From contig NW_027117346.1 in NCBI RefSeq assembly GCF_038025025.1, positions 496,001 through 560,000 of the forward strand: DNA of 64,000 bases, read 5' to 3'. The notes under the pieces were generated by a model that made no database searches, had not been told where the DNA came from, and saw only the letters and a program-made list of their open reading frames with translations. Source of the DNA: Phyllosticta citribraziliensis (taxonomy: Eukaryota). Below are positions 1-64,000 of the stretch, piece after piece. The translations under genes were made by a program, and so were the position numbers. Position 1 is the first letter of the stretch. The number at the start of each line of letters is the position of its first letter.

Positions 1-30
1 CGTCCGACTGTGTCGTTCGTCCAAACTCAC

Positions 31-1445
31 GCTCCCAAACCACCGCCCCCACCACGCGCCACTCCTCGCCAGCTGCTCCTCTAACACATTAGCTAGACCG
101 GCAAAACGCGTTTCAAATCCCACGACCCCCTCCTCATTCTCCCGGCGCCTACAGCCATTCTACCACCCCCTGCGCATGGCATAATCTGATCAGTTTTCCT
201 CCCCTGCCGGCCGAGCGCAGCAGCCGACGGATCAGATCTCTGGTACGGCACCTACACAAGCGCAGACACGCTCCAGCACGGCGCGCGCAACCCCCGACAC
301 ACCGAGCCCGGGGTTTCGGTAGTCGAGTCGCAAGTGCCGGCAGGACGGGGCAGCAAAGGAAGGATCCGAGTCGACGCCGGATGCGGACGGTGCAGGCGGG
401 AGTGGAGGCAGCGGCGGCGTCGGTGGCGATCGGAAGCTCTACCCCGAAGGGAAGGTTCTGGATGGCGGGCTTGACTGGCTGCGTGGGTGGTTCGACGTGT
501 CGGTAGGCGGAAGGAGCGGTCGGTGGTCGGCGTTGGCGTCGAAGAGAAGAAGGAACAGGAGAGTAGAGGGAGTCGGTGCCGATGGGAAGCGATGTAGCGA
601 GCGAGCTAGGACGGGCAGGCAGACTGATGGGCGGGTGGGCATGATGTTTGTAGGCGATAGCGTGGTGGCGGAGGAGAGTCGCGGCAGTGAAGGGCGTGGC
701 AAAGCATAACGTGGCAAGAAAACGAGCGGAGTGGCGAAGAACGTTTGGAAGAGAGATGGAATCGATATTAGCTGAGAGGAGAAGTCGTTTTGTTTTTGTT
801 TCTGCACACACGGCGCGAGCGCAGTGATGCCATTATTTGCCACCCAGTGAGCCAAATGAGCAAGTTGTACGCAGGCCGTGGCAGACAAAGTCCAAGTCCC
901 GTAAATACTTCCCCTTCAAACATTCTGACAGTCCGGCTTGATGTGGAGGACGGACAGCATCTCAAATAAGCGATGAAGGATCGCTGTTTTGGTTACCCCT
1001 TACCACCCTGGGGATGCGTAGCAGAACCAATAGAATTACTGCTCTTACCACTATCCTGGCGCCGCGAGAAGTGCCAAATACCGCTTATGCTGCGGCGGAG
1101 CGATCGTCTCCTACTGCACCGCGGCGAAGAGGTAGAAGAGGTAGAAGGCCTCGAGACGTTTGTACTACTGCTGCTGCCACTCGCAGAATTGCTGCAGTAC
1201 ACGTGGTTGGCTAGATTCACCATGCTGCCACTGTTGCCCACAAAATTCTTGTCGTTTTTGACTGTTTTGATATTCTTGTTGATAGTGTTGTCGATCTTTA
1301 TAATGTTGTTGTTGATGGGTTGGTTGCTCTCAAAAAAGTAGTAGTCGGTCTCATCCGCTGGACTACTGCCATGACTGCTCCTGCTGTGTCGCCGCCAAGG
1401 CGACCGCCGAACATGTCGCTTTGTATCATGCTCGCTGAGTATCAT
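31..1445 (-). CDS. Possible 5' part of an intron-containing gene running off the window start; Ser/Pro/Arg-rich, function unknown
   Basis: On the minus strand, ATG at 1445 opens a Ser-rich frame ending at a GTAAGG donor near 1000. A Pro/Ser-rich open stretch lies at about 350-650. A small exon at 31-80 (EQLARSGAWWGRWFGS) is bounded by GCTAAT..TTAG and GTGAGT. The full exon chain is not resolved. Confidence 0.3.
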
Positions 1446-1851
1446 CAGAAACGACGCCTGCCAAATAAATCGAAGAGAAGCCGAGAGGGAAATTGGTATG
1501 ATGGGGCGCGAAATCGAAAAAGTGAGGAGGATGTGACACTGTGGCGCGCATAGTGACAAATGGCGCGGGAGAGCCCGACGCTGGTTGCAATGGGTTGTGA
1601 TGACTTGACACAGGAGACGTGGTACTGAAACGGGACAGTCCAACGCCCACAGAAACTGAAATACAGACGAGAGAATCGTCAAGTATGAGGGATGGGTGTG
1701 TGTTTGAAAGATCAGAGACAGAGGGAGAAAAAGGTGTCCGTATTATCAAAAAGAGGAGAGTAAATAAACCGCCGTCCGTCGATCATCGCAAGTCGATTGT
1801 CGTCGTGGCCGCGTTGACGTAGAAGCGAAGTCGAAGTACGTTGAACCACAC

Positions 1852-3874
1852 CTACATAATCTGCTGGACCCAGACCTACGAAAATTGTCAGCAAAATGTG
1901 TCGAAAGCGCCATTTATTGGTGGTGTTTGCTTACCTCCATCTTCCCCATCTCTTTCCGCTCCCTCTTCGCCTCAGCACTGCAACTCGAAATGGCCATTTG
2001 CAAGTCCTCTTGGTCGCTCATCGTGATCATGTCATTGTCGTCGCGAATCTTGATCTTGAAGTTTTGACGCAGCGCAAACTTGTCTCGTATTTGCGCAGAA
2101 AAGGTGTCAAAGCGCACATTCGGGTCGATGAAGACGTAGCGAGTATCGTCAGCATGCACCTTGACGCGGATCGTTTTTATGGTCGGCACACTGCGACGAG
2201 ATATTGATGCTGGTGGCATGGCGTTGGAGGGCCGTCGCACGTTGCCGCGGGTGGGTACCATCTCGAAGTCCACGTCGTAGACTGAGTCCGGGGAATAGGG
2301 GTTTTCCTCTTCCTCCTCAATGTACATTGGCTTTTGGGGCCGGTTCCGTGACCGCGTACTGCTGCTGGTGTAGTTCATGCTGTTGTACGACCGATCGTAC
2401 ATGTCGTACAAGTCGTCGGCGTAGGGGTCTTCCTCTTCGTCGTCCGAGATCATCATTTGGGGCTGTCGTGGTATCGGTTCTCTGGCTTCTTTGATCCGCC
2501 TCATGTCTCTTATTGGGTCCCTCTCCATCCTTTCTCTGCTTGGCTCCCTGCGCAAAGCTCGTTCTCTGCTCGCATCTCTGCGGAGATCTCTTTCTCGACT
2601 TGGTTCTCGACGCATGTCTCTGCCCATGTCCCTCTCTCGACTTCCATCTCTGCGCATTCGGCCCATGTCTCTGCTTGACATTCCAGACATGGGGTCTCTG
2701 GCAAAGCCTCGCGAAGATGCTGTGCTTCGCGAAGATGTCGACATTTGTCTACTTGGCGCTGGTCTTTCGGAGGCTGACCGAGAAGGCATCACTCGAGGTT
2801 TTGGCTGCTCAAATGCGGCTCGTCCGAGATCCAACGGAGCCGGCTTGCGACTCACAACCGACTGTGAGCGAGTGCTATAACTGCCAGGAGATGGCGGTCT
2901 CCTCGTGTCGTTCTCAGGGGGAGGTGTCGGCGGGAAGACGTTGCGGGTGATGGGCGGCTCTGATTGCTGTCTTGAACGGCTCGTCAAACCTGGCTTGACG
3001 AGGTTTGTCGCAGCGTATGATATCTTCTCCTCAGGCCTGTCATCCTTGACGCTGGCGATTTCGTTGAGTTTCTTCAACTCCGCCCCAGTGAAGCCCGTAA
3101 AGGCATTGTTCCGGTCGGTGGCGGCCACAAGACGAGCTTTTCCGAGGTAGTCCTTGGCCTTGAGGTTCTTTACTTTGGCTTCGTTTGGACGATATACGAT
3201 TCCCACGGGTATCGAGAAGACAGTGTAGCCCTAGAGGTGTCAGCCGGAGCGACAAGGGCATGGAATTTCAATTACCTCTGCCTCTTCCCGAATTGCTTCG
3301 TCAATCACGTCATGGTCTGGGACCACCTTTTCCCGCGCAGCGTACATCAAGTCCTGCATACCTGGCTCCTTTTGTTGAAGGTATATGTAACACAGTCCAC
3401 GGTTGAAGAGTGCCTCGCAAGAGTATAGCTTGAATTTTAGACCCAATTGCTCGTAGTCGATGCTGTTGTTCCCTCGCAAGTAGAGCAGGGTGTCGTTGAA
3501 ATTGGCGAGCGCCTCCTCGAAGTCGCCCATTAGGAAATTAGATACGCCTTGCTGGAAATATGCCACGGCGAGGTACTGGTCTAGACGCGTAGCGCGCTGG
3601 TAGCTCTCGACCTGGTGCATGTTAACGATATTCCCGGACCAAGGAAGCCTAACAACTTACGGCCTTCTCATGTTCCCCGAGCGTCGCGTGAATCACGCCA
3701 CAGTTGAACAAGATCTTGGACGTGTCGGCGATGTTGTCGAAAAGGCGCAGAGCTTCGTCGAATTCATTATTGTCGTAAGCGGCCAGCGCTGCAACCCAAG
3801 TTTCTATTTCCTGTGCAAAGTCAGTACGAGTCGAGTCGGGAGGCCAGATCAATTCTGACCTGTTTGAGAGACAT
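1852..3874 (-). CDS. noxR: NADPH oxidase regulator NoxR (p67phox homologue; N-terminal TPR, C-terminal PB1)
   Basis: Exons 3860-3874, 3661-3810, 3276-3611, 1935-3230 and 1852-1875, with GT-AG introns. Spliced start MSLKQEIETWVAALAAYDNNEF, TPR segment LAVAYFQQGVSNFLMGDFEEALANF, and PB1-like end IRVKVHADDTRY..DMITMSDQEDL..KMEVWV. Confidence 0.93.
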
Positions 3875-4854
3875 TTTGTATGATCAAGTGGAGCTCATGG
3901 ACGCAATGTCTCGTGGAAATGGGGAGCGGCAGCCGCAGAAATACAGCGCGTGAATTGGTCGTCTTCAATTCGAGAGGTGTTCCTTTGACGCTTGTTCTTG
4001 CTGGTCCAGGTCTTGGTATATGTGCCACTGGAGCTATCTAGCCGCCTGGGTGGGTTGAGGGTGGGGCTCCGTGGATTAAACACTACAACGTGGGCGTGGC
4101 GGCCAGACGAAAAAGGAGCGAAGAGGTCAGGAGGTCGAGGGGCGACGTTGACGAGCTGGAAGCTGGTAGGCCTTCCTAAGAGTAGGCTTCAAAGGGGAGA
4201 GGGAATTGACATGCGGGAGGTGTAGAGGGTTAGTGGGCGATTCGAGTCGGAATTGGACCAGCACCAGAAGCGCGGGCATCGTGGAGCGACACTGACTGGC
4301 TGGTTCGAGGCCAAGCGGCGCCATGGGCAGGGCTGTCACAGCGCGGCGTTGCACGACTGCAGGCGTATCAGCCAGCGGGTTCGCTGAAGCTGTGAGATGC
4401 ACCTCGGCCGGGGCGGATCCGCCATCGTCATTGGCTGCAGGACCGACACCACGGCGGCTACGCAGCCAGCAACTCCACTTCTGCGCTTCGCTGCAGATGT
4501 TGCTCTCTCCACATCTCGCCGTCCCTCGCATGCCGAGCGGTGCGCTGGTTGCGTTCCCTGCTCGCGCTGCGCTGTGCTGCGCTCGTGGTGTTGGCGCTTC
4601 CGCAACGACTCCAACATCACCAGGAACATCACGTCCGCCGCCTGCCTGCTGAAACTGCTTCATGTCTGTCTCTGTGACGCCATGGGAGGGTTAGCACAAG
4701 CAACATTGATGTCACAGAGGCTCAGCTCCGCGCGCGGAAACGTTGTGCGCATGAAATCTCGTCATCTTGCTGCCCACTGCCGTCTCGTTGCGACAGCTCC
4801 AACATCTCTTACTGCCCCCTCTGGTTGCGCTCCTTGTCCCTTACACCTGCTCGA

Positions 4855-5709
4855 TCAGAGCATCCCACGGTCCACTTGCTCTTTGCGCTCTTCCCATACA
4901 GTCTTACCCGAACACGAGCAGACCGTCTTGTCATTATCCCAAACGCCAGCGCTGCGGGCAATCACGCCCACGAGCGTGTCAGGGTCGTTCTTGTCCAGCT
5001 TTCCATCCTGCTGCTTGGCGACCACGATGCTGCGTCCAATCATTTCCCAAATCTGGATTGGCTTGTCCAAAAAGATGGTGCCCACGCCCCCTTGGCTAAC
5101 CTCAACCGTCCCAAACACGCCTCTCGCGGCAGTCGCCGGCTTGCCTTCGGACTTGGCCTTGACGGCCTCCCAAATTGGACCGGTCGACTCGGGCCCCTCG
5201 GATATATCGCCACGCTCGCGAACCGTGGCATAGTAGGTTCCTGGCGAAATGCCGCGGAGGCTCAGATCGATAATCGTCATGTTTGGCGCAACTTGGACCA
5301 TGCGAGCAAGACCGCGGACTTTGTTCTCGACCGTAGGGCTGTGGCTCTCAAGGATGCAGACAGCGGCGCTGTTTGCCGCGCCGCTACCGCGCAGAATGGC
5401 GTCTCGGCCTGTATCTTGGATTGCTTGTACTATCGTAGAAGGTGAGGCAGTTCCCTCAATGGAGACGAGTTGATTTTGCAAATCACCCTCGACCTTGTTG
5501 ATGCCTATTGGTTCAATCAGTCGTCTGGAATACGCATAAATGCGGGAGTCAGCTTACCAGGAAGCTTGAACAGGGAGGTTTGGACATCTTTGATACAGCT
5601 CTCACAGCTGAGAGGGACCGCGAAGGTGGTCTGACAGTGTGTCAATGCCCATGGAGCGCTAGCACGTTTATGCAGCTCGACGTACCTGGAACGGGGGAAT
5701 GGTGCTCAT
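4855..5709 (-). CDS. CCS1: Copper chaperone for Cu/Zn superoxide dismutase
   Basis: Exons 5686-5709, 5558-5630 and 4855-5504. HMA-like TTFAVPLSCESC, SOD-like middle domain, and C-terminal GVIARSAGVWDNDKTVCSCSGKTVWEE containing the CXC motif. Confidence 0.93.
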
Positions 5710-6722
5710 GTTTGCAGATTTGGAACGGGTTGTAGGCGTGGGCCTGGCAAAGCGAGTCGCCGCGGGTGGAGAATTGGGGGTGGCATCTTCGAGAACGCGG
5801 GCACTCTGCGACTCGCCTTCTGCCGAGCGGTGATGCGGAGCAGCTACGTCTGCGCCAGCGGATTTATCATCAAGTTCCCGCCTGCCCCTGCTCACCGCCC
5901 GCGCCTCTTGCCGAGATCGGGGCAAGCTCGCCGGCTCAACTTGCCATGCCCACCACTCCAAACGTCCAGCACCGCAGCTTTTGCTATTTGTGGTGCTTTT
6001 TCAAGTGTCAACCGCTTGACGCAACAGTCTGCTCTGGAGTCGTTTCCTGCGGTCCGTCAAGCTCCTGGACCATGCTCCCCACGGAATAGCTGCTGGTTTC
6101 CAGAATGCAGATGTTCTATCTTTCCGTCCTCACATCAGATTAGAAGATGACCATCCCTTGTTTTGTCCGAGAAAAATGTTGCGCGTTTCATTTTGCTCAG
6201 TCTTTTCACAAGCAAATGATTTGGTCTGTCAGGAGATGCTCACGATAGCGAAATGGAGGATTCAAGGGCATTGTAATCTTTACTTGAACCACTGACAACT
6301 GGGAGACCACTGACGACTGGAGATCTGACCAGTAATCACTTTTTGAAAAATTGCTCAATTGTGACACGACCAATCCCCTCACCAGTAATAAACACAGATC
6401 AATAAGATCAAGCATTGGTTTGACATTGTTCAACACAAAGCCTGTTGAAACGCTCATCTCGAATGGTCATATCCAACCACCCACCCAATCCGGCAGTTTA
6501 CGCACGTGATGCGGACCCGGGATCTCCGCCTCCGCCCCGGCCCGAGAGCTCTTGGCTCGATTTTCCCGCCCAGGCGCCATACTGCAACCACCACGACGCC
6601 CCAAATCGACTACGACCAAGGCATCCACCAAACTCCCTCGCCAGCAAATCGGCTCGGACCTCGCGCGCTTCAATCACCCTCCCTCGCATCCCTGAGCCCA
6701 TCGGGGCAAGCTTTCGCCCGGC

Positions 6723-7442
6723 ATGTCGCAAACAATCGGCAAAGTACGACCCTCCTCCGCGCAACGCCCACCCAGACCGCAGCACCTCCGCGGTCCACAT
6801 TCGCGGACGATTGGCTCCTGCCAGGCTGAACTGCACACGGAAAAAGGCTAACGTACGCGTCCCCATAGACCCGGCTCGCCTACTCGCGCGTCTGGCACAG
6901 CGTCAACGTTGGCGCGGACCCGCGGCCGCTGGGACGCATCGCGACGGCGATAGCATTGACGCTGATGGGCAAGCACAAGCCCATCTTCGACCCTTCAACC
7001 GACTGCGGCGACTACGTGGTGGCCACCAACTGCAAGGACCTGACGACGACGGGCAAGAAGCGCCAGAAGAAGATGTACTACCACCACAACACGCGGCCGG
7101 GCAGCTTGCAGGAGATTACCATGGACCGCCTCATGAAGAAGTGGGGAGGTGGCGAGATCTTGAAGCGTGCTGTTAGTGGCATGTTGCCCAAGAACCGCCT
7201 CCGCAAGGAGCGTCTGGCTAGGTTGAAGTGTGAGTGCTCTGTTTGAGAGTGTTGGGTGACTTGGGACAACGACACCAGATTCGCTCAGTGGGCGGCACTT
7301 TGGCTGACAATTATGTTTCCTCAAAGGTTTCGAAGGCAACTCGCATCCGTACAAGGAAAACATCATCCGATTCAACGGACAGACGGTGCCGTCGATAGCA
7401 CAGCTCGAGGAGGTCAAAAAGACCATTTCGACGCCGCGGTAG
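6723..7442 (+). CDS. MRPL23: Mitochondrial ribosomal protein uL13
   Basis: Exons 6723-6743, 6869-7229 and 7327-7442. MSQTIGKTRLAYSRVWH..LMGKHKPIFDPSTDCGDYVV..AVSGMLPKNRLR..RL are uL13 signatures. Confidence 0.92.
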
Positions 7443-7870
7443 GCAGGGACATACGCGGTCAGGGCGGCGTTATGGTTTCTTTGGCACAGGTTCGAAAGCG
7501 GCATCATGGAGACAATTGACATGAGTGGGCGTGTATATCAAAACAAAATGGTTGCGCAGATATGGGAGAAGTCGTGGCTTCTCAAGGCACCGAGACTCCA
7601 TGTAGGCGGGTAGATTCCAAGTCGATCGAAGACGATGCCCACTTGGTGTATAATTGTCTGGGAAACGAACAGGTCCTGCAGTTCCAGGATTCATCTTTAT
7701 TGCTGGCCAGGTACGAGGTGCCATCCACGTCACGTTTGTCCAAGGCAGACTACAGCTGCTCGTTGCAAGTGGTATCAATTGAAAATAAACCAATTTTCCA
7801 AACGCCGTCTTCTCGCAAAGTGATATCGTGCGCAAAGTCGAAAAAGGAACACACGCCGCCTCGTATTTAT

Positions 7871-8887
7871 TTACAGCTTCGCCTTTCCGCCCTTGCGACC
7901 AACAGTGCATTGGATCAGACCGTTGGGGTCGCTCTGGGGCGCAAAGACCTCGGCATCCTTGCCCGTGTTCTTGAGTCCCTTGAACCAACTGAGATCTGTT
8001 GACGAATTAGATCATGTCCCGAAATGACAGGGGGTCCGAAAGAGTAGACTTACCAACTTCAAAGTAATGCTTGTTCGGCAGCGAAAAGCTGACAGTCTCG
8101 ACCAACGGCGCCGCGGCCAAGATCTGCTCGCTCATCTTGTACATTGTGTTCTGCACGCTGGCAGAGTCGTCCGTCGCAAACGTCTCGAGGATAATCTTGA
8201 CAGCGGCATCAAAGGCGTCATTAAACCGCGACGCCTTGGCCTTGACATCGTCGAGGCCAGCAAACGACGCCCAGTCCCACGTCGCCTTGACCTCTGTGCT
8301 CAGGATGCGGTCCCAGACCTCGGGAAGGCGGGTGTACTCGTCGCGGTGGAAGCCGTAGAAGGCGGAGCCGGTGCTCTTGAGGACGAGCAGGTGGTCGATG
8401 CCCGAGGTGATGGAGATGCCGCCCTTCTCGCGGACGTAGGCGTCGACGGTGCGGATGTCGGCGCCGTCGCGCTGGAACGAGTGTGGGTGCGGCGAGCCGC
8501 CCACGGTCATGCGCGTCCACTTGTGCGTCACGATGCGCACGTGGGCGCCGTGGATGTGCGGGTACGTCTGCACAAAGTGCGAGCCGACGATGGAGGCGAA
8601 GAGCTCGGGGGGCGTCACTGGATTCTGCTTGGCGAGGATGTAGATGGTTTGCTTTTGGGTGTCGGTGGCTACGACGACTGAGTTGTCGGCGTGCGTGTAG
8701 CTGTTTGGATGGTTAGCTCGGCGGGGAGGAGCTAGCTTGTTGTCGTCACTCACGATGTCTCAATGTCGCCCTCGAGCAATACGCACACCGTTTGCTCGAC
8801 GACCGACTGCGTGCCATCGTCGTGCTTGTGGACCTTGTACAGTCTGACGTTGTCCTTGCCGTAGCGCGCGTAGTTGAGCTGGGACAT
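7871..8887 (-). CDS. uaZ: Urate oxidase (uricase), peroxisomal (C-terminal PTS1 AKL)
   Basis: Exons 8754-8887, 8054-8700 and 7871-7995. Motifs YGKDNV, VVATDTQK, LLVLKSTGSAF, SASVQNTMY, LPNKHYF; the protein ends GKAKL-stop. Confidence 0.95.
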
Positions 8888-9128
8888 GGCGAGGGGCGAT
8901 AAGATAGAGCTTGGGGATTATGGAGAGAATGTAGGAGGTGGAAGTGTACAGGTAGTAAAATGCAAAAGCACTGTAGTATAGACAGGTAGCAAAGACTAAC
9001 AATATGCGGAAGTGGGCGACTACTGACGCAACCAAGCCAAGGTGGGATAAAGTAAAGCTGTTGACCTGGGATGCAGCCAGCGGGTGGAATGCCGCTAAGG
9101 TAGCGTTTATGTAGTCGTCTGGGGATGC

Positions 9129-9268
9129 CTTATCGGAGGGCACCGTGAAGCGGACTTGGCCATGTGCCTTTGACTGGCGCTGCTTGATCAATCGGCTGCT
9201 GCTTGCCAGTCCAATGAGGACCATTGTTGGTCGTGAAGCTCACGCCATGGATTGTCGGAGGCCGCCGC
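9129..9268. promoter_or_regulatory. Two UaY-like CGG-N6-CCG sites, one overlapping a GATA site, upstream of uricase
   Basis: TCGG-AGGGCA-CCGT at 9133-9146 (overlapping CTTATC at 9129-9134) and TCGG-AGGCCG-CCGC at 9255-9268. The A. nidulans UaY consensus is TCGG-N6-CCGA. Confidence 0.55.
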
Positions 9269-10011
9269 TCTCAGTCGCAGAGCCCCTTGACATGCGGTAC
9301 TCTCCTACGCGGCGGCAGCCCGCGCCGCGGGAGTTTACAAATTTTGGGCCGGTCATTGGCGCCTGCACAATTGGTGTAGTCATTGTGGAGTATTCATCGG
9401 CCAAATGGATTGATTGCTACAGTAGAATTACGACGAGAAGGATACCGTACCGTAGGCCAATTCAGACCATGTGCATGGCCAAATCAGGCATCCGTGCAGC
9501 CATATCAGCGCCCATTATTCGACGGCATGCTGAGGAGTGCCCTGGCAGATGCGTCAACCTTCCCGAGGCGCAAGGATACGGTCGAGGTCATGGTTGTGGA
9601 CGTGACGCTGGGCTACGCAAGCTCCTGTCTCCAGTCGTTTCCGACAAATTCATCGCGAGAGCGACGCAAGAGCGAGAGGGAGAGATGCAGACCGGCGAAG
9701 AAAACAATTGGAAGTACATCATCGTCGCATCTGAATCTAGACGGCGCCACTGATGCGCCGGGTGCTTATTTTTGTTATTTTTGTCCTGGCGTCGTTTCTT
9801 GGACCTGGAGAGCGGTCGTGGCGGATGCCGTCCCCGCATACCTCCGCTTCCCGCCTCGCTCACGTCTCGCACTTCCTTGCACCGCCCGCCCAGAGCTACC
9901 TTGCCCCGTCGACCTACACCAAGATCTGCCTGATCGTTGCTTGGTTCTGCAACTCCAACAACGCAACGGCCTCACCACCACACCACCGCCATCCCCCATC
10001 TCTCGACTCTG

Positions 10012-10036
10012 CCCCCCCCCCCCCCCCCCCCCCCCC
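10012..10036. repeat. Poly-C homopolymer (C25) upstream of Rictor
   Basis: Uninterrupted run of C. Confidence 0.95.
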
Positions 10037-10134
10037 GGTCCCTGCCCGTGAGATGGCAGGCCGCTAGCTGCCCGCCTCATGCCCGAGCCTCACCGCACCA
10101 TACCGGCGCACCCACGGCATGAGGCACGCGTGTC

Positions 10135-13100
10135 ATGGTTAGCAGTGCTTCTCCGGGCATGACACCCTCTCTCCAACCGCCGCCTCCTGCGCGCTCCATG
10201 TCCACCCAGTCCGATGCGCCCCCCGCCGCCGACCACTCGTCCTCCAACACTCTCCTTCCTCCTGGCCGTCTCGCCAAAGATGGTCGCGCCGCATCGGCCG
10301 CAGCCCCCATGAGAGGAAACTCGTACATGACTGTCGGCCCCGGGCCCGGCAGCTTCAGCTCAGAGCTCAAGTCCACCGTCTCGCGCGTCGATTTGTCCAG
10401 GCCCTCGCTCGCCGAACATGCCAGCTTTGCGGATGACAGCGCGCGCACTGCCTCGGAGCAGAGGCAGGCCGAGCTGCGCGACAAGATTGAAAAGGAGACC
10501 AAGATCAAGATCGGCTCGGAAAATTTGCTCGAGGCCCTCAACTCGAAAAACGCAAAACAGGCAAAGGAGCAGAAGATTCGCGTCGAGGCCGAACTGAACA
10601 TGTCCAATCGCAAGCTGGCCAATCTCAAGTTGGACTTGGAGTCGGAAATACAGCGGTCCAGGGAGCCTGTCAGGGAGGGCCGGCTATCAGAGCTGTTTCG
10701 CACGGCTCCGGCCCCCGTAGAACCGCGACAGGCGGTCCCGACGATACATGACGATGAGGTCGACCCAGAGGCAGAATCTCCAACATTCGTTCTCGCGGAG
10801 CTGCTGCAGGCGCTCGAGGCAGAAGGCATGCAGCCGGACTATTACGTGGAGCGCGGCAATGCGCTGGTTGAGCTCTTCAAGAGGCACCCCACCCTCAAAT
10901 ACGATTTGGCTTGGTCAATCTTTGGTCTGCGCGTGCAGACGATGCTACTCAGCGACAGCCGCGAGGTTGTGGCTGCTGGCTACCGCGTGCTAAGATACTC
11001 CATAACCGACAGGAAATCTCTCCAGATCATTCGTTCCCTCAACACGGACTATCTCGTCATACTATCGCTAATCAAGGAGAGCAAAGCGAGCGTGGAAAGA
11101 GAGCAAGCATTGAAATTCGTTCGCGGATTTCTAGAGGTCAAAGATGGCGTCAAGGAAATAGCGCGCGCCATCATTCGCATCATTGTCGCCGTGGCGGAGC
11201 ACAGCGATGATCGACTGAGAAATATTTGTCTCTTGACCCTTGCCGAGATTTTGGTCAAGGATCCAGGACGGCTTTCCGCAGCAGGCGGAATGGGACCACT
11301 TACGGATGCTTTAGGAGAAGGATTGTACCATGCCTCGGAGAGCCTTACGGCGTCATTTCTCTATCTCCTGGACGTACCGAGTCGTCGAAAATTTCTCCGC
11401 GCTGGACACGAGCTTCAGATGCCATTTGCTGCCTTTACGGACGCATCGGGCGGACACGCAAATGAGGAACGACTCAAGGCCAACGCGAGGGTCATTGCTG
11501 CTTTGATGAAGAGCTGGACGGGTCTAGTAACGCTGTGCATGCACGACTTTATGGCCATCAAATCCCTCATGACCTCACTCTACATACCGCAGCCATCGGT
11601 TCGAAACGTGATTCTGGAATTGCTTTTTGACGTTCTCAGGATAAAACCGCCGTCATGGTCCTCGTCTTTTCTGGCAGGACGCCGGTTAACCACTTACGGA
11701 CGCGTAACGAATCTGAAAAGCGAAGGGCCCACCAGCTCAGCAGCCAAAGTCGAAGAGGAGGAAATGAAGAGAAGTCTGGTTGACCATTACGTCGCAGTCA
11801 TGCTGGCTGTCTTGCTGCATTCTGGCCTCGTTCCTGCGCTGTTACACGCGGAAGAAGAGGCTCTGAACCTGACTTTGAAGAGGAAGACCACGCTTCTTCT
11901 GGGCGAGGTGTTGAAGATGGCTAATGAGCTGCTTCCCCCGGCATGGAGTCAGGAGCTTCAAGTCCTACCAGACTTGCTCAAGTCGGCCGCAAAGTTTGGC
12001 ATCGACGAGCGGTTTATCGCTACTGGCACCATATACCAGGTGGATAGCGTGAATCGGACCCTGTTCCGCTCAGCAGCGAATGGCAGCAGATTCGGCATGC
12101 AGCCAGACCACGATGACACTCCGCAAACCCCAACATCCTCAAAGGCGCAGTTCAGCGCACAAATTGACGAGGCTCAGTTTCGCAATTTGATGACGGACTC
12201 GCGAGTCCTGGAAACACCAAACTATCAGAAATGGAGATGGGACATCATCCAAGGCATCCTCGATGGGCCGCTTTACAACCCAAAACGTCTAGACGAAGCG
12301 TTACGAGCCACGAAGTTCATTCATCGCTTGATCAATTTTTTCCGTCCTTTCAAGAATCGTTTTTCAATTCTCAAAAATACCCGACCAAACCAGCGCTACG
12401 TCAGAGCGGGATGTTCACTCATGCGGGCGCTCCTCAACAGCCCCGACGGCACCAAATATCTCATGGACAGCAAACCAATACGGCAGCTTGGCGAATGTCT
12501 CTCCCACTTTGACCGGATGAGCGGTTTGACATCAGAAGAGCCCATCTTCTCCGCCGTGCGCATGTCTGAGACGCTCGTGGGCGGTTATTTTGCCGTGCTG
12601 GGCGAGTTGAGCAAAAGCCCCGAAGGCGTCAAAATTTTCGAAAGGTGGAAGATGATTAACATGTTTTACCACATCATCGAGCGACACGACCGCGACGACC
12701 TGATGAAGGCTCTACTGAGCAACATGGACTACACATTGGATGGCCATTTGCGCATCATACTCTCCAAAGCCATGACTGCTAGTATGAAGGAAATTCGTAT
12801 ATTCGCGGCGAGATTGTTGAGGAAATACGCAACCAAGCCTTTGCAACCTTTCGACTCGCCCCTTCCTGGCACTGGGGTTGCCGAGTGGGCCATTCGTCTT
12901 CTTGTCACCCAGCTGTACGATCCGGAGATTGAGGTCTGCGAGGTTGCCATCAAGATTCTCGAAGAAGCCTGCAACCAGAAGCGGTCACTCGAGTATGTTG
13001 TCAAGTGCGCCCCCACCATGGACCACCTTGGTGAAATTGGTGCCCCCCTGCTTTTGCGATTTCTCTCTACGTCGGTGGGATACCATTATCTGGACGGACT

Positions 13101-14373
13101 TGACTACATTACCAGAGAAATGGACGACTGGTTCCTAGGACGAAACGACTCTTACGTCGCCCTTGTCGAGGCATCGCTGGCAAGAGCTCTCGCAGATATT
13201 CCTGAGAAGACGCCCACGCATCTGGCCTTTGATGACATACCAGAGCCTCAGAATTATGGCCTTGTGCCCCCTCACTTTTACCGCGAGCTGGCCCGAACTA
13301 TGGAAGGATGCAGGCTACTGGCGCATAAGGGCCACTTTGACGAGTTTTCCAACGCAATCAAAGAGCACGGGATGGAGACCGAGGACGCGGAAATCATTCT
13401 CAAGGTCAAGGGCTGTCTATGGGCCGTTGGCAACGTCGGGTCCATGGACCTGGGCGCCCCTTTTCTCGAAAGTACCGATGTCACACGATACATTGTGCAC
13501 ATTGCCGAGGAGTCAGAAGTCATGTCTCTGCGCGGCACGGCGTTCTTCGTCCTTGGCCTGATATCGCGCAGCTTGCACGGGCAAGAGATTCTGATTGAGT
13601 GCGGGTGGGACGCCACAGTGAACATCATGGGCGTCTCGCTTGGCTTTTGCATTCCAGCCAATTTCAAGAAGCTCTTTTCGGTAAGCCAACGCGTCTTCTT
13701 TCTTAACGACGATGTACTCACAAAGCAGATCAAACCTTGGGTCGCAGTCCACGTCACGCACACTGCCCACAAACCCGGGACCGCTCAGCCCCACATCACG
13801 GACCCAGATCCCCTCAACGCACGCATCCTCAAGCTCGTCACCGACCTCGGCAACACTGTGCTGGCCAAGCGCGCTGCGAACGACTTGCATACGTAAGTAA
13901 ATGTACTTGGATCGCAAAGAAACGACTGACACCATATCAGCATCAAAATCAAGCGCGCGCCCGGTTTCGGCCACCCACGGCTCTTCCACAAAGTCATGGC
14001 CATCCTCGAGAGCCACCACTTCCGCCTGCCCGTCTGCCGCTTCGTCGTTGACTTGTTCGACAAAGGCGTGCTCCGCGCCATTGTCATGGAAGAAGAGGGC
14101 AGCAGCAGCAGCGAGAGCGAGGCAGGCGGACCCCCTGGCGACGACAGCAGCGACAGTGACAGCGAAAGCGAGAGTCCAGGGGGTAGAAAGATGGCCGCCG
14201 CCGTGACCAGGGGGGGTAGAGACGGCGGAGCGGGCGAGGGCAGCAGCGGCGAGGAGGGCGATGGCGGCGTCGGTGTCGGTTTGGGGTTGGGGCTGCCTCC
14301 TCCGTATGGCGGGCGAGGCGGGCCTCCTGCATCTAGCATTCGCGGTGTGCGCGGGGTGGGCGATGGGACTTGA
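10135..14373 (+). CDS. TSC11: TORC2 subunit Rictor (Avo3/Tsc11, S. pombe Ste20, pianissimo family)
   Basis: 1253-aa ORF with HR1-like ELRDKIEKETKIKIGSENLLEAL, SWSSSFLAGRRLTTYGRV and LKVKGCLWAVGNVGS..SLRGTAFFVLGLIS. Introns at 13681-13728 and 13893-13940; last exon ILESHHFRLPVCRFVVDLFD. The start codon is not certain. Confidence 0.92.
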
Positions 14374-15032
14374 ACGTCGCTTTTTATTTTTCTCCCCTCG
14401 TTGCGTCTGCCTGCCCGTCTTCCTGCTTGTCTGCCTGCTGCCGTTGGGCTTCCCTGCCTCGATGACGCCGAAGCGCCGATTCACCGGACGACCGATGGAC
14501 TCGAGTCCCGACCTTACTGGAGCCAGCCTGCCTGCTTCGCAGCCGGTCGATGGCCGCCTGCAATCCGCCTTCGCTGTACGTGTGTCTGGGTGGTAGGTTG
14601 CTCGCAGATGGGTAGATGGGCTCGTACGATTTTTAAAGAGCAGTGCCACACTGTCTTGAAGGCACGCAGGCACGGCAGTCTAGCTACGGAGTCCCTTTCC
14701 TCCGGCCTCGCCCTTTCAGCAATCTGGACGCCAGATCTTTGCTCGAGCGCTCGCTCGTCCTCCTGCCCGCCACTCCCATGTCGACTCTCGAGACGCAAAG
14801 AGAAGGAAAGGGGGACGGACGCGGCACTCCTTGAGGAGTGGAAATGAGAAGGAGATCGGGCACAGACTCATGCAACACTGGCAGCGAGAAGGGGCATTGA
14901 ACCCTGGGACTTGTTGTAGAGCACAGCAGGGCGGGCCGTAGGAGGCGTGTTGTTGTGCGTTGCGTTGCAATGACTTCGCGTAGCGAGTACCCATATAGGA
15001 GGGGCAAAGATGGAGAATATGATGGTTCAGGA

Positions 15033-15059
15033 TGTTGTTGTTGTTGTTGTTGTTGTTGT
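15033..15059. repeat. (TGT)n microsatellite
   Basis: About 9 perfect units. Confidence 0.9.
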
Positions 15060-16873
15060 AAGTAGCGGATGTGTAGTCAGCGTTAATAGCATGATTTATT
15101 CAACGCCTGAGCTTGTGGGTGCAGATGACTGAGCCATATGGGTGAACCAATGAGTTGGTAAGTGCTCATGTTGAATCGATGGCAGTACAACGTCGGCGTA
15201 TAAATTCCATGTGCGCGCCGGCGCACCCGGGAACCAACAAGAGATGAAAAAAAAAAAATTAAAACACGCAGTACAGCCAAGCCCGAAAGAAGGAGCGGTG
15301 GCAAAGATTTCTTGTGGTGCTCCGAAGCAAGTCGTAGGGTATATAGAAAAGCGAGGGAGACTGGTTCACCTACTACCCCAGCCGATGACCGAGGGCGCGG
15401 ACGATACCGACGGCTGTTCTACCATGCAAGAAGCGCCGCAGGTCGCGATGGCCGTACATGTAGACTCACGTACAGTGTAAGCATGTAGGTAGGCATGCAG
15501 TACGATCGGATGCACGACAGGTACCGAACCGTTGTTTGTGCGAGACGCAAGGCAGGAAAAGCCTTGGAGGATACAACGGAGTCTGGGTGGATGGAGGGGG
15601 CCGAGGTGGGGGGCTAGCGCCGCAAAGGGGTTAGCGCACCCGAGCGGTTCCCAGCCCGGGGGAAGGGTACATGTTTTCTGGGCTGTCGCGTGCGTCGCAA
15701 GAATTGCCGCATCGGGTAGGGCCGTCGTCCTGGCGCCGACTCTTGGTTATCACCCTGCGCGATGCAATGCGTTCGTTGCCTCTGCTTTGCCCTGCAGAGC
15801 TGAATTGCGTGTGGCACTAGAGAGTACGGTAGCTACGATACTGAGCAATGTGTTTGAGTAGATTGCGTCGGCCGTGCGGACATTGTCATGGTCATCCGTA
15901 TTTCGACGCGACGGAGCGCGTGCCAAGAGACAGTGATGACTTGTTGATGTTGTCCTACTACTAGGTTGGATCCGGCGTCGCCGGACCAAAGTTGACGTCG
16001 GGTCGGCCGCCGGCAGCTTGACCGAGAGCGAGCGGTTAGAAGGATGGATGGGGTTGGTTTTGGTCGAGGCGTTGGCGGGCGAGGGAGGGAGGGATGGATG
16101 GATGGATGGAGGGAACAACAAGAGGGCGCGAGGCGCTCTGTGATGTGCGCGTCAAAACGGCTGTTCCTGCGGAAGTGAGGCTAGTAATGCGCCACGGACC
16201 ATGGTTGCGACGGGCCTGGTGTTTGAAGGCCGGAGCAGGGTCGTCGACAAGGGTCGTCGTGAACCCTTGTTGTGTGGTTGCTGCTTGTCAGCTGTGGAGA
16301 GGTGGAGAAGATGGTGTCAGCAACGGAGAGAGAATGGTGATGTCGTTGACGTTGGTGGATCCAAGTCTAAAGCATCATCGACTAAGCGTTTTCCGTCGAG
16401 GACAGCTTAGGTGAGGACTCGACATGGAATGCACCAGGAATGCGAGCTAGGATGCGACTGTTGCAAGTGGTCCGGGGTCCTCGCCGTGGGAGCGGAGCAA
16501 ATGGATGGCGGCGCTGGTAGGGCTGAGAAAAGTTGTCATGTTGGCTGATTGATACGGCAGAGCACACGTCGGTGGCCGGACAGTGCGGATGGAGCAGAGA
16601 CGAGAATAATCATACATGTAGGATTTGCAGAGGGCAGCGTGGAGGAAGAATGAGGCTGGCGCAGGGCCGGGTGCAGCCAGGCCAGGGCAGGCCAGCATGT
16701 GGCGGGGTCGACGCTTCTGGGACCTCTATGACGCCTTGACGGCTCCAAAGCGACAATTGGCGGCGACGAGCAAGTCGAGATGCATCAGATTCGTCGTCTG
16801 CATTGCGCGCATCAGGCTCCACAACGCCGACGACGACGTGGACGACGATGGTCCGAGACAGGTGTGCAAAAGT

Positions 16874-16900
16874 CGATGCGATGCGATGCGATGCGATGCG
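16874..16900. repeat. (CGATG)5 pentanucleotide repeat
   Basis: Five tandem copies. Confidence 0.9.
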
Positions 16901-17851
16901 GTCGGCGAAGATGAAGGGGGCGGCACGAGGCCATCCCTGTGCCTTTGGCTTTGGCCGAGCCGATGACGGGAGGTGTCCAAGTGTCCAAGACGACAATAAT
17001 GTATTTTTATTTTAAACTCGAGCTGCTGGACGAGTCGTCATTGTCTGCCTGCATCCACCGTACCTAGCGCGTTAATACCAGTCTAGCTAGCAGACGGACA
17101 TGCAAAAGAGGCGGCAGTCGCACAATGGGGCCGTCGCTCGATCTCAGGCAATCTTGCTGCGTTCTCGCGATCGAGCGCGCCCGTGGTAGAGGCCGCAATT
17201 GCACACTCCACACATGGCAAATCGCCGATCTAGCCTGCAAAAGCCAATGATAATGACCTCGACGACTCTGCCAATAGCCCACACTGCCTCTCGACAAAAC
17301 CTCCTGCCAGACGCGCCTGTCCTGCGCTGCACTGCACTGTCCTGCTCAACACCATCCAAACCACCATCACCAACCACCTCGCGCTGCATCACTCTCGCTG
17401 TGCACGCTGGACCTGAGCGCACACTCGGTGCCACATCTGCATCTCCACGCTTGATCGCCCCCGGACCCTTGTTTCCTCCTATCCCAGCATCAACCATCGC
17501 TCCCGCGACAGCAACCAACCAAGCTTACCGTTGCCGCCTCGGCCTTGCAACCGCCTCTCCCTCTGTCTACCGTGCCTTTGTCATCCGCCGTGGCAGCTGG
17601 TGACCTCATCACCTCCACGCCCGTCCTCTTACATCTCCAACTGTCCGACCCTCCCGCAATTCTTCTTGCCCCACGACCTGCCTCCCCTCTCACCCTCCTT
17701 GGCACTCTCTCACTTCTCCTCCGTCTGCCTACCGTCGTATGGAGGGCTCGTCTAGTCTTTACGCTTTATGAACCTGCTACGCGCGACAGGACACTCTTTC
17801 ACAGAAAGTGAAGAGAAGTCCTTACACCTTCCTCTGTCCGCAGCTGCCTTC

Positions 17852-19608
17852 ATGCGAGGGCATGATGCCGCGGCCGACAATGGCAGCAACACCACCGCTC
17901 TAGCTGCCCACGAGGATGCCCGCTCGCTCGTCAGGCTAGTACAATGTCCCAAGTGCTCGCGGCCTTTTCAACTCCCCGTCACTCTTCCTTGCGGCCACTC
18001 TCTCTGCCGTCAGTGTCTCCCGGAGCCACAACTCAGGCAATACATCTCTTACCCCGCAACTCCGGAGCGACAACAAGGCATAGCGTGCCCCCTGGCGCAC
18101 TGCCAAAAGGTCCATCCGGTGGGCGAGTGCAATGTCGACGTGACCCTGTCCAAGGTCATGCATTCCGTCACTGAGGTCGTCGAGGCGTGCAGAGCGGATG
18201 CTGCCAACAGTTCCGTCATGGTGCAAGAGATCCTCCCCGCAAATATTGAGAACGAGTTTCGGACGGCGACGCTACCTGGCGGTCGCCTTGTTGCGACCTT
18301 TTCCATGGCAGAGTCGGGTTTGTTGGACATGAATTCGGAGCTGTCGTACACATCTCTTGCCGAGGATGGAAGCGATGCGGCAGATTTGGACCACGGCGTG
18401 TTGAGTCGCTTGCGCGAGGCGACGCACAAAGAACTCGACTGCCACGTGTGTTACAACCTCCTCTTGGACCCGGTGACGACTGCTTGCGGCCATACATTTT
18501 GTCGAAAATGTCTTGTCCGCGTCTTGGACCACGCCAACCACTGCCCGATCTGTCGGCGCTCCCTCAACGTTCCTCCGTCGCTCGGCGACCAATCGAGCAA
18601 CGCTTGCCTCGTCGCCCTCCTCGAAAGCCTCTGCCCCGACGTCGTGCACGCGCGCGCCGAAGCCGTCGCTCAGGAAGAGCGGGGAATCGCAGAGTTGGAT
18701 GTGCCGCTGTTTGTCTGCACACTTGGCTTCCCCGCGATGCCGACCTTTTTGCATATATTCGAGCCACGGTATCGTCTGATGATCAGGCGCGCGTTGGAGG
18801 GAACCGGCCATTTCGGCATGCTCATGTACAACCGGTCGGGCTCCAATCAGGGCAGCCTGGGGCCAACGCACTTTAAAGAGTTCGGTACCATGCTGCAGAT
18901 CGTCAACGTGCAGATGCTACCCGACGGCCGGAGCTTGATCGAGACGCGCGGGTCAACTCGATTCAAGGTGCGCGCGCACGCCCAGCACGACGGATATACG
19001 GTTGGCAATGTGGAGCGCGTCGAGGACGTTGGACTTGCCGAAGAAGAACGCCTCGAGGCTGAAGACATTCGGCAAGCGCTTGCAGATCGCGAGGCTCAAA
19101 CCGCTGCCGGCCAAACTCCTCCCACCTGGACCTCATCCGAAGCCGCCATTAGCAGTCTCTCCACACGAGAAATGCTGCTGATCGGCGTCAACTTTATCGA
19201 GAAGATGCGCGCCAACAGCGCCCCATGGCTGCATCAACGGATTCTAGACGCCTACGGTGGTCCCCCGGACGACCCCGCCCTCTTCCCCTACTGGTTCGCA
19301 AGCATTCTACCCATTGCTGAAGAGGAAAAATACTTGCTCCTGCCCACGACTAGCGTCCGACAAAGGCTCAAGACAGTTGTGAGTTGGATCCGACGAATCG
19401 AAAGTCAGCGATGGTAAGTTTTCATTTTATTTGGCTTCGGCCGCCGTTGAGAGAGCGCATATTTTGCTTTTTAGAGCGTCATAGCGTGTCCCCGCCTTCA
19501 TTTCCTTTATTCCTTGCACCCTCAGAAGAGTCCAAGAGGCTAATCTGTCGCGTGCTTGTTGCGATGTGCGCTGACAGGCATGGTGGAAGCGCTTGTACAG
19601 TCTTATAA
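17852..19608 (+). CDS. LON peptidase N-terminal domain and RING finger protein (LONRF / CrgA-like E3 ligase)
   Basis: Two RING fingers (CPKC..CGHSLCRQC and CHVC..CGHTFCRKC..CPIC) plus a LON substrate-binding domain (FPAMPTFLHIFEPRYRLMIRR). Intron 19414-19577 gives the end WHGGSACTVL-stop. Start codon uncertain; possible 5' intron 17737-17843. Confidence 0.88.
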
Positions 19609-20933
19609 ACCGCTCTGTCATGGCTCAACGCGTTCTTTTGTTCATCGGCTCCATCGTTTTGGCGTGGTGGTACGCGAGAGGCTCTGAGGGCTCCTCTGAC
19701 TAAGGCTTTGTTCTTGTCCTTGCCAGATACCAATACTTATGGGCGCCATCTGCAGACTGGGATTTTGCTCAAGTCTCACGTGGGACGAACTTCCACAACT
19801 GCGCTGCCGTGTGTTGCTCCTCAACACCGACTGTCGCGGCTGGTGCGCCCCTCGTGTGGCTTGCCCGGGGCCTCTCGTAACCACACTCCCCCGTCACTGA
19901 CTCGAGTGACACCTTCCGGAGCCTCGTGTCCTGCCGGGAGCGTCCGACGTTGGTGCCGGGGCCGCAAAACGCCCACACGTCACCACCTCCGATCCTCTGC
20001 CTGCATTTTCCACCGCGATCTAAGACACCACCAACCACATGACTTGACGCGAACGCACTTCCGACCGCCGAACTCCGACTCCGAAAGTCACTACGAGTGC
20101 GGATACTAGCAGCGTCGTGGTAGCAGTGACTCGGCTCTCCGAGTGACCACTTCGGACTACGACGGACCAAATCACAAACGGCCTGGGACTCGCCGCCTCC
20201 TCTCCCACCACCACGACCACTTCAATTCACTTTTCCATCAGCCGTCCATCTAGTCAGCAAACAAGAGAGTCGCCCTGCATCATTGTCATTTTGGAATCAC
20301 AGCGTTGCGTTGCGTTGGTGCACAAAGAAGAGCAAGAAAGACGACACCTCAAGTTTCGGATCGGTTTCGTGGTTGCCACCGGCTACCACTGCCTTGATAG
20401 AGGCACCTCTTACTATAGCATGAGGGTCGGATGGCTTGCATCCCCTTGCAATTTCCTTTTGACGTCTTTCCCTTCGGGCCCTTCGGGTCAGCTTTCCGTC
20501 TCTGCCTGTTTGTCGCTGCCCTTCCTGCTCGTCGTGGACCTCAGCGATTGGTCTCGCAGTTTGCCCTCCTCCTCTTCTTCTATTGTTACTGTCATCACTT
20601 TCAACGCGTGAAGCCAACTCTACGTCCCGACACCCACCATATATTTCCTTGTACTCGTTTCTCTCACACCTGGGCATCCCTTCGGACCTGCGACAACACG
20701 TCACAAACGCAGTGGAATCCCCCTCCTACAAATTACGCCCGCGGAGCCATCATCGAACACTACATCTCGAAAAGTTCAATCCGCCAGAACACCATCCCGA
20801 CACTTACTCCTTCCGGAAAAAACCTAAGACGAAAACCAAGATTTGAGGTTTCCCTTACCCCGCCATTCTCATTTTCTTAGTTTCCCTCTTCCTCGCTTCA
20901 TCAGCAGCACTCTTCCATCACATCGTTATTACG

Positions 20934-20955
20934 TCATCATCATCATCATCATCAT
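20934..20955. repeat. (CAT)n microsatellite
   Basis: About 7 tandem units. Confidence 0.85.
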
Positions 20956-22120
20956 CTAGTCTGAGATACCAGAGTCCATTGGGGCTCAAGCAAGCACGAA
21001 TGTACGAAGCTGAGGCGGCGGTCAGTTGCAATCGGAGAGACGAGTGGATGCAGGTCATTGGAGAAGCGAAGAGGTTGTTAGGCGGATGGTTGTACGTATG
21101 TACGTACGTACGGTGGAGTTCGTACACGAATTGATTTTGATTCATTCATGCACGCATCGAGTGAGTGAGAGAGACGTCAAAGGGTGAGAGTGGGCATGTG
21201 GTGGGGTGTCGACATCACCGTTCAATCCATCGTCTAGCTTCTACAACCGCGTATTGCCTGTCCACTGACCTAGCTAGATCCGGAACTATTTGCGCGGATG
21301 TTTCCCATCACTTGACCACTTGCCAATACCCCACACCGCGTCCAGGTGCAGCTGCATGCAACCTGCTCGTTTGCTCGCTCGCTCGCTCCGCCCGCTAGCT
21401 CTACTTCCCTCTATCTCCCTGCTCTTTTCTCTACCCTCTACTCCCCTCTGTTTTCTTCCTCGCTCTTCGCCGCATCTCCGTGCTCCCGTCATCGACTGAC
21501 TGAAAAAAAGAAAAAGTCCTCGCGCCATTTCTCTCCTGTCGTGCCATTGCTTGGTTCGCGTCAGTGGCTAGCACGTTCTTGGAAGTCATGAGGACGAGGA
21601 ATGCTACACACCAGACAAACGCCTCTCTTCATTCGCGCCGCCTGCCGTGGACACCGGAGCAGTAGTTTACGTGCGGCTTGGAGCGCGTCTGATGTTGGCT
21701 TTGGCCTGCGGTGTCAGATGGAGTGATGAGGGTCCAAGAGCGTGCGATTTTCGCCGCCGCCCCCGAGAGTACTCTCCTAAACACGCAGAGGTTTGGTCAT
21801 CACCGCCGCCACGAAGACAGTGCAAGGATGACGAGCAAAAATCGGACAGACATCCCGTGTGTTGACCAGAACTCCAATCTGGGAGCATCCAGTATCTCAC
21901 AAACGCATTTCCGTCGTATTGCCATAGCCGTGCTATATACCATCGTGCCAGGGCCGCAAAGCTGTACGAACAGAAAGAGAAGACGATTCGGCGCCTGCCG
22001 CCGCGCCTGCCTTCACAGCATACAAACAAAACGCAAGCGCGAGGCGGGAGGTGAAGAATTGAGTCATATAACGTGCCGCAACCACCACCCCACTATCCAG
22101 CGCACCACACAAACGTTTAT

Positions 22121-22205
22121 GGATCGGTGGCGTAGTGGTAACGCATGTCGTGGTTCAAACATTCGCATCCACGGCAAGTCCCAGGTTCAAGTCCTGGTCG
22201 ATCTA
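22121..22205 (+). ncRNA. Atypical tRNA-like Pol III gene with extended anticodon arm; isotype undetermined
   Basis: Acceptor stem GGATCGG/TCGATCT plus A, D arm GCGT-AGTGGTA-ACGC, T arm CCAGG-TTCAAGT-CCTGG, A box TGGCGTAGTGG, B box GGTTCAAGTCC, and T6 at 22232-22237. The anticodon arm is TGTCGTGG/CCACGGCA around a 15-nt loop. Confidence 0.8.
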
Positions 22206-23460
22206 ACTACTGGAGTGCCTTTTGCCCCTTTCTTTTTTGCCTCTCTCTTTGTTTTCGTTGGCTGGCTGGTTGACAGGCTGGTTAGCTGGTGGGGTTGAGT
22301 GGTAGCGAGAGGAGAGGGGGGGGTTGTACAGGGCCGGCTTCGTTCCACGGTTGTGGGTTGATGCGGCAGGGTCTTGTTTGAGGTCGACCATGGCTAGTCA
22401 CGGTTTAATTCTTCGTCGCGGCTGCGGTGGAGCTTTTTGTTTGCTGTGGCCGTAACACATTTTTGCCGCTGCTCTATGGGCAATGTGAGTAAGGTGGTCG
22501 TTTAGGCAGTCAGTCCATCGATTGACTGCGAGCGGCCCAGGAGTGCGGCGGAGATGTTGGGCAGGGTCAATCGACTTCGAAAGACTTCTTTTGGGTCATC
22601 CACGGCATAGCGTGATGAGCAGCAGAGAAGAATTCGTGCCAGTTTCAGATGCTTTCCACTCATCGATCACGATTGACGATCCAGACGCCTTTCACGTCGA
22701 TAGTAGCCACGCTGTCCTTGGTGTGCTGGATTTCCAATTTTTCCCCCTGGGTGAGAGAAATTCGGGAATACGGCATTTGGTCGGTTGTGGTCCAGTGACA
22801 AGACTGGCCGTTGAAATCAGAAAGACTCACGCAGCCAGAGGAACACGGCGCAATGGTAAAGGCGCCGACTGTACTGCTCTCAGTCACCTGGAGCGAAAAG
22901 AGAAAGGCGACTGAGAATAAGCGTCTGCTCGTACAGTGGTGTCAGTCGTCTGCATGGCCTGGATATTCATGTCCATTGGTGGACGTCTGTTGGTATTTTT
23001 GCTCCAAGCTCTTTCTGAACAGACTCGCCTGCTCTACTCCTGGTGCAAAGGCCGTGGTCGCGGGAATCTTTTCCAGATGTTGTTCTTGTGGCGACTTCAA
23101 ATGATGCACCGCCAGAGGCATGGAGGCCACAAGCCAAACCTCGGCCTCCATGAGTTCCTCCCAGCCCTCAAGTGCGATGATGTGCAGACTTTGCAGGTGG
23201 GCGACATGGCCATATGAGTAAGACAAAAGCAAAGCACGACCCGCATTCAGAGCGCTTCAACAATATCAAGCACAAGGCCACTGGCCTCAAAGCCTTGGCC
23301 AAAAAAGAAGGTGCAGCGCCTCGCGGCTCCACTCTTACAGTGTGACTCACTCCTCCCAAAAAAATGCGCACAAAACGAATCTCCACGATCTCGCTTGCAG
23401 CGTTCGAGCGCGTGGACTCGAACGCCGGTCTGTTCGCCAAAACAAAAGGTAAGTTTTGAG

Positions 23461-23532
23461 TAGCTGAAAGTGGTTTCGATCCACTGTCCTCCGGGTTATG
23501 AGCCCGGCGCGCTTCCGCTGCGCCATTCAGCT
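23461..23532 (-). tRNA. Initiator tRNA-Met (CAT), intronless
   Basis: Reverse complement AGCTGAATGGCGCAGCGGAAGCGCGCCGGGCTCATAACCCGGAGGACAGTGGATCGAAACCACTTTCAGCTA. It shows A1:U72, the GGG/CCC anticodon stem and the ATCGAAA T-loop typical of eukaryotic iMet. Confidence 0.96.
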
Positions 23533-24160
23533 GTTGTTGAAAGTGATCTCGCAAAATCAAATTATATCATACTTCAAATGCGTCGATCACACAAGACGAA
23601 CTTTCCCTATACACTCATTTGGACGCTGTCTTTTTCCTGGTACGTTTTTCATAGAGCATGCGCTTTCTCGCGGAACAAAGAGGGTGCGGTGCGAGGCTGA
23701 GCGCTTCTCAGCCACTACGCAAACAGCCCGCTCGGCGGCGATTTCAGAAATGCTCGAACGCAACGACGACGTCAGTAGCACTAGTTGTCAAAATGTCAGC
23801 CTCGAATCTAGTGTCAGAGGATGGCAAACATAATCCGAGAGGGGAGGAAGGTGCTAAATGCTCTTCCGCGAGAACGGTGCACGGATTCCCAAAGTTCGCG
23901 ATTCAGCGCGAAAAAGTCGACGGACCAGCAAGAAAGACGCCGCAACGAATCACGCGTTCTGAGCCTGTATGAAGTCTTAGGTCATGCTAACTACTGGACG
24001 ATGAACCGCGGACTTCACCTACAAACCGGACTGCACTTTCAAGCACTTTGGAGGAATCTACACGTCTTTTCCCGTAGACTGTTTGTACATATTTTGAACA
24101 AGCGAGACTCGATTTCAACAATCACCTGACCAGGCGATTGAGCAAGAACAACTTCTTCAA

Positions 24161-24247
24161 GGTTCTATAGTGTAGTGGCTAGCACATGAGATTCTGAGTA
24201 TCATCAGCAATATTCTCATAACCCCGGTTCGATCCCGGGTAGGACCT
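24161..24247 (+). tRNA. tRNA-Gln (CTG) with 15-nt intron (24198-24212)
   Basis: GGTTCTA/TAGGACC acceptor stem, TGAGA-TT-CTG-A-[intron]-T-TCTCA anticodon arm, CCCGG-TTCGATC-CCGGG T arm, followed by TTTT. Confidence 0.95.
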
Positions 24248-25400
24248 GATCTTTTGCCCAGGGTAACGGGATGGGCTTTTGTTTTGGACGGCGGGCGGAC
24301 GATGGGTCGAGGTCGGTGAAGTGGAGCTCGCGGCGAAAATTTTCGGTGCGCTCGGGTTGGACTCGGCGATTTTTGGGGCCAACGACGGACCACCAACAAC
24401 GAGAAGGCAGGACGGAGAATGTCGGGTTTGTTTGGTTGACTTTTTGGAGAGCTTCAATGTTGAGAGGGTTGGTTGTGTTGCTCCGTCGGACGAGCGGAGG
24501 TGCAATCGTATGATTTTAACCCAACAGAAGTGGAGAAGAGTTGACCGACGTTGGCAGCGGCTGACGCTGCATCAACAGCTCAACAGGGCTTATCGTTTCC
24601 CAAAGTCGCAGGTCGAGCTCCCTGGTGAGCCTCGTGCAGAGGCAGGATGACATCCCCTGAAACAATCAACAAGATTCTGAACGTTGAGAAGCTGTGGCGC
24701 AATCGTGCGAGTGGATACCATGTGCTTACCCGCACGGCTGTGCCTGCTTGATTGCTGTGTCCCCGGCTTTCTCGATTGATGAATTGCAAGTTGTCCCGGT
24801 CTGGTCCCTGATGCAGATGCAGGCTTGTATTAAGCGTTTTGGAGCTGTTGAGGACCTCGTTTCAACGTGTGGTAGACTGGATTAAGCAAATGGAAATATT
24901 TGGACGGCCAACAGACTTGCCAACCTGCTTTGGCGCTTGGAGAGGCTCCGTGGTGTCACATTCATTGGTACGGAATATAGCGTGGTAGCAGGAGCATTCC
25001 TGATGATCGACGAAGTAGCCGTTGTCCCTGTGTCGATCGGCATTGATGATACTAGGATCCCAAACTTCGGGTTGCTGTCCTTGAGTCCATTGATCTCTCA
25101 AGATTACTCGATGAGACCTGGTCCGTTGTCGATACAGATTGGCACCACAATAACCTGCCGCTCGGAAGCTCGAAATCTGTTCCCCCCTCGAGTCCTTGAT
25201 TCCAAGAGCACCCCGTACTCTCCTCCGTAAAAGGACAGGACCAAAACAAATTGAATCAACTTGATTGGCCTGAACCCCCGCACGTGCCGCAATTGCCATC
25301 GTGCTTCGCAGACTTTTGTCCGCACAACACCAAGAAGCCACACCACGATCCACCAGGGCTAGGGAGCAAAAGAAATCAAAAGAAGAAGAGTCGGGGATTG

Positions 25401-25492
25401 AGCCCAACGCGAGGCTCGAACTCGCAGCCTTAAGATGCCAGGTACTGAGGTGTACTAAGAGTCTTACGCTCTACCGATTGAGCTAGCCGGGC
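25401..25492 (-). tRNA. tRNA-Lys (CTT) with 19-nt intron (25437-25455)
   Basis: Reverse complement GCCCGGCTAGCTCAATCGGTAGAGCG-TAAGA-CT-CTT-A-[intron]-A-TCTTA-AGGCT-GCGAG-TTCGAGC-CTCGC-GTTGGGC-T, with T-runs downstream. Confidence 0.95.
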
Positions 25493-26421
25493 AGCTATCA
25501 GAAGCTTGAGAGCTTCTTGGAAGGGATGAAGATTTGGTGGTTGCAAATGTCGTACATCAATGTCAGTTGAAGCAAGTCCGTTCGACACCGTTTGGACGGT
25601 TACGGCCAACTCTGAGCTTTCGCCCGGAACGATCAAATGATTGGAGTAAACGCACTCCTGGAGCCTCAACGACCGTTCGGGATTGGAGGCGGAGATTGAG
25701 GGGCCGCTCTCTGAGGGTTGGACTTGTACCCCTGAAGTCGACCGGTATCCACCGCCAGTCCTACGAGCAGCCAGCCAGTCTGTATTGAGATATTCCCGCA
25801 TCTGTACTCACCGGACAATTGTTTTGCTGTGGAGTCTGTAGCGCTTGCGCAGGTCGTCTAATTTCAAGAAAATACCCAGTGTCAGCAAGTGACAGAAGAT
25901 TTTGTTGTGGCATGTCCAATCGATTCGGCAACCGGGAAGTGGAGGAAAAATATGCAGCTCCTCTGCCGAAGTTTTGATCCAATAGACAGCCAGATTTCGC
26001 CGAATTTTCCTCTCGGAGTTGATGTGCCCAATAATGGGTTGTTTTCTGTTGATGTAAGCGAATTGAAGATGCTGCGCCGCTGCCAACAGCGGCTAATCCA
26101 GAGCTGTGCCACATCTCCTGTGCCGAACATCAGAAAAGCGATGCGCGTGAAAGAATAGTCCAAATGATTGGACGAGAATGCTCTTCGATCAGAATAGAAC
26201 TTGAGCAGGCGTAACGCTCATGGATAAGCGTTGCGTCTTGCGACACATTCGTGGAGCTGTTGTGGCAGATGAAATATTGCCAGAGGAATAAATGGGAAAT
26301 GCAAAGTCAAGAAAACAGAGGGCAAAACAGTCCATCCAAACCGATCCAGGAAAGCATATCAGCTCTTGAAATACCTGAACATACCAATCCCAAAGCCCGA
26401 GGTCCCGAAGCATCACTCCAT

Positions 26422-27027
26422 ATGCCAGGCCAAAAAGACCGTCTCTATGTCGCCCTGTACCTTCGTGGAGCCAGTGTGCCCAAAATGCCTGGTGGAGAGG
26501 ACAAGTAATTCTTCGTCCTGATGAGTGGAGTTCGCAAAGATTCTGACCCGAAGTTTATGTGCAGATACCATTGGGCCCTCTTGGTAGGACCCAAAGCCGA
26601 GTCACGAAGTTCAGAAGGGACGCGATACCACGCAAAACAAGTGTCCAATCCCAAAACAAGGAAAATGGATTGGCAGTTGGAGGAACGCTCGACCACAGTG
26701 CTCGCGACCAACGCACTACTTGTCAGAATAATGATTGGTAAGGTAGAGAAGAAGAGTCGTCTTGTCGATTTGATACGAGGCACTCCTATCCGACACAGCC
26801 AAAGTGGGTGGAATTGTGTCGAATGGGTGAGAGAGGCAATTCTGAGAATCCAGACAGACGGAAAAGCAATTGGCACCAGTGTGTTGGAATGGAGGCAGGT
26901 GCGGGATGGCGCTTTGTTGTACTGTGAAAGGAAGAATTATCAGCACCGCTTCGACGGAAGGGGGACGTTTGACATGGAAAAGGCAGCAACCTACGATTTG
27001 ATCGAAGGGAAAGAAACGATACCATGA
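26422..27027 (+). CDS. Fungal hypothetical protein with YHWAL..WNCVEWV motifs (resembles DUF6914-type proteins)
   Basis: Exons 26422-26504 and 26565-27027 (GTAATT..CTGAC..GCAG intron). Spliced sequence MPGQKDRLYVALYLRG..EDKYHWALLVGPK..GTRYHAK..GWNCVEWVREA. Family name is from recall only. Confidence 0.75.
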
Positions 27028-27079
27028 GATTTCACATGAGGGTCCCCAGTCCCACCCCCAACCCCAATGCAATACCTTT

Positions 27080-27961
27080 TTAGAAGCCGCCGCCAAACCA
27101 CTCTCGTCGAATCTTGTCCATGGCCAGCTCTCGAGGGAGAGTCTTCAGGAATTTGTCGATTTCTTCTCTCCAAAACAAATTCTGTGGATTCACCTGGCAC
27201 GTGACGGTATATTCCCAGTAGTCGGGGAACCATCCAGAAGTCTCCCAATCGACAATTCCTGTTATTTTCTCGCCCTCGCACATGATGTTGAGACTACTCA
27301 AATCCCCATGTGTAAAGACAGGATCATCCCAAGGACCGTCATGAAAGCGAATAAGCTCGTTGACCTCTAATGGCAAGTCCGAGTGGCATTGCATGCCGTT
27401 GCGTAGGTAGTTGTGGAATTCTTGTATGGTTGCAAAAGGCCCAAAATGAAGATCAGGGCCGGGCATACTGGGGCGAGGGTCATAGAGCGGACCTCCATCG
27501 ATATTTGAAACCGCAGGTCCAGGTGCTGGTAATTGCCGGATTTGATCGACCATGCTCTTGAGCTGTGAAAGCAGATTCTCTTTGGATTCTTCGCTGCGAA
27601 AAACCCAACCCTTGCCCAGCATGTGTCCCTTGATTCGCTCCATCACAATGAACGTGCATCCATGATGCGTAAAGGCGCAGTAGACCTTTGGTACAGGCAC
27701 TGACGTATAGTGTGCAATAAACCTCATGGCGGAAGCTTCAGCTAAGCTTTTGGAAGGACCATACTTGACACACAAATGAGCTGAGAGCATCAGAACGCCA
27801 CCCGACTGGTGACGACGAGAGTGCTTCAGGACCGCGACAGCCGTCAACACAGCTGTGCGATAGGCCCAGGTGTCGTTGACGGGACCCGACCATGGCTGGT
27901 CTGCCGAATGTTTGACGGCTTCAGTGTGTTGATCAGATGCGACATCGCCCGCGGTCGACAT
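27080..27961 (-). CDS. Aminoglycoside phosphotransferase / choline kinase-like protein
   Basis: Intronless 293-aa ORF with VKYG, EASAMRFI..VPVPKV, FIVMERIKG, the Brenner motif HGDLSSLNI and IVDWE. Confidence 0.88.
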   Translation of the reverse strand: MSTAGDVASDQHTEAVKHSADQPWSGPVNDTWAYRTAVLTAVAVLKHSRRHQSGGVLMLSAHLCVKYGPSKSLAEASAMRFIAHYTSVPVPKVYCAFTHHGCTFIVMERIKGHMLGKGWVFRSEESKENLLSQLKSMVDQIRQLPAPGPAVSNIDGGPLYDPRPSMPGPDLHFGPFATIQEFHNYLRNGMQCHSDLPLEVNELIRFHDGPWDDPVFTHGDLSSLNIMCEGEKITGIVDWETSGWFPDYWEYTVTCQVNPQNLFWREEIDKFLKTLPRELAMDKIRREWFGGGF

Positions 27962-30900
27962 TCGCAGGACTGGAGCCGATGAGGTGGTGATATGGTGGTT
28001 GCAAGAGACGAGGAGAGAGGCGGTTGCCGGCCCGAGTCATAGGCGCTGGCGACCGGCGGCGGTCATGAGTAGAGAGTCCCCGCTATCCGTTGCACAACAT
28101 CTCTCCGCTCCATTTCCATTCATCTTCAGAATCACCAGGACAACAGTATTTGACCAAAGCAGCGCCCACCTTTGCAAACGCCGCAAACACTGCCCCGGAA
28201 AATCAACAGCCTTTGGCGGAACACGATCTCTCTCTTTCAACCAGCGACACCGATGGCTGTCGACCACAACCTTTCCCTTCTCATCTACAGCCATTTTTCT
28301 TAAGCGTATTGCCCCCTGCTTTCCGCGCCATCTTTGTAGTCGCCCACATTGAAATGACCCTCAAATCACGTCCTCGCGAACGAAATCAACTTCCCGATGC
28401 CAAAGCCGACAAACCGACGGCGAAGGTTGAAGATTCAAAGGACATCTAAGCTTCAAATGCCGAATATGGGGATCTCCAGCTGCGAACTTGCGCAAGCTTT
28501 GTCTGAGATGAGCAGGAAAGGTGCGTTAGAGATGTGGCGCCTGTGGCGCCCACTAGAACGCGACGTACCAAATTCCAGGTCTTCCACGTACCGCAAAGTC
28601 GCGTTGAGCACTAGACCCTTTCCATCAAAGATCACGCCTTTATGTAACAAGAGAGGAGCATGGTTGAGCGTTTGGTGGTGCAATCGACAGCAGTTTGTAC
28701 TGCTCGAAGAAAACAACATCGGAACATGAAGCCAGCAGCACTGGCACAAAGCCTGGTTCCTTTTGACGCCGGTTCTCTCCGCTCCACCGCATCGGTCCGC
28801 ACCCATGGCAAGCTACATACCAAACCCCTGCGTTCACGAGCAAGGGAAGACACCGCTTATGATCATCGCCCAACTCCATCTGCATATTGCCATGCAATCA
28901 ATGGACATTTCAAAACACCACTTTCCGCAAACTTCTTCGTTTTCCCGCCTCACTCTGCGCAAACAAGTTCCGCTCCTTTCATTCCACCATGAGGCATACA
29001 CGTCAACACCCCTGCCGCAGCCACTCCCAACAAACGTCGGTTGCGCAACCCCCTGCCCAACCTTCCAATATTCAACCGGACCCGGAAACTTACCTCCAGC
29101 CTCAATAGCTCGCTGCGCCGCAAAGCCTACCGGTACCGACCTTGCCCAATTTCCTAGCCTGACCGCCTCGTGCCTCGTGCTTCGGAAAGTCTCAACGCTT
29201 CCACCTGCCTGCTCAAGGTGACCGATCCTTTTTGCCGTACCAAGTCAAGGGGGTATTCCAAGAGTGATTGCGTAGCCGCACACAACGCGCGCTCCCGCCC
29301 GTCCCGTTCCCGCAGTCGATCTGTAGCACCCCTGCACTTGCTGCTATGCATCGCGAACGTTGGTCACTGACTGGCAGCATTTCTGGAGCTGGCTTGCAGC
29401 CTCGTTGTTGCAACGATGCCCACGCATGTTAGCGAAATAAGGTACGTACCAACACCTAGGCACGACGATCATGGCCTGTTATCGACTTCGGCGACGGCTC
29501 GGTGTCCGCGACCCTGGGAAATAAGTTGAAATGACTTGCTAGTCGTAGTTTGTATGGGCTCATTCAACGTTGAAGAGAAAGAAGGTGGAAGCGGTCCTGA
29601 GTCTGGCCGATTTCGCGGTGTTTGCCTGCCTGCCTCGAAGGTTTAGGGACAAGAACCTTGGTGCCTTGGCCGCGTGGATGGGCCAGTCCTTGCTCATCAA
29701 TCGTCTTCGCGCGCTGGACATCAAACCGCGATGAGCAGACGCAACTACGACTTGGAACATTAAGTTGGCTAGCCTGGATTTTGATGGGCTTGTTCAACAA
29801 GCAACTCTTAGTAGGATCCTTGGCGGTTGGAATGCTAGCCCTGGATGGACGCGGCAGGAACAAAGTTGGTAACCAGTTCAAATTTCACCCCTGTTTGTCG
29901 AAATACTTCACAATTCTGAAGAATCTTGTCCCCCGTCCCCCTCTCCAGGAATTCCGATCGACTGTTTTCCTGGACACTGGATAAGTATAGATGCTAAAGA
30001 AAACCAAGAGCATCAGAGTCGCAAGACAAGAGTCGCAGCTTCCTTGGGGGACCTAGATACATCGAACCTTGCAAAACTTCGTCAAAATGACCCCATCTAT
30101 ACCCCTGGGGAGCACTAAGGACCAACGACTCAAGACCCCCTCTCCCGCCTTGCGACTCAAGGGGATCGAATCAAAACCCGTCATTGTACGCACTGGCGTC
30201 GCCACGATGCCATCAAGAGTTACAATTATATACCCATTTTCATTCGTCAAGGGCCACACGGAATCACTGACCCGTCACGAGGGTGGCGCCATATGAAGTT
30301 ACCTCTTCATCCATCCCCATGGCAAAACCGTGCTAGCAGACGCCGGTCCCGCTTCCACGAGGAGTTAAGCATAGAGCAAGAGCTAATTTCTGCCGATGCG
30401 GCGCAGCGTGATAGTATGGCGCCAGCCAGTCTTGCGCGTCTTGGGCGCGTGTCCGACTCGGTGAACAGAGAGTCGAGACGACGACGAACACTGATTTTGG
30501 AATGGTTGATCAGCAAGACGGACCAGAATGCGCGACTGCTCCCAAAGAAGGGTTAACCTTTTTGCACAGCCAAGCTAATGGGATGGCGGAATCTTTCCTG
30601 CCTCGGAAAAAGGGACTTGAGTAGACGGCCGCGGCTCCGTTGAGAAAGGTCCGCGTTGCTTTTGCTTTCCGACAGAGTTCTCTGCGGCGACTTTGTTGCT
30701 GCTTTGCAAACAGGAATACGATAGATGCCCAGCTGTTCAGCGACTCGGAGACACGACCGGTCCTTCGCCCTAGCTGAACGGGCAAACCGAATGGCACAAC
30801 TGATACTTCGGCCTAAGCAGCCAGAGAAAAATCTAGATCCCAAATCATGAAATGTTGGCGCAACGGAAAACAACTTCCAAAGTCGTTGTCGTCGTCGTCA

Positions 30901-32799
30901 CCAGCGCTGTATCCAGACGATTCCTGCCAGTTGGGGAAGTGGATCAACGCAAAAGCTGAGCTTTGCAAATGCTCGGCCGAAGGCAAGGCAAAAAGCAAAT
31001 GGCGATGAAGCCTTTTGCGATCAACGTACGCAGTGGACACGCTGGATAGCGGCTGTGTATCGGGATGTCCATGCTCACAGTGCACAGCTTGCTCACAGCT
31101 GATGCAAAGCTGACCATCACTGTTGCCGTTTGCAGATCTGACGCTGAGGAGCTGCGCACATCGTCTGTCCACTGCACTCTTTGCTGCAGCTTCGTCACGC
31201 AAAACGAATGGTGTTCTGTTTCAGCTTTGCCATGTCACACTTGAGGTGCGTTTGAAACCAAACATCTGTTCTACGCGTCACGTTCGCAGATAGCGCAATT
31301 GATGAACGGTTGTTGCGTACATGTCTGTTCGCATAAGAACACCTTGCATGCGGCTAGATGCACATCCCTTGTGCAAACACCCCACTCCGAGATCACTGCC
31401 GCCATTCCCTGGGATGACCCCAGTCGGCAAACCGGGACCAGAGCGACAGGGGTGGACCTGCAAGGCAGGCGCACGTCAGGGATGCGCGCATCGCGGGGAT
31501 ACAGTCAGTGGAGGCAGTGGGGGGTGCTCGAGGCATGAAACGATAGACTGGACGGACTATCGAATGTTGAATGTTGACGAGTCGTGAGAGACGTGAAGAC
31601 GCGGGATCAGGAAGGAGTAGACAAGCCCGAAACGGGTTGGTGTGTGTGAAATGGTAAGTGGGGGAAGAAAGGTGTGACACGAGGGAGGATGGAGGGAGGG
31701 AGGGATTGGAGAGGCGATTCCATCAACCCGCAGCAAGCTCGCTCGGTACGTACCTGGTGCTGTGAGCAGCTGAGATGATGATCCGGTTGACCTACCTGTT
31801 CCTGGCGGCCGGAGCTGCGTGCATGCATGCGAACCCAGCGGCTGCGCGCGCCCAGAAGACTGGTTTGACCAAGTGACATGGACGTGAATGTAAGGCCTGC
31901 CGCAGTGGTGGTGTGTGGGCGCAAGGCTGTGTGCAGCTCGAGAGCCAGTCGCAATAGCTTTCCCACCTCCATCTCGACAGCCATGGCCAGCCCTACGCAA
32001 ATGGCAGTGCAGGGCTAGGCAAAAGCTTCGAATTTTCATCTGCCGAATGGAAACACTTCTCACTAAAGCGACTGCAGGGTGCCAACACCTTTCGCGCAAA
32101 GCAAGAGGAAGAGTGTGTCTGGAAGATTTCGATTTCTCAGAATCGTTGTTGCCAAGCTCGCCACACACCGTGTGTGAGCCATATCATGCCCGAGCGTCGG
32201 GCTCGTCTCAACTCCAGTCTTTACCCCAATCCACCTATCAAACAAAGAACTTTTCCCCAAATATCTACAGGTTGTTGTACAGGGGGCCTCTCGCAGCAGC
32301 GCATACGTAAAGGAGCGACGCATTGCTTGACCCAGTCTCTCATCTGCGTCCCTCGCGGGCGGTCTATTCGACAAGGATAAAAGAGGAAATACGGCGGAAC
32401 AAGAAAGGAGTGGTATAGAACAGTGGAAGAGAAACATGTAGAACTTGAAAATGAGTGTCCATCCGTGCAATCGTGCGAGTCTTGATGTCGTCGCCTGTCG
32501 TATCCATCGTGAAGGAAACAAGAAAAGAGTATGAAAGTGCAAGAGAAAATATGCACCAAACCCCCTTCGAAATGAGCACGCAGTGCTTAAGGAGCGATGA
32601 AAAGGAGTTGGAGATCGAGGGAAAGTCGGGAGTGTTTGCGCCGCAGGCGCCTTGCGTAGCCAGCTAGCCGTGTTGCTTATTTTTGGTTTTTGTCGGCTTC
32701 CAGTCGATGGTTCCTCGCTCGCAATGCATCTCTCGCATCGCGGCGTGGAGCGGTCAGTCTATTTTGTTTTGTCCGCCATCGCTGCAACTGCCGCAGCAC

Positions 32800-34906
32800 T
32801 TACGAACGCACCGCCATACTCCTTGGCAAAATTTCCCGTCCGCAGTCGGCACCAATCATTGCCTCGACAGCCTCGATGGTGCCCCTTGTGCTGGAACTGT
32901 TCTCGCGGCTGAGGGTGCCCACACTTCCTTCTGTTTTCGAATTGGCAAACCACGCCCCACTGAGACTAACGTTGCTGCCATCATCTCCCGCCATACCCAA
33001 TGGTGCAAGAATTCCCTTCTGAACAGCCAAGGGGTCGGTGGGCGGCTGCTTTTGAGTCAACCGTGGACTCCATTTCGGGCTCAGCTTCGACGAGGGCGAA
33101 GGTGGAGACGCAGACGTCGACAATTTCCTGATAGGGATGGGAGCAAGACCTCCCGAATCCATCTTGTTTGACGAAGGCACGTCAGGACCACCCCCGCCGC
33201 CGCCTCCCAAATTACGCCGGCCGGGTGAATAGTGCTGGGGCGGAGGAGACTTGAGTGATGGGCTGAGCTTCCGAGGCATGTGGTTTCCGGCCATGGACGG
33301 CGGAGTCAGATGATCAATCTGACTTACACCATCGTCGTGGCCTGTGTGCTCGACGCGAGACAGAGATGGATTTTGCGGGGTCTGCGCAGCTTGCGTCTTG
33401 ACAGTGGAGGAGGGGAACAGCAGGCTGCGACGGGGCGATTCGAGACCGAGACCTTCGGCGAGGAGACGGCGTTCCATATCGTTCGGGTCCCTGTAAGCGA
33501 AGCGGTTGCCTGACTCAGGAGAGCTGTACAGGGTGGGCGAGGGCGCGATGGTCGGAGTGATTGGGCGCGAAACCGGCAGTCGCGAGGGAGTATCTTGGGG
33601 ACCAGAAGAATGCGGCGTGGTTGAGCTGTACTGCGTCTTGGATTTCGTCATGGCTGGCTTCGGTTCGGCGATAATGGGAACGTCAAACTGGCGGTGCTCG
33701 AGAGGCTTGGAGATGGGAAGTGAAGGCCGTCGATGCGACTCGGGAAGAGATGGTTTCCGTGACTTGGTCGAGGACGACTTGGGGGACAGTTCGGTCGTAT
33801 GGATGGTCCCGCCGGGTGTTGCCGTCGTGCCGGTGAGGCCGGTGAGGGAGGGAGAATATGATTGAGAACAGGGAAATGTTGGTGGCATGTGGCTGAGAGT
33901 GCCTGGTTGAGTTGTGATGTTGGATGAACCGATCATGAAACGCGGAAAAAGTCGAGCCAGGAAGACTTTTGTGAGGGGAAGGCATGCACAAATAATGCCG
34001 ACATTTTCTTCAATGGAAGCGATGAGAAGAAGATCTCCGGCATTGTAGAGGATCTCCGTGGTAGGGGCCAGACCACGTGGGATGTAGATCATTCGGCAGA
34101 TGGAAGCAGCGATGACGCAGCATCCAACAGAAAACAAAGTGAGAAGTCCAAACTTGTGCTTCAATGGCACTCGCAACTTGAAGAGGAAGTTGGCAGGCCA
34201 CAGGTAGACCAGAAGGTCTCCTAAGCTGTTCAGCGCAGCGGTAGCCTGCACGAGAGCTCGCACGTCCTGGCAATTGCGGTCCTCATCAAACGGCTTCGTC
34301 CAGAAGAGCTTGACCGGGCTGGCGATAATTAGTAGGTGGACGGAAAAGAGATACAAAGAGACTTACGTGCACACGAACGTCTGCCCAAAGAAGGCGGCAA
34401 TTCCCCACATGAGGCAGTACACGATCAAGGCGATGCAAAACCACCTGTTCGCGTTCCCGGGAAAGAGACGTCGGTAGCCGAGACAGGTAGCAATCTTGGT
34501 GCAAGCCACGATCGGTGGAAAGAGCAAGAGACTTGCGTAAACACACTAATATGCGTTAGATCCTCAGGCCCGGACGACGAATGGTCAGTACACTAACCTT
34601 CAAACCCTTTTCCATGTCCGACATCTTGATGCTTCCGACGTGATGAGCGAGACCGTACCTCACTCCAAAACATGTGACAACCGTGTTGCCAACGGTCATC
34701 AGGCCAGAGAGGAAAACTAGGGTGTCTTGCCAGCCAAACATGCGAGTGAGGAACACGCTGGTGTATATTCGCGTGAACACAAACATCAGCATGACGGCAG
34801 TGACAGGAACAGTAGTACCAACAACGGAGGCCGCGCTTGTTGGCCATCCCTTGTCGAAGGACGGGGCGCTGCTTGTAGTTGCAGCACTGCCATCGATGGG
34901 AGCCAT
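32800..34906 (-). CDS. Pth11-like (fungal rhodopsin-domain) integral membrane protein, no CFEM, long Ser/Pro-rich C-tail
   Basis: Introns at 34546-34597 and 34319-34366. Hydrophobic helices with FVFTRIYT..FGWQD, YGLAHH, DLLVYLWP..LRVPLKHKFGLLTLFSVG and IEENVGIICACLP. Confidence 0.82.
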
Positions 34907-37660
34907 CGTGGTCTGAAAGTGCGTGAATCAATCCTCTTCAAGCTCCAAACCGGCGGTGTCGATAGTGACAAAAAGGGATTGCCAGTAAGGGGACGATGGT
35001 GATGTTGAGTCGTGGTGAAGCTGTGGTCTATGAGGTGAAGTCCGAGCACGATGACTGTGACCACCAAAGATGGAAACAGACCAAAGAAGCTGGAAGGTCT
35101 GAGGCAGTCGCCTAGATTATAGATCGGCCGCCAGAGACCAAGATCAGAATGACCCGCGGTGATCAATGCCTGTGCAGAGCTAGGATGTCTGCCCCGTGAA
35201 ACTTGCTTGACACGCAGAGAGCCACCGAAAGAATTAGGTTTTCGCGCTTGCTGACTTCGTATAAGTCTGGGCTGGCCCAGAAAGACGTCTCTTGCCGCCG
35301 ATGGTGGTGGACCACGCGTGTAATTTTCCGCAAGCCGGATATCGGGAGGGTAGGGGTGGAATCGGAAATTTGGAAAGTAGGTTGCTGGCGGTGAGGAAAA
35401 ACAAAAGAAAAAATAATGCTTATTCCTCAGCACCAGGAGCTGACGGTGAGGAGGACCGTGACGTTCGTGGGTACACGTGGGGTACCAAAATGGCGAAATC
35501 AGGCAGATCGAGCTGTTATACCCTCAGATACGACAGCTTGCAGGAAAACGGCATATGTGCACCCCAACCTGCTTAAGGCGGCCCAGCAGCTGTCGACACC
35601 TCAGTGGATGGAGCAGCTACGACATCGTCGATCCCACCATCGACTGATTGGGCCACCCACAATCCATCCAAACAGAGCAGCCGCCCTTCACACTCCATGG
35701 ATGTCGTTCAGGGGATGTACGCCTTCGCACAGAGCCTTTTTACGCACACAAAGCTTCCTCCACCATCGTCCATGGCGCATTGTCAAGTGGTACAACTGCT
35801 AGAACAGCTCCTATTGCAGACCCTGGTCCCTCTCGAATGGGCCACGGCTTTTGAGGCTCATGGAGGGTGCTCGCAACCACTGGCAGAGAGCTGGGCAGGG
35901 CCCTGTACCCTGTTTAAACTCGTCTTGGTCGGGGATGGGAAGATTCGTTGCGGTAGAGGATACATCTGCAAGTAAGGCTGGAGTGGAGAGGGGGGTCGTC
36001 CAATCACTGATTCCTGTTGAGGTTGGGATGATCCCGCTGGGCCAGACCAAAGTTTATTACCTGGCGTGGCCGGTTACGCCGGATTGCTTGCTGCAGCGGG
36101 TCCCTGATGGTGGACACCCTGGCGGTGATCAATTGATGAAGTGGGAGCCTTGTAAAGGTTTCCCCGTCCGAGGCATTGGCCAATGGGTGACAACGTGCAT
36201 CTCAACCCCGCTCGACAACGTGGTTCTCCAAAAAGGCCACCACACTTCGAGGCTGGCCTAAGTAGATCATTATTCGACGTTCGCTTTCACTTTTGACCAC
36301 CTTCGTCTCCACTCTTTCCGTGAGTCCGGAATAGTCGTTCGGATTGCTCAGCGGCGTGGACAATGCCGACCACTTTCGGATGATGCGTCGGGAACAAGAC
36401 GTCGAGCCGATAGACTTCCCACACAAGTGGACCAGCATCGGACACATCGACGTGCCGTCACGTAGAGTGCGCCGCTAGTCCCCTGAAGATCAAGGATCTA
36501 CTGCAGGGCGGGCACTAACAACCGGCCGTGTGCAGCTGCCAGGCACAACAGGGACGCGATAGGACGAGCGCAGCGGGCGGCACACGTCGGTCGTTTGCGC
36601 CGTTGTGGTTTGCCAATCGCCGACGCGGTGCGGCGATAGACTTCCAATAGCAGGCTATTCGAGCCGCCTGGCGTGTGGCTGAAGCCCCTCCACCATCACA
36701 TCGTCAGCCAAGGAGGGGAACCACGAGGTGGCAGGCGACAAAGCTTTCGGCTTCTCTCTGCACCGAACGAATTGGCGACGGTGCGGTGGATTAGGAAAAG
36801 CGTAGTAATAAGGATATTGGCACTTGGCAAGACGAAATCTCGCACGAAGTGAGTGTGTCGGCATGAGGGACGAGGAGCAGCAGAAGTGCGTGCCGACGGC
36901 GACTGGGAGAGATGCCGGTTCGAAGCAGCCAGTCACACTGCCATCCCAGCAGCTGCGCACACCGCCTACCGGATTGAGATGCATCGAGCGCCGTTTGTGT
37001 ACAAGCGGTTCATGTGGTTTCCAGTTCCTGCAGCGTAGATCATTCGTGTGGTTCGGCCGTGTTCTGTACACGACACCATTCGTCGCGTGCAGCTGCACGT
37101 CGTCAATTTGTGGTTCCCGCATTCCGCTCGCATTCCGCATCCCGCCTTGCAAATCCCGACCGAGAGGTGCCCAAAAGAGGAGGCTTTATCGATGCTGTTG
37201 GCAAAAAGGCCATGGTGGCGACGCCTGTGGTTGGTCCGGATGGTTGCAGTTAGATCGGAAACCGGAGGGGTTTTGTCCGCACACCCTTGACGTCACGGCC
37301 GTTTCTGAGCCTAAGGTAAACATTTCCCCCACGTCAGAAGCGGACGGCCGGACTAGTGCGGAGTCCTCCCAGAGTGACTTGGATACATCAATTCCTCATC
37401 GTCATAGTCATTGGCCAGCCGTCTGTTACAGTGGGTACATCTAAGGCCTCTGTTAATCTACAACTGCAGGTCTAGCCGCGTTTCCATGTTCTCGCCTACT
37501 CTTCCATGAGCTAAAGAAGCAACCCACAAACGCCTGATGACCAGAATCCATAACGTACACTGCGTGCAAAAAGCGCTTTCTAAAAATGACAATCCATCGT
37601 CTTTCAATCTTCTATACTGTCCACCTGTCGTGCATCATTTTCGTGAGTGAGGCCTAACCA

Positions 37661-40600
37661 TTAAAAACTCGATATGGCAATAGCAATGGCCTGGCTGTCG
37701 CTGTGAGAAATGCTGACATTGACCGCCTTCACACCAGCCTTCTTGGCTGCAGCCTCCGCTTCGCCGTGGAGCTAAACTGGCATTAGTAAACACATCCAAG
37801 GCTAGACCTTTATGACTATCATGGGAGGAAACTTACAGAAACGACAGGGGCGCCCTTCTCGTCACTCAGAACCTCAATGTCCTTGAGCGCAGCTCCAGCA
37901 CCCTTGCCCTCGACGCCAAGCGCCTTGAACACAGCCTCCTTGGCGCTCCATCTGCCGGCAAAGCTGGCATGCGGGTTCGCAGCCTTGCGGCAGTACTCTT
38001 GTTCCTGAGCCGTGAAGTTGCGCTCGACAAAGGTCTCATTCTCAATGTTGACCGCGTCAATGTTCTCGACGTCAACACCGACCTTTGAGTTTTCCGTGGC
38101 TGTGGCCTTGGCGAGCGACTCGACCATTTGGCGAGTCTCTTCCGCCTTCTTGTCCTTCTTAGGCTCGAAGCGGGCGGGGTAGGCGTACTTGTTTTCCTTC
38201 TTGTCAACGACGGTGCGGGCAGTGGGGTTGAGGAAGACCTCGCTCTGCTGGGCCTCTTCGTAAGGGCCCTTGCTCTTGGCACGGAACATGGTGTTGTTGA
38301 CAAGGGAGTCGTGGAAGTAGCGGTAAGCTTTCTTCTGGCGGTCTTCGACGCGGACCTTGTAGTTGGCGTAGTCGTTGTAGTCCAGCGTGGCGAAGAGGTA
38401 CTTGGGGTGGATGGCAACAGCCTGAGCACCCTTCTGACCGAAACCAAACGAGGTGACCGAGACAGCCTTGATGCCATCCGTCTGGATAGAGCGGCTGGGG
38501 TACAGCATGTAGTCAAACTTCTCGAGGTTCTTGTCGACGTTGTCGGCATTGAAGTTGCCGGGGACAAGACCAGTGTTGAGGACCTGGAGGGCACCGTTGA
38601 ACATCCAAGCACCGGCGGCACCCTTGGGGTGACCCGTCAAGTACTTCTGGAAAATACCCAAAACTGCGTTGCCCTTCTTCCTGCCCAAGTGCTTCATCTG
38701 CTGGCAAAGAACATCAGACTCGTTCTTGTCGTTGGCAACAGTCGAAGTTCCGTGGCAAGAAGCAACGTCGAGGTCGTCAATGGTGAGACCCCAGGTGGCA
38801 AGAGCGCCGCGCAGAGGTGCGATTCTTGAATCCTGCTTCCAGAAGTTGTTGCCGAGACTAGACAGGGCGTCCTTCTCCTGGCGCTGGGCCTCGAGCTCAA
38901 TGTGCTCTGCACGTTCAGCCAGGTACTCGGTACCGTCGAAGTCGGCACCTTGAGACTTCATGGCGGAAATCTCCTCCTGGAGATACAGGAACTCCGACTC
39001 CTGCCACTGCTTGATCTGCTGGCGACGAAGCTCGAGTTGACGCTTGCGGTACTTGATGTCCAGAAGAGGCGAGGGGAACTTGGAAGGAGCCTCGCGAGCA
39101 GTCGTGAGAACACCCTGACCGGGAGCAGGGACGGAACGACCAATCTTGTCGGTAGCAGTAGCGGTGAAGCCAAGGATACCGTAGATGGGAACGCCCATGT
39201 CCAAGGCGAGACGGGCATCCATGATGATTTGCATACCACAACCCTGGGATTCCATGAAACCATTGCGAGTAGTGGTGGTAGGACGAGACATCTCCTTGGG
39301 AGTGCGGCCGTGAGCGAACTCATCTTCGGCGCTGCTGGTGGCCTTCATGTTGGCGAATTCGTAGGAGCCTTCCTCTTGGAAGTCGTCGAAACCACCAACA
39401 AGACAGATGCGGGCCTTGCCCTGGACAATGGTGTCGTATCCAATGTCAACGGACTCGACGGCAGTGGCACAAGCACCAGAAGGCGACTTGATGGGTCCAG
39501 TGGAAGAGAGCAGCAACATGTTGACCCAGGCGCTCATGGTGTTGATGAAAGACTCTTGGAGAATGTCCTTCTGGAGGGGCTTGTCGAGGTAGCGGTCCTT
39601 GTACATGCCCTTCAAGGCGCCGGAACCACCGATACCAGAACCCATGCAGTTTCCGACCTCGGAGATGTGGACATACTTGTAGAACTCGTAAGGATCGGTG
39701 ATACCAGAAGACACGAGGGCTTCAGCAGTCGAGACAAGAACGAACAGGGTAACGGTGTCGACTTGCTCGATGATGTCCTCGGGAACACCGTAGCGGCGGG
39801 CATCCCAGCCAGAGGGAATCTGTCCGGCAACGAGACGATCGAAGCGAAGAGCCTTGGGGATGAGGAGAGTGGCGCCCTTCTTCATGCGGACGGTGTAGTC
39901 ACCAGACTCGGTTTCAAAGATCTCAACCTTTTCGCCGTGCTCACGCTTGAACTCCTCGGCAGTCTCCTTGGAAGCCTCGAAGGACTCGAGGTCCTCTTCG
40001 ATTTGAACCTCCTGGAGCAGCTGCTTCTTGTTGGGGTCGTAGCCGCCGAAGAGCTCTGGCTCGATGAGACGGATACCAGAGTGCTCAACAATGTGCTTCT
40101 CGTACTTGGACTTGATGTCCTTGTCGTCAACAGGCTCGCCGGTCTTGGCGTCAATCCAACCAGAATAGCTCTTGCCCTTGAGCGGACCGTTGTGGTTCTT
40201 GATGAGACCCATGATCCAAGCCATTTCGACACAGCCCTCCAAAGAAAACTGGCCATACGCTTCCATTTCCCAACGAGTGCGAGCATTACCCCAGGGACCG
40301 ACTTCGGCGAAACCGGTGACGACGACAATCTTCTCGAGGTCGACCATGCCCTTGAGGTTCTCATTGAGCGGCTTGACTTCCGTCTCCCAGTCGGGAACCT
40401 TCGGGAAGTCGTACTTGAGGTTGGCGCGAGGCTGGACAGTCTTCTTCTTGTACAAGGCCTCGCTCTTCTCGCCGTTGACGATCTTGTTTTCGGCAGAAGT
40501 CTCCTTGGTAACAGCCTTGCGGATCTCGCTGGTCTCGGTGAACTCCTTCCTGAGGCTGGTCATGAGGTCCTTCAAGTTGGGAAGGTATTGGAAGCCACCG

Positions 40601-43361
40601 TTGAGATCGGCCCAGACGGGCTCGACCTGGCAGAGGTTCACAATGGCGGGGGACATGAGACCCAAGAGGTTGAAAGCCATTTCCTGCTGCGAGAAGGTGC
40701 GGACTCCGTATTTCTCAATGCCCTCGGCAACGACGTTGTTGCCAGCCATGAGGCCAGTACCGCGGGTCCAACCAATGATAGCTCCACAGATGGTGAGGTA
40801 GTTACCCCAGCTCTCAGAGTGCCACCTGCTGAACAAGGTCTCAAGAGCAATCTTGGACTCGGCGTACAGACCGTCGTTACCGAAGGTACCGTGGTTGGGA
40901 GAAAGGGGAAGGACGACTTGAGCAGGGCGAGTCTCGAATTTGTTGGCGTGCTTGTGCTGCTTGACGCATCCAAGAAGTCTGAGGAGGTTGGTCAACATGA
41001 TGCGGTGAGCGAGCTCAGACTTGGAGTCAATGCCGTCAATTTCACGGCCTTGCTCCGGAATGGCAGCAAAGGGAACCACGTAGTCGAGGTCCCAGCCGAG
41101 GCCGTTCTTCGTGTCGTAGATGTACTCGACCAGAGCTTCAACGTCTTGCTTGCTTCCCTGGTTGAAGGGAACAACGATGAGCTGAGAGCCGCGGGCGCCG
41201 TAGCGCGAGTAGATGGACTGGTAGTATTCGTTGACCTGGCGAGAGAAACGGGAGGTCGTGACGACAACCTTGGCACCACCGGCAATGAGACCCTGCAGCA
41301 CCTCAGCGCCGATGGAGCCAGCACCGGCTCCCGTCATGAGGGCACACTTGTCTTTGAAGGTCAAGCCGTCCCTGGCACCGTTCTCCATCGCCTCGAGGTA
41401 GATGCCGGTGAGCTTCTTGCTGTACTCCCAACCGTGATCATCCTTGCGCTTGAGGTGGAGGAAGGGGATCGTTTCGACCTTGCCCTGCTTGTTGTTGCCG
41501 TTGATTCTGCCGTTGCGGCCCTTGCGACGGTTGAGCGACTTTCCGTTCTCCGTGGGGATGATTTGGCCCTCGTTCATGGAAAGCGAGCGAATGACGTCGC
41601 TGTAAAGGGTCTTGATCTGAAGCTTGGAGCTCTTGGAAAGCTTGTGTTGCTGGCGAATAAGCTTGTAGATCCTCTGCAGATCATTCTGAACCTTGGTGCG
41701 GTTGCCGTACTCCGAAAGCTTACCGCCCTCGGCCATCTCCTTGACGTAGTGCTCGAGCTTGCGAACTGCTGGTCGCGGAACTTCAGCGTAGTTCATGTTG
41801 CCGCGCGCGTCAATGACGAGCTGAGGAGCCGTGGGCATCTTGACATCCTTGTAGACGGGGGCCGTGTGCAAGACCTCCTTGCAGTTCTCGATGAGCTGCT
41901 GGCCGAGCTCCTTGGCGAGCTCATATGTCTCGCCACGCTCCGCCGGGCAGTGATCGATGTGGTATTGCATGAATTCCAGGAGGGTGGGGTTGGAGCGGTT
42001 CATGATGTTGATGCACTGGCTCACAATCTCGCGGTCAACAGCCGTCAGACGACCGAAAATGATGTCGTAGTACATGGTGAGAGCATCCTGGCGCGCCCAA
42101 TTCCACGACGAGTCGTACACGCGAGCCTTGAGGGAGGTGAACTGGGGCTCAATTCCAGAGGCGTAAAAGTCGCCGTGCTCCGCAGTCCACAGGTCGAGCT
42201 GACCCTGCAGGGCCTTGTTGGTCTCCAGCGATCCGACGTACGCCTTGTCGCCGGAGCGAAGATCCATCTTGAGGTACCTTGCAAACAGCTCGAGCTGCTG
42301 CTTGAAAAGGGCCCTCTGGTCCTTGGTCAGTGCATCGATGGCAGCAGGGTCCATCATCATGCCGCCCGAAGCAGCACCACTATCGCCGCCAGCGGCAGGC
42401 GTGGAAAGGTTGACGCCAGCCGCCGCAGCGTACTTTTGAGCCACGTCGTCGAGCCACGCTTTGGCATCATTCTCAGAGCCAAGACGTGCCGCTGGCTCCA
42501 TGGTGATACCGAGCAGGAGCACACCATCCTGCCTACCGGAACCCAGGCCCCATCGTGTCTCGAGGTATTTCCTGGCGGATGTGTTGTTGAAGCCACCGGG
42601 CATCTTGGAGGAGATCACGCGAGCAATGAGGGAAGCCGATTGCTTGCCGAGCTGGCCGTTGAAGGTAGCCTGCATCGATGCTCCCAACTCATCCAAGGGC
42701 GTGTCCTCCGGCTTCTCGGGCGTGGAGCCGAATTCCTTGCCCAAGTCTCCCAAAATTTCGTTCTGAAGCGTAGATTTGCCTGAAGACTCGTTAGAACCAC
42801 GCATCTTCGGGGAATTTTCCATCGGCCACGAAACTCACCTCCAACCAAATCCTTGATGGCCTTGTTGACAGGAACATCTCCCAAGCTCTTTTTCAGCTTC
42901 TGAGCAATCAATGCGCGCACAATGTCGGTTGCAGAGACTGGAGCGTCCGGTACTGCGGCAGCAGGACCAGCACTTGGAGGCGGGGGTGCCGCCGCAGCGG
43001 GGGCTGCCGCCGAAGCAGCAGCGGGAGTAGGGGCGGCGGCCGAAGACGAGGCCTCAGCAGCGGGAGCCTCCTCTTCAATGGGGTCGACATCGTAGTAAAT
43101 GTCCTTTGCATCCTTGTTGTAGCACAAAATCTGGCGTTGCACCGAGCGAGCGGCGTCGTGTGCTTCGTACTTTGAGGCCAGTGTCCGCTTGGCCATGGTG
43201 CCCAGGGTGTCGGCGGGGCCGACTTCGACGATACGCTCGGTGGTCTTCTCGCCGAGGATGACATCCTGCGTCTCGATCCATCTCACGGGCGAGGCGAACT
43301 GGTAGGCGAGGAGCTCGACGAGCAGGGTGTGGGCGAGCTCTTGCTCGACTTCGGGACGCAT
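37661..43361 (-). CDS. FAS2: Fatty acid synthase alpha subunit (ACP, KR, KS, PPT), about 1858 aa
   Basis: Exons 42839-43361, 37837-42779 and 37661-37771. [36 protein letters not shown] motif [14 protein letters not shown] motifs GACATA and HGTST, PPT motif [22 protein letters not shown]. Confidence 0.97.
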
Positions 43362-44389
43362 GATGGCGGCGGTGGAGCGGGAGGGCGAGAAAATTAAGTG
43401 AGAGGGTATCTAAAAGGCGGAATGACCGTGCACTTGAACAGTCGGTGGAGGAGGAGGAGCAGGCGGAGAAAAGGCGGAGGGATTGCGGCGGGTTGGCGAG
43501 GTGGGAAATTTATTTCGGAGAGGTACCACGACGGCCGGGTCGAATTGAAGAAGCTTGGGGCCGGCGGGTAAGGCGTGAGAGAGGAGTGAGGAAGAGTGGA
43601 AGGCGGAGGACTAGACGGAGAGAAGGGGCCAAGGGCGGCGCAAGATATTGAAGAGGTAGACAGGGCGACCAGGACCTCAGCATTGGCAGCGGTCGAGGGA
43701 CTCAAGGGTGTTGAGAGATTTGGCTTGACCTGTTGAAGCTTGGACGCGCCCAACGAAAATCGGTTAGTCTTCCCCATGCGCGGCTCTCAACCACTGCTTT
43801 GCGCTGCCTCCGCCCGGCCGACGCCACTAGGTTGCGAGATCCAGGGCGCCGGTGCAAAACGGCATAGCTGACGTCCCCAACCGAATCCCACCCCTGCTCT
43901 TGCAGCCCTCAACCGCCCTCCGCCCGCCGCAAATCAGCTGTACAATTATTGCTGTCGGCGACTACCATCTGGCCCTCCTCCACACCTCAGCACCTCTCCT
44001 CCTCCACCTTCTTCCCTCCGACACCTCCCCTCCGCGCCTTCTCTTCTTGCTACTACCCGCCTCACCTACCTCTACGTCTACCTACGATACCCAGCCAAGG
44101 GAGCTGCCCACGTCTGTCCGGCAGTACCATCGAATTCCCTTGCGCCAGAAAACTGCAAGACCCTTCAATTCACCACAACCACGTAAGACGCTCCCATTGA
44201 ACCATTGAACCCTTTGCCTGCCACGACGTCAATCTACCACAACTCGCCATCACGAAGAAAAAATTCCCCACCCCACCACGCTTATGCAGCTCCTACGGCA
44301 CGCCCCGCGGCCGCCACGAAGCTCAATGCGGCTACTGACCGTTGAAAGTACCTGTTAATTGTTTGAAACCACCACAACTGCCCGACACC

Positions 44390-47300
44390 ATGCTCGGCTC
44401 AGGTCCTCAGACGGGCGTCTCGACCCCGCGCTCTTCGTCGCATCTGCGCCCTCTGATCCTCTCCCACGGCTCGCTCGAGCACACTTTTCTCATTCCCACC
44501 GTCCTCCACTTCAACGCCTCACAACTCAAAGACTCCTTCCTCGCAACCCTCCCAGAGCCTTCCGAGGAGCGTGCTCAGGACGATGAGCCCTCTTCCGAGT
44601 GCGAGCTGGTTGCCCGCTACCTGGGCTTCATTGCCCACGAGGTCGAGGAGGGCGACGACCCGGGTTCGTACGAGGAGGTTCTCAAGCTCATTCTCAACGA
44701 GTTCGAGCGTGCATTCCTCCAGGGCAACGAGGTGCACGCCATTGCAGCATCCCTGCCCGGAATCGAGTCCAAGAAGCTCCAGGTCGTGAGCGGATACTAC
44801 GCCGCGCGTGCCGCCGTGGATAGGCCGATCAAGCACCACGAGTCTGCGCTGTTCCGCGAGGTCCAGGACGGAAACGCCTTCCTTTACCCCGTCTTCGGAG
44901 GCCAGGGCAACATTGAGGAGTACTTCGACGAGCTGCGCGAGGTCTACTACACCTATCCTTCATTCGTCGAGGATTTCGTCAACGATTCGGCGGCACACTT
45001 GCAGAGTCTGTCGCGCGATACTCGCGTGTCTAAGCAGTACTCCAAGGGCCTGGACGTTTTGAGGTGGCTCAACAACCGGGAATCGCAGCCGGACATAGAC
45101 TACCTCGTTTCTGCACCGGTCAGTCTGCCATTGATTGGTCTCACCCAGCTCGCCCACTATGTTGTCACCTGCAAGGTGCTTGGAAGCCATCCCGGCGATG
45201 TCAGGAGCCGTTTCAGTGGAACTACCGGCCATTCCCAGGGTGTTGTCACTGCCGCAGCCATTGCGGCGGCCGGAAGCTGGGACTCCTTTGAAAAGGCATC
45301 GCGTGATGCCCTCACAGTTCTGTTCTGGATCGGATCCCGCAGCCAACAGGCCTACCCCAGGACCTCGATTGCTCCCAATGTTCTCCAGGACTCGGTCGAC
45401 AACGGCGAGGGTACTCCCACCCCCATGCTTTCCATTCGCGATCTCCCCCGCAAGGCCGTCGAGGACCACATTGCCGCTACAAACCAGCACTTGCCCGAGG
45501 ACCAGCACATTGCCATCTCCTTGGTCAACAGCGCGCGCAACTTCGTCGTCACCGGCCCTCCTCTGTCTCTCTACGGTCTCAACCTCCGCCTGAGGAAGGT
45601 CAAGGCTCCCACTGGACTTGACCAAAACAGGATTCCTTACTCAGAGCGCAAGATTCGCTTCGTGAACCGTTTCTTGCCCATCACCGCGCCTTTCCACAGC
45701 CCGTACCTGAAGGAGGCCACCCGTCACCTTGACGAGGATCTCAAGGAAGTCACCATTTCCAAGAAGGACTTGACGATTCCCATGTTCGACACCAACAGCG
45801 GCAAGGACGTGCGCGAGGAGGCAACCGACAATATTGTTCCCAACCTTGTCCGCATGATTACCCAGGACCCTGTGAACTGGGAGCAGGCTACCGTCTTCCC
45901 CAACGCTACCCACATTCTCGACTTTGGCCCGGGTGGCATCTCTGGTCTTGGTGTCCTCACCAACCGCAACAAGGAGGGAACCGGTGTCCGTGTCATCCTC
46001 GCGGGTACCATGGATGGAACCAATGCCGAGGTTGGTTACAAGCCCGAAATGTTTGATCGTGACGCAGAGCACGCCGTCAAGTACGCGGTCGACTGGGTCA
46101 AGGAGTTTGGCCCCAAGCTCGTCAAGACTTCAGCTGGCCAGACTTACGTCGACACGAGGTTCAGTCGTCTCCTGGGTCTTCCTCCGGTCATGGTGGCCGG
46201 TATGACGCCTTGCACTGTTCCCCCGCCATTTGTCTCCGCAACGATGAACCAGGGCTACCACATTGAGTTGGCGGGCGGCGGATACTTCATGGACCCCATG
46301 ATGACCGATGCGATTCTGAAGATCGAGAAGGCCATTCCTGCTGGCCGCGGCATTTCTGTCAACTTGATCTACGTCAACCCGCGTGCCATGCAATGGCAGA
46401 TTCCCATGCTTGGGCGTTTGCGTGCCGAAGGCGTCCCCATTGAGGGTCTCACCATTGGTGCTGGTGTGCCATCAATTGAGGTTGCCAACGAATACATTGA
46501 GACTCTGGGTCTCAAGCACATCGGATTCAAGCCCGGTTCCATGGACGCCATCCAGCAGGTCGTCAACATTGCCAAGGCCAACCCCAAGTTCCCTTGCGTT
46601 CTTCAGTGGACCGGCGGTCGTGGCGGCGGTCACCATTCGTTCGAGGACTTCCACCAGCCGATACTGCAGATGTACGGCAGGATCAGGAAGTGTGAAAACA
46701 TTGTCCTCATCGCTGGTAGCGGTTTCGGTGGTGCCGAAGACACCTACCCCTACATCACCGGTACCTGGTCCACCAAATTCGGCTTCCCTCCTATGCCGTT
46801 CGATGGTGTGTTCTTCGGCAGCCGTGTCATGGTTGCCAAGGAGGCGATGACCGCCCCAGCTGCCAAGCAAGCCATTTGCGACGCCCCTGGTGTTGATGAC
46901 AGTGAGTGGGAAAAGACTTACAAGGGTCCGGCTGGCGGCGTCATCACTGTGCGCTCCGAAATGGGCGAACCCATCCACAAGCTTGCCACCCGTGGTGTGC
47001 TGTTCTGGGCCGAGTTGGACAAGAAGATCTTTGCTCTCGACAAGGCTAAGCGCCTTCCGGAGCTCAAGAGGATGCGTGACTACATCATCAAGAAGCTCAA
47101 CGCGGACTTCCAGAAGCCTTGGTTCGGAAAGAACTCTGCGGGCGAGCCGTGTGAGCTGGAAGAGATGACCTATGCCGAGGTCGTCCGCCGCCTGGTGGAG
47201 CTTCAGTACGTCAAGCATCAGAACCGTTGGTGTGACGGATCGCTGGCTCGCTTCACTGGGGACTTCATCCACCGCGTGGAGGAGCGTTTCACGAGCTCCT

Positions 47301-50300
47301 CTGGCAAGCCCTCTCTTGTCCAGAACTTTTCCGAGCTCAACAAGCCTTTCGAGCTCCTCGACGCGCTCTTCAAGGAATACCCCGAGGCCGAAACGCAGCT
47401 CATCAACGCTCAAGATGTGCAGCACTTCCTCATGCTCTGCCAGAGGGTGACTCAGAAGCCTGTGCCATTCGTCCCCGTCCTGGACGACAACTTTGAGTTC
47501 TACTTCAAGAAGGACTCCCTCTGGCAGGCTGAGGATCTCGACGCTGTTGTTGGCCAGGATGTCGGCAGGGTCTGCATCTTGCAGGGTCCAATGGCCGCCA
47601 AGTACTCGACTAAGATGGACGAGCCGATTGGGGATATCCTCGGTGGTGTCCACGAGGGCCACATCAAGTACTTGCTCCAGGATCTCTACAACGGCGACGA
47701 GTCCAAGGTTCCCGAGGTGGAGTACTTTGGCTCCCACCTGCTTGGTGCCCACGACGATGTCGTCGAGGTTGACGGCTTGACAGTCTCCGAAGTTGAGAAC
47801 AAGGTCACGTACAGGCTGTCCTCGGCTCCCAATGCCGCTCTTCCCGACCCGACCTCTTGGATCCAGCTGCTAGCCGGCAAGACCTACTCCTGGAGGCACG
47901 CCCTCTTCACGGTCGACGTGTTTGTACAAGGCCAGAGATTCCAGACCAACCCCATGCCCAGAATCTTCAACCCGACGTTGGGCATGATGGTTGAGATCAC
48001 TAACCCGAATGACCCTGCCAACACTGTCATCACCATGAAGGAGCCCTCCAACGGCGGCAAGCACATCAAGACGGTCGAGATCAAGCTCGAGGGCAAGAAT
48101 GAGATCGTACTCAGGATCATCGAGGAGAGGACCGCTTTGAACAAGGCTGTTGCTCTCCCCCTGAAGTTCACCTACCACCCCGAGACTGGTTACGCGCCAA
48201 TCCGCGAGGTCATGGAGGGCCGCAACGACAGGATCAAGGACTTTTACTACAAGATCTGGTTCGGCGACGAAGCTTGCCCCTTCGAAGCCTCCGTTACCTC
48301 CACCTTCGAGGGTGGCCGCGCTCAAATCACCGGCGAGGCGATCAACGACTTTGTCCACGCTGTTGGCAACACCGGCGAGGCTTTCGTCGACCGTCCCGGC
48401 AAGGAGGTCTTCGCCCCCATGGACTTCGCCATTGTCGTTGGCTGGAAGGCTATTACGAAGCCCATCTTCCCCAGGGCCATCGATGGTGATCTCCTCAAGC
48501 TGGTTCACTTGTCGAACGAATTCCGCATGATCCCTGGCGCCCAGCCTCTCAAGAAGGGCGACGTTTTGGACACCACCGCCCAAGTCAACGCTGTCATCAA
48601 CCAGGACTCTGGAAAGATGGTTGAGGTTTGTGGAACCATTACTCGCGATGGTGAGGCCGTCATGGAGGTCACCAGCCAGTTCTTGTACCGTGGTGCCTAC
48701 ACCGACTTCGAGAACACCTTCCAGCGCAAGGCCGAGACCCCCTACAACCTGCACCTTGCTTCCTCCAAGGACGTTGCCATCCTTCGTTCCAAGGAATGGT
48801 TCCGCCTCGAAGACCCAGACATTGACCTTCTCGACAAGACTCTGACTTTCAAGCTCCAGACCTTGGTTCGCTACAAGACCAAGTCTGTCTTTAGCTCTGT
48901 CGAGACGGTCGGTGAGGTTTTGCTTGAGCTGCCCACCAAGGAGGTCATCCAGATCGCCACCGTCGAGTACGAGGCGGGTACTTCTCACGGCAACCCCGTC
49001 GTTGACTATCTTGAGCGTAACGGCACCAAGATCGACCAGCCCGTTCTCTTCGAGAACCCCATTCCTCTCCACGGCAGGTCTCCCCTCACCCTCAAGGCAC
49101 CTGCCTCGAACGAGACCTACGCTCGCGTCTCGGGCGACTACAACCCCATTCACGTCTCCAGGGTCTTCTCCAAGTACGCCAACCTGCCCGGTACCATTAC
49201 GCATGGAATGTACTCTAGCGCCGCCGTTCGCAGCTTGGTCGAAACCTGGGCTGCCGAGAACAATATCGGTCGTGTCCGCAGCTTCCATGCCGATCTCGTT
49301 GGCATGGTCTTGCCCGATGACCAGATCGACGTCAAGCTCCAGCACGTCGGCATGGTCTCCGGTCGCAAGATCATCAAGATCGAAGCTTCCAACAAGGAGA
49401 CCGAGGACAAGGTCCTCCTTGGTGAGGCTGAGATTGAGCAGCCCACTTCTGCCTACGTCTTCACTGGCCAGGGTTCGCAGGAGCAGGGTATGGGTATGGA
49501 CCTGTACAACAGCAGCCCCGTGGCTCGCGAGGTCTGGGACCGAGCCGACAAGCACTTCTTGGACAACTACGGTACGTTCGGTAGCTTCCCATCTTTTTCC
49601 ATTGCTAACGTTCAACAGGTTTCGCGATCACCTCCATTGTCCAGAACAACCCCAAGGAGCTCACCATTCACTTTGGTGGTCCTCGCGGCAAGGCCATCCG
49701 CCAGAACTACATGTCGATGACCTTCGAGACCGTCGCTGCCGATGGCACCATCAAGACCGAGAGGATTTTCAAGGACATTGACGAGACTACCACTTCGTAC
49801 ACTTACCGCTCTCCTACCGGTCTTCTGTCAGCCACTCAATTCACTCAGCCTGCTCTGACCCTCATGGAGAAGGCGGCTTTCGAGGACATGAGGTCGAAGG
49901 GGCTCGTCCAGCGCGACAGCAGCTTCGCTGGTCACTCTCTCGGTGAATACGCTGCCCTAGCCGCCCTTGCCGAAGTCATGCCCATTGAGTCTCTGGTGTC
50001 TGTTGTCTTCTACCGCGGTCTTACCATGCAGGTCGCCGTCGAGCGTGACGAGGCCGGCCGCTCCAACTACTCGATGTGCGCCGTCAACCCCAGCCGTATC
50101 TCCAAGACCTTCAACGAGCAGGCTCTCCAATACGTTGTCGAGAACATCTCCGAGGTCACTGGCTGGCTGTTGGAGATTGTCAACTACAACATCGCCAACA
50201 TGCAGTACGTCTGCGCTGGTGATCTCCGCGCGCTCGACTGCCTGACCAACGTCACCAACTTCCTCAAGTCGCAGAGCATCGACATCCAGCAATTGATGCA

Positions 50301-50703
50301 GACTCTGTCTCTCGAGGATGTCAAGGCTCACCTGGTTGACATCATCACGGAGAGCGCCAAGCAGACCAACGCCAAGAAGCAGCCTATCGAGCTCCAGCGT
50401 GGCTTTGCTGTCATTCCTCTGCGTGGTATCGACGTGCCCTTCCACAGCACTTTCCTGCGCAGTGGTGTCAAGCCTTTCAGGAGCTTCCTGCTCAAGAAGA
50501 TTCACAAGACTTCCATCGACCCAGGCAAGCTCATTGGCAAATACATCCCCAACGTCACGGCCAAGCCGTTTGAGCTCACGAAGGAGTACTTCGAGGACGT
50601 GTACCGCCTGACCAACTCGCCCAAGATTGGCAACATCCTTGCCAACTGGGAAAAGTATGCCGATTCCGAGGCGCTTGCCACGGTGGCTGCGAAGGCCTCG
50701 TAG
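44390..50703 (+). CDS. FAS1: Fatty acid synthase beta subunit (AT, ER, DH, MPT), about 2088 aa
   Basis: Exons 44390-49571 and 49619-50703. Motifs [44 protein letters not shown]. Confidence 0.97.
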
Positions 50704-51231
50704 AAGCCGCAAGGACGTGAATCAACAATGACAATATGAATCATGGAGGTTATGATGAGTCGAGGATGGGAATATGGAATACACGAAGTGTCCTTTTTTG
50801 CTAAAGTCTGAGTATTGCTTGCGGTGTTGGGCGTTCAAGAATGGGCCTTTTTGAAAGAGTAGAAGCATGTGCTATATCCAAGAGTGGCTAGAACCTTTCC
50901 CACTGCTTTCATGTATCGATTCGTTTGTACTAGAATTGAAAGAATTTCTAAGAAATCATCGTGAAACCCACGAAGTGATTTATTGCGAAGGAAGCTCAGC
51001 GCCGTGATTCACCTCAGTCACTGTGGTGGATGGACGGGGAGACAGCCGCCGGGCGCCCGCCAATCAGTGCACGTGACCGAGTCAAAATCGCGGAAACCCG
51101 GCCGACTGAGGCCGAGCATCAGCCGGATCAGAGTAAACAATCGCCATCCCAGCAGCAGATCACTCAACCACCTGTGCGGTCGCTTTTCTCCCGGACAACC
51201 ATCTCTCACAGGCTGTTTCGTCTTGCGCAAC

Positions 51232-52943
51232 ATGGATCGCTACAAGTCGGCCTCGATACCCATGGACTTCGAGTACACCAACCGCACGGGGCCTGTCGAC
51301 AACAACTCGCCGTTCATGGTAGCGAGCCGTGCGAGACAACAAGAAGGACAACACACCAAGAAACGTAAGTTGTAGACAGGTGCGCGGAGGCGGCACACTG
51401 CGAAACATCCACGGACCCACAGGAGATCGACGCTGACATGAATTGGGATGTGGCAGGGCCTTTTGAGAGCTACATCACGCCAAGCCAAACTCCCAGCCTC
51501 CGCGATCCTAACAACCATACATTTCTCTTCTCGCAACATCCCACCCACAACTTTGGCTCGCCTAGCAAAGTTGCGTCGCACAGCACCAATCGACCAGGAA
51601 GTCCGATCAAGTCCCCGTTGAAGGATCCAAGATTTCAGACACCGCGCAAACTAGACCTTGCCGACGTCAGCTCACCAGAGGACACACCCGGCGCGGACAC
51701 GGACGCGAACAACGCAGATAGCGAGGCGACGCCGGACACCAGTTCTATGGGCTTCCGGAACCGCGCAGTCAACTTCATGGCAGGCGGCAGAAGCAAGCCG
51801 AACAATGGCGAGAGTCCGAGTAAGAGGGATGAGAAACCGGAAAGCTGGACCAGTAAATTGGGGAGGTTAATGGTCAGTCCTGAGCCAAAGTCGAAAAGCG
51901 GCGGCGGTCCATTCACCAACAAGGGAGAGAAGCGGATATTGCGAAGAAGAAATGCTGGCGAGAGCACAAGAAAACCAAGTGGACGATCGCGGCGCATCAA
52001 TTCGTCACATATGGACAGCTCGGACGACGAAAGCTCGAATCGCAAAACAGGACCACATATTCCGCTCTGGCGCACATTTCTCGACTACATTGACGACCAT
52101 CCGGACCTACCAAATACCCTTTCGTTCTACGTCCAGCTTGGCATGAATGTTTTCTGGATGGGCTGCGTTATGTACGTCGTGTACGCCTTCTGGAGTGCTG
52201 TTCAAGGCGACGTCAACATAGCGGCAGACAAGGCCATGACACAGGCGCTGGCTGAGATGGCCAAATGCGCACAAGACTTCAAGGACAACGACTGTGGCGG
52301 ACGACGGATGCCGGCACTGGAAAACGCGTGCATGAACTGGGAACAGTGCATGAAGAGGGATCCAAAGGCTGTGGGCAGGGCGCGGGTCAGTGCACACACG
52401 TTTGCCACCATCTTCAACTCGTTTGTCGAGCCCATCTCCTACAAAGCCTTCGTAAGTACACCCTTCCCCTAACGCCCTTCGTTCCTCGCATCCTGTTCAC
52501 TCGGAGTCAATCTAGATGCGACATTCACTAACCTGCCACAACAGATTTTCTTTGCTGGAGTCCTCAGCACCGCCGTCATCATCAGCAATTTTGCCCTTTA
52601 CAGATTCCGCGTCCAGCATCCGCTCACTCAAAATGCTCCCAACCCTTCTTCTCATCCGCAACCACCTTATGACTTCACAAGCCCATATGCGGCCCACCAG
52701 CAACATCACTACCTCACTTATGGTCCTGGCTCCATTCCTCCAACCCCCCAAAGACACCCTTCAGCAGGCGGCATGGGCTATCCTGCAACGCCGGGAAACC
52801 CCCGTATGATTGGCGAGTTTTTCAACACTCCGGCGACGCATGGGCAGTGGTATGGTGGTCAAGAGGCAATGACAGGTCAGAGAGATGGGAGACAGCCAGC
52901 TGCAAATGGCAGCCCAACCAAGAAGATTGAGTGGTCGAGGTAG
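51232..52943 (+). CDS. BRL1: Nuclear envelope protein Brl1/Brr6 family
   Basis: Introns at 51365-51456 and 52452-52544. N-terminal PMDFEYTNRTGPVDNNSPF; TM helix, then four Cys (CAQDFKDNDC..CMNWEQCMKRDP), then FNSFVEPISYKA and a second TM helix. Confidence 0.87.
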
Positions 52944-53658
52944 AAGAACCTGCCGTGGGTAATTGCGGATTCTTGTTTTCATTACAGGGTTTTGGGACTT
53001 GGCCGGTTGACGGAGGGTTGGTTAAAAGGATCAGGCTCAGGTTCGGTGGATCTGTCTAGGTACAAGGTGTGCATACGGTAGCGGCACTGCATACACCCGT
53101 TCTAAAGCTGGGCGGGGGCATGGCGTTGGTTTACGACATTCATTCCTTAAGCCATTCTGTTCGCATGATTCCTAGGGATAGGAGGATTGGGACCTTGAAA
53201 CAACCAGATTCGTGGTTACTAGCTTCTGATATCGTTCTGAGCGATGTATGTAGGTCCGTAGTAGTGGAGGGTTCCGATTGTCCTCATCGGCGTGTACATG
53301 AATAGCTGCATGAGAGACAACAGGATGGAATTCAATCTGCTTTAAAAACAAACTATAGAAAGTGCTAGGCTATGAGCCTCGCTTTCATTAAGCATGAAAA
53401 CAAACACTTAAGCGTCGAATTCAACCAAAATCTTAGAATTTTTCTCGGTAGCTCTGTGGTAAGATGCCTGCGGAGCGGAGGTGAAGTCCGATATACCAAT
53501 GACGTCAAGGCGCTAACCTCACAAGGCTTAGTCGCACAACGTTCGCCGAACTTTTGCCAGCACCCTCGCCCGGAAAGTCTGAGAGCTTGTCAACATCAGC
53601 ACGCTCGCTGCTTCCACCTTTTCCTCCTCCGGTCACTCCTTGCACGAGACTCTTCAAC

Positions 53659-56600
53659 ATGGCTGGGAACTCTCAAGCAATCGCCCAGCTCCTGCAGCAG
53701 AGCTTGGTTCCTCAGCACAGCAAAGAAGGTTCGTATTATATCGCCCGCGCGAGCTCCGTTTGCAATCAACAGAGCACGGCGACAGCGGACAACAGACGGC
53801 GGCGCTTCGCACATCCCCATTGCTTCTAGTCAAAGACTGAGCTGACAATTTCTCCCTAGCCGAGGCCGCCATCCGGCAACAAGAGACCATCCCCGGCTTC
53901 TCAATCGCACTTCTTCAGATTGTCGCAGATGCCTCGATTCCCCAGACCACGAGGCTCGCTGCCGCCCTCTACTTCAAAAACTACATCAGGCGCGATTGGA
54001 CTGTACGTGTGCCAAACTATACATCGGCGCCCCGGCAGACGGTAACGATTGATAGGATGTGTCTGGCGAATACCGCCTCCCGCAAAATGAGGTCGTCACG
54101 GTTAAACAAGAGCTCATCGGCCTCATGATTACCCAACCGCCCGCCATACAAAGTCAACTTGGCGACGCGATCTCCATGATCGCAGAGAGTGACTTTTACG
54201 AGCGCTGGGACACGCTTGTCGAGGTCAGTCTCTCACGAGTCTATTTGCCGGGGAGGAGAGCTGACTTGCTTTCAGGACCTCGCGTCGCGCTTGACTCCAA
54301 ACGATGCCAAGGTCAACAATGGTGTCCTCCAAGTCGCACATTCGATATTCAAGCGCTGGAGGCCGTTGTTCAGATCAGACGATCTCTTCACTGAGATCAA
54401 CCACGTCCTGCAAAGATTCAGCGAGCCGTTCTTTCAGCTCCTCAAAGTGAGTTGAGAGTCTGCAAATTGAGACGGGTCACCCCACTAACCCGTAGAAAGA
54501 ACACAGACGAGCAAATCACCGCGAACGCAGGCAACAAGGAGGCGCTGCAGGGCTACGCCCAGACCCTTAACCTCATCTTGAAGCTCATGCATGACTTGTC
54601 CTGCCAGGACCTGCCGCCTCTCTTCGAAAGCCACTTGGACCAATTGGTCGCCTTCTTGCACAAATATCTCACTTACGACAACCCACTTCTTCACACAGAC
54701 GACGAGGCCGAAGCAGGAGTCCTCGAGTACATAAAGGCAGGAATTTTCGAGACCCTTGTCTTGTGGACCACCAAATACGAGGATGAGCTTGGCCAATACC
54801 TTGGAACCTTTGTGGAGAGCTCGTGGTCCTTGTTGACTGCCATTGGACCGGAGACCAAGTACGACATCCTCGTCAGCAAAGCTCTGCAATTCCTCACCTC
54901 GGTCACCGCCAACCAACAGCACGCTGCGGCCTTCAACAATGACCAAGTCCTCAACCAAGTCATTGAAAAGGTCATCCTTCCCAACGTGTCTCTCCGTGAA
55001 TCTGATGTCGAGATGTTCGAGGATGAGCCTATTGAGTACATCCGGAGAGATCTGGAGGGCTCTGACAGCGACACGAGGAGGCGCGCAGCCACCGACTTCC
55101 TGCGCCAATTAATACGGCAGTTTGAGGACCTGGTCACGGGCGTGGTCAACAAGTATATTGACGCCTACCTGCAAAACTATGCAGCCAACCCGAAGGACAA
55201 CTGGAAGTCCAAGGACACCGCCGTCTATCTCTTCTCATCCATCGCGGCCAAGGGCGCTTCGACAGCCGCCTATGGTGTGAAGACGGTTAATGCCCATGTC
55301 AACATTCTGGACTTCTTCCAGAAGCATATTGCGGACGATCTGACTGGCGAGTCCGTCGAGCCGATACTCAAGGTCGATGCCATCAAGTTCGTCTATATTT
55401 TCCGCAGCCAGCTGACGCAACAATACTGGCAAGCCGCCTTCCCTCTCCTGGTCAAGCATCTTGGTGTTCCCAACTATGTCATCTACTCATACGCTGCCAT
55501 CGCAGTGGAGCGGGCGCTTTACCTGACGGATGACAACAAGCAACTCGTCATTGCAAAGACGGATGTTGCTCCTCTCGCAAAGGATCTCCTTGTGCATCTC
55601 TTTGGTCTAATCCAGAAGGACTCTGCACCCGAGAAGATCCAAGAGAACGAATTCTTGATGAAGTGTGTCATGAGGGTTCTCGTTTTCATCCGGGAAGACG
55701 TCATTCCCATCACTGACATCGTTCTCACCAACTTCATCAACATCACCAAGGTCATCCGCCACAACCCCAGCAACCCGCGCTTCTACTACTACCATTTCGA
55801 AGGCCTTGGCGCACTCATCAGGTTTGCGGCTCCGTCTCAACCCGAGAAGCTCGAGAATGCGCTTTTCGAGCCCTTTTCCTCAATCCTCTCCGAAGACGTT
55901 CAGGAGTTCACGCCTTACGTCTTCCAGCTTTTCGCTGCTCTTCTCGAGGCCAACCCATCTGGCGCACTGCCCGACTTTTACAAGAACCTCATTCAGCCGA
56001 TCGTTCACCCATCTCTTTGGGAGTCCAAGGGCAACGTGCCTGCCCTTGTTCGGTTCCTTTCGGCCATCGTGTCGCGCGGCGCATCGGTCATTGTGCAAAA
56101 CAACCAGCTGGAACCCATCTTGGGTATCTTCCAGAAACTCATCTCCACCAAGACCTACGAAAACCAGGCTTTCGACCTCATCGAAGTCATTGTTGGCTCC
56201 TTCCCCGTGGAGGCTCTCAAGAGTTATTTTGCTCCCATGCTCCAAATCTTGTTCACCAAGCTGTCGAGCAATCCCTCTGAGAGCTTCAAGCTCCGCTTCG
56301 TGCGCTTCTACCACTTCATTTCCGCCCGCGATGACAAGAGTCTCGGTTGCGACTTCTTCATCACTGTCGCTGATTCGGTGCAGAACGAGTAGGTCAATCA
56401 CCTCGCGTTGTTCTTTGTGATACTGATCATCTTTCTACAGTATCTTCCGCCCCGTCTACACGCAAATTATTCTCCCCGAGACGCAGAAGCTGACGCGGCC
56501 CTTTGACCGCAAGACGGCCGTCGTCTCCTTCACCAAGACGCTTGCCGACGGACAGGCGTTTATCGAGCGCTACCAAAAGGGCTGGGCACTGACGTGCGAA

Positions 56601-56897
56601 GCCCTCCTCAAGCAGCTGCTCAACCCACCCGTCGCGCCAGGCAACGACGACGTGATTGCCGACGCTCAGGACGTCGACGATCTGGGCTTCGGCGTCGGCT
56701 TCACCCAGCTCAACACGTGCAAGAAGACGCCCGTCGACCCGTTCCCCGAAGTCGGCGACGTCAAGAAGTGGGTCGGCCAGTACCTCCGCGAGGCGGATGC
56801 GCGCAACGGCGGTCGCGTCGGCTCGTACGTGCAGAGCAGGCTGTCGGACCAGGCGCGGACGGCGTTGATGGAGACGATGGCCATGGCTGGTGCTTAA
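53659..56897 (+). CDS. CSE1: Importin-alpha export receptor Cse1/CAS (exportin-2)
   Basis: Introns at 53729-53859, 54003-54055, 54224-54275, 54447-54499 and 56389-56440. RLAAALYFKN importin-beta N-terminus, FEDEPIEYIRRDLEGSDSDTRRRAA and ENEFLMKCVMRV. Confidence 0.94.
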
Positions 56898-57652
56898 AGG
56901 TGGGATGTCAGATGCAAAATAGATGTCTGATTATCAATGGTTGGTTGGTGGCAATCCATGGATGGATGGATGGATGGATAGGTGGAGTGGCTCGTGTCTA
57001 ACCAAAAAAAGAGACTGCACGGAGCATCATCACTCGAAGTTTCAATGATACCATTTGGAAAGTCTGAAGAATAGTCGCCGGTACAAAAAGTTTACAATTC
57101 AAGAGATCGCATGCAACCTGTTCTCAAGAAGTTTGAGGACTGTCTTGCAATGGAGTGAGTGAGTGAGGGTTAGTGAATTAGCTGGAGTTAGCGTGGCATT
57201 TTGCTTTTCTTCTTTGGGAACAAACAGGTCCATGATTTGGTCATCTTGACTGCTGGATTGCCTGTAGACGAATGGAGTAAGCAAGCTTGAAGTTGTTTGT
57301 ATTGCTACCACGCACTCATCGCGCACAAGGAACAAAATGGTGGATAAGGTATGATACAATTTGGGTATGAATGATTTGCGCATTTGACGAAAGGGCTCCC
57401 ATCTACCTGGCGTCACACATGAGCGTCTGGCGGGTAGCAACACAGCGAGGCAACACCTCCCTCCCACCATGTACGCCTGCCTCCACGTGAACCAACGCCT
57501 CCAACAGCACTCCGACTTGCGTCTAAATTCCAGAAGCCATCTCACTCGCGCAACAGCAGCCTCGCAGCTCCCCAGTCGCCAGCTCCAGAACCACCGCACA
57601 CTCCCCCTCCCCCGTTCCATCAGTCACGCTCATCCAGCTCGCTCGCCGCTTC

Positions 57653-60511
57653 CTACACGGCATGCACGCCACCAAACCCCAAGCCCTCGCTCGCAGCGCT
57701 CAGCCTGGCGCACAAGCTCAAAAAGACGACCGTCTCGGTCGCGGCGTAGTAATTGAGCGTGTCGAGCAAGATGCGCAGGTGCTTCGCGAAGTTGTCCTCG
57801 TAGCGCTGCAGCAGCTCCATCATCTTGGTCAGCTTGGCGGGGTCGTGAGGGATGCCACCGCCCGCGGCGGCAGAGCCGGTTGACGGGTTGGCCGCGTGCG
57901 TCGAGGCTTTGGGCGCGTTTGTGGTGCTCGTTGGGGACAGCGGGGAGGAGGAGAGGTCGGCGTCGGCGGAGAAGAGGTAGCGCGAGAAGGACGACGTGTA
58001 TTCGGCGAACATGGTGCAGGTGCCTAGGATCTTGCCGTTGATCTGTGAGAGGTGGTTGTTAGAGTATGTCCCATGCTCTCCAAACTTCTCATGTGACACG
58101 GGGCAGACTGGGGATGAGGCGACGTACCTTGAGCAGCTTCGAGTTTGTCAACATGCACTCCTTGAGACAAGTAGCAAGGAAATCGACGTGATCCTGCATC
58201 AGCTCGTCGACCGTGCGCTTCACCTGCTCGGACGACTCGCCATCGATGTCCATGGCCGACTCCTCGACCTCTGCATTCGCATTCAGCCGCGACATCATCG
58301 ATTGCCAGTTCGGCTCGATGACCTCGGCCGTGCTGTAGTAAAGCAGCTGCTGCACAAACACCAGCATCCGGGCCCGCAGCGTGTACGCTCTGCGCTTCCA
58401 TTGCTCAATCTTGGGGTTTGACGAGCGGTGCTTCCAGCTGCGCACTTTGCTGTAGCCAACCCAGCTGTTGCCCAAGACCGTCTCGGCGTGCCGCAGGGAC
58501 AGGAGGTAGCGGAAGAGGAGTTGGTAGCGCGTCAGCGTAACTCGGCTGACAACCAACGATAGCGGGAAAGGCATGGCGTAGTCGAGAACAAGAGCATCGA
58601 AGCCGATGATTTCCTTTTCGTTGGTGGTCGTGGTGGACTGCACGGCCGGGGTGTAGAAGCTGCCCGTCGCAGCATCTTGATCCAAGCCCGTCACCGTCAC
58701 AATCTTCATGAGCCAGTTGGTCAGTCCAATCTCGTTCATCTGTACCTTGACATCCTCCTTGTAGGGGTCCTCTGCTGCCACGCTTCCAGGCTGGCGCAGA
58801 GCGAGATCGAGCAACGATTGCAGCTTGCCGATATTAACGTGCCTAGCCGTCTTTTTGAGCTCAGACGTTCCCAGTTCGAGGAAATAAGAAAAGAAGTCGG
58901 AGCGGTCGAGGAAAAAGTAGTGCTTCAAGGATCGAAGGCGGGCAGGAAGAGCATGTGTCGTGAGGAGAAGATGGAGTAGGGAGGAGTTGGCGTATGCATA
59001 TGCACTATTGACGTTTTCCAGGAAGCGAGGGTCGTCAAAGGTTGTTGGTACATCTTGAACCACTTTGCTGACATCCACGCCGCCACACTCTCGAACAACA
59101 TTGAGGTATTTTCCCGCGAGCAACACCTTGTCCTTGAGGCCTTCCAGCTGCGGGGGAACCAGGTTGTCGCGTATGGTGTAACGCTTCTCCCAGTATTCGT
59201 CTGTGTAGTCCTGGTCGAGGCGTTCGCGCTTGATGCTTTTTTGCTCTTTTATCAAAAACTCGGCGTGTGGGTCTTTGATGGCTCCTTGATGCAGCCACTC
59301 ATTCAGCATAGTCATATAAGGCCGACTTGCTTCTCGCAATAGGGTCGTAAGTAGCGTTCGAGCAGCCGGATCTCCCGACATTGACGCCAGTCTCTTAGAT
59401 ATCAGCCCGAGCACACTACCGCCCTTGCACACTTTCTTTCCCCCAATGGAGCCCTGCGCAATATTCCCGCCCTCTCTCAGGGATTCGAGGATGTCCTCGA
59501 GGTTTTCGGTCTCATCAAGGTCGTCATCATCATCATTTCCAATCAATCCGTTGGCCCTCAAAACCTCGAGGCCCATGCTGTACAGTTGGAAGAGCATGTG
59601 GCTCGTTGGCTTGGTATGCAGGTTGAGCAAATGTAGGGTAAATGTAGAGTTTGTGAGCATTTGGTGTTCCAGCTGAGCCATGAGGACTAGATAATCCTTT
59701 AGCAGCTTGCGGACAACGGCGCACAACGCATGGTTGACTGCGCCGTACTCGTCCCTGCTCTGCACTTCGATGAAAGCCTCCAATGCCGAGTAGTGTGTCG
59801 CCATCTTCAGCATGTTGGTTGTCAAGTCCCGCAAGCTTGGATCCAGGCCGTTTGCTATGCGGTAAGAAGGCCCCATGAGCTTATCCTTCTCCTCCGACGG
59901 GTTGTACGTTTCCGAAAAGCGTATGTATTGGCCTTCGAATCCCATGAAAACGAAAAGAAGGTCCTCTATAATGGCTGCCTCCTGGGCGTCCAGCGACAAC
60001 TGTCCCAAAGGCTCGGGCTGCAATTGAGAGGGCGCAAGAGAGGCCCTTTGGGGTGTGGATATCCGCGAAGCAAGTGGTGCAGTGGAGTGTGGGATCAATG
60101 ACGCCTGGGGTATCCAGGGCTCTGATGAATGTCAGCTACGGAAATTTGGGTCGCGACAGTATTCTCCGTACCCCGCTTCTCATCGTCCTTTGCGTCGTTT
60201 GAGCTCGACACACTCCGGCTGGTGGTCTTGCTTGCAGGGCCCTCATCCTTGGACTTTCTCGAGTTTGCGCGACTGTCGGTCGAGTGTCTGAGCGGGGTGC
60301 GCTTAACAGTCACGGCCTCTCTCATGAGGACATTGGACCTCTCGGTGCGGCGCTCAGAGGCCTTGGTGGAGGAATGGGCGCGAGAGGAAGAAGCGCGGGA
60401 CTGAGAAAGCGGGTCTTGGTCGCGCGTCATGGAGGAGACGCGGGGTTTGGAGGCGCTGGAGACGCGTTCAGCATGTTGATAGTACTTGGGAGTTGGACGC
60501 GACGAAGACAT
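57653..60511 (-). CDS. SPC97: Gamma-tubulin complex component Spc97/GCP2 (Alp4)
   Basis: Introns at 60122-60171 and 58043-58127. QEAAIIEDLLFVFMGFEGQYI, YWEKRYT, KVLLAGKYLNVVRECG and FLATCLKECMLT. Confidence 0.92.
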
Positions 60512-61189
60512 GGCAGGCGGAGCAGAGGTCCATGGGGGTGGGAGGGTACAATGTTTGGGGGGGATTGGGAGCTGGACCTGGACCTGGACCTCGAAGCTGC
60601 CGGGCAGCGGAAAGTCGACGCGCACCGTGTTGTCCAGCCACATGTGGCGGTGCGCGAGTAAGTATCCGTACTGTCGATGGTACCTATACACTGGCGGTCA
60701 ACAACAACAACGACGTCGACTGCTCGTTTGAAGCGAGGCGTCCAGTCCACAGATCAGTTCAGTGTCCGGTCGGTGTCTTGCCTCGACTCGGTGCCGTCCA
60801 GTCCTGACCCTGAGCAGTGAGGCGGGTAATGTAGCCAACGCGGTTCGTGAAAGCCCAAAGCCGCGACAAGAGCAGGCGTTTCAGCAGTCGAGAAACATGG
60901 AGTAGCACTGCGAAGCTGGGGACCACTAGCGGCGTATCCGGGGTCGCCCAATGAAAAGCTGTGGCGGGCAGCCTCGGCCAGGGCAGGGCATGTGAGGTGA
61001 GGTGTAGTCCGTAAACCGAAGCCGACCTTCTCCATCTTCGCCATGAATCACTCCGCTTCGCCGCAACCCTATATCCTGCACTCTTGCGCGCACGCTGCCC
61101 TGCCGCCGTGCTGTGCTCCTGTCCTGCAACCTTCATGCCCCTGCCTTTCTCCCTCATCGCATCACAGCATTGGCCTTGGTTAGCTTGAC

Positions 61190-62445
61190 ATGTCAGACTC
61201 TGTGGGTAAGAGACCATGCCCCATCATTGCCGAGAGCACGCGATCATCCGCCGCCCGACGACCTCCTCAACTCGACACTGACGCCTCGCGCGCCCTCCAG
61301 ATAGAGTCTTCAGCCATGCTCTCAACACCGTCAATAAGATCCGGATTGGTTCCGAGAAGCCACCCTCGTCCATCCGGTTGAAGCTCTATGGGCTGTACAA
61401 ACAGAGCATGGGTACTTTCTCACCCATCTTGTCCTCCGGACCAGCGCAATCCTGACGAATGCATCAGAGGGCGACGTGGACGGCATTATGGAGAGACCCG
61501 AGGGCGACACTGAAGAGGCGCATCGGGCTCGCGAGAAATGGTGACTCCAATTACCCGCCAACCTCACCTTTCAAAGACCAAACCAGCTGAGACTTGCTTG
61601 CTTCACCCAGGGACGCATGGAAACAACAAAACGGGCTATCGCGCACCGAAGCCAAGCGTCGGTACATCGAAACCCTGATCGAAACCATGCACAAGTACGC
61701 CTCGCCCTCGCCCGACGCCCGCGAGCTCGTCGCCGAACTCGAATTCGTGTGGGACCAAGTCAAGTCCAACGTCCCCTCCTCGTCGTCCTCATCGCCCCTC
61801 CAGACCCTCGGCATGCCCTCCTACCACGCCCTGGGCTCGTCGGGCACCACCTCTCACGACTACCCCCCGCCACCGAACCAGCACCTGCACGGGCGACGGA
61901 GCGGGCAGATGACGGTGCTCTCGCCGCCACCGCAGGGCGAGGAAGACGACGAGGAGGAATTTGTCGACGCCCAAGACTCGCAAGACAACAGCGAACATGC
62001 CGACGGCGCGCGCGATGCCGCTCCGGCAGCAAAAGCAGCAGCGCGCGGCGCCGGAGGCCAGCGCAACTCATCCGTCGCGGGAGACCGCAAGTGGCGGCGA
62101 CGCGTCGAGGCTACGCTGGTAAAGATGACGACGGAAGTGGCAGCGCTGCGTGAGCAGCTCGAGTCACGGCACCTGTTTGCGCGGTCCCAGCGGCGCAGCC
62201 TTGGCGCCTGGATTGGATGGTTCTTGTGGTTCGTGGTCAAGCTTATCGCGGCAGATATTGTCATCTTGGGGATAATATTGCTGTGGATGCGGCGCAAGAA
62301 GGACAGGCGGCTCGAGGGTGCAATTCGCGTGCTGCTCGGGGACGCGGTGGTGCAAATGCAGCGTGTGGGAGGTCAGCAGATGGTGCAGAGCCTGGGGCGT
62401 GTGGGATTAAGCAAGCTGACAGGGAGGAAGACTTTGACGCAGTGA
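61190..62445 (+). CDS. Acyl-CoA-binding domain protein with coiled coil and C-terminal TM (Atg37/ACBD5-like)
   Basis: Introns at 61206-61300, 61412-61467 and 61541-61610. MSDSVDRVFSHALNTV..RLKLYGLYKQSMEGDV..KWDAW..AKRRYIETL, with a hydrophobic segment IVILGIILLWM. Confidence 0.87.
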
Positions 62446-63209
62446 GAACAGGGGGGTTTTTGCTTGTCGGGCTGGCACACGGCTGGGTCAACAAGACGGA
62501 GAGATACCACTGTCGCAATTGACGGTTGGGTGTTTGGAGTTTGATTGTTGGGACATGACGATTTGGGTCTCTTGATTAGCTTACTGGCAGCTTTGTGTGG
62601 TCTTGACAATGTTTGCACTTCAACACCATAGATATTGTACAGCGCATCTACTTGTCCAGCGTGTGGTACTCAAGGAAATTCTTCATTCACTACCGGCACC
62701 CAAAGTTCGTTCGTCCAGGGAGCTGTCGTCTACTATCACGGCAGCACTGGAGCCGGCACGCGAAAAGATTGAATTTGCTAGCGTCAAGCTCACAGCTTTA
62801 GGGACTGACGCTTGAAATATATATTGTGAAAACTTTGATTGGTTTTGAGGGAACTGGGAAAACATGATGGTCGGACGGTGTCTCCACGAAGATTAAAGGC
62901 AATAGTTGAGTTGATCCAACAAGCCTACCCAATCTGGCGCAGATGCATTGGTTCGATCCTCGCAGCTCTCTTTTGCCCTTTTCTTTTTGCTCCGCTCAGT
63001 GCTGTCCTGTCTTTCTCTAACGATCTGCTTAACGTGTGAGCGCAGCATGATGTTCGGCGCCGTTGTCACATGTCAATCCTCGACCACTAAGGTATTCCAG
63101 ACTTTCGTCCGATCCAAAGCAACATCCATGACGCGCCCCTGAGCCGCAAAACATAAAAAACAACCCAAAGTGGATGTCTAAAGAAATGGGACTTCCTGGC
63201 AATATGAAT

Positions 63210-63273
63210 GCGCTTAGGGAGCATCCATTCACTGCTACTGTCGCGCTTAGGAAGCATTCATGCGCTGCTGCAG
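63210..63273. repeat. Imperfect 33-bp tandem duplication
   Basis: GCGCTTAGGGAGCATCCATTCACTGCTACTG at 63210 and GCGCTTAGGAAGCATTCATGCGCTGCTGCAG at 63243. Confidence 0.75.
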
Positions 63274-63825
63274 CCAGACCCAGCGTGTCTCATTTCTTTC
63301 TACACCCACTGTGAACCCAAACTCAGAGCATGGACAGCCGCAGGTACGGTAGTCAGACCACACCAGTCGATCCGACGGGCTGGCTGGCGAACCACCCGCC
63401 CGACTAGGCAAGCCGTGTGACGTCGACCGATATCAAAGCGTCATGGTTACAAAAGTGGCCATCCTACACCTCCACAATCCGCAGCCGAACTACATTGGCG
63501 ATGATGCTGATGATGCCAAACTTGTATCCGAATCTCAATTCCGCATACAAAAGCAGCATGATCACCGATCGATATGCATATTTTCCCACCCGCTTGCCCA
63601 GGGGCTGTTTACTTGTTCTACCAAAAGCTTTATGACAGCATGGTGCGTCATCTTACCCGCCTACATGTGTCTGGCGTGCGTGGATGGACAACAGCAGCAC
63701 CGGGGTGTATAAGACGAGCATCGGGAGCATCCAATCTTGTGTCATCTTTCCACGCAATCAACACACCAGGAAACACGACCACCAATCCATCTACGCTAAA
63801 CCGACGATTCTATACCACCGCCGAC

Positions 63826-64000
63826 ATGCAGACCGTTAAGAACACCATCGCTGAGAACATTGGCGGCGACTATGCGCACTCGCTCGCCCCCAAAGATTCG
63901 CAATTCTCTCTAGACCAAGTGCCCGACTTGTCTTCCAAAGTCGCCGTTGTGACTGGCGGCTCCGAGGGCGTTGGTTACGGCTGCACGCACACGCTGCTGT
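63826..64000 (+). CDS. Short-chain dehydrogenase/reductase, 5' part (truncated by window end)
   Basis: MQTVKNTIAENIGG..FSLDQVPDLSSKVAVVTGGSEGVGYG, containing the Rossmann TGxxxGxG motif. Confidence 0.85.
   Translation, partial: MQTVKNTIAENIGGDYAHSLAPKDSQFSLDQVPDLSSKVAVVTGGSEGVGYGCTHTLL

What the first reader, a model, noticed from the sequence alone, without database searches (positions are those of the whole stretch)
22121..22237. Intact tRNA-like Pol III gene with an 8-bp anticodon stem and no canonical anticodon
Seen: the acceptor, D and T stems pair fully (with G-U pairs, including G1-U72), the A and B boxes match consensus, and a T6 terminator follows. The anticodon arm is TGTCGTGG/CCACGGCA (8 bp) closing TTCAAACATTCGCAT. 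With a normal 5-bp stem and a 37/38 intron the loop would be TG-GTT-C-A, lacking both the invariant U33 and purine 37. With the long stem, the 15-nt loop holds two well-formed 7-nt anticodon loops in tandem, TT-CAA-AC (Leu-like) and TT-CGC-AT (Ala-like), and a shifted register gives TCA (opal). There is no long variable arm (unlike Leu, Ser or Sec) and no G3:U70 (unlike Ala). Inference: random decay is unlikely to add three Watson-Crick pairs while sparing the rest, so this may be a selected non-canonical tRNA-like RNA (tRNA mimic, unusual splicing substrate, recoding tRNA, or TFIIIC boundary element).
Basis: partly seen in the sequence, partly recalled or inferred. Interest (0 to 1): 0.85.

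Follow-up and report, generated by a model that had tools for sequence, protein, structure and literature searches.

The report
Non-decoding tRNA-shaped gene family member
A fungal gene that folds like a transfer RNA but has no usable anticodon is one copy of a small family of such genes shared by related fungi, so it is more likely kept for its shape than for reading codons.

Summary
Window 22121-22205 (+) is a complete cloverleaf (Rfam tRNA, 44.6 bits) with exact A and B boxes and T-run terminators. Its anticodon arm is a continuous 8-bp helix closing a 15-nt loop, and no reading gives U33 plus a purine at 37.

It is not a lone oddity. Contigs from 4 of 4 public runs laid on it (three labelled organisms and one metagenome) show several loci with the same body but other flanks. 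All five listed length differences fall in 22150-22162. The helix triplets TGG and CCA are not touched by any listed indel. A paralogue has a different acceptor stem with three two-sided compensatory changes.

The Leu-like and opal-like readings are specific to this locus. The two loop variants I could rebuild lack U33 too. A third variant is unresolved and could be a canonical parent.

Best reading (0.45): a Pol III tRNA-derived gene whose product is end-processed like a tRNA but is neither spliced nor able to decode. Main rival (0.30): a dead copy from a real intron-bearing tRNA family. I had no fungal genome and no RNA reads, so expression and a full family census remain open.

The parts
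22066..22120 (+). Upstream region shared with paralogues. It holds a TATA-like CATATAA at 22066-22072 and a C/A-rich leader.
   Evidence: contigs with foreign sequence join the window at 22066 (6 contigs, X10), 22089 (2, X10) and 22091 (1 in X1, 1 in X7, 3 in X10). Sequence. A promoter role is inferred.
22121..22205 (+). tRNA-shaped gene, 85 nt. Acceptor 22121-22127 with 22198-22204, discriminator A at 22205.
22128..22138 (+). A box. It lies within the D arm, 22130-22144.
   Evidence: exact match to TRGCNNAGTGG. The consensus is recalled.
22146..22153 (+). 5' strand of the 8-bp anticodon helix. Bases 22146-22150 are the normal 5-bp stem. TGG at 22151-22153 is the extension.
   Evidence: No listed indel touches 22151-22153 in any run. 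The type-B insertion lies directly 5' of them, after 22150.
22154..22168 (+). 15-nt loop. The 5' part, 22154-22162, varies in length among paralogues. The 3' heptad TTCGCAT, 22162-22168, is nearly constant.
   Evidence: and the indel table.
22169..22176 (+). 3' strand of the helix. CCA at 22169-22171 is the extension. Bases 22172-22176 are the normal stem.
22181..22197 (+). T arm with the B box at 22184-22194. The variable loop AGTC lies at 22177-22180.
22220..22238 (+). Pol III terminator-like T runs: T4 at 22220-22223 and T6 at 22233-22238.
   Evidence: The three neighbouring tRNA genes have a T4 run at a similar distance.

Best explanation
X is a tRNA-derived, Pol III-type gene. It is one locus of a small multi-locus family found in this Phyllosticta-like fungus and its relatives.

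Inferred mechanism: the internal A and B boxes recruit TFIIIC and Pol III, and transcription ends at the T4 or T6 run. The intact acceptor, D and T core lets RNase P, RNase Z and the CCA enzyme process the transcript like a tRNA. The splicing endonuclease does not cut it. The position where the 3' splice site should be is buried in a continuous helix, and U32 faces a U at the third-to-last intron base instead of the required A or G. The resulting RNA of about 85 nt lacks the U33 turn and a purine at 37, so it cannot decode. It also lacks G3:U70 and a long variable arm.

The 8-bp helix is a family trait. The 5' half of the loop varies in length between copies, and this locus carries one private variant.

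Shown here: the structure, the promoter and terminator motifs, the existence of the family, and the compensatory changes. Inferred: transcription, processing, absence of splicing, and the RNA's cellular role.
For: The cloverleaf is the minimum-free-energy fold with no mispair. By my reading against recalled rules, all tertiary-contact bases are in place: U8, A14, G15-C48, G18G19, T54, T55, C56 and A58. The box motifs are exact and the T runs follow.

The recognised eukaryotic pre-tRNA form needs an A-I pair between C32/U32 and the third-to-last intron base, A or G, with the splice sites unpaired (passage of PMC10275265). The neighbouring Lys gene (C32/G) and Gln gene (U32/A) meet this. X (U32/U) does not. 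No single excision yields U33 in X or in the two rebuilt variants.

Family: 4 of 4 runs hold contigs matching 22091-22204 with other flanks. All five indel rows listed inside X lie at 22150-22162. Word depths in X1 are about 7100-7300 for type A, 5125 for type B and 1790-2170 for type C, of 15150-17550 in total. The form of this locus accounts for about 760-1960.

No G>T place appears in X1, X3 or X7, so the G at 22152 (position 33) is kept in those runs.

Loose ends in X1 give a paralogue with 5' acceptor GTGTTGG and 3' acceptor CCAACAT, against GGATCGG and TCGATCT here. That is three two-sided compensatory changes, with G1.U72 and A73 kept. Its T-stem 3' strand is CCTAG.

The same loop types A, B and C recur in organism C, whose flanks are only about 85-94% identical to the window.
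Against: I saw no paralogue sequence directly. The variants are rebuilt from difference tables that were cut (442 substitution rows, 53 indel rows and 81 loose-end rows not shown). De Bruijn contigs can be chimeric, as X7 record 24 probably is.

Type B has an extra C after 22150 that would supply C32 and move T22151 to position 33. It also has one more inserted base and 6-7 substitutions that I could not place. It may be a canonical tRNA, which would favour the pseudogene rival.

Word depth is neither copy number nor expression level. The exact 22-mer covering the D arm and stem has 0 hits in the metagenome, viral and prokaryote collections. The family may therefore be young and narrow.

The X form of the loop is absent from the 2 contigs of organism B that cover the loop.
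Confidence: 0.45

Rival explanations
1. X is a dead copy (pseudogene) from an ordinary intron-bearing tRNA family. The 8-bp helix would be inherited anticodon-intron pairing of the precursor. Small indels in the anticodon loop destroyed decoding at this and some other loci. Functional members (type B or unseen copies) do the work.
For: Near-identical paralogues exist. This locus differs from them only by 2-3 nt of loop length. Type B has an extra C exactly where C32 should be and shares this locus's leader from 22091 and its acceptor stem. Intron pairing that prolongs the anticodon stem is known for pre-tRNA-Leu(CAA) (passages of PMC1635329). The X loop form sits at roughly single-locus depth in X1 and X3 and was not seen in X7.
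Against: The two most abundant rebuilt forms, A and C, also lack U33. They recur in a diverged organism (X10), which is unusual for free decay. X keeps 24 of 24 stem pairs and exact boxes. Compensatory acceptor changes coexist with the odd anticodon arm. With the substitution kinds listed for X7, type B still reads C-T-GGT with a pyrimidine next, which is not a standard loop. This last point is inference from incomplete tables.
Confidence: 0.3
2. The tRNA shape is used as a processing or chromatin signal. Either RNase P and RNase Z cut a longer Pol II transcript at X, as with MALAT1/mascRNA or mitochondrial t-elements, or the boxes serve mainly as a TFIIIC-bound boundary within the tRNA cluster.
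For: Run X1 has a contig joint with GT..AG ends at 21788>21848 on the + strand. Its contigs also abut X on both sides, at 21848-22122 and 22173-23525. Paralogues share 30-55 nt upstream of the tRNA shape but nothing downstream. X lies in an ORF-poor stretch of about 7 kb with three real tRNA genes.
Against: X has its own exact A and B boxes and a T4 run at the same distance as its neighbours, so it needs no outside promoter. Contigs show neither strand, ends nor continuity across X. No run is on record as RNA.
Confidence: 0.15
3. X, or the family, is a working decoder with unusual processing. One option is a GUU or GCA anticodon read despite G33. Another is removal of the 5-8 variable nucleotides to leave the conserved heptad with CGC on an 8-bp stem.
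For: The heptad at 22162-22168 has U33-like and A37-like bases. It is unchanged in type A and changed only at its first base in type C. The tRNA core is intact.
Against: An 8-bp anticodon stem would move the anticodon three pairs away from the elbow. From my own knowledge, no cytosolic decoder is known with more than 6 bp. G3:U70 is absent (A3-T70). By recall, introns of 5-8 nt at 31/32 or 32/33 are unknown in fungi. Positions 34-36 differ between family members (GTT, GCA), which a single isoacceptor family would not allow.
Confidence: 0.05

Closest known systems
Intron-containing eukaryotic pre-tRNA with an anticodon-intron helix (bulge-helix-loop form)
   Same: Cloverleaf body and an insert in the anticodon loop. 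Loop bases pair with the insert and prolong the stem (PMC10275265 and PMC1635329, passages). The neighbouring Lys and Gln genes are of this kind.
   Different: There is no A-I pair and the expected 3' splice site lies inside a continuous helix. The excised product would have G33 and C37.
tRNA genes of undetermined specificity and tRNA pseudogenes (for example yeast tX(XXX), recalled)
   Same: tRNA-like score with no assignable anticodon.
   Different: X belongs to a multi-locus family with compensatory stem changes and recurring loop types in three labelled organisms. It has no stem mispair.
tRNA-like processing signals: mascRNA at the MALAT1 3' end and plant mitochondrial t-elements (recalled; t-elements also named in earlier finding e1-2937038)
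   Same: A tRNA shape with a non-decoding anticodon arm that may be kept for RNase P/Z recognition.
   Different: X carries its own Pol III boxes and terminator. Cleavage of a host transcript is not shown.
tRNA-derived SINEs of fungi (recalled)
   Same: Multi-copy, with a tRNA-related head bearing A and B boxes and a degenerate anticodon arm.
   Different: Similarity between copies stops at the tRNA 3' end (22195-22204) and extends upstream instead. There is no shared body or tail.
tRNA-Sec (recalled: 6-bp anticodon stem, long variable arm)
   Same: An anticodon stem longer than normal, and a TCA triplet in one register of X.
   Different: X has no long variable arm and a normal 7/5 acceptor/T arrangement. 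The TCA register is lost in relatives.

Membership tests
Canonical cytosolic elongator tRNA gene | Cloverleaf with conserved core bases | tested here: met
   Core bases read.
Canonical cytosolic elongator tRNA gene | U33 and a purine at 37 in a 7-nt anticodon loop, after removal of any 37/38 intron | tested here: not met
   The loop would read T-G-GTT-C-A. None of the 12 single excisions that keep at least 4 of 5 stem pairs gives U33.
Canonical cytosolic elongator tRNA gene | Isotype determinants matching an anticodon: G3:U70 for Ala, long variable arm for Leu, Ser and Sec | tested here: not met
   A3-T70 and a 4-nt variable loop. The determinants are recalled.
Spliceable eukaryotic pre-tRNA (bulge-helix-loop) | A-I pair between C32/U32 and the third-to-last intron base (A or G), with the 3' splice site in a bulge | tested here: not met
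   U32 faces U, and the site lies inside the 8-bp helix. Rule taken from a PMC10275265 passage.
Pol III type-2 gene | Internal A and B boxes and a downstream T run | tested here: met
Pol III type-2 gene | Transcribed by Pol III | not testable with these tools
   Only contigs were available and no run is on record as RNA.
Recently mutated pseudogene of a canonical paralogue | A near-identical paralogue with a standard anticodon loop | tested here: inconclusive
   Near-identical paralogues exist. Types A and C are non-standard and type B is unresolved.
tRNA-derived SINE | A tRNA-unrelated body and tail shared by copies downstream of the head | tested here: not met
   Copies diverge at 22195-22204. 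No second copy was found in the 64-kb window.
Structured RNA family under selection | Two-sided compensatory changes in stems between members | tested here: met
   Three compensatory changes in the acceptor stem and one implied in the T stem, from loose ends of X1. Read by hand from consensus ends, not from full sequences.

The most novel reading that the evidence does not exclude
Phyllosticta-like fungi keep and express a family of tRNA-shaped Pol III RNAs that have given up decoding. The members share a canonical tRNA core, G1.U72 with A73, and an 8-bp anticodon helix. The 5' half of the loop differs between members in a few fixed forms. They would act through their shape, for example as decoys for tRNA-binding proteins, as processing marks, or as TFIIIC-bound chromatin elements.
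Probability: 0.3. Interest if true: 0.65.

Novelty: new variant of a known kind. Interest (0 to 1): 0.45.

Why it matters
Non-decoding tRNA look-alikes are known mostly as single relics, SINE heads or organelle processing marks. A nuclear, multi-locus family would be different. It keeps a flawless tRNA core and compensatory stem changes while none of its rebuilt members can form a normal anticodon loop. Such a family could be studied to learn what a tRNA shape does outside translation. It also matters for annotation, because tools would call these genes Asn, Cys or undetermined tRNAs with introns and so inflate the decoding repertoire. If the pseudogene reading is right, the finding is ordinary.

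Tried and rejected
- **Own genome:** none is held, so I could make no genome-wide tRNA census.
- **Runs:** no RNA holder is listed. Only contigs were laid, so transcription, ends and splicing of X could not be read.
- **Metagenome scans:** the exact 22-mer of D arm plus stem gave 0 hits. 112 of these have a 53-nt span, and the sequences I looked at read as intron-less bacterial-type tRNAs. Only L042 looked like a eukaryotic Pol III gene.
- **Other collections:** the viral collection gave 0 hits and the prokaryote genomes gave 0 hits.
- **Protein search:** I looked for spurious ORFs translated across X in the protein collection. One candidate appeared and none scored.
- **Earlier findings:** nothing by place, sequence or relatives. 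Word searches gave only organelle or bacterial cases.
- **Papers:** six searches found nothing on such a family. That includes 0 papers holding an 18-base stretch of the D arm. This covers only the held library.
- **Primer-binding site:** I searched the window for a site complementary to X's 3' end plus CCA and found none.
- **Readings dropped:** ARAGORN's intron model Val(cac) mispairs the D arm. I tried to read the family as Pro(TGG), His(GTG), Thr, Gly, Cys, Asn, Trp or Asp by shifting the register. None gave a 5-bp stem with U33 and R37.

Full report
**Setting.** The window is fungal. A 549-aa ORF at 17768-19417 is 89% identical to a protein named from Phyllosticta capitalensis, and the next hits are Botryosphaeriales. 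No whole genome is held. X lies in an ORF-poor stretch of about 7 kb with three ordinary tRNA genes:
- an initiator-type Met(CAT) at 23461-23532 (-)
- Gln(CTG) with a 15-nt intron at 24161-24247 (+)
- Lys(CTT) with a 19-nt intron at 25401-25492 (-)

**The observation.**
- The cloverleaf is the minimum-free-energy fold, at -28.9 kcal/mol with z = -2.85, and 0 of 200 shuffles fold as well. All 24 stem positions are paired.
- The anticodon arm is a continuous 8-bp helix (22146-22153 with 22169-22176) closing 15 nt.
- Rfam's tRNA model gives 44.6 bits, with 21 nt in place of the 7-nt loop. A permissive scan adds nothing credible.
- The A box (22128-22138) and B box (22184-22194) match their consensus exactly. 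T4 lies at 22220-22223 and T6 at 22233-22238. The neighbours have a T4 run at a similar distance.
- Read canonically, the loop is T32 G33 GTT C37, a 14-nt insert, then A38.
- I enumerated every single contiguous excision. None leaves a 5-bp stem and a 7-nt loop with U33.

**Why it is not a normal splicing substrate.** A review states that eukaryotic pre-tRNAs form a bulge-helix-loop with an A-I pair. The pair joins C32/U32 to the third-to-last intron base, A or G, and the cut sites are single-stranded (PMC10275265, passages). The Lys gene (C32/G) and the Gln gene (U32/A) of this window meet the rule. X has U32 opposite U, and its expected 3' cut site lies inside the helix. Intron pairing that prolongs the anticodon stem is itself known (PMC1635329, passages).

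**X is one of a family.** I laid contigs of four public runs from four studies on 21000-26000 at 80% likeness. The runs were organism A (X1, possibly the source strain), a metagenome (X3), organism B (X7) and organism C (X10).
- In 4 of 4 runs, contigs match 22091-22204 but continue into foreign sequence.
- Break points before X lie at 22066, 22089, 22091 and 22126. Break points behind it lie at 22155, 22177, 22195 and 22204. For example, 4 contigs in X1 and 3 in X10 break at 22204.
- So several loci share the tRNA body and 30-55 nt upstream, but nothing downstream.
- All five indel rows listed inside X lie at 22150-22162.

These rows define three other forms:

| Form | Difference from X | Canonical reading |
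|---|---|---|
| A | lacks 22154-22155 and one A of 22157-22159 (12-nt loop) | 34-37 would be GCA-A |
| C | lacks C22156 and one T of 22162-22163 | 34-37 would be GTT-A |
| B | extra C after 22150, one more inserted base, 6-7 substitutions (records 17 and 23) | unresolved |

Word depths in X1 are about 7100-7300 (A), 5125 (B) and 1790-2170 (C), of 15150-17550 in total. That leaves roughly 760-1960 for the form of this locus. The flanking contigs stand at 225-495. Depth is neither copy number nor expression level.

The helix triplets at 22151-22153 and 22169-22171 are not touched by any listed indel. No G>T place is recorded in X1, X3 or X7, so the G at position 33 is kept in those runs. Forms A, B and C all recur in organism C, whose flanks are only about 85-94% identical to the window.

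**Sign of selection.** Loose ends in X1 give a paralogue whose acceptor strands are GTGTTGG and CCAACAT. Here they are GGATCGG and TCGATCT. Pairs 2-71, 3-70 and 5-68 have changed on both sides, and 7-66 has gone from G.U to G-C. G1.U72 and A73 are kept. Its T-stem 3' strand reads CCTAG, which implies a matching change on the 5' strand, and one C>T place is listed in X1. In organism B this 5' acceptor is contiguous with the form-A loop (record 24). That contig's 3' half matches this locus and its 3' flank to 22271 with only 2 mismatches. It is therefore probably a chimera of two loci that both carry the form-A loop. One of the two would be the orthologue of X.

The Leu-like heptad and the TCA register exist only at this locus, because forms A and C destroy them. 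The heptad at 22162-22168 is unchanged in A and differs at its first base in C. To use it, however, a decoder would need an 8-bp anticodon stem and would lack G3:U70. The three extra pairs were inherited and were not added by this locus.

**What I think it is.** X is most likely a tRNA-derived Pol III gene whose RNA is end-processed like a tRNA but is neither spliced nor able to decode (0.45). It would be a member of a lineage-restricted family kept for its shape. The steps from transcription onward are inferred.

The main rival (0.30) is a dead copy within a real intron-bearing tRNA family. Form B, which has a C where C32 belongs, would be the live parent. I could not rebuild form B.

A processing-signal or TFIIIC-boundary role (0.15) is suggested by three things. 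Run X1 has joints with splice-like ends (21788>21848 with GT..AG, and 23963>24022 with CT..AC). Contigs abut X on both sides. The paralogues share upstream sequence. Contigs prove none of this.

A working decoder is unlikely (0.05).

**Limits.**
- The tables were cut (442, 53 and 81 rows not shown), and contigs may be chimeric.
- The exact D-arm plus stem 22-mer had 0 hits in the metagenome, viral and prokaryote collections.
- Six paper searches found no description of such a family. This covers only the held library.

**Verdict.** I rate it a new variant of a known kind (tRNA look-alikes), with interest 0.45.

Noticed in passing
window 23461-25492: Three ordinary tRNA genes lie within 2 kb of each other and 1.3-3.3 kb from X: an initiator-type Met(CAT, A1:U72), Gln(CTG) with a 15-nt intron, and Lys(CTT) with a 19-nt intron. 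The surrounding stretch of about 7 kb has no long ORF.
   Followed up: partly
window 21788-21848 and 23963-24022: Run X1 has contig joints that skip 59 nt (GT..AG, + strand) and 58 nt (CT..AC, i.e. GT..AG on the - strand). Two bins of the laid stretch have zero depth. X1 therefore looks like cDNA, and spliced transcripts seem to cross the tRNA cluster, one of them overlapping the Met and Gln genes.
   Followed up: no
window 22066-22120: Paralogues share 30-55 nt upstream of the tRNA shape, and several carry a TATA-like motif just beyond the shared part. Here the motif is CATATAA at 22066-22072. The three neighbouring tRNA genes do not share this leader.
   Followed up: partly
L042:392-487 (-), metagenome contig: A Pol III-looking tRNA-like gene with a T9 run. 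Its D loop, A26, 4-nt variable loop AGTC and A73 match X, and 5 of 7 acceptor bases are the same. It has a 31-nt anticodon-loop insert with a perfect 14-nt palindrome. By my reading it has no standard anticodon loop (U33 present, pyrimidine at 37). Its relation to X is uncertain, because the search pattern forced the D arm and T loop to match.
   Followed up: partly
window 22121-22206 (-): The antisense strand of X gives a sub-threshold match to Rfam RF04354 (plastid ycf2 5'UTR), at 21 bits against a threshold of 65.7. I take this as a tRNA-antisense resemblance with no meaning here.
   Followed up: no
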